A stretch of 64,000 nucleotides of DNA. Origin: the human T2T-CHM13v2.0 reference genome, Homo sapiens. Positions 1 through 64,000 of this stretch are shown in pieces. Every line of letters starts with the position of its first letter. Position 1 is the first letter of the stretch. Both the position numbers and the translations under genes were made by a program. Location: assembly GCF_009914755.1 (NCBI RefSeq), contig NC_060929.1; one strand, given 5' to 3'. Under the pieces are notes generated by a model that searched no databases, had not been told where the DNA came from, and was given only the letters and a program-made list of their open reading frames with translations.

Positions 1-238
1 TGATATAAATATACACACATATATGTATATACAAATACATATACATATATATGAACAAGGACATTTGGGTTTAAAGTTAGTAGTCAAATTTTCCAAGGAC
101 GTCTTTTTTTTTTTAACGCAGAGCCAAATTTTTATGTATTTTAAAACCACCTCCTTGATCTAACACTGTTAGAAATGAATTACCCAATTTTGTATTCAAT
201 TTTTTCCCTGTAACGTCACTTGGTTCTTGGCTACTAAC

Positions 239-387
239 CTTTCATGTTACTCTTGGTTTTGTCAGTTTGCTTGCCTGTGGGGGTTTGGGCCTGCTGACCC
301 TGCCCACTGGAAGAGGCTGCCTGCTGTGCTGCTTTCTGCTTTAACATTGTCCAATCAAATGTGTAGTCATATTGATGGTTCAGGGTC
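239..387 (-). CDS. CSNK1A1: CK1 alpha exon 9 ([49 protein letters not shown]), including the optional 36-nt 'S' segment 239-274
   Basis: Acceptor ttccag|GAC; distal donor AAG|gttagt at 238; proximal GC donor CAG|gcaagc at 274; final exon not in window. Confidence 0.97.
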
Positions 388-724
388 CTGGAACACATAA
401 AATATTTTATGTTAATCCTTTAATAACAGAGTCCAGTTATATAACCTACTAACTTTTTAAGACAGTGACAGCATTTCTTTACACAACGAATATTTCCTCA
501 AGTGTGGCAGCTTCTAAAATATTTCTTATTATAGATGAAAAAGGCAGCATGAAAACTGAAACATGAAATCAAGCTGTCAGTTATCTAGGGGAATACTCAT
601 TAGAGGAGGTACTTCCTAAAAACAAGTAAGAGTAAATATTCAACTGGAAGTTTGGGAATAAGATGTCTGACTGGTACCTGGGGAAGACACTTTTCTGGGG
701 TTAAAAGATTACCTGAATTCTCTC

Positions 725-1328
<604 letters not shown>

Positions 1329-1818
1329 GGATTACCTCAATTCTTACTCTCTTCCAACTAAGAGTTTGAGCCACATGTAATCTATTCCCCCCCCTTTTTC
1401 AAGACCAGTTCTGGGTTGTGCCTAAGGAACCCTACCCTAGTTTAGGACTGCTACCACTTGATCAGACTCCATGACTATGTGATATTTTAATTGCTTTTTA
1501 TTTGGTACTGTACAAAGTTGGAGAGTTCCAGAAGGCACTGACAGCCACTTATATCTAATATGAATTATAACTATTCTGGAAAAGTTACATTCTACTTTGA
1601 GTATGATTCAACTCTCTATCCACTCCAAACTAAAATCACCTATTTACACTACAAATAGAAAAATGCCAAATTAGTCCCAAATAAATCAGTTTCTGAAACC
1701 TTTTATTCATGTTAGCTAGATCTGCTTTACTTTAGTATTTATCAGAATGAATTTGTTAGGTAAATTTAACCAATTTCCCTCACAGAGTTTATAATCTTAA
1801 AATACCTTAAAAACTGAC

Positions 1819-1925
1819 CTGAAAAGAATGCGGAATAGCTGCCTCAGATACATGTAATCTGGGGCTTCCTCAAAGCGTAGCCCACGACAATAGTTTAAGT
1901 ACATCGCAAATTCTGCAGGAAACCC
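1819..1925 (-). CDS. CSNK1A1: CK1 alpha exon 8 ([36 protein letters not shown])
   Basis: Acceptor tatag|GGG, donor CAG|gtcagt; 107 nt. Confidence 0.99.
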
Positions 1926-2256
1926 CTATAGGTTCAAGGGTTAAAACAAAGTTAAAAACAAACATTTCAAGATAGAAAAATAAATGCATTTAAGTATAAG
2001 CAAAAAGATATTTTTGGGCGGGATATTTTACCATTTCATAGGAAGATATGAGAGCTAAAATGATGGCTTGGTCTCCTCATAAATTTAAATAAAATTTCAT
2101 GACCCTACCTACCCTATTATGTACAATATTAGTAGAAGAAATACATATGTTCTTCCCATATAGTGCTTTTCCTATACAGTACTATGTTCTTAAATAACTT
2201 ACATAGCCCACTTGTTAAAACCTGTCATTTTATCAAAGTCGCGCCTCTTCGTGAAC

Positions 2257-2563
2257 TTTTTTTTTTTTTAAAGACAGGGTCTCAATCTGTCTCCCAGGCT
2301 GGAGTGCAGTAGTGTAATCTCAGCTTACTGCAACCTCCACCTCCCAGGCTTCAAGCGATCCTCCAACCTCAGCTTCCTGAGTAGCTGGGACTACAGACAC
2401 GAGCTACCACGCCCAGCTAATTTTTTGTATTTTTTAGTAGAGACAGGGTTTTGTCAGATTGCCAAGGATGGTCTCAAATTCCCGAGCTCAAGAGATCTGC
2501 CCCCCTTGGCCTCCTTGGTCTCCCACAGTGCTGGGATTACAGGTGTGAGCCACCATGCCCAGC
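2257..2563 (-). mobile_element. Alu
   Basis: Full dimer with poly-T. Confidence 0.93.
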
Positions 2564-3721
2564 CTTCAGAAGTTTCTAAATGGTTGCATGATATTCTACC
2601 TAGTATATACATCATTAACTTGTTCTTTATAATTGAACATTTGGATGTATTCTAATTTTTCTCTATTATTAATAATACTGCTAAGTACATCTGTGGGCAT
2701 AGAATTTTTCCATTTAGCTCCTTAGGAAAGATTCTCAACAATGTATAAACATTTTCAAGGCTCTAGGTATCAGTCACCAAAAGGATTTCCCCAATCAGCA
2801 ATGTGGAAATACAAAATATTAAAAGAGCACAAACCTCTATATCTCCTCTCCTAGAGTAAATGCCAATGTGGAGAGTGGTAAAGTTAAAGGAGGCAGTCTC
2901 TTTCTACAACCTTATGATTGTAGAGTTAAAGTTACAATCTCCTTCTACAACCTTATGAGAAATTTCTCATGTCCTGGAGTTAGGAAGGATAGAATGGAAA
3001 TGCTTGCAACATTTTTTATTGATTGCACCGATATAAATTGGGTGACCACTTGAAACATATACATATGTTAAAAGATGTAAAATAATACATATTATACATC
3101 TTTCTAAAACTCAACATTTATATACATTTATGGCCCGTGTTAATGGTAAACAGTATGACAATGAGACTGAAAACAATCTCACCACTTTATAATTACTATT
3201 TTAACTCTCACTGATTTCTTCCCTCAACTATTTATTTGTATACTGCTTTGTACTTAATTTCAGGTATACAATTCTTTCTTGTCTGAAAGACCATATGGCC
3301 TTCTTTTTATGGATGAGATCATGGTTATTCATCATGACACAAATACCTCTCTATTCTAAACTCAATTGCCTTTCTATGAAGTTGAAAATTTCAGAAAAAA
3401 TGAGTGTGATTCAAACTGTCTTCTGTATTCCTGTATTGTTGGACAGCTGCTATTTTGGATTGCTCCAATCTGTCTGCATGTTTCCCTGTTCCTTAATGTA
3501 CTAATTGTTGATAACCTTTCTTTTCCAGCACTAGTTTAGGGTAAGGAGAATATTTCTTACTTTTTCTTATAGATTAATGAGGTTCTATTGAAAATGTTTA
3601 CCTGCCCTGTTTATTTACCCCTAGTTTTCAACAGATTAGAGAGCCCTAACAAACCAGAAACATAAAACACTTATTTTACTTACTTAAAACGTTTATTTAA
3701 CTTATTTTTTATTATTTTACT

Positions 3722-4631
3722 TATTTTTGTTGTTGTTGAGACAGGGTCTCACTCTGTCACCCAAGCTGGACTGCAGTGGTGCAATCTTGGCTCACTGCAG
3801 CCTCGACCTCCTGGGCTCAAGCATCCTGCCCCAGCATCCCCAAGAAGCTGAGATTACAGGCATGCGTCACCATGCCAGGCTAATTTTTGCATTTTTTGTA
3901 GCGATGGGGTTTCACCATGTTGCCTAGACTGGTCTGGAACTCCCGGGCTCAAGCGATCCACCCTCCTTCAGCCTACCAAGTGGCTCCTCAGCTGTGAGCC
4001 ACTGTGCCTAGCAAAACACTTATTTAAAAAGACCCCTATGTTAAAAGTCCTTGTTAAAGATATTTAGAATAATAAAAATGTAAATTTAAAATGGTGAATA
4101 GCTACCTAATTCAATGTTACAAGTTCCAGAGCTGGCAAATAAAATGTTCCTTTTTCTTCCTGGATCATTCATTCATTCACTCATTTGAGACAGAGTCTTA
4201 CTCTGTTACCTAGGCTGGAGTGCAGTGGCACAATCTCAGATCCTTGTAAGACAGCCAAGATTCACCACTGCAATTGGAGCCTCCCGGGCTCAAGTGATCC
4301 TCCTGCCTCAGGCTCCTGAGTAGCTGGGACCACAGACGTGTATCACTGCACCCAGCTAATTTTTGTATTTTTGGTAGATAAGGTATTTCACCATGTTGCC
4401 CAGGCTGGTCTTGTGGAACTTCTGGGCTCAAGTGATCCGCCCACCTCGGCCTTCTAAAGTGCTGGGATTGCAGGCTTGAGCCACTGTGCCCAGCCGGATC
4501 ATTTATCTATTAAGGTAGAAATGGGGTTTCCCTATGTTGCCCAGGCTGGTCTTGAACTCCTGGGCTCATGTGACCTACTGCCTTGGCCTCCCAAAGTGCT
4601 GGGATTACAGGTGTGAGCCATTGTGCCTGGC
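3722..4631 (-). mobile_element. Alu cluster (3722-4012, 4185-4497, left-arm piece 4514-4631)
   Basis: Alu consensus blocks. Confidence 0.9.
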
Positions 4632-4670
4632 TTCATTTATATTTTTTTAATATTCATCATGCATACTTAC

Positions 4671-4745
4671 CTTACATAAAACTTCAACAGGCGTGGACAT
4701 CTTCTTTTCACTAATCTTTTCATATTTTTGTTTCTTTGTTGCAGC
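4671..4745 (-). CDS. CSNK1A1: CK1 alpha exon 7 ([25 protein letters not shown])
   Basis: Acceptor ccacag|GCT, donor AAG|gtaagt; 75 nt. Confidence 0.99.
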
Positions 4746-5059
4746 CTGTGGAAAAGAATAAAATAAAAAAGATATACTCAGTGCTACTGAGAAGAACCAT
4801 GGTAGTTTAACGCACTAGACATATAAACATATACCTGTGAGATTCAAGAGAAATTTTAACCCAGAATTTAAAAAATCAAAGTATAATACATCTAAAAAAA
4901 ATTTTTCCCAAACTGTTAACTTCTGATGTAAGTTTCTTCTCTAAGAATTTAATTTTAGCTATAGGGAAAGGGTGAGTCTAATAGGAATATATGGATATTA
5001 GATTTAAGTAAAAATGGCTGGGGCCAAAATTGAAAAGCATTTTCTTTCTTTCTATATAT

Positions 5060-5571
5060 TTTTTTAAGGAGATGGGGTCTCACTATGTTGCCCAGGCTGG
5101 AGTGCAGTAGCCATTCACAGGCTCAGCAGTAATTCCCTGTGGCCTCCAACTCCTGGCCTCAAGCAATCCTCCTGATTCAGCCTATCAAGTAGCTGGGACT
5201 ACAGGTGTGCATCATCATACCCAGCTGAAAAGCATTTTCTTTCCTTTTTCCTTTTCTTTGTTTTTTTGTTTGTTTGTTTGTTTTTTTGAGACAAGGTCTC
5301 CCTCGGTTGCCCAGGCTGGAGTGCAGTGGCTCGATTATAGCTCGCTGTAGCCTCGAACTCCTGGGCTCAAAGCAATCCTCCCGGCTCAGCCTCCTGAGTA
5401 ATTGGGGCTACAGGCATGTGACACTACACCCTGCTATTTTTTTTTTTTAAAGTAGAGGTGAGGTCTTGCCATACTGACCAGGCTGGTCTTGAACTCCTGG
5501 GCTCAAGTGATCCGCCTGGCTGGGCCTCCCAAAGTGTTGAAGATTATAGGCATGAGCCACCATGCTCAGCC
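5060..5571 (-). mobile_element. Alu monomer (5060-5225) plus full Alu (5260-5571)
   Basis: Alu consensus; TGAAAAGCATTTTCT occurs at 5031, 5226 and 5572. Confidence 0.9.
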
Positions 5572-5835
5572 TGAAAAGCATTTTCTTAACCCATGTTCAA
5601 CACAAGGGCAAAGGCATCAGATTAATACAAAAAAATTTGTTCATCAATTAGTGACATTAATAAATGGAGTTAACTGTATAAGTCACAATATTTTTCTAAA
5701 CTAAAAATACTCATATTAGATAAAGCTACCCACCCAAGGACTGAGCACTACAACTAGCTCACAGCCACTCAATAAATACAGGTATTCCTTCAAAGAACTG
5801 GTAAGGTACCAAAATAGCCATTAAAATTTAGGACA

Positions 5836-6105
5836 CACCAACAGTGGTGACTCACACCTGTAATCCCAGTTCTTTGGGATGCTGAAGCAGGAGAATCACT
5901 TGAGCCCAAGAGTTTGAGACCAGTCTGGGCAACACAGTGAGGCACTGTCTCTACAAAAAATAATTTAAAAATTAGCTGGGCATGGTGGCATGTTCCTGTA
6001 GTCCCAGCTACAGGTAGGAGGCTGAGATAGGAGGACTGCTTGAGCCCAGGAGGTTCAGGCTGCAGTGAGCCAGGCATTCCGGCTTGGGCAACAGAGCAAG
6101 ACCAT
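5836..6105 (+). mobile_element. Old Alu (J-like)
   Basis: Degenerate dimer. Confidence 0.88.
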
Positions 6106-6585
6106 TCCCCATGCCCCCACCCCCACCCAAAATTAGGATACGGTGATTTATCATTAACATACACTCACAAAAGTAACAGTAAACTCCTAGCTAATAGAAA
6201 CAAAATGTTAGGACATGTATTGCTGGATAAACAGGTCTTGCTGTACATAAAAACATACATTTTCAACATAATGGCAACACATCAAAATGAGAAAGTCTCC
6301 ACCTTTCTTAGTCCATGCCCACTTCCATCTAGATAGAGCTAGTGGCTACCAGTGGGTACCAGCTTACTGTCTCTTAGAGGACACTGTTCTTCAGCTGAAC
6401 TAAGTTCTTACTAAAATGATCTGGTTTCATTTTCCCAGATAAAAGGTAAAAAGTAAATTAAGGTTAATTCTTTATATCTCAGAAAAATCTCAGACTTAGA
6501 AGGGACCTTAAATCTTATCTTCTCCAATATATATTTTTATTCTAAAAAAGAGAGAGAAAAATCTGATAATGTGAGTCTGGTTTAC

Positions 6586-6664
6586 CTTTAGCCCTTGCCA
6601 TGGCAGGCTGGTTCTATTAAAATACATCAAAACATATCCTAATGATTCCATGTCATCTCGGCGA
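6586..6664 (-). CDS. CSNK1A1: CK1 alpha exon 6 ([26 protein letters not shown])
   Basis: Acceptor tctag|TCG, donor AAG|gtaaac; LPWQGLK signature; 79 nt. Confidence 0.99.
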
Positions 6665-7861
6665 CTAGAAAAGAGAACGTAATTTTATAAACTGGAACTA
6701 TTATTATGAAAAAACATATGAAAGAAAGTCAAGTACCCAGAAGAAATGTTCCCAAATGAGGAGGGAACACTATTTGGTGTCTTACGCAAGAAGCTACTTA
6801 TTTAAGGTGATTTTAAAAAGTTCATGTGTTACCTACCTCTAAACAAAACTTTTTCCATGGAATCCAAAATCTGACAAACAACTGTCTTACAATTTAATTT
6901 TAAAAGAACAGAAACGATTTGGCTAAACAACCCTCTAAATGAGCTTAATGAACCAAGCAGGATGACATTTCTATGTTTTGCAGAAACTCATTAAAAAAAA
7001 ACTTCAGAAGTACTGAAAAGGAGTTACAACTTAAAACTAATTGAACATCTATATGAATGTATTCATGCATACATATCTATATACACATACATACAAATAT
7101 ATATTTAGATATATATATATTTAAGGATAGGTAATGCCTTGGCGTACAGAAAAAGTGACATTACAGTTTAACCTAGATCATTCAGATATTCATGGATATT
7201 TCTTAAGCCTGAAATTCTTGGTATGAGGTTCTTTAACCTGGAGGCATATCATTGTTTTTTCTACTTATTACTTCTATGCTAGTTTTAAGGAGCAAAAAGT
7301 GACTGTAAAAGATGAAAGGAACTTGAAACTCTAGAACTCATGTGAAGAAATAGGAAGAGAGCAGAGACTGTTACTTTTTTTACTTTAAACTAGATCCTAT
7401 TAATTTATATATTTGAGTGAAGTATAACAGGAGATGGTCCATCAACCCACTTTTGGTTTATTAGGACACTGATAACATTTTCCTTTTAAAAATAAATAAT
7501 GCATTCTTCCCAAACTCAGCGTGAATTACTAAAGTATAAAAAGCCCCAAATAGCTCTAAAAATATATGTACTATCTTCAGCTGCAAAAAGAAACGTCAAC
7601 ATTGCACTTATGCTTCTAACTTTCTATCACGCAGTATTTTCCCCCCAAGAGACAACCTTCAACAACAACAAAAAATCCAGAAGACCTCATTTAACGGTCT
7701 TCTCTACACTGGTTAAAGCAGCAGGTAAAATGATTAATAAGCATCCTTCAAATCCTCAGCCAAGAAACATCCTTAGACATTGTAAGAAACTAAAATATTT
7801 CAAAAACCCATTGATGGCTTCTGCTATGGCTATGATAAGCACATTCCATTTTCGAACTTAC

Positions 7862-8001
7862 CTCTGCTCAATACCAAGATGTGCATTGATGCTAGCATAT
7901 CGGGCAGTGCCAGTGAGGTTTTTATCTTCTCTGTATGGTATGTGTTGCCTTGTCCTGTTGTCTCTGTACTTTTTGGCCAAACCAAAATCAATAAGGAATA
8001 A
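7862..8001 (-). CDS. CSNK1A1: CK1 alpha exon 5 ([47 protein letters not shown])
   Basis: DFG motif and CK1-specific SIN motif; acceptor taaag|TTA, donor GAG|gtaagt; 140 nt. Confidence 0.99.
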
Positions 8002-8409
8002 CTTTAAAAGAGAAATACAGAAACATTAGGTTTCCAACCTTGTTCAATTAAACTGCGTCTTATTCATTAAATGGTATCTATTCTATGCATTCAAATATAT
8101 CAAAATAAAGTATCCTAAGTATTAATAGAACAGATAATGAACAGACTTAACACCCCCCCATAAGCTTTTACTAGTCTTCATCAATAAATCAAGTTAAAAA
8201 AAAAAAGTCTAGTAGTTTATCCTTGTCGTTTGCAGATTTCACAGGCCCATTTCATTACATACTCAGGAACCTGTCTTTATAAAGAAAGAAATGTATACAT
8301 GCTTGACAGCAGAAGCAACAAGTGTGCTATCTGTCATAATGACACCTGATAGTCTGTACACCTGTTACTACTGGTAAACAAACATGAGGTTTCAAAATCT
8401 AGATATAAT

Positions 8410-8720
<311 letters not shown>

Positions 8721-10784
8721 CTATCTGAACTCTTCCCTCCTACAAAGGCCATTCTTAAATGTGCCAACAGAATACTTGTTATCTACCCTAAAAGTCTGAC
8801 ATTGCCAATGAAACCAAGACTTTTTATTAATAAAAAATACTACTTAGCACTGACATTATACAAATGGGTCAGGTTAAACTTCTGGAAAATTTAACAAGTT
8901 GATATAAAAATCCCCCCAAAAAGCGCTTAGCATTTAAATCAAGGTGGCTTACAATTAGCAGTTTAAGTGAGCTAACTAAAAACAAAAACTAGTGTTTAGA
9001 ACAAAATAACGTTTAGTGTTATCATGTCTATATGGTACTCAGGGAATAAGGTATTCATTTATAATGTAGCTAATTGTTGTATGTAATTCAAGTTTACACT
9101 CCAGAACTTAAGCCTTTTATAAGTAAATAACTATTTTTATGAAAAAGAAATCCAAAACATATTCATATTTACCTACCATATGAAAAGAAATAATCTTTAC
9201 TTAAAATTTTGGCTTTTGTCATAAAATCACCTATTATGCTATATTTTAATAAAAGTTAATCTACAAATATTAAGCTAGGCAGGTCTATGTGCCCTTACAC
9301 TATATAGCCCTAGTCTGTTGTTCTCTAGTTACTCCTAAATTTTGTAGTTCTTCTCTCCATTAGACTACTGGGTCCCTTTTGCCAGTTTATAATTTGTGAT
9401 GTGCTGGGAAACTTGATCACCTAACCTGCAGATTTCATGTCAATAAATAAAGCAAGTTACTGATTTAGGTTATAAAGATCTGACCAGTACCTCTCCTAGG
9501 AGCATGAGTAACATCTATTTCAGCCAAGCATTATAACCTATTCTCAATTATACTTTGGACAGTAAAGACACTGACAGTTGAGCTTCAGTCACCATGTCAA
9601 CGAGATACTGATTTTTACTTAGTCTACTATAAAAGAATGAAGATTAAATTATTAGTAAATGTTAACTGGATGATGAAGACTCTCAAAGTAAAAAGATTAA
9701 ACTCCCTTCCTAAGCAATCAAGTCATTACAGGAAAATTTGTGTTGTAAAACACTAAGAAATAAAGCTTATACTTTAAGTTTCTCTTGATATGAAAACCAG
9801 ATCAGTACACAAATATTAAAATGAGCAAAATACATTTGTTAAGCAAAACAAAAGTGATGATTAAGTTCTGCAGATTCATAGTGAAAAGAAAACATGGGGA
9901 AAATAAACACAAAAGGACATTCAGCTTCATGGTATTTAAAAAATATCTCTAAGAAATATGTAGACATTGAATGAAGAGTGATTAGTACATAGAATTTCCT
10001 CCAGTTCACATTTTCTAGGATTGCTTCCTTTGGTACTTTAAAATGAAGGACAAAAGGGAAGAGCTCTGACATGAGTATGTCTAACAGTTTCATTCATGTC
10101 TAAACCTACATTCAATAGCTTCATTTGTGACTCAATAACCAGACACTTTCTCACAACCAAAAGACTGCTTTATAAAAATTCAGTGTTCGCTGGAGAGTTC
10201 TTTCCTCCCACAACGCTAAAGGAGGAAACCTTATTTATCAAGTAAACTACAAATATGTAAACACGATCTTCTTAAACATCTCAATCTAAAAACAAAAATC
10301 TAAAGAGCAAATAATTTGAAATGTTCTCCTCTTATAAAAACTGAAAATACATCAGGAAAAAAATGTTAGTACTGAACAAAGATAGCCTATTCTCAGTAAA
10401 CAACTGAAAGGAAAACTACTTGAAATTAAAAAAGGAAATAAAACTATTGGTGGTTCATTACCTTCGGGTACCTATCAAGCTTCTTTAGTAGCTCTCTCTG
10501 TATGCTTTGCTGTTTAAAACTAATAAATATAAACATATAATGGAAATGTTTACATGAAACCACATGATGCCAAAGATACAACCAAAAAGCTGTAAATATG
10601 TAAAGGCAGAACCAAATGAGGAAAAGTCAGTATCAAATAAGCGTAAGATAATGCATTTTTACTATAGGCTTTTATGTGCAAAGACACAGGCACTTCCTTC
10701 AGTGAATCAAGCTCCTTTTCTGTGGATTTTTACTAACTACATGTTATGAGTAAAATCTGCGCCCATTTTAAACAATGCAGCCTA

Positions 10785-11174
<390 letters not shown>

Positions 11175-12585
11175 GTAGGGGGATAATTCCATAATTCCAT
11201 TCAATAGAGGCACATTTTCTTCAAAATCACTGTGGCTAATCTTAGTGTTTAGTACTTGCAGCATTTTTTTTTTTTTCCTAACCAGGGGTCATAATTTCCC
11301 TTGCCCTTCTAAAACATTCACAAGGTCACTTTACTAAAAACCTAGCTAACCTGTATGTACAAAATCTAAACAATGTAATACAACTTTCTTTGTAAATTAT
11401 TAAATGATGCTACGAAATGTAAGCAAAATATGTGAATGGGTAAGTAAAAATGAGGCACTATAAAACTAGTTTTATTCTTATAATATGCCTAATGATCCAC
11501 CATCTACTGTCTTCCCCCCACCCCTTATCTAACTAGTCACAATACTTGGTACTTCTTTGCCTGAATAAAAATAACTCTGAATTTCTGAAACCTTTTTTAA
11601 TAGCTGGAGGTGGTTCCTGGAATAAAGCTGGGCAGTATGGAAAAGGGTTAAATGATTATCCAGATGATACATGTGGATAATTTAAGGTATTACAAAGCAT
11701 GTTTTTTGTTTTTTGATTATTCATGCCAATACTTCCTCTTCACTGTATACTAAACTGAATGATTAAGATTCATTTGCTCAGGAGCATGAACATTTATGAA
11801 CTTAAATTTTGTGATAAAAAAGCTATTTAACTTCAACAAAAGTGTAACAAAATATGAAGAGTTCTACTTACAAATTTAGAAAATTAGTAGGGTGTTTATC
11901 CAGCCTGCCAAAAACTAAATTTAATATATTTCAATGTATTACTAATGGTAATCTACCATATAACTTGATAAGTGCTTAAGCTATGTTATTGTTATATTGT
12001 TAAGAATGCAGTATCTTCTAGTTCCAGAGCCTATAATGCTCTGTAAATATCCATTTGCTAGAAGTTGAGAATACAGACTGAGGAAATAAGTTCTAGAAAC
12101 ACTAGATCTGAAATCTGATCTACACTTACCTGAAGTTCCTTAGGGAAGGGGAAGAGAGGTGAGGTAGAATATATTCATTATACAGCACTAATGAACTGAA
12201 TTTAAATATATTTCGTGCATTAAGTTGTGTAACTCCAAATAAATTTTTAAAAACTAACGATCTATCTCAAGTTTACTATTAGGTAAACAATTTCAGTACT
12301 AGACCAACATCATTTCCTCATATGTATGTTAGAGAGCTAAACATAATATCCTATTTTCATTTAGCTTTTTTCTAAACTTTATAAGTTTTAAGCAAAAGCC
12401 ACAAAGAAATATCTTAGTAATGTTATGTTTGCCAAGTATGTCTGAATAATGCCAACGTAAGAGGTGCTTGAGCAAGATCTACATTCTCCAGAATTAAAAC
12501 AAAACAAAAATCATCAAAATAAAACAATAAAAAAGAAAAGCACATGAATTTGGGATTGAGGTTGGAATAGGAGACAGTTTCAGAC

Positions 12586-12669
12586 CTGGTTTAATCCTGA
12601 GAAAGATGGGTCCTGAGAAGTACTAACAGTCATGCTTCTTTTCCTCTTCCCCACTGGAGATTCTAAACA
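12586..12669 (-). CDS. CSNK1A1: Alternative 'L' insert exon, 28 aa (CLESPVGKRKRSMTVSTSQDPSFSGLNQ)
   Basis: 84 nt, phase 0, stop-free; acceptor tttag|TGT, weak donor CAG|gtctga; matches the known CK1alphaL insert with basic KRKR motif. Confidence 0.96.
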
Positions 12670-15081
12670 CTAAACAGACAATAGAGGGTGGCAGTGCATC
12701 AAACAGTATTGCTTACATTGCAACAATGGCCGGCGCAGACAGGCAACACCGAGGCATTAGAGAAAGAACAGGGTAGCCAAATGCCATCCTTCTTCCACCA
12801 AGCACTGTAGCTTCTCAGTTTTCCAAATAAGAATCACATGCTCAAGAACATTTGAATTCTGGAAATTACTCAGGTTTTTAATGCCACTATTTTGTGTCAC
12901 TGCCTGAAACAGGGATAGCAATGGTGACATTTGGCTCTTTTATATTTTTAATCAAAAATGGGGAATTTAGATCTGCAATCTTTGGTACCACAATCTGCCC
13001 TTCCCCCCCAAAAAAATATTGTACGGGGGAAAAAAATCTTCAGTAAGGAAGAGGTAGAAGGCATTTAGTCACCTTAAAATTTATTTTCGTAAGCATGCAG
13101 GGCTGATTACTGGAAGAGATGAGCAAATTCACTAAGATTGGAGTGGCCACTCCTAAATATCAAATTCAGAACAATTTTCCAAATAAGAAATTTAACTTTA
13201 AAAATTGTCCTCAAAAGCCCCCCAAAACCTTTTTTTCCCCATGAATAGAAAACTACTGGAACAAGCTGACCAAAGAATCCAGTCTCATACAACTGGCATT
13301 TTTCAAACTACAATACAGAAAACACTAAAAATCAACTACATAAACAAAACACTAATCTAAAATGTTCAAGAGCAACATTTAGCATTTGAATCTTAGTTGA
13401 GTAAAACACTTTGCTTCTTCCCCATGGCCTCTCTAAAACAGTGTTAAGCAGCAAGCAGCTCCACAAAATTATTTTTAATATCTCAAGGAGAAAAGGAGAC
13501 CTAAACCTCCTAAAAAGGTTTTCACCACTAGATAACTTACACTTCCTTAAGACAACTATGCGATTAACAAGCTATTCTTAAGGGGGTTGTGGGGGAGGGG
13601 GGGAAGGCAAAGTGATATCTAGGTCATCATTTAAATTTAAGGCAAAAACCACGTACTGCAATGTCAACGATGCAGAATAGGAATCACATGGTGATAATGG
13701 GTTTTTAGGGGGTAAGAAAACAGGAAGGAGAGGGCTGGGAAATGGCCAAGAAGATTGGAGTCAAATGGACAAAACTGCCCCAAAACTTAAGAACAGTAAT
13801 TTTTTTTTCAATTGAATTACCAGGCTTTACAGTAATAAAAACCTGGATACTTCAGAGAAAAGCTATAAAATATTTTTTAATGCAACTTGGGAATGACAAG
13901 ATAAGTTATGTGTATATTTAAACACCTTTCATTATTTAAAGCTCAACAAAAAAATTTAATTTCCTAAAACCTAATCAGACCAACATCAGTATCTCACATT
14001 GACAAATAACACCAATTCTAATGGTAATGTCTCCCAGTTGGCATTCATACAGGCAAACAAAGGTAAACATTTATAGCTAGACCTAAAAACACCAAACATT
14101 TCCTAATAGTTTAGTAAAACAAATGGGCATCTTCCTTCCAAAAACAAAACAAAAAAGCCACAAAAAAACAAAAAAAGCCCCCAAGTTGTCCTGAAGTTGA
14201 GAATTTCTATCAGATAGATCATCAGATCACAACATGCTTAGTGCATTGCCAATGCTGCCTGTCTGCCCGAGCTCAACATAGTATCGATAAAGAAAGCAAT
14301 TCACTCAGTAAGACTAATCATTACAGAAAAAAAGTCAACACAATTAGTTTCTAACTGCAATCATGCGCCACTAGCTAAAACCCAATCACCCCATAAGTTG
14401 AACCACTCTCAGAGACCCCAAATGAACACTAGTTTTGTTGTATGAATGTTCATTTCACTTGTCTACATTTTCCTTTAAAGGGAGAGGGAGGGGTGGAGAA
14501 CTCACCCAATTTGGCACCCAAGTAAAAAACTGTCAACTACTTTTGAAGCAGGCCCAAAAGTTACCCTTTTAAATACACAAATTCAAGGACTGAAGAATTC
14601 TCATTATCAACCATGCTCAGTCAGCAAATGTTAACACCATGGTGACAGATAAGTCAGTGTTCCCACACTGGCACAAGCACATATATTATAAAAACCCACA
14701 CTTCAGAGCCAAAGGTTAAAATCTGGTTTTAAGCATTCAGGAAGAAAAGAATATGGGGGTTTTTGCTATTTTTGTGAATGAAAAATAGATACAACTGTTC
14801 AACAGTTAAATAACTTAGACAACTACAGTTCATTATACAGCCCTTAGAATTTTATATTTCCATATAGGTAACTAACCTCGGTTGGGTAAGTTGAAGATAA
14901 TTTATTTCAAGTTACTAAGTTAATGGAGTTAGCTGATTATCCTCATAGCACAATCTTTTAAAGCAACTGTCAACAGCAAATTCAACTTACTATGGCTTTT
15001 TAAAAGATTGAAAAGTTTACCAAAGCAATTCTTGTCGAAACTTTACTCTTTGTTCTTTCATGCAAAGAGCATTTGACTAAC

Positions 15082-15180
15082 CTTATTACAGTGACGCCCA
15101 ATACCCATTAGGAAGTTATCTGGTTTAATGTCTCTGTGTATAAAATTCTTTGTATGCACATATTCAATTCTACTGATCAT
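15082..15180 (-). CDS. CSNK1A1: CK1 alpha exon 4 ([33 protein letters not shown])
   Basis: Acceptor tttccag|ATG, donor AAG|gttagt; catalytic loop HRDIKPDN; 99 nt, ends in phase 0. Confidence 0.99.
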
Positions 15181-16059
15181 CTGGAAAAAAAAGAAGGGAG
15201 AGATAATTGAGTTAAGTAGTAAATGAAAATCAACACATTTCTTAAGTATTTCAGTATCTCAATTATTTAGAGTTCACAAAGACAGCGCTAAAGAAAATGA
15301 AATGGAAAGGACAACTAAGTTCTCCATTTATTTCTAGGTTAATGGATATCTAAGCATATACCTGCTGTGTCCTTTGGCTTTACCTTCTAGTATTAATAAT
15401 TAAAACCATGGCAGGGTCTAACCCCATAGGAAGACTTGGTGTTTGTGATTTTCAAATAATAAAAGGAATACCTGTATAATAGTTTCAGTTGCTACAATAA
15501 AGGAAATAAAATAAAAACTTTCCACACTCAATCCTAGGCCTTCTAAAGTAACCTGTTAAAATGGCCTTGTATTACCCAGACCTAATTCCATGTTATAAGA
15601 TATACATATGCACACAAACAGATACACATATACTTGGGAGTGGAGGATGTTGACAGATTGGCAGATTAAGCTATAAGTAGTTGTTATAATTCTTATATAA
15701 TCTCATTCCAAAAGTTAAATATTAAACATGCCATTCTTAAAAGCTTTCCTTAATTTCTTGGAAATTATGCAAAGTCAAACGCTATAGCTCAAATATCCTT
15801 TTTAATGGCTACAAATATTCTGTGGTAGAGATGTTATGTCTTCCCCAACTCACAGTATTCTCACATTGTTTTCCACTTTTTCCTACTATAAATAATGCCA
15901 TTAATAGACATGTATCTTTACCCACTAGTGCTTTTATTTCTATGGGCTTCAAATCCCATATAATTATGGGGAGTTGCTGAGTTGAAGGGTGTATTTTTCA
16001 TTTTGATAGATAATATCACACTGCCTTCCACAATAGGCTGTAACAATTTGGATTTACTC

Positions 16060-18306
<2,247 letters not shown>

Positions 18307-18474
18307 ACTTTTAACCTTTTAATGCTTGAGTTTGTTTTGTGCCACAAATATCACAATTTGCTCACATTTGCTTGAGCCACTGAGTACTTTTAAGGTTAAG
18401 AAGCTTGGGGAGTATCAGGTGCTGATTACAGAAAATGGGCACTACTTTCTAATCCTTGGAATTATAGACAAAGT

Positions 18475-18755
18475 TTTTTCATTGATCTATAATAGTTGTA
18501 TATATTTATGGGGTATGTGTGATATTTTGTTACATGTATACAATGTGTAATTATCAAATCAGGGTAGTTGGGATATCCATTACTTCAAACATTTATATTT
18601 TGTGTTAGGAACATTACAATTCTACTCTTCTAGCTATTTTGAAATAAACGATAAGCTATTGTTAACTATAATTTCCCTACTATACTATGTAATACTAGAA
18701 CTTATTCCTCCTAACTGTATTTTTGTGCCCATTAACCTACTTCTCTTCATCCCTC
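18475..18755 (-). mobile_element. L1 3' end fragment (L1MA-like)
   Basis: ATAATAGTTGTATATATTTATGGGGTA...CAAATCAGGGTAGTTGGGATATCCAT pattern typical of an antisense L1M 3' UTR. Confidence 0.7.
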
Positions 18756-18821
18756 TGAATTTACAAACTTACTAAAATTCCACCTCAAATACCATGTCTG
18801 TTTATCTCATTTTACTTTATG

Positions 18822-19037
18822 ACATTTACTTGAAAGAAGCTCACAGTGATGCTTTGGGTAATACATAAATAATAGTATTAAAAGGTAAGTGATAAAGTAA
18901 ATAAAGGTAAGTGATAAAACAAATAACCTGTGTTCTCCTTTCCCTTTTCCTCATTTTATTTTCTTCTGTTATTTTCCCTCTTCCTTTTTATGTGATAGGC
19001 AAATCTGGACTAGAGAGCTGTCACAAACCCTCCATTA
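18822..19037 (+). repeat. Local direct duplication, copy 1 (with internal 22-bp tandem repeat 18881-18924)
   Basis: Aligns by eye to 22336-22529 with 8 substitutions plus one 22-bp insertion. Confidence 0.95.
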
Positions 19038-19838
19038 TATTTTTAAATGTCATTCTCTTCATAGTATTTTTATAAGCACACTGAGTTTAACTTAAAGCAT
19101 TTCCAGCATTTTCCTGCCCTTAAAGGTAACAAATACTGATCAAAACAAAAAATTATACATGTCTTGATATTTACCAATCATTACCTTAATGTATTATCTT
19201 TTCCCTTAAGGTTTGTTCCTTACTCATCTTTCTCATTTCTTAAGATCGAAATATCCAAACTTTGGCTGTAAAAACCATTTAATCTAACCTACAGCCAATG
19301 CATCAATCTAATTCATGACATCTCCAAAATTTCCTAGGTCTTAAGTAACACAAATGGTTGAGAATCCATTACTCCAAGCAGCATCTACTTGGTCAAAAAA
19401 TTCTTCCTTATATTACTTCAGGACCTTTTTATCCTCAAAAATATAGCTTTTCTAAGAGTCCCACACATAATACATAATATTCAATTTTGCTTAATTTAAC
19501 CAAAATGTCAATATACATTTATCAACAATTATATGCATACATACACTCTAAACTCTCCAAACAAAATCTTACAATAACCTGCTACATATGACACTAAAAC
19601 TTCATCTGAAGGAGCAGATTGAAAACTACTAGTCTACAGATGAGTAAGAAACCAAGATAATTCCAGGTTTTGTCTTATTCCCATAGGAAAATATCTACAA
19701 GTCACATTATTATTTTTTTTCTGCCTATGCTAAGGTTAAATAGTGATGCACAGGATTTTAATACTCTGATTTATGAATAATGAAATTCCAGTCAACAGTA
19801 CTAGTCTCAGTTTATATTCTAATCAAAATTTCACATAC

Positions 19839-19965
19839 CTGGTCAGCTAACATAAGTACAGTTTTCATTGTGAACCTTCTTGAACAGAAATTGAAGAGGT
19901 CTTCGAGGCTAGGTCCCAGAAGATCCATGACTAGTACATTGTAGTCTTTTTCCTGACCATACCAC
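19839..19965 (-). CDS. CSNK1A1: CK1 alpha exon 3 ([42 protein letters not shown])
   Basis: Acceptor gttag|G, donor CAG|gtatgt; CK1 signature [10 protein letters not shown]; 127 nt. Confidence 0.99.
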
Positions 19966-20924
19966 CTAACGAAACAAAAGGAGAAGAGAGGATATTACAA
20001 AAAGCTATTACTTAATATCATCAACCCTAAGAATAATATAGTTTTCTTTCACTGACTAGGTATTATATAAGGCGAATGTTCCCCTACTCAGAAGACAAAC
20101 CCACTAATTAACTACAAGGCCCAAAGACAAAACAAGGGTAATGAGACTTTTTTTTTTCCCTGTCATGCAACTCCATTCTCCTATATAGATAGGACATGCA
20201 TAGTAGCCTTAACACTCCTGTTACCAGGGCAGCTGAATTTTATACCCACTGGCCACTGATTCCTATGGCCTTTACCAAATTCCTTAATCTCACCTGAATT
20301 TACTTTGTAACTGAAGAAATGAAGATGACTCTATCAGTCATTCCAAAATGTTTCAGAAAGCAAAGATTTCTTTTATCTGAACTTCGATTCCAGTTCCTAC
20401 CAAATTGCATTTAATCAATAATTACTTGTCCTTATTCAAAAAGGAGTCACATTTTTCCTTGGCTTCAGATCACAGAAAATAACCCATATAACACAAGGTA
20501 ATGACATTTATTTGCTTTTAACTGGAATCATGTTTTAATTATCCTGGGCTGTATTACTGTATACAATGTGTCCCTAATAAGAAGTATCATCTGCCAATTT
20601 CATTTATCCCAAGGACTGAAAATCACTGCAATAAATTATTTCAAATTTTGATGCCTATGATTCTGGTAAGAGTACTTTCCTTAAAATAAGCACTACCACT
20701 TTTCTTTCAAACTTTTCTAGATATTAAATTCTGCTAAGAAAATCAGGTGATACTTAAAATTTTGTTTAAAAAGTTATTTTAAAGCTTAAACTGCAGTCAT
20801 TTCTTTGTTAACTCCAATAAGAACCAATCCCAAAATTTACCATATCTGGAAAGCTTATGTTTTAAAAATATTCAAAAGGGGAGAACAGGCTTTTCTTCCT
20901 TTCCCTTCCTTCCTCCTTATTTAT

Positions 20925-22247
<1,323 letters not shown>

Positions 22248-22335
22248 TAAAACAGCATACTAAAGCTGCTGTTATTTTCCCTCTTCCACTCTTTATTCTC
22301 CCTATGGGAATTCAACACCTTTCACATTCGCTGAA

Positions 22336-22529
22336 ACATTTACTTGAAAGAAGCTCACAGTGATGCTTTGGGTAATACATAAATAACAGTATTAAAAGGT
22401 AAGTGATAAAGCAAATAAGCTGGGTTCTCCTTTCCCTTTTCCTCATTTTATTTTCTTTTGTTATTTTCCCTCTTCCTTTTTATGTGATAGGCAAATCTGG
22501 ACTAGAGATCTGTCACGAACCTACCATTA
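22336..22529 (+). repeat. Local direct duplication, copy 2
   Basis: Same sequence as 18822-19037 (ACATTTACTTGAAAGAAGCTCACAGTGATG...CCATTA). Confidence 0.95.
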
Positions 22530-25480
22530 CAAACGTTCAACACTTGTTTAATATAAATATAATTTACCTAGGCTTTTAAGAAAACGAGAACACCAAATCC
22601 AGAAAGAGCTAAGGAAGTAAGAAGGCGCAAAAAGTCAAATAGGCAAAAGGGAAGGCATAAATCAACTCTTATTTATAAGACCAAGTCTCAGCTCTAGACA
22701 GGTTTCCACTGATGGCTCAGATGTAAAACTACAAAAAACAAGCAAATGTTATAACCATCCATCTAAGCCCAAACACAAACCTGAAATGTAAAAGGCACAA
22801 ATTCAGACTTTATATTTTCATGCAATTAACATGATTTCATAAAGAAATCATCTGCAAAGTAAGCCTCTAACAAAATCACCTGCATGTAAGCCTCTAACTC
22901 CCTTAATAGTTAGAAACTGGGAAGAATTAGATGAATTGAGAAGCACACTTAAAACACACACACATTATTGGGCATTCTTCATCCTTGCTTAAATTTATGA
23001 ACACAAGACATATTCACTATTCTCAAAGTCAGGAGGATTAAATACTTCCTTGAAAATAGCTAAAAAAAAATAAGCGTCTCAAAGGCATTTTACCTTGTGG
23101 AGCAACCATGCAGTTCTAAAACAGCTAGGACTTTCTTTTCTATGGACTGGTACTATAACTCCTTAAACCTAAGAGACAGGTGTTTACATCTTTCACACTT
23201 CCTTTGGTCTCAAGGAATATATAGCTTAATTCTCTAAAGCTAGAACGTCACACCCTCCATCTGTGCTCTTCCATCTGGACTAACTCATTCAGACATTATC
23301 ACACACAGATTCAGAACCAGAAATGGTCTTCTGCTTATTCCAATCTTACTTATTCTTAGTTTCTACCTTCACCTCCATGCTTCCCACGTCTATTCTGAGA
23401 GCTTTTCTCTACCTTCAATCCCAACCTTAAAACCCAGATGCCAAAGAAATCTTCCTAATGTCACCTATCCCACATTGGTCTCCTATTTCCTAGAATTCCC
23501 AAAGCCATTAACTATTGCTTGTGTCCACAGTCTTAACCCCTTGACAATACTCATCTACTGTAACTTTGGTGTTTGTCTCTATACCTGGTAGGATAGAGCT
23601 TACAGCTTTATTTTTATTTGAATAGCCTTTTCACAGAACCTGAGTCATGAACAAGCACTAACCCGATTCTCTGAGGCCATTTAAGTTTATAGTCTGAAAC
23701 ACCAACACAAAAACCTCACTCATTTACTTTCTAGGCCTTCAAACTAGAAACACAGGTCTTACCTTTAGACATTTTTAAGTACAAGACGTGTTGCTACTAA
23801 GTGTACAGTGGTAAAGTGATGTGCATATTGCAGGTACTCAGGTAATTATGAGACTAAAAAAAGTATTCCAGTTGATTTGGACCTTATTCTTCCTAAGTTA
23901 CGAAACATTAAAAAAAATCAAGTAATTTAATGGGTGAAAGTGAAAATAATAATTTTAAAAAGATAAAATGTTCGGGGATCTCATTTTCCATTTGTTTCAA
24001 ATCTATACCTTTAGACTTCAGTGTTACCTAAAACTAGGCTGAAGAATGAGTTCATAATTTACACAACCATTATTACTTACTTACAGCATAAAAAAAGTAT
24101 CTAAGGTCTGAAGATAATGCCAAGAGAAGGCAAGGTCTATCTCTCTGCTCTTATGTCCTTTCCTCTAAACGCATATCCAAATTAAATCCAATTTAAAAAT
24201 TAAGACATACACAAAAAGCACAAATGTAAGACAATACATGCAAAAGTCAATGAGGCTGACAAAAAATGCTAACATGATTCACACAAAAGATCAATGAGAA
24301 CTAAATCTATCTAAAGAGGTATTAGGAAAATAGTCTGCTACCAGTCAGATCCTGAAGGATGAACAGTGTTTTGATAAGTAAGGCAGAAAAGGGCTTACCA
24401 GGCAGGGGCAAACCATTTTGGGGCATGGGCTGTCATAAAGGGAAGAGTCAAGGTGGCAGATAGATTGAAGCTGCAGTATAGGTTCTTCAGTGCAAGGCTT
24501 ATGAGCTTTACATGCTGTAAATAATTGGGTGAACTATTACTACAGTTTGTGGCTGAGACATAATTAAAATCAGTAATTATTAGCCTTGGCATCAGTATAC
24601 AATATGGAAATGGAGGACCAGGGGAAGGAATGACAATGACATGGTTACCAATTAGGAAGTGTTATACTATAGCCGGAGATTTCAAGCTAGGGGTTTGCTT
24701 TTTTCTGAAAAATGTCTTCATGAAAATGGGAGTATTTGAGAAAAAAAATACATATTTTTCATATAAAAATATTTAAGTATTACTATGAGACCCAGAATAT
24801 TCCAGAATAAATCAGTGTAATTATTGTAATATGCACTTTACCCAAATATATGTTAGTTCCATCACCATGACCAGGACAAAATAACAGTAAAAAAAAAAAT
24901 TTAATGTAGATCTTCCCCTTCAGACTATTAACTTAATTAGGGGCAATCATTATATTTGTCTTGTTCACAATCTGTATTCCCAGCATACACAAGAGATGCT
25001 CAAAACATTTGCTGAGTAAAATAATGAAAACTCATATTAGAAGCTGTAACAGTGTAGGGAGTGCTTGATTTGGCAGATAAGGAAAACAAAACAAGAAATG
25101 CAAAAACACTCCCTGCACTCCAAGTGAAGACATCAGGAAGCATCTATTTATCCCTAGTTCAAATAAGCCAAATAATTATAAAAGTTAAAAAGTCGTTTGC
25201 CAATCTTTCGGTTATTAATGTCAGAGTCTTCAGTGAACAACTAAAAAGTATCAACACTGAATCAGTGCTATAATATATCCAATTTTAATAGCACCTACAA
25301 GATATCCTGAAGATACTGTCTCTCAAACTTAGTCTCTTGCCAGCCCATCATTATCCAACCTTTATGCTCCTTTTTAATGGGAGCAGAAAAGGAATTTGGC
25401 CTAGCAAGATCTTGCTGAACCGTAAGAACTAACTCAAATTGTCTCTTTAGGATACTACTGCTAACAGTTCCAGCTACTCA

Positions 25481-27486
<2,006 letters not shown>

Positions 27487-28961
27487 ACCCCCCACAAAAA
27501 TCAGTGATTTCTATTGGTGACAAAGTCAAAGGTTCTGCTAAAACTCATGAGGTTTCCTACTTACACTTAAAATCAAAAAGAAATACTAGATTTGAGTGAG
27601 AAGCTCATGAAAATAAAAATGTAATTTTCCTTACCTGTCTAAATACATAGATCTCATGGGGGGTGGATATGGTTATGAACCAGGTTAAGAGCCCCTGTTC
27701 CAAACCAACTTTTGAGATAAATAGCCTGTAGAATAAGATCTAATATTTGAAAATCATGTATGTTTTGCTCAGCAATAACGTAGTCAACTAAGATGATTTG
27801 TTTTCCCTCTTCTTGCTGCCTTGTTACTACTAATCCTTTGCTTACAACATTACCCCCAAGATCCTTGAATTACCGTACATTTTCATATTCTCCACCTTTG
27901 TTCCTTGCCCTTTGCCTTCAAAGATATGTAGATGTTCCTTAACTCCAAAAATTATAAAAACAAACAAAAAAAACTTTACCACTGTTCATTATCAAAGTTA
28001 CTATTCATTTATCCATTCAATATTTAGAGTAGCTAACAAGACAAAACAAAATAATTGCTGCTTTCGTGGCTTATAGTGGGGAAGGGTGATAAACACCATG
28101 ATGGAGAGAAGAGTGCTATTGTGGGGGCACAAATTATGGGGATCTGATCTTTTTTTTTAAGGGAGGCATCAGGGAAAGTTTCTCTGAGGAAGTAAGGTTG
28201 ATTCTCAAAGGACAGATGGCAGAGACCCAGGTTAAGGGGTGGATTGGCACCAGGCTGAAGTCTGGTGCTCACAAGAAACTAAGTGACAGCATAGGTTGGT
28301 ATAGTGTGTAAGATCACCTTATTTTCTTCTTCAGGTAATTTTTTGAAAACCTGGTTTATATTTGCATCTTACTCTCATTTTTTCTTGGTTCCCAGTAACA
28401 TAGTTATTTTCCCCGTAATACCCAAAGTGTTATTTCAAAGATCACAAATAATTGAGCGGGGACGTAGTTGCAAAAAAAAAAAAAATCACAAATGACCTAA
28501 CTTTTGTCAGCTCTTGTCATCACTGCTCCAACATTGATAGTGGTGGTATTGAGGGACAGCATGTGGAGAACTGGAAGGTCCAGGGAGATACAAATGTTAA
28601 AATACACTTTTTCATTGGGAAGTGGAAAATGTACTTATAGTCTTCATAACACAAATTACAAAAGCTTGATCAAATGTTTTCTAATAGGCAAATATATAAA
28701 AGCAGATTAGTAGTTGCCTAGGGCTGACGGGAAATGGAGTGACTGACAATGGGTTCAAGATTTATTTTTGGCATGAGGAAAATATTCTAAATTTGAATTA
28801 TGGTAATGGTTGTACAACTTTGTACATATACTAAGAAACAAACTGTACAGATTAAATAGGTTAACCTTTATGTGGGTAAATTATATCAATAAAGCTGATG
28901 AAGAACTGGTAGATGACAAGTGTAATATAAAGGCAACCATAAATACAAAATACAGGAATAA

Positions 28962-29711
<750 letters not shown>

Positions 29712-30415
29712 GCCCCTTACCTACTAAAAAAGCAAGAGTTTCATATATCAAAAAATTCCTAAATATGGCCTCTGCTTATCCTTTCAATTCTATATACTTA
29801 ACTCCCTCTTCGGATTATCCTCAGACCCAATCATTGAGTCAAGTTACTTTACTGAGCACCTGTTGGGTACTGAGCTCTAACACAGCCAAACCCCAAACGC
29901 TTTAAGTCTCATTTCTTTCCTACTTCTTGGATACACATTACCTCTTCCTAAAAACTTACTTTCTTTATTCAACAGCCCATTATCCTGACTCTCCTCCTGC
30001 TTTATTAATTCCGAATTTCCACCAAGGGGATGAGTCCTCACCTCTCAATTTACTTTCTCCACTATCACTTACATGCTGATCTTGCTTAGATCTAACCCCA
30101 ATCCCAGTTCCCTGGCCTAGGCTCAGTTCTGTATTTGCTGCTAACTTTACTACACAAGAGTAAAACACAATATGCCATTCACCTTAATTTCAACATGTCC
30201 AAAGCCATTACCACCCACCATACTTGTAAAATACTAAAATTGGGCCCCCTTCCTAACTCCCTAATTCAAACCTCAAATTCTTAAGGCTCAAGTGACTTAC
30301 CTCCACTCCTTAAAAAGGGATAACATGTACATTAAAAAGTTTCAGAAAGAAAAAAAGAAATCAAACACACTCCTATAAAATATCTCCTAATACACTATTA
30401 AGAGACCAAATGGCT

Positions 30416-31038
30416 TTCTTTTTGTTTGTTTCTTTGTTTTTGTTTTGAAATGGAGTCTCACTGTTGCCCAGACTGGAATGCACTGGCACAATCTCGGCTC
30501 ACTGCAACCTCTCTGCCTCCCAGATTCAAGCGATTCTCCTGCCTCAGCCTCCTGAGTAGCTGGGATTACAGGCACATGCTGCCACACTCAGCTAATTTTT
30601 CTGTGTGTTTTGAGTAGAGACAGGGTTTTGCCATGTTGGGGGGACTGGTCTCAAACTCCTGACCTCAAGTGATCCACCCGCCTCAGCCTCCCAACGTGCT
30701 GAGATTACAGGGGTGAGCTACCACACCCAGCCACCAAATGGCTTTCTTTCTTTTTTTGAGACAGAGTTTTGCTCTCGTTGCCCAGGCTGGAATACAATGG
30801 CATGATCTCAGCTCACCACAATCTCTGCCTTCTGGGTTCAAGTGATTCTCCTGCCTCAGCCTCCTGAGTAGCTGGTATCACAGGCACGCGCCACCACGCC
30901 TGACTAATTTTGTATTTTTAGTAGATATGGGGTTTCTCCATGTTGGTCAGGCTGGTCTGGAACAACCAACCTCAGGTGATTCGCCCACCTCGGCCTCCCA
31001 AAGTGCTAGGATTACAGGAGTGAGCCACCGTGCCCAGC
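30416..31038 (-). mobile_element. Two tandem Alus (30416-30732, 30743-31038)
   Basis: Alu consensus; CAAATGGYTTTCTT three times. Confidence 0.93.
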
Positions 31039-31619
31039 CTCAAATGGTTTTCTTTAGGGTAATTTTTGCACTATAAGTTAGCACTTGTATTACAGACAAT
31101 GTTTCTGTATGAAGATACTAAGAGAACAAATAACTGGATGAAGGGAACACTTCCCCCTACTTTGCATTAATTAATTTGCTTAGAAAATCCTCTTTAAATG
31201 GATAGAGCTAAGTATTCTAGATAAGAAACTGTAGACAAAAACGATACAAAAAGGCAAAATTAAATTATCTTCATTAGTGGAGAAAATGAATACAAAAAGA
31301 AAACAATGAACATTCCAAAGTTTGATATGTTTGTTTTACGTAGCAAATACAGAAGAAAGGACACAATGCCTGGGCTGCAAACATACAGCAAAGGGGAAAA
31401 GGAAAATGGAAGAAGCAACACAAGCTACCAGAAAGGAATGATACAACCTCAAAGAAAGAAAAGATGGCTATTCAAATACATGAATAGCTATCAAGTCTGT
31501 GCAACCCTGAATAATACAGCACTAAGTAATATTCATAAAAGTAAGTCCTTCAGTGACCAGACCATTAAAAAGTAGTCCAGTAAATCTGCAGTTAGGTTTA
31601 AGAATGGGAAGCTGGCTAA

Positions 31620-31860
31620 GTTGACAGTATATGTAACATAGTACCAAGAATACTGGACCAGCAGCCAGAAACATAGGTTCTAGTCCTGGCTTGTTATTTT
31701 CTTGCTCTGTGACTCTGTGTAAGTGATTTCTGCTCACTGGTCAAAGATTCTTAATATAACCCTATTTATTTATCAAAAGGTGTTGTGGTAATTATGAGAG
31801 TTTATGTAAAAGCACTTGATAAATTACAAAGCATTACATAAATAAGGGATTATTATTCTT
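31620..31860 (+). mobile_element. MIR-like SINE remnant
   Basis: GGTTCTAGTCCTGGC..TGTGACTCTG...GTAAAAGCACTT...TATTATT resemble the MIR core and tail. Confidence 0.55.
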
Positions 31861-31864
31861 ATTA

Positions 31865-34278
<2,414 letters not shown>

Positions 34279-34407
34279 AGTATAGCCTTATTAGGTTGTA
34301 ATTCTAGGAAAAGATGGGGGTTGATGGGGGTGAGTAGCAAAGCAAAAATTATTGTTATTAATTATTAATATACTATATTTTGGGGATTAATAACAATTAT
34401 TAATTGT

Positions 34408-34563
34408 TACATATCAGAATCACCTGGGGAGCTTTTAAAAATCATGATACCTACGTCATATCCCAATTTAATTAAATCAAAATACTTGCAGTTAGGGATT
34501 AGTTGTCTTTTTTTTTTAACTTTGCCATTTGATTCCATTTGCAGCAAAATTTGAGAACCACTG
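34408..34563 (+). mobile_element. MER5-like DNA transposon remnant
   Basis: CATATCAGAATCACCTGGGGAGCTTTTAAAA...TTTGAGAACCACTG. Confidence 0.65.
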
Positions 34564-35582
34564 GTAGAGCTGAAAGATGCAGTAGGACCTGTACAAATCA
34601 CACATCAGCTGTGTGACTTTAGGCAAATTAACCACTTTGACTCACATACTTTATAAGAAACACCAACTTACAAGATTGGTGTAATGATTAAATGAGACCG
34701 TATGCAATGCCTGGATAATATTGGACTCTTTTTGTTGCATGCAGAGGGAAAAAAGAATGTTTAGCCACACTGAATTCAACCAATTATTCCCTTATTTCAA
34801 AAGTACTTATCAACATTACAAATAAATAAAAGGCAATTATACCTTAAAATTAGAACAAATCATTACATCAGAGAACAAGAGGCATCTTTTGTCCTACTGA
34901 TTCCATCAATATATACTACACATTAAAAAACCCTTAAGACCTTGTTGGGCTTTCGAAAACCCTTTTACAAGTAAGAACTGACTTTACAAATTATAGAATT
35001 CATTCTATTAATAGGTTCAAATCTAGATGGCATCACAGGCAGAACCCTGACTCATAATACAATGCTCTTTCCATTTCCCTTTATGTTGAGGATTGAAATG
35101 TACTCTCTTCAGCTAAACCGTTTTGTGTAGCACTTCCAAAATCCCCATTAAAGGGCCATAACATACCCCACTGCTCACACCGACAAGAAAAAGGCAGTAT
35201 TTTAGTTCTTCAAAGGAGAGCAAGGTAAAGATCTCAATTATCACTGAATACCATATTTACTACCATCACCTGCAACACAACCACCATCTGATAATTTTGT
35301 CAGATAAATCCTATAATGTACCTCATGGTGATAAACAGACTATTAATCTATAGTAAAACCAACACCAAAATAATGCTTAACTGGGGACTGGGGAGAAAAA
35401 TAAGGCTTAGCTGTAATCCAAAAGACAGACTTAAAAAATAAATAAATAAAATAAAACTAACACTGTCACAGAATAGAACTTACCAAGGATGAGCAATGTG
35501 TGCATACAAAAAAAAAATCAAATAGTCCTTATCTCAACAGAGATGTAGGTTACACCAACATATGCATTTGTCAAAACTGATC

Positions 35583-36785
<1,203 letters not shown>

Positions 36786-36808
36786 CTAGGTCCAGAAATG
36801 ACTAAAGC

Positions 36809-37309
36809 CAAGGATCCTTGATCCCTGGGCCACTGACCGGTATCCAGTATAGAAGCGAAGTGAAGCTTCATCTGTATTTACAGCCACTCCCCAAAGCTGG
36901 CATTACCGCCTGAGCTCAGCCTCCTGTCAGATCAACAGAATTAGAGTCTCATAGGAACGCAAACCCTGCTGTGAACTGCACATCAGAGGGATCTAGGTTG
37001 TGCATTCCTTATGAGAATCTAATGCCTGACGATCTGTTACTGTCTCCCATGACCCCCAGATGGAAGCAGGTAGTTGCAGGAAAGCAAGCCCAGGGCTCCC
37101 ATTGATTCTACATCAAGGTGAGTTGTATAATTATTTCATTATATGTTACAATGTAATAATAATAGAAATAAAGTGCACAATAAATGTAATGCACTTGAAT
37201 CATCTCAAAATCATTCCCACCCCCACCCCACCCCCTACTTGCTCCAGTCTGTGGAAAAACTGTCTTCCACGAAACCTGTCCCTGGTGCCAAAAAGGCTGG
37301 GGACCACTG
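36809..37309 (+). mobile_element. MER1A-type hAT/Charlie non-autonomous DNA transposon
   Basis: Internal AAGCTTCATCTGTATTTACAGCC and GGGATCTAGGTTG motifs, terminal GGGGACCACTG; 8-bp TSD ACTAAAGC at 36801-36808 and 37310-37317. Confidence 0.88.
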
Positions 37310-37314
37310 ACTAA

Positions 37315-37735
<421 letters not shown>

Positions 37736-38479
37736 CACAAATTAATAATTTCCAGCAAGTTTTTATCCTGCAATCCACAGATTCAAAAGGGAGAATAAGA
37801 ACACCCTGAATCGTAAGCATCTAATTAAATACAAATAGGTTACTTATATTTATGTAAGAGCTCTTCAGCTTGTCTATGAGGCAAAATGCCAACAAGTGAA
37901 GAAGTACAGGATGGCTCTCCAGTATCAAATGAAACGATGTGGAGTGTGTGAGAGGGCATGATTTGACCTTGACATAAGGGTGATAATGATTCTCAGAAGA
38001 ACTGGAAGTTAGGACACTCCAGTAACTCCCCTGAGATTCAACAGTCTAATTTGTATTAGTAGGAATAGGGCTATATACATCTCTAACATTTTGTCCAGCT
38101 TAAAATGCTACCTAGCATTATTACATTATCTCATAAGCCAGTATAAAGCAGCTCTAGTATACCATGAATTCAGTTTCCCTTCAAGTTAAAAAGCACATTT
38201 CTCGTGATCTGTGACGTACGTTTTTCTGTTTTTTTTTTTTTAGTCCAAGCTAAGCATGGACACTGTAATATATCTTAATGAAGACATATCCAATGCAGCG
38301 TCATCTTTATTCTCTGATAACAGCCATTATGTTATTCACAGGATATATGCTCAGTGCCAAAGATAAGATTAAGCTGCTTTTAAAAGTGAAGAGTAAGGAT
38401 TAACTAGTGCTTTATAAATACGTTCTAAAACATTTGACCTTCAGACACAGAGGGCAAAAATAGTGATTAAAACACACTA

Positions 38480-39255
38480 GGCAGCTGGGAGAGGTGGTAT
38501 TCATCTGCAGTCCTAGCTACTCAGGAGGCTAAGAGGCAGGAGGATCATTTGAGTCCAGGAGTTTGAGGCTGTAGTGTGCTATTATCATACTTCTGAATAG
38601 CCACTGCACTCCGCCCGGGTGACAGAGCAAGAACCTGCCGCTAAAAATAAAAATAATAAAAGATGAAAGAAAAATAGGAAAAACAAGAAAGGAAGGCAAG
38701 TAGTAGACACAATATCAAACTGCTGGAATGCTTTTTTTCTAGCTACTATCCTTTGAAAATAGGTCTTAAAATTCCAGGACTAAAAGTCCTTAGGATCAAT
38801 GAGGCCAGTGACACTTTTAAGTAGGGAACCCTTGTTCAAACAAAACCCTACCCAAAAGCTCAGTATGCAAAGGCAAATGGAAATGAGTATTTAGCTGGCA
38901 AAAGAAGGGTAGGCAGCCCTAAATCTTTCTATTCAGCACTCTCCTTCCCATTAGAACAATCCTTTTTTTATGTTCTAAATGAGGAAACAGATGGGCTTAC
39001 ACACATTAAGGAACTGACTGACTGTAGATGACCCAGTCAATATCACATGGCAGATCTACAGCTCAAACCTCCAAAACCTATCTAGATAAAGAATTTTTCG
39101 GTATGTCATAGTTGTTTCTTGGGTCATTGCACGGTGGCTGATGCCTATAATCCCAGCGCTTTGGGAGGCTGAGGCAGGAGAAGTACTTGAGCTCAGGAAT
39201 GCAAGACCAGTCTGGGCAATATAGCAAGAGCCCATCTATATAAAAATAATAATAA
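38480..39255 (+). mobile_element. Two Alu monomers (about 38480-38660 and 39120-39255)
   Basis: Single-arm Alu similarity with A-rich tails. Confidence 0.8.
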
Positions 39256-39336
39256 AATTTTTAAATTGTTCCTTTGGAGAACTTAATTCAATTTAGAATG
39301 GAACACACAAAAAAAGGTTTTAACAGAAACTCAATA

Positions 39337-39477
39337 CAGCTGACCCTTGAACAAAAGGGGCTTGAAATGCACAGGTCCACTTGTACACAGGTTTTTTTCT
39401 GCCTCTGCTACCCAAACAAGATCAACCCATCTTCTTCCTCCTCAGCCCAAAGTGAGGATGATGAGGGTAAAGAGCTT

Positions 39478-39511
<34 letters not shown>

Positions 39512-39951
39512 TAGTTATTGACCAATCATGTTATTGGTGAAGCTTCCAGTGAACAGTAGGCTAGTAGTAGTTAAGCTTTTGGGGAGTCAAGTTATACTTG
39601 GGGCCAGGTGCAGTGGTCCATGCCTGTAATCCCAGCACTTTGGCGGGCCGAGGTGGGTGGATCATCTGAGGTCAGGAGTTTGAGACTAGCCTGGCCATCA
39701 CTGTGAAACCCCGTCTCTACTAAAAATACAAAAATTAGCTGGGTGTGGCGGCGCGCCTGTAATCCCATGAACCTGGGAGGCAGAGGTTGCAGTGAGCCAA
39801 GATCACACCATTGCACTCCAGCCTGGGTGACAGAGCAAGACTCCATCTCAAAAAAAAAAAAAAGTTACACTTGGATTCCTGACTGTGGGGCACAGTGGGA
39901 GTGGGCTGGGGTTCAGTGCCCCTAACCCCAGCACTGTTCAAGGGTCAACTG
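39337..39951 (+). mobile_element. Tigger2-type TcMar DNA transposon interrupted by an Alu (39602-39863)
   Basis: TIRs CAGCTGACCCTTGAACA / TGTTCAAGGGTCAACTG flanked by TA; nested Alu TSD AAGTTAYACTTGG. Confidence 0.85.
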
Positions 39952-39995
39952 TAATTTTAAGTGAGCTCTCACATATTAATTGACAAGGTCCAAGA

Positions 39996-43605
<3,610 letters not shown>

Positions 43606-44821
43606 AAGAGGCTCCAGTAAACAGTAAGTACCATTCTTACCTATTCTGAATAATTTTGCAAATGTTATTTTAGATTATTGCTGGAAAATAGCTGGGCTTT
43701 AAACTATATTTTAGTCTCCATTCCATGAAGAGGATCTTTAATCCCAAAAGTTAAAACATTAAAACCCTCCAAAGTAAAGTTAACCATTTGACAGAACAAT
43801 GTCTATCTCGTCATCTTTTATCCTCGTTACTGCTATTTGCACTCACCAATATTCCACACCAACAAAGGCCCCAATTTCTCTGATGTGAAGATTTACTGAC
43901 AAACTCAACAGGTTAAAATTACTTATCAAAGTGTGGCTAAGTGATTAAGATTTTTTTAAATACAACTGATATGAGTAAATTTTAACATAGTTGGTGCTGC
44001 TCAAACTGCCTTTGCCACTACCTATACAAATTTAGTCCCGACTGAAACGTGCCAAATATGACCATTCACGAAAAGAAAGAGTAATTAACACTTTTAAAAG
44101 AACTACGAAGGATTTTACATAGTGTAATTCAACAATTTCGTGTCACATCTGCTGCAGAGATCACAAACACTGTCACTATGCCATCTCCTTCCTCGAACCT
44201 CCACACCGCCTCCTGCAGCTTTATTCTTGGCTTTTCAAAGGTTTAATCCACTCGGGGCTGCTAAAGGAGGAATCAAGGAAGCATAATTTGTGAACTCAAG
44301 CTGAGAAAAGGGCAGGAATATGGGGTTGAGTCACGTCGTTCCGCCATTTTCTAAGCGGAGGAGGAAGACATGTTGGAACAAAAACACAACAAAAGAGCAG
44401 CCATTTCCCAAGCCAGCTCCAATAGCAACTCGAACTGACACTGCCGGGTCGCTTCGGCACCTTCAAATCCACTTCACTGGACAAACCTAAGTACATCAGA
44501 AGTGCCGCCGTAAAAAAGGCAGCAGCCAACCCTTCCGCGTAGGGATCAAAGATGACCTGCACGCATAACTGCAAATGAAAGCCTCGGGAAGAGTGAGAAT
44601 GACGGAAGCGAAATGGAGCAGTGTAATACAATGAAATAAGTTGGCAAACTGAAATTTACTCAGTAATTGAGATGACTGACTTACAGGAAACCACCAGCTA
44701 TAGGGAACCCAGGTAACTAAAACACCAAGACCCGGATTCAGCTGGTCTCATTACCTGCCTCTACCCACTTCCCCATTCCGTGCTTCCCTCAGCGGATCGC
44801 CTATATGCACCGGGTTCTTAC

Positions 44822-44928
44822 CGTATGTGGGGGATGCCAACCCCACCTTGAAGAATCTTATAGAGCTTGCTCTCGTACAGCAACTGGGGATGCCTGGCCT
44901 TCTGAGATTCTAGCTTCACTGCCACTTC
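44822..44928 (-). CDS. CSNK1A1: CK1 alpha exon 2 ([36 protein letters not shown])
   Basis: Acceptor ctgcag|GAA, donor ACG|gtaaga; VAVK catalytic lysine; 107 nt. Confidence 0.99.
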
Positions 44929-45587
44929 CTGCAGGGGAAAGAGGGGATGATGGCATCAACATCCCTACGGATTCAATGTCACTTAGGAAAGGAGGGAGAC
45001 ATTAGCAAAACTCCAAGTCGCGACTACAAGAAGAAGTGAAAAGCTGGAAAGAGAAAGCTCTCGGTAATTATAAAACGAGGCAACCAGCCTCAAAGGCCTC
45101 TTCAGGGGGTAGTGACGAAATCCGTACGTCCTCTAAAGTGCAGGAAAATGATTCATCCAGAAAAAAGAGGCAACCTCTGAACGTAGTGAGAGGTTTTTAA
45201 GGAACTAGGCGATCGGAAACTGTTCTAATTGGAACAAGAGGCCCAGTAGAATTAAGAATTAAAAAAAAAAAACATGGGAATCACTGAAAGAGGATTTTGC
45301 CGTTTCCACCTTAAAAGACGGTTAAAAAAAAAAAAAGCTCGACTAAGGGACATTTATGGGACGTGTTTAACAAGGTGGGAAACTAGTTCCCCCAACCTTT
45401 CTATCGGGTTCTTGACCCTTTTAGGGAGACAGCGGACGAGGTTCGTAAGCCAGGAAAACTAGCTCCCTGGACTCCCTGGCGAGTGCGTGCGATGAGGAGA
45501 GGCCCGAGCACTTTGGGGGTGCACGGTGGTGGTGGGGGGAATGAGTAAAAGCGCAGCGTTATCGTGAACCCCACCCCAGATGATTAC

Positions 45588-45710
45588 CTCGCCGTTGGTG
45601 ATGTTGATCGCCAAATAGATGTCCCCGAAGGAGCCAGACCCGATCTTCCGTACCAGTTTATATTTCCCTCCGACAATGAATTCAGCCTTGGAGCCGCTGC
45701 TACTCGCCAT
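45588..45710 (-). CDS. CSNK1A1: Casein kinase I alpha, coding exon 1 ([11 protein letters not shown]...[18 protein letters not shown])
   Basis: ATG at 45710 in aggATGG context; glycine-rich loop GSGSFG; donor GAG|GTAATC at 45587; 123 nt. Confidence 0.99.
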
Positions 45711-46085
45711 CCTGAGAGACGAAGATGGAGGCTGGGGCCAAGCCCCGACACCTCTGGGAAGAGGACGGAGGCCTCGGGGCTCCTACACTAGGCAAGGCTA
45801 CGGAGGAGGGCGGCAGGAAACGGAACACGGAGGCCTTTACCGGGGTTCGGGGCCCAGAATCAGCAGAGGGGAACCTGATCACCGCCGCTCAGTCAGGTTT
45901 CTTTTTGCCAGGCCGCAGTTTGTGAAGGGCTTCTCGGCGGTTACCAGGCTGGGCCACTTGTTTCTCGGCGGCCGCCGCTGCCTCGCTTGCGCGGCGACGT
46001 CGCGGGCTGGAAAAGGGGCGCGGTGAGCTAGGGCGGCGATACCGCTGCCACCACTGCCGCCGGCTCCGGCCCAGAGGGACCCCTG

Positions 46086-46106
46086 TCACTCCGCGGACGA
46101 CGCCAT
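46086..46106 (-). other. Short upstream ORF (MASSAE*)
   Basis: aagATGGCGTCGTCCGCGGAGTGA; only minus-strand ATG between 45711 and 46200; requires a TSS upstream of 46106. Confidence 0.6.
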
Positions 46107-47300
46107 CTTGTTACTCCAGCTCCAGCCAACACAAAATGCCCCCAGTCCCCGGGAGCCGCTTCTTCACGGCGCAGAGCACTCTGGGAAAGGGATCTCGGGC
46201 GCTCGCTCCGAAGGATCGGCAGCGAGAGGGCGGAACCGGATCCGTGAGAGTCGCGGCCCACGCTCCGAGCGTCACCCTGTCACCGCCCAGCTGCGCATGA
46301 GCGCTGCAACTCCTGCTGACTGCGCAGGCGTGCCGCGGCCTGTCCTCACCCCCGTCCCGGGCTCTCTTCCACTTCCGGTCGGCGGCGGCTCAGCAGGTGT
46401 TACCTGTTACTCGCCTCGGACCCGCCGGGTCTCTGGAAGGCTGAGTGGCCCCCCGGCCTTGATATTGGGAGGAGTCACCTTCATGTTTCGTGGCAGATGA
46501 AAGCTTAAGGCCTCCTTAGGAGTTGGGTATTGACCTGTGCTCTTTGAGGCGGTTTTTAACCTTTGATCTTTCTTCTGGCCGTTCCCCCGGACCGGCCTAT
46601 TCCAACCCAGTTTCTGTTTGGAAAGAGGCTGTCGCCTCTGGTGGAGAGGAAGAGAAAAGCAGCCAGCGTCGAGGAATCTCTCAGGGCTCTCGGTTGTAGC
46701 AGAGCCTAGCTAATTACCCTTCATAATTAGAATTGTCCTATCTACTACGGAGTGTTATAGACCCTCTTTCCACAGGAGGGGAAGAAAGAAAGAAGCCGGA
46801 ATCCCCCTGCCATCCTATGTCTTTGCATTATTGCCTCACTACCACATATGATCTTCAGAAGAAAACCTGGTATGTTGCTCATAATGAAGATTAAGGATAG
46901 ATGGAATCAACAGAAAATTAATTTAACAAGAGTGAAAAAACTGTTATGTCCCCTCAACCCCACCAAAAAAAAAAAAAAAAAAAAAAAAGAATCGTATGTT
47001 GGTCTTGTTGAAAACCTCAGTATTAACCTGAACAGAGTAGAGGTAACTATTACAAAATTTAATTGACAACATTTAAAACTACACGGTAATTTTTTTCTTT
47101 TTTACAAAAAATCGATCAGAGAATCAAATTTTGACCACGTTTTGTTTTACAAAATTTGACCTGGGAAAATTGGGCTTAGTAATAATAATGTTCACGAAAG
47201 AAAACTCCATGGTTGATGCTATCATCTTAAGTCAGACCTCAGTCGTAAAAATTTAAGCTAAGCCTATCCTAAATAAAATTTAATTAAAATAGAAATGGGG

Positions 47301-50751
<3,451 letters not shown>

Positions 50752-50865
50752 TTACTCAAGCAACGGTCACTGGTATCCAGAATGTGCTTTGAGTGAAATG
50801 ATAGAGACAAGCACAAGAAGTCTAGATGGATGCTAAAAACAGAAGGGTAGCCTGCCAATCTCTAG

Positions 50866-51560
<695 letters not shown>

Positions 51561-51812
51561 GTGTCAGGTGTTGTTTAACTCTTACACAGTCCTGTGCATA
51601 ATCAGCATCAGATAAGGGAATTCATGGAGTAATTGAAAACATGAAGACATTAGAAATGTGCAGTTGGGTCAGAGTGATAATCCATTCAGCCTGTTTTTCA
51701 GTCTTGGATAGTGATGCCATTTCTGTCCCTTTCTTTAATCAGTCCCTGTTCTCCCCCTCTGCATTGTCCATGGGGTTTTGTGAAAGTGGATTGCTGCATC
51801 TATGACAGTGTT

Positions 51813-52443
51813 TTGCGGTGGCTAGGTCTGTGCAAAAGTACCCCAAAGTCTGAGGAAGTTGGGATGCTGAAGGAAGAAGCTGACAAATACAGTATTTAAG
51901 AAAGAAACATTTAATAGGGACTTCGAACAGAAGCCATTGAGTTCAAGGAACAGAAACCAAGATGGTGGATACCCATGCCATTACGCCCGAGACCCAGGAC
52001 TTATATACCACAGGGAAAGGAATGGTTCAGATATGACCTGTAGGACAATTGAAGTGGATAACATCAAAGTTGTTTGACCTAAGAGTAGGATTTACAGTAA
52101 ATATCTGCTGTTACACAAGGAACATAGATAAACTGGGAATTTTCAAGGACTTCCTGGAACTGCAGTTAAGCCAAAATGGTGGCTTAGTTTCCAAGATGGA
52201 GTTGCTTTGTTTGTTTGTTTGTTTATTTATTTATTTATTTATTTGGGACAGGGTCTCCTTCTGTTGCCCATGCTGGAGTGCAGTAGTGTGATCATGGCTC
52301 ACTGCAGCGTTAAACTCCTAGGCTCAAGCAAGCCTCTGCCTTAGCCTCCCAAGTAAATGGGACCACAGGCATGTGCCACTGCACCTGGCCTAACAGGGAG
52401 TTGCTTTAGCCTCCCATCCAGGAGGAGTTGCTTTAGCTTCCAC
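51813..52443 (-). mobile_element. Probable solo ERV1-class LTR interrupted by an Alu arm (about 52205-52390)
   Basis: TG...CA ends, ATTAAA on minus strand near 51911, LTR-like composition; family not identified. Confidence 0.55.
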
Positions 52444-52580
52444 AGTTAGCAACTTCAAACCCATTTGAGACTGCATGTATTGCTTACTTTTTATGGCCTA
52501 ATTAACCATACATTTATTTCAATTAATGTTATTTTTTGAATATATTTATTCTTTTGATTCATATAGCTTCTAGATTCTAA

Positions 52581-56032
<3,452 letters not shown>

Positions 56033-57166
56033 GGCAATAATTATACCTTACTTTTCAGTATAGCTTTCCCTGGGGGTGGGGGAGGGGCATTACTTAAGTG
56101 ACCTCTGTAAATCTCTTTTAGTCTGAAAAGTCCTTGCATAGATTTTCATAAAGGGAAAACACAAAATGACTTTTACTCTTCAACGTAGTCTAATCCTTGG
56201 CAAAGAGTTACTGTGAAATAATGCCGGAGGCTTTAACTCGTTTGTCTGCAATGAACACTCTGCAGTGTAATATATGCAATGCCAGAGATATGTCCTGACA
56301 GGGAGGAAATTCAAGTCATCAATGTTCCATCTACTCATTGAAAACATTACTGATAAGGCCAGGACTTGAGAAGCACAAAAAAAGACTAAATGCTGCATTT
56401 CGCCTGTGTTTCCTATCCCACTCCCATTACCTTATTCTAATCAGTCTGTCCCGGCAATATTTAGATAATCAAATTGTATTTTAAATTTTCTATTTTAATC
56501 ACAACAACCATTAATTCCTGGAAATGTGCTGTCATATGTGGCATTTTGGAATATTTGTGTTAGCTATTTTTATTTGGAAGAATTTTATAGTATTTTGGAG
56601 TTTCTGCAATTTCTATGTCCCTTTCTTTTCTCAGCCCCTGTTCTCTTCCTCTGCATTGTTCATTAGCAAGGGCATGAAACTGTGCTCCTCGTGACTCATT
56701 ATTACTCACTATAGTAATCTAACTCTTCTTTGTGAGACTAAATTTGGAAGATGCTTGAGTTGCCATTCCTGAGGAGAGCTGGTCCTAAGAACACATCCTG
56801 TTAACTCTTAACTCTCCATGCTGATGCCAGGAAGCACTGATACTTATCACAGAAAATGAACTAACTGCTCCATTTCAGCCTGGCTAAGCCCAACACCACT
56901 GCAAAAAGACTTTCTGCAGTGAACAGAGCCAGGGCGCTGAGTAGGGAAAAAAAGAACTTTGGGCAAAAAAAGAACTTTGGGTTTTAGGGCCCTAATCCAC
57001 AAAGCATAAAAAGTCAGTTTGTATTTATATGGCACTGTATAGTTCATAGAGTATTTTGTGATTCACTGACTTGTGTTTTTCCTGGCCAGTATAAGAGCTA
57101 GGTAACTGCAGCTATTGTATCCATCGTAGGTGTGAGGAAGCCAGAGCTTACCCAAGAACACCAGCT

Positions 57167-57485
57167 TTTATTTTTATTATTTTTATTTATTTATTTATTT
57201 ATTTTTGAGACGGAGTCTCGCTCTGTCGCCCAGGCTGGAGTGCAGTGGCGCGATCTCGGCTCACTGCAAGCTCCCGGGTTCACGCTATCCTCCTGCCTCA
57301 ACCTCCCGAGTAGCTGAGACTACAGGGCCCACCCGGCTACCACACCCGGCTAACTTTTTGTATTTTTAGTAGAGACAGGGTTTCACCGTGTTAGCCAGGA
57401 TGGTCTTGATCTCCTGACCTCGTGATCCGCCCGCCTCGGCCTCCCAAAGCGCTGGGATTACAGGCGTGAGCCACCGCGCCCGGCC
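57167..57485 (-). mobile_element. AluY-like element
   Basis: CpG-rich; diagnostic TGCAAGCTCC, GTTAGCCAGGATGGTC and CTCGTGATCC; TSD AAGAACACCAGCTTTT. Confidence 0.88.
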
Positions 57486-58684
57486 AAGAACACCAGCTTT
57501 TTGAGAAGGATTCCTTACATTCCACACCACTGTTCTATGATGTATGTCTGTTTACTTTTACAGGGAACATGTCCTGTCCAGAGATTTCTGCCTGTTCTAG
57601 ATCTGAATGGGGAGTAAAGTAGCAGAGATTACCTAAGTAGGCTTACATTTGACTTAAATCATCCCCCTCCCCCCTTGGCTCATTTACATAGTTCATCTGC
57701 AGCTCAATAAATCTCAATTCTGCCGCTTGGTGTTCCATCAGGGTCTGACTTCCAGTTGTGCCTGAATTCCCACAGTTTTGAGAGTCAGCACCCATCTTCA
57801 TCGTGTCTGAATCTCAAACCCAGCAGTTCCTGGTGTGCTGTCCAGTTCCTTGATCCAGCTGTCTGATCCCGGTTACTCACCTCTGTCTTCCTGTCCCCAC
57901 CAGCCATCCTTCCTAGACAATGCTGCTTATTCCTGCTTCATCAGTGTTCATTTCTTCTGCCTCTTCCCTGTCAGATTCTAAAGCCAATTGACCTATTTAA
58001 ACCTTAGCTACCCACCAGCCTTTCTACACCCTTCTTGCTTCCTGTCAGACTCCGAACCTGATCTGAGCTCCTAAATCTTGCTTCCTTGTGTGTGTTCTGT
58101 AGGCCAGGCAAATGATAGACTTAAGACTCTTTCTACTTACCTTCTAGCCCCCTCTAACCTATATGCAAGCCATGTTTTGATGATTTGTGGCTTAGGATTT
58201 CAAGTTCTGTCATTCTTCTTAGCCTGTATTTTTTTGTGTCCTACACTGTATCATTGATTGCCATAGCTTCTGCCCTAGTTGATATAGGATATGTGAGAGC
58301 ACTTTGTTTAGGCCATAAACCTCTTAGAAATATACTCTGCTGCTGTTATTATTAGGCAATTCAAGCCAAAGGTGACTTTCTCTAACCTTCCTGGGGGAGG
58401 GAGACAAGCTTTCAGCTGAAATAGAAACTTTACAATTATTGTCCAAAGCCAAAAATAAGAAAGTGTAACAACTATGACACGACCACTTCTGGTATCTTCG
58501 TGTAGAAGATTCCTTTTGACAAGGTCATCACTGTAGACTTTCAGATGTGTCATAGGAAACAGATAAAAATTTCTAGATTATTCTAAAGGTTTTAGAACCT
58601 TTCTTCTAATCAACGTGAAGATATTGAGTTTGAGTTTTCATCTACACTGATTGATTTTCCCACGCATAGGTAATAATTAGTTTA

Positions 58685-61310
<2,626 letters not shown>

Positions 61311-61639
61311 CCTTATGTTGGGGGTATCGTTATCACCCCAGATTTTTATACCCAGCTCACACAAATGAGGAAACTAAGTATTAAGACAGGCTAGTTAACT
61401 TGTCCAAAGTTACAAAAGATAGTAAGTGGAGGAGCCAGGACATGAAATTTCAAGTTCACTGTCCTTCCAGTGTGTGACAAGGACCAGTTTATTCACTTGT
61501 TAATGGTTATAGCTTTCTCTGTCAATCCAACAGAACCGTTATCTCACTGAGAACTACATGTCATTCTACTCCCCACTTTCAATTTTATATGTATATATGT
61601 GTGTACATATATCTCTTCTAATTATATATATAATCATGT

Positions 61640-64000
<2,361 letters not shown>

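What the first reader, a model, noticed from the sequence alone, without database searches (positions are those of the whole stretch)
12728..14272. Long-range RNA duplex (1.5 kb span) docking beside the L-exon branch point
Seen: in the pre-mRNA, 14266-14251 (GCAGACAGGCAGCAUU) pairs with 12750-12735 (GGUGUUGCCUGUCUGC) over 16 consecutive bp, 13 Watson-Crick plus 3 G-U. It extends through GGCA/UGCC (14250-14247 with 12756-12753) and CGG/CCG across small bulges. All three deviations are G-U on the transcribed strand and would be A-C mismatches on the other. Both arms are GC-rich patches in AT-rich, non-Alu intron, and the downstream arm abuts a consensus branch motif CUAAU (12760-12756) about 90 nt before the L acceptor. 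Inference: an RNA bridge or occluder that regulates inclusion of the KRKR-bearing L exon and hence CK1 alpha localisation. This is my best candidate for an undescribed system here.
Basis: partly seen in the sequence, partly recalled or inferred. Interest (0 to 1): 0.85.

Follow-up and report, generated by a model that had tools for sequence, protein, structure and literature searches.

The report
Long-range intron helix near CSNK1A1 L exon
Two short GC-rich stretches 1.5 kb apart in the intron before the optional "L" exon of casein kinase 1 alpha can pair into a strong RNA helix that chance rarely produces, but whether it forms in cells, is conserved or affects splicing could not be tested here.

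Summary
On the transcribed (-) strand, 14266-14251 pairs with 12750-12735 over 16 bp (13 Watson-Crick, 3 G-U). With the two bulged extensions, RNAduplex gives -43.8 to -44.0 kcal/mol.

Run length alone is ordinary: 233 of 300 intron shuffles reach 16 consecutive pairs. The energy is not ordinary:
- 0 of 200 intron shuffles reach it.
- 0 of 150 targeted shuffles reach it.
- 0 of 2000 shuffles of either arm reach it.
- It ranks 2nd of 759 non-Alu seeds on the window's - strand.

Formation is not assured. Pair probability is about 0.59 in a 2.6 kb fold. The helix is absent from the minimum-energy fold of 5.6 kb. The downstream arm pairs about as well with several Alu-like segments.

The "branch point" is doubtful. 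An AG at 12713-12712 separates CUAAU from the acceptor, and a UUGAU motif lies at the usual -30 position.

Conservation, covariation and in-cell contacts could not be tested. My reading is a candidate same-intron long-range splicing helix, a known kind, with about 0.4 probability of function. I found nothing in print on it.

The parts
14247..14272 (-). Upstream (5') arm of the long-range helix. The core is 14266-14251, the extensions are 14250-14247 and 14269-14267, and the fold adds 14272-14271. It lies about 810 nt downstream of the 5' splice site at 15081.
   Evidence: Sequence. RNAduplex -43.8 kcal/mol. Partners in the 2641-nt minimum-energy fold. Its best partner among 2307 windows of the pre-mRNA is the downstream arm, at -44.7 against -38.0 for the next. 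It is single-copy in the genome.
12729..12756 (-). Downstream (3') arm. The core is 12750-12735. There is a 2-nt bulge at 12752-12751 and a bulged G at 12734. It lies 59-87 nt upstream of the L-exon acceptor.
   Evidence: It holds 3 of the intron's 13 CpGs (12751, 12735, 12732). It is not partner-specific: the cognate window ranks 4th of 2307.
12756..12760 (-). Its last base, U12756, is in the helix.
   Evidence: Motif scan. It lies outside the AG-exclusion zone plus 15 nt, so it is probably not the branch point of the annotated acceptor.
12697..12701 (-). UUGAU, the only yUnAy motif inside the AG-exclusion zone (A12699, 30 nt before the exon). It is the more likely branch point.
   Evidence: A12699 has a low total pair probability of 0.23.
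12712..12713 (-). AG dinucleotide between CUAAU and the annotated acceptor. Used as an acceptor, it would add 42 nt carrying an in-frame stop.
   Evidence: AG list. (the translation shows a stop just before CLESP...).
12586..12669 (-). L exon, 84 nt, encoding CLESPVGKRKRSMTVSTSQDPSFSGLNQ.
   Evidence: Annotation given with the finding. Translation.
14620..14647 (-). Predicted rival partner of the upstream arm, 350-400 nt further upstream and transcribed earlier.
   Evidence: Pair probabilities 0.26-0.41. Duplex -23.5 kcal/mol. It is the partner in the 5601-nt minimum-energy fold.
12730..12752 (-). Predicted local hairpin of the downstream arm (12752-12746 with 12730-12736). It is the rival state of that arm.
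   Evidence: Pair probability about 0.4. Present in the 5601-nt fold.
14233..14237 (-). GCAUG (RBFOX core motif), 10 nt from the inner end of the helix. It is relevant only to the RNA-bridge reading.
   Evidence: It is one of 6 GCAUG in the intron, and another lies at 12841-12837.
13041..13054 (-). Intronic pyrimidine-rich strand that pairs with 12656-12643 inside the L exon over 14 bp. In a nested fold this second strong helix excludes the long-range one.
   Evidence: -37.5 kcal/mol; pair probability 0.41. In one search the first 50 nt of the L exon reach -40.8 against 13086-13017, and 0 of 150 shuffles reach that.

Best explanation
The two arms are a candidate same-intron long-range RNA helix in the CSNK1A1 pre-mRNA. 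It has about 23-25 bp at about -44 kcal/mol and closes a loop of about 1.47 kb.

Shown: the complementarity, its strength, its specificity beyond base composition, and its place 59-87 nt upstream of the L acceptor.

Inferred: when it forms, it loops out about 60% of the 2412-nt intron. The upstream 5' splice site is then effectively about 0.9 kb from the L acceptor.

It would also bury the CUAAU / pyrimidine-rich / AAG module (12760-12712), which looks like a decoy or cryptic 3' splice site. The likely true branch point (A12699), the pyrimidine tract and the AG would stay unpaired.

My committed guess is that formation favours use of the L acceptor, so more of the nuclear L isoform. I hold the direction at only about 55:45.

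The helix competes with a local alternative, in which the upstream arm pairs with 14620-14647 and the downstream arm forms a hairpin. Any effect would therefore be graded and could depend on folding kinetics.
For: The energy is far beyond shuffles:
- 0 of 200 intron shuffles.
- 0 of 150 targeted shuffles.
- 0 of 2000 shuffles for each arm.

It is the best run in the intron, scoring 41 against 31 for the next. It ranks 2nd of 759 lightly repeat-filtered seeds on the - strand of the whole 64 kb. On the + strand 0 of 615 seeds reach -44.

The upstream arm's best partner among 2307 windows is the downstream arm, by 6.7 kcal/mol. The helix is in the minimum-energy fold of 12560-15200, with pair probabilities of 0.36-0.59.

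It is not a repeat. The upstream arm, and the whole 1621 nt spanning both arms, are unique in the genome apart from one 36-nt match. There is no Alu similarity. No longer inverted-repeat homology surrounds the arms (score 13, shuffles 11.4 +/- 1.4).

Four of the intron's 13 CpGs lie in the arms. Of the ten GC-richest 40-nt windows, only the two arm windows keep any CpG, 3 and 1. This hints at constraint.

All 3 non-Watson-Crick pairs are G-U on the transcribed strand, and that strand's energy is -43.8 against -37.4 for the other.

The class is established. PMC8052449 (passages read) reports that such pairs lie within introns near splice sites and obstruct cryptic sites. The validated human examples it lists have -15.8 to -35.9 kcal/mol.
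Against: No conservation, covariation, crosslinking or splicing data could be obtained.

The helix is absent from the minimum-energy fold of a 5601-nt context. At about 0.59 it is nearly isoenergetic with its rival in the 2641-nt context.

The downstream arm is promiscuous. Three other windows of the pre-mRNA score as well or better (-45.6, -44.5, -44.1). Ten windows reach -42.1 or better, mostly Alu-looking segments.

Sixteen to eighteen consecutive pairs is ordinary by length. Shuffles understate the inverted repeats found in real genomes.

CSNK1A1 does not appear in the RNA-bridge and exon loop-out tables of PMC8052449, by gene name. Nor does any coordinate start with the digits I expect for GRCh37; that offset is recalled and approximate. 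This is a weak negative: the tables require an exon within 50 nt of an arm, or an exon lying between the arms.

The direction of any effect is a guess.
Confidence: 0.4

Rival explanations
1. This is chance complementarity between two GC-rich intronic patches. It may form transiently but has no effect on splicing and is not under selection.
For: Nothing beyond sequence statistics supports function. Run length is ordinary (233 of 300 shuffles reach 16 pairs or more). The run score of 41 is reached by 7 of 300 shuffles of this single intron.

The window holds other comparably strong non-Alu pairs, at -47.5, -43.6 and -39.5. The downstream arm pairs as well with several other places. The fold drops the helix in a larger context.

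PMC8052449 itself puts false discovery for such predictions at 10% to over 50%, even within conserved regions (passage read).
Against: The extended energy is never reached in 200, 150 or 2 x 2000 shuffles. An arm lying within 90 nt of the only cassette exon is itself unlikely: about 400 nt of some 46,000 qualify, though I judged this after the fact. CpGs are kept in the arms only.
Confidence: 0.42
2. One reading: CUAAU (A12757) is the branch point used for the L exon. The helix, which takes U12756 and abuts the motif, blocks U2 snRNP binding and so represses L inclusion.
For: CUAAU is the closest match to the branch consensus within 160 nt of the acceptor (2 yUnAy motifs found). The helix overlaps its last base.

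The intervening AG could be bypassed. It is preceded by A, and from recalled knowledge AAG is a poor acceptor context. It also lies in a predicted small hairpin, G12712 with C12720 at probability 0.44. L is the minor isoform (PMC11255964, passage read).
Against: An AG at 12713-12712 lies 44 nt downstream of A12757. In the scanning model the first AG after the branch point is used, and only AGs within about 12-15 nt are bypassed (PMC1431707, passage read).

No annotated exon starts at 12711, and using that AG would bring an in-frame stop. UUGAU at -30 fits the usual geometry. In PMC8052449 complementary regions tend to avoid branch points (passage read).
Confidence: 0.07
3. It is an RBFOX-type RNA bridge. 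The helix brings the GCAUG at 14237-14233 to within about 100 nt upstream of the L exon, and a bound RBFOX protein then modulates inclusion.
For: GCAUG lies 10 nt from the inner end of the helix. This architecture is known for ENAH (as summarised in PMC8052449, passages read).
Against: The motif is AGCAUG, not UGCAUG. It is one of 6 GCAUG in the intron, and one already lies 170 nt from the acceptor without any bridge. CSNK1A1 is not named among the 296 candidate bridges of PMC8052449.

The two papers holding CSNK1A1, RBFOX and 'exon inclusion' together give no L-exon link. One lists a different CSNK1A1 event, an alternative 5' splice site (passage read). The other I saw only in the listing.
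Confidence: 0.04
4. It is a DNA-level feature: two copies of one protein-binding site in opposite orientation, or the relic of an inverted duplication or of a transposon's terminal repeats.
For: PMC8052449 warns that inverted transcription-factor sites mimic such pairs (passage read). The + strand reading still gives -37.4 kcal/mol. The strongest pair in the window (39953/39335) looks like terminal inverted repeats, which is a recalled resemblance.
Against: There is no homology beyond the roughly 25-nt core. The enclosed 1.6 kb is unique in the genome. I saw no convincing target-site duplication when reading the flanks. All three deviations keep pairing only on the transcribed strand.
Confidence: 0.05

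Closest known systems
Pairs of conserved complementary regions (PCCRs) inside human introns (Kalmykova et al. 2021, PMC8052449; passages read)
   Same: Two intronic stretches of 10 nt or more, less than 10 kb apart in one gene. The energy is far below the -15 kcal/mol cut-off and would fall in their group IV (-30 or lower). Both arms lie inside one intron and close to a splice site.
   Different: Conservation of the arms, which defines a PCCR, could not be checked here. The full PCCR tables were too large to be read, so I cannot say whether this pair is already listed.
RBFOX RNA bridges (ENAH exon 12, as summarised in PMC8052449)
   Same: A distal intronic segment carrying a GCAUG is brought next to a cassette exon by a long-range helix.
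   Different: There is no evidence of RBFOX binding or response. The motif is not UGCAUG. The helix here is much stronger than the ENAH stem, which that paper gives as -19.4 to -19.8 kcal/mol.
Competing long-range structures in ATE1 (PMC7797038; abstract seen in the listing)
   Same: One arm has two alternative partners, so the outcome could depend on folding kinetics. Here the upstream arm can pair with 12729-12756 or with 14620-14647.
   Different: ATE1 controls mutually exclusive exons, and its structures were validated by mutagenesis. Here the competition is only a thermodynamic prediction.
PLP1/DM20 long-distance intronic interaction (listed in Table 1 of PMC8052449: -15.8 kcal/mol, spread 638 nt)
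   Same: A same-gene intronic long-range pairing that tunes the ratio of two protein isoforms.
   Different: It is a different gene and geometry, and the PLP1 pairing is experimentally supported.
Distant branch points with AG exclusion zones (Gooding et al. 2006, PMC1431707; passages read)
   Same: A good branch-like motif lies far (88 nt) upstream of an alternative exon.
   Different: The defining AG-free zone between branch point and acceptor is not present: there is an AG at 12713-12712.

Membership tests
PCCR-type long-range intronic RNA structure | At least 10 nt of complementarity with hybridisation energy of -15 kcal/mol or lower | tested here: met
   16-18 consecutive pairs. RNAduplex gives -43.8 to -44.0 kcal/mol.
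PCCR-type long-range intronic RNA structure | Both arms in the same gene, no more than 10,000 nt apart, outside exons and repeats | tested here: met
   The arms are 1.5 kb apart in intron 12670-15081. There is no Alu similarity, and the stretch is unique in the genome.
PCCR-type long-range intronic RNA structure | Both arms lie in elements conserved among vertebrates | not testable with these tools
   No vertebrate genomes or conservation tracks are on hand. Searches found no orthologous DNA. CpG retention in the arms is only an indirect hint.
PCCR-type long-range intronic RNA structure | Compensatory substitutions that keep the pairing | not testable with these tools
   This needs a multi-species alignment of the intron.
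RNA bridge (RBFOX type) | A binding site of the factor next to the distal arm, with the exon next to the mate arm | tested here: inconclusive
   GCAUG lies 10 nt from the upstream arm. The exon is 59 nt from the downstream arm, just beyond the 50 nt used in PMC8052449. Binding was not tested.
RNA bridge (RBFOX type) | Exon inclusion responds to depletion of the factor | not testable with these tools
   No knockdown data are on hand. CSNK1A1 is absent from the bridge table by name.
Exon loop-out structure | The two arms flank the regulated exon | tested here: not met
   Both arms lie upstream of the L exon.
Branch-point occlusion | An arm covers the branch point actually used | tested here: inconclusive
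   The arm covers only U12756 of CUAAU. By the AG-exclusion rule that motif is unlikely to be the branch point, and the likelier A12699 is 30 nt outside the helix. No branch mapping is on hand.
Inverted Alu pair | The arms are Alu sequences in opposite orientation | tested here: not met
   Local alignment scores against 8 Alu copies were 8.0-14.5. The maxima of the shuffled controls were 12.0-16.0.
Known structured RNA family (Rfam) | A match to a curated covariance model | tested here: not met
   In 12000-15400 on both strands at E up to 1 there were only two sub-threshold hits, neither at the arms.

The most novel reading that the evidence does not exclude
The helix is one half of a two-state switch for the L exon.

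In the 'closed' state the L exon, its acceptor and its likely branch region are zipped to intron segments 12886-13073 and 13218-13253. This includes a 14-bp helix over the purine-rich KRKR-coding part of the exon.

In the 'open' state the 1.5-kb helix encloses those masking segments in its loop and frees the acceptor.

The upstream arm is first caught by 14620-14647, which is transcribed earlier. The choice would then depend on transcription speed or on a helicase or RNA-binding protein, setting how much nuclear CK1 alpha a cell makes.

Caveat: the two states exclude each other only by construction of the nested fold model. A pseudoknot holding both helices is physically possible.
Probability: 0.1. 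Interest if true: 0.6.

Novelty: new member of a known kind. Interest (0 to 1): 0.4.

Why it matters
The L exon inserts 28 residues, including the PVGKRKR nuclear localisation signal, into the CK1 alpha kinase domain. L-containing variants are nuclear and fail to rescue Wnt/beta-catenin regulation (PMC11255964, passages read).

My searches found nothing on what controls L inclusion. A validated structural element would give a handle, for example arm-blocking antisense oligonucleotides, to shift the nuclear/cytoplasmic balance of a kinase relevant to Wnt signalling, p53/MDM2 and lenalidomide response. Those last links are general knowledge and were not checked here.

As RNA biology it would add one more case to an established class rather than a new principle.

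Tried and rejected
Conservation and orthologues
- The L-exon peptide was too short for the search for related loci.
- A degenerate pattern back-translated from it found nothing in genome contigs or viral contigs.
- Covariation therefore remains untested.

Earlier findings and supplementary files
- The full PCCR tables of PMC8052449 were too large to read.
Either could hold this pair.

Repeat origin: rejected
- The arms and the enclosed 1.6 kb are unique in the genome. That search skips very common words.
- There is no Alu similarity and no extended inverted homology.

Known RNA families
- Rfam gave no hit at the arms.

Repeat masks
- My first window-wide control used a mask widened by 150 nt. 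It left only 39% of the window and removed the target itself.
- I replaced it with the lighter mask. One search's counts should not be used.

Local structure at the acceptor
- It is unremarkable (z = -0.34).

Strand asymmetry of the G-U pairs
- It is real but too weak to count: 3 of 3, which is 1 in 8 by chance.

An untested lead from memory
- About 11 nt of the upstream arm equal part of the 3' half of a human microRNA, miR-214-3p.
- I did not test this. By my rough estimate a coincidence of that length with some human microRNA is expected about 0.3 times by chance.
- Rfam found no microRNA family at the arms.
Full report
WHAT IS THERE

The window is part of human CSNK1A1, transcribed from the - strand. 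The optional L exon is 12669-12586. Translated, it gives CLESPVGKRKRSMTVSTSQDPSFSGLNQ. The intron before it runs from 15081 to 12670, is 2412 nt long and has 36% G+C.

GGCA/UGCC continues the helix inward across a 2-nt bulge. CGG/CCG continues it outward across one bulged G. In another register there are 18 consecutive pairs.

RNAduplex gives -43.8 kcal/mol for the extended arms and -27.9 for the core. The same places read on the + strand give -37.4. The arms have 56-58% G+C.

IS IT MORE THAN CHANCE?

Length alone is not. Of 300 dinucleotide-preserving shuffles of the intron, 233 hold a run of 16 or more pairs and 77 hold a run of 18 or more. The GC-weighted score of the run (41, next best in the real intron 31) is reached by 7 of 300.

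The energy of the extended duplex is:
- No shuffle among 200 reaches it (mean -27.8, sd 2.7, best -38.2).
- With the downstream arm fixed and the rest of the intron shuffled, 0 of 150 reach -44.0 (best -42.7).
- With only one arm shuffled, so that local composition is kept, 0 of 2000 reach it for either arm (best -37.8 and -41.8).
- Among the 45 pairs of the ten GC-richest 40-nt windows of the intron, the arm pair gives -42.6, the next pair -29.7 and the median -17.2.

Against real sequence rather than shuffles, I looked at the whole 64 kb on the - strand, at pairs up to 3 kb apart, with a light k-mer repeat filter. The duplex ranks 2nd of 759 seeds. First is a 20-bp pair at 39953/39335 that looks like transposon terminal repeats (a recalled resemblance). 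Third is a G-run/C-run pair. On the + strand 0 of 615 seeds reach -44. An earlier run with a wider mask removed the target itself and is void.

IT IS NOT A REPEAT OR A KNOWN RNA

An 86-nt query around the upstream arm finds only itself in the genome. The 1621 nt spanning both arms finds itself plus one 36-nt match elsewhere. That search skips very common words.

Neither arm region aligns to any of 8 Alu copies of the window better than shuffled controls. Around the arms there is no further inverted homology (score 13, shuffles 11.4 +/- 1.4, maximum 17.5). Rfam gives nothing at the arms.

WOULD IT FORM?

The minimum-energy fold of 12560-15200 (2641 nt) contains the whole helix. In the ensemble its pairs have probability 0.36-0.59.

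The remaining 0.4 or so is one alternative state. In it the upstream arm pairs with 14620-14647 (-23.5 kcal/mol) and the downstream arm folds into a local hairpin, 12752-12746 with 12730-12736.

In a 5601-nt context (11400-17000) the minimum-energy fold is that alternative, not the long-range helix. The two states are therefore nearly isoenergetic and the prediction depends on context.

The downstream arm is also not partner-specific. I scanned it against 2307 windows of the pre-mRNA. The cognate window ranks 4th (-44.0), behind 33085-33026 (-45.6), 1285-1226 (-44.5) and 44825-44766 (-44.1). Ten windows reach -42.1 or better. Most look like sense Alu sequence and pair through bulged, G-U-rich duplexes. 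The nearest of them lie about 3.8 kb upstream.

The upstream arm, by contrast, prefers the downstream arm by 6.7 kcal/mol.

THE BRANCH POINT

Within 160 nt of the acceptor there are two yUnAy motifs: CUAAU (A12757, -88) and UUGAU (A12699, -30). There is also an AG at 12713-12712 between CUAAU and the acceptor.

Gooding et al. [quoted passage not shown] Only AGs within about 12-15 nt are bypassed. They therefore look for branch points in the AG-free zone plus 15 nt. Here that zone is 12671 to about 12728. UUGAU is inside it and CUAAU is outside.

Use of the AG at 12713-12712 would add 42 nt ending in an in-frame stop, and no annotated exon starts there. I therefore think the helix does not dock beside the branch point in use. 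It lies 30 nt upstream of the likely one and covers what looks like a decoy: a branch-like motif, a pyrimidine-rich stretch and a poor AG.

This is inference, and I cannot exclude the distal branch. The AG sits in a predicted small hairpin (probability 0.44).

A HINT OF CONSTRAINT

The intron has 13 CpGs, an observed/expected ratio of 0.165. Four of them are in the arms (14269, 12751, 12735, 12732). Of the ten GC-richest 40-nt windows, only the two arm windows hold any CpG, 3 and 1. The other eight hold none although several have comparable C x G content.

The CpG at 14269-14268 pairs with the CpG at 12732-12731. This is indirect. The downstream arm may be constrained simply because it lies next to a conserved alternative exon.

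HOW IT MOST LIKELY WORKS

Shown: two specific, strong, non-repeat complementary arms in one intron, one of them 59-87 nt from the L acceptor.

Inferred: pairing loops out about 1.47 kb and shortens the effective distance between the upstream 5' splice site and the L acceptor to about 0.9 kb. It buries the decoy module and leaves A12699, the pyrimidine tract and the AG unpaired. A12699 has a total pair probability of 0.23.

I commit to a modest positive effect on L inclusion, but hold the direction only at about 55:45. I put the probability that the helix has any splicing function at about 0.4, and pure chance at about 0.42. The strict branch-point occluder, an RBFOX bridge and a DNA-level origin share the rest.

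A SECOND HELIX

The first 50 nt of the L exon, the purine-rich KRKR-coding part, pair with 13086-13017 at -40.8 kcal/mol, and 0 of 150 shuffles reach this. The core is 14 bp, 13054-13041 with 12656-12643 (-37.5; probability 0.41).

In the 5.6-kb fold the whole exon, the acceptor and the likely branch region are zipped to 12886-13073 and 13218-13253. In a nested model this state and the long-range helix exclude each other, which suggests a switch. That exclusion is built into the model, however, and a pseudoknot with such long loops is physically possible.

COMPARISON WITH WHAT IS KNOWN

Long-range intronic pairings that tune splicing are an established class. Kalmykova et al. 2021 (PMC8052449, passages read) catalogue 916,360 conserved complementary pairs. 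These lie preferentially inside introns near splice sites, avoid branch points and obstruct cryptic sites. False discovery is estimated at 10% to over 50%. The validated examples they list have -15.8 to -35.9 kcal/mol.

This pair meets their energy, length and distance criteria. The conservation criterion could not be tested. It is not an exon loop-out, since both arms lie upstream of the exon, and it is not an inverted Alu pair. The bridge reading has only a nearby AGCAUG in its favour.

IN PRINT?

- No paper holds both 'CSNK1A1' and 'long-range RNA structure'.
- Three papers hold CSNK1A1 with 'RNA secondary structure' and 'intron', of which two were listed. Neither title or abstract start concerns CSNK1A1 splicing (listing only).
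- Of the two papers with CSNK1A1, RBFOX and 'exon inclusion', one lists a different CSNK1A1 event. The other I saw only in the listing.
- A six-term search needing any two terms matched 3,795 papers. None of the 25 listed holds CSNK1A1.
- The bridge and loop-out tables of PMC8052449 hold no CSNK1A1. They hold no coordinate beginning with the digits I expect for this locus in GRCh37; that offset is recalled and approximate.
- The full PCCR tables and the supplements of two later papers could not be read. The pair may already be listed there.

VERDICT

The helix is a credible but unproven candidate, the branch-point detail is probably wrong, and the kind of element is known. Interest is 0.4.

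Noticed in passing
window 13041-13054 with 12643-12656 (- strand); wider 13086-13017 with 12669-12620: An intronic pyrimidine-rich stretch pairs over 14 bp with the purine-rich, KRKR-coding start of the L exon, at -37.5 kcal/mol. The wider region reaches -40.8, and 0 of 150 shuffles reach that. It could mask the exon or an exonic enhancer.
   Followed up: partly
window 39934-39953 with 39335-39354: The strongest non-Alu inverted pair of the window: 20 bp, -47.5 kcal/mol, 618 nt apart, just beside the RPL29P14 pseudogene. It looks like the terminal inverted repeats of a DNA transposon (a recalled resemblance).
   Followed up: no
window 12725-12765 (- strand) against 33026-33085, 1226-1285, 16646-16705, 16506-16565, 36866-36925, 22026-22085, 826-885, 37646-37705: The downstream arm is predicted to pair at -42 to -45.6 kcal/mol with many Alu-looking sense segments of the same pre-mRNA. 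At DNA level the arm itself is not similar to Alu.
   Followed up: partly
window 12712-12713 (- strand): An AG 42 nt upstream of the annotated L acceptor. If used, it would extend the exon by 42 nt and bring an in-frame stop, making it a possible poison acceptor.
   Followed up: partly
window 13597-13607 with 12999-13009 or 11511-11519 (- strand): A C-run can pair with a G-run upstream of the L exon (-32.8 kcal/mol) or with one downstream of it (-32.1). The second pairing would loop out the L exon. The sequence is low-complexity, so this is weak evidence.
   Followed up: no
window 5876-5892 with 3824-3840 (- strand): A 17-bp GC-rich pairing (run score 42) whose arms flank the constitutive exon 4671-4745.
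   Followed up: no
window 14880-14934 (+ strand): A sub-threshold Rfam match to the Na+ riboswitch aptamer: 27.3 bits against a gathering score of 40.5, E = 0.0074. It is on the untranscribed strand of a human intron and is almost certainly chance.
   Followed up: no
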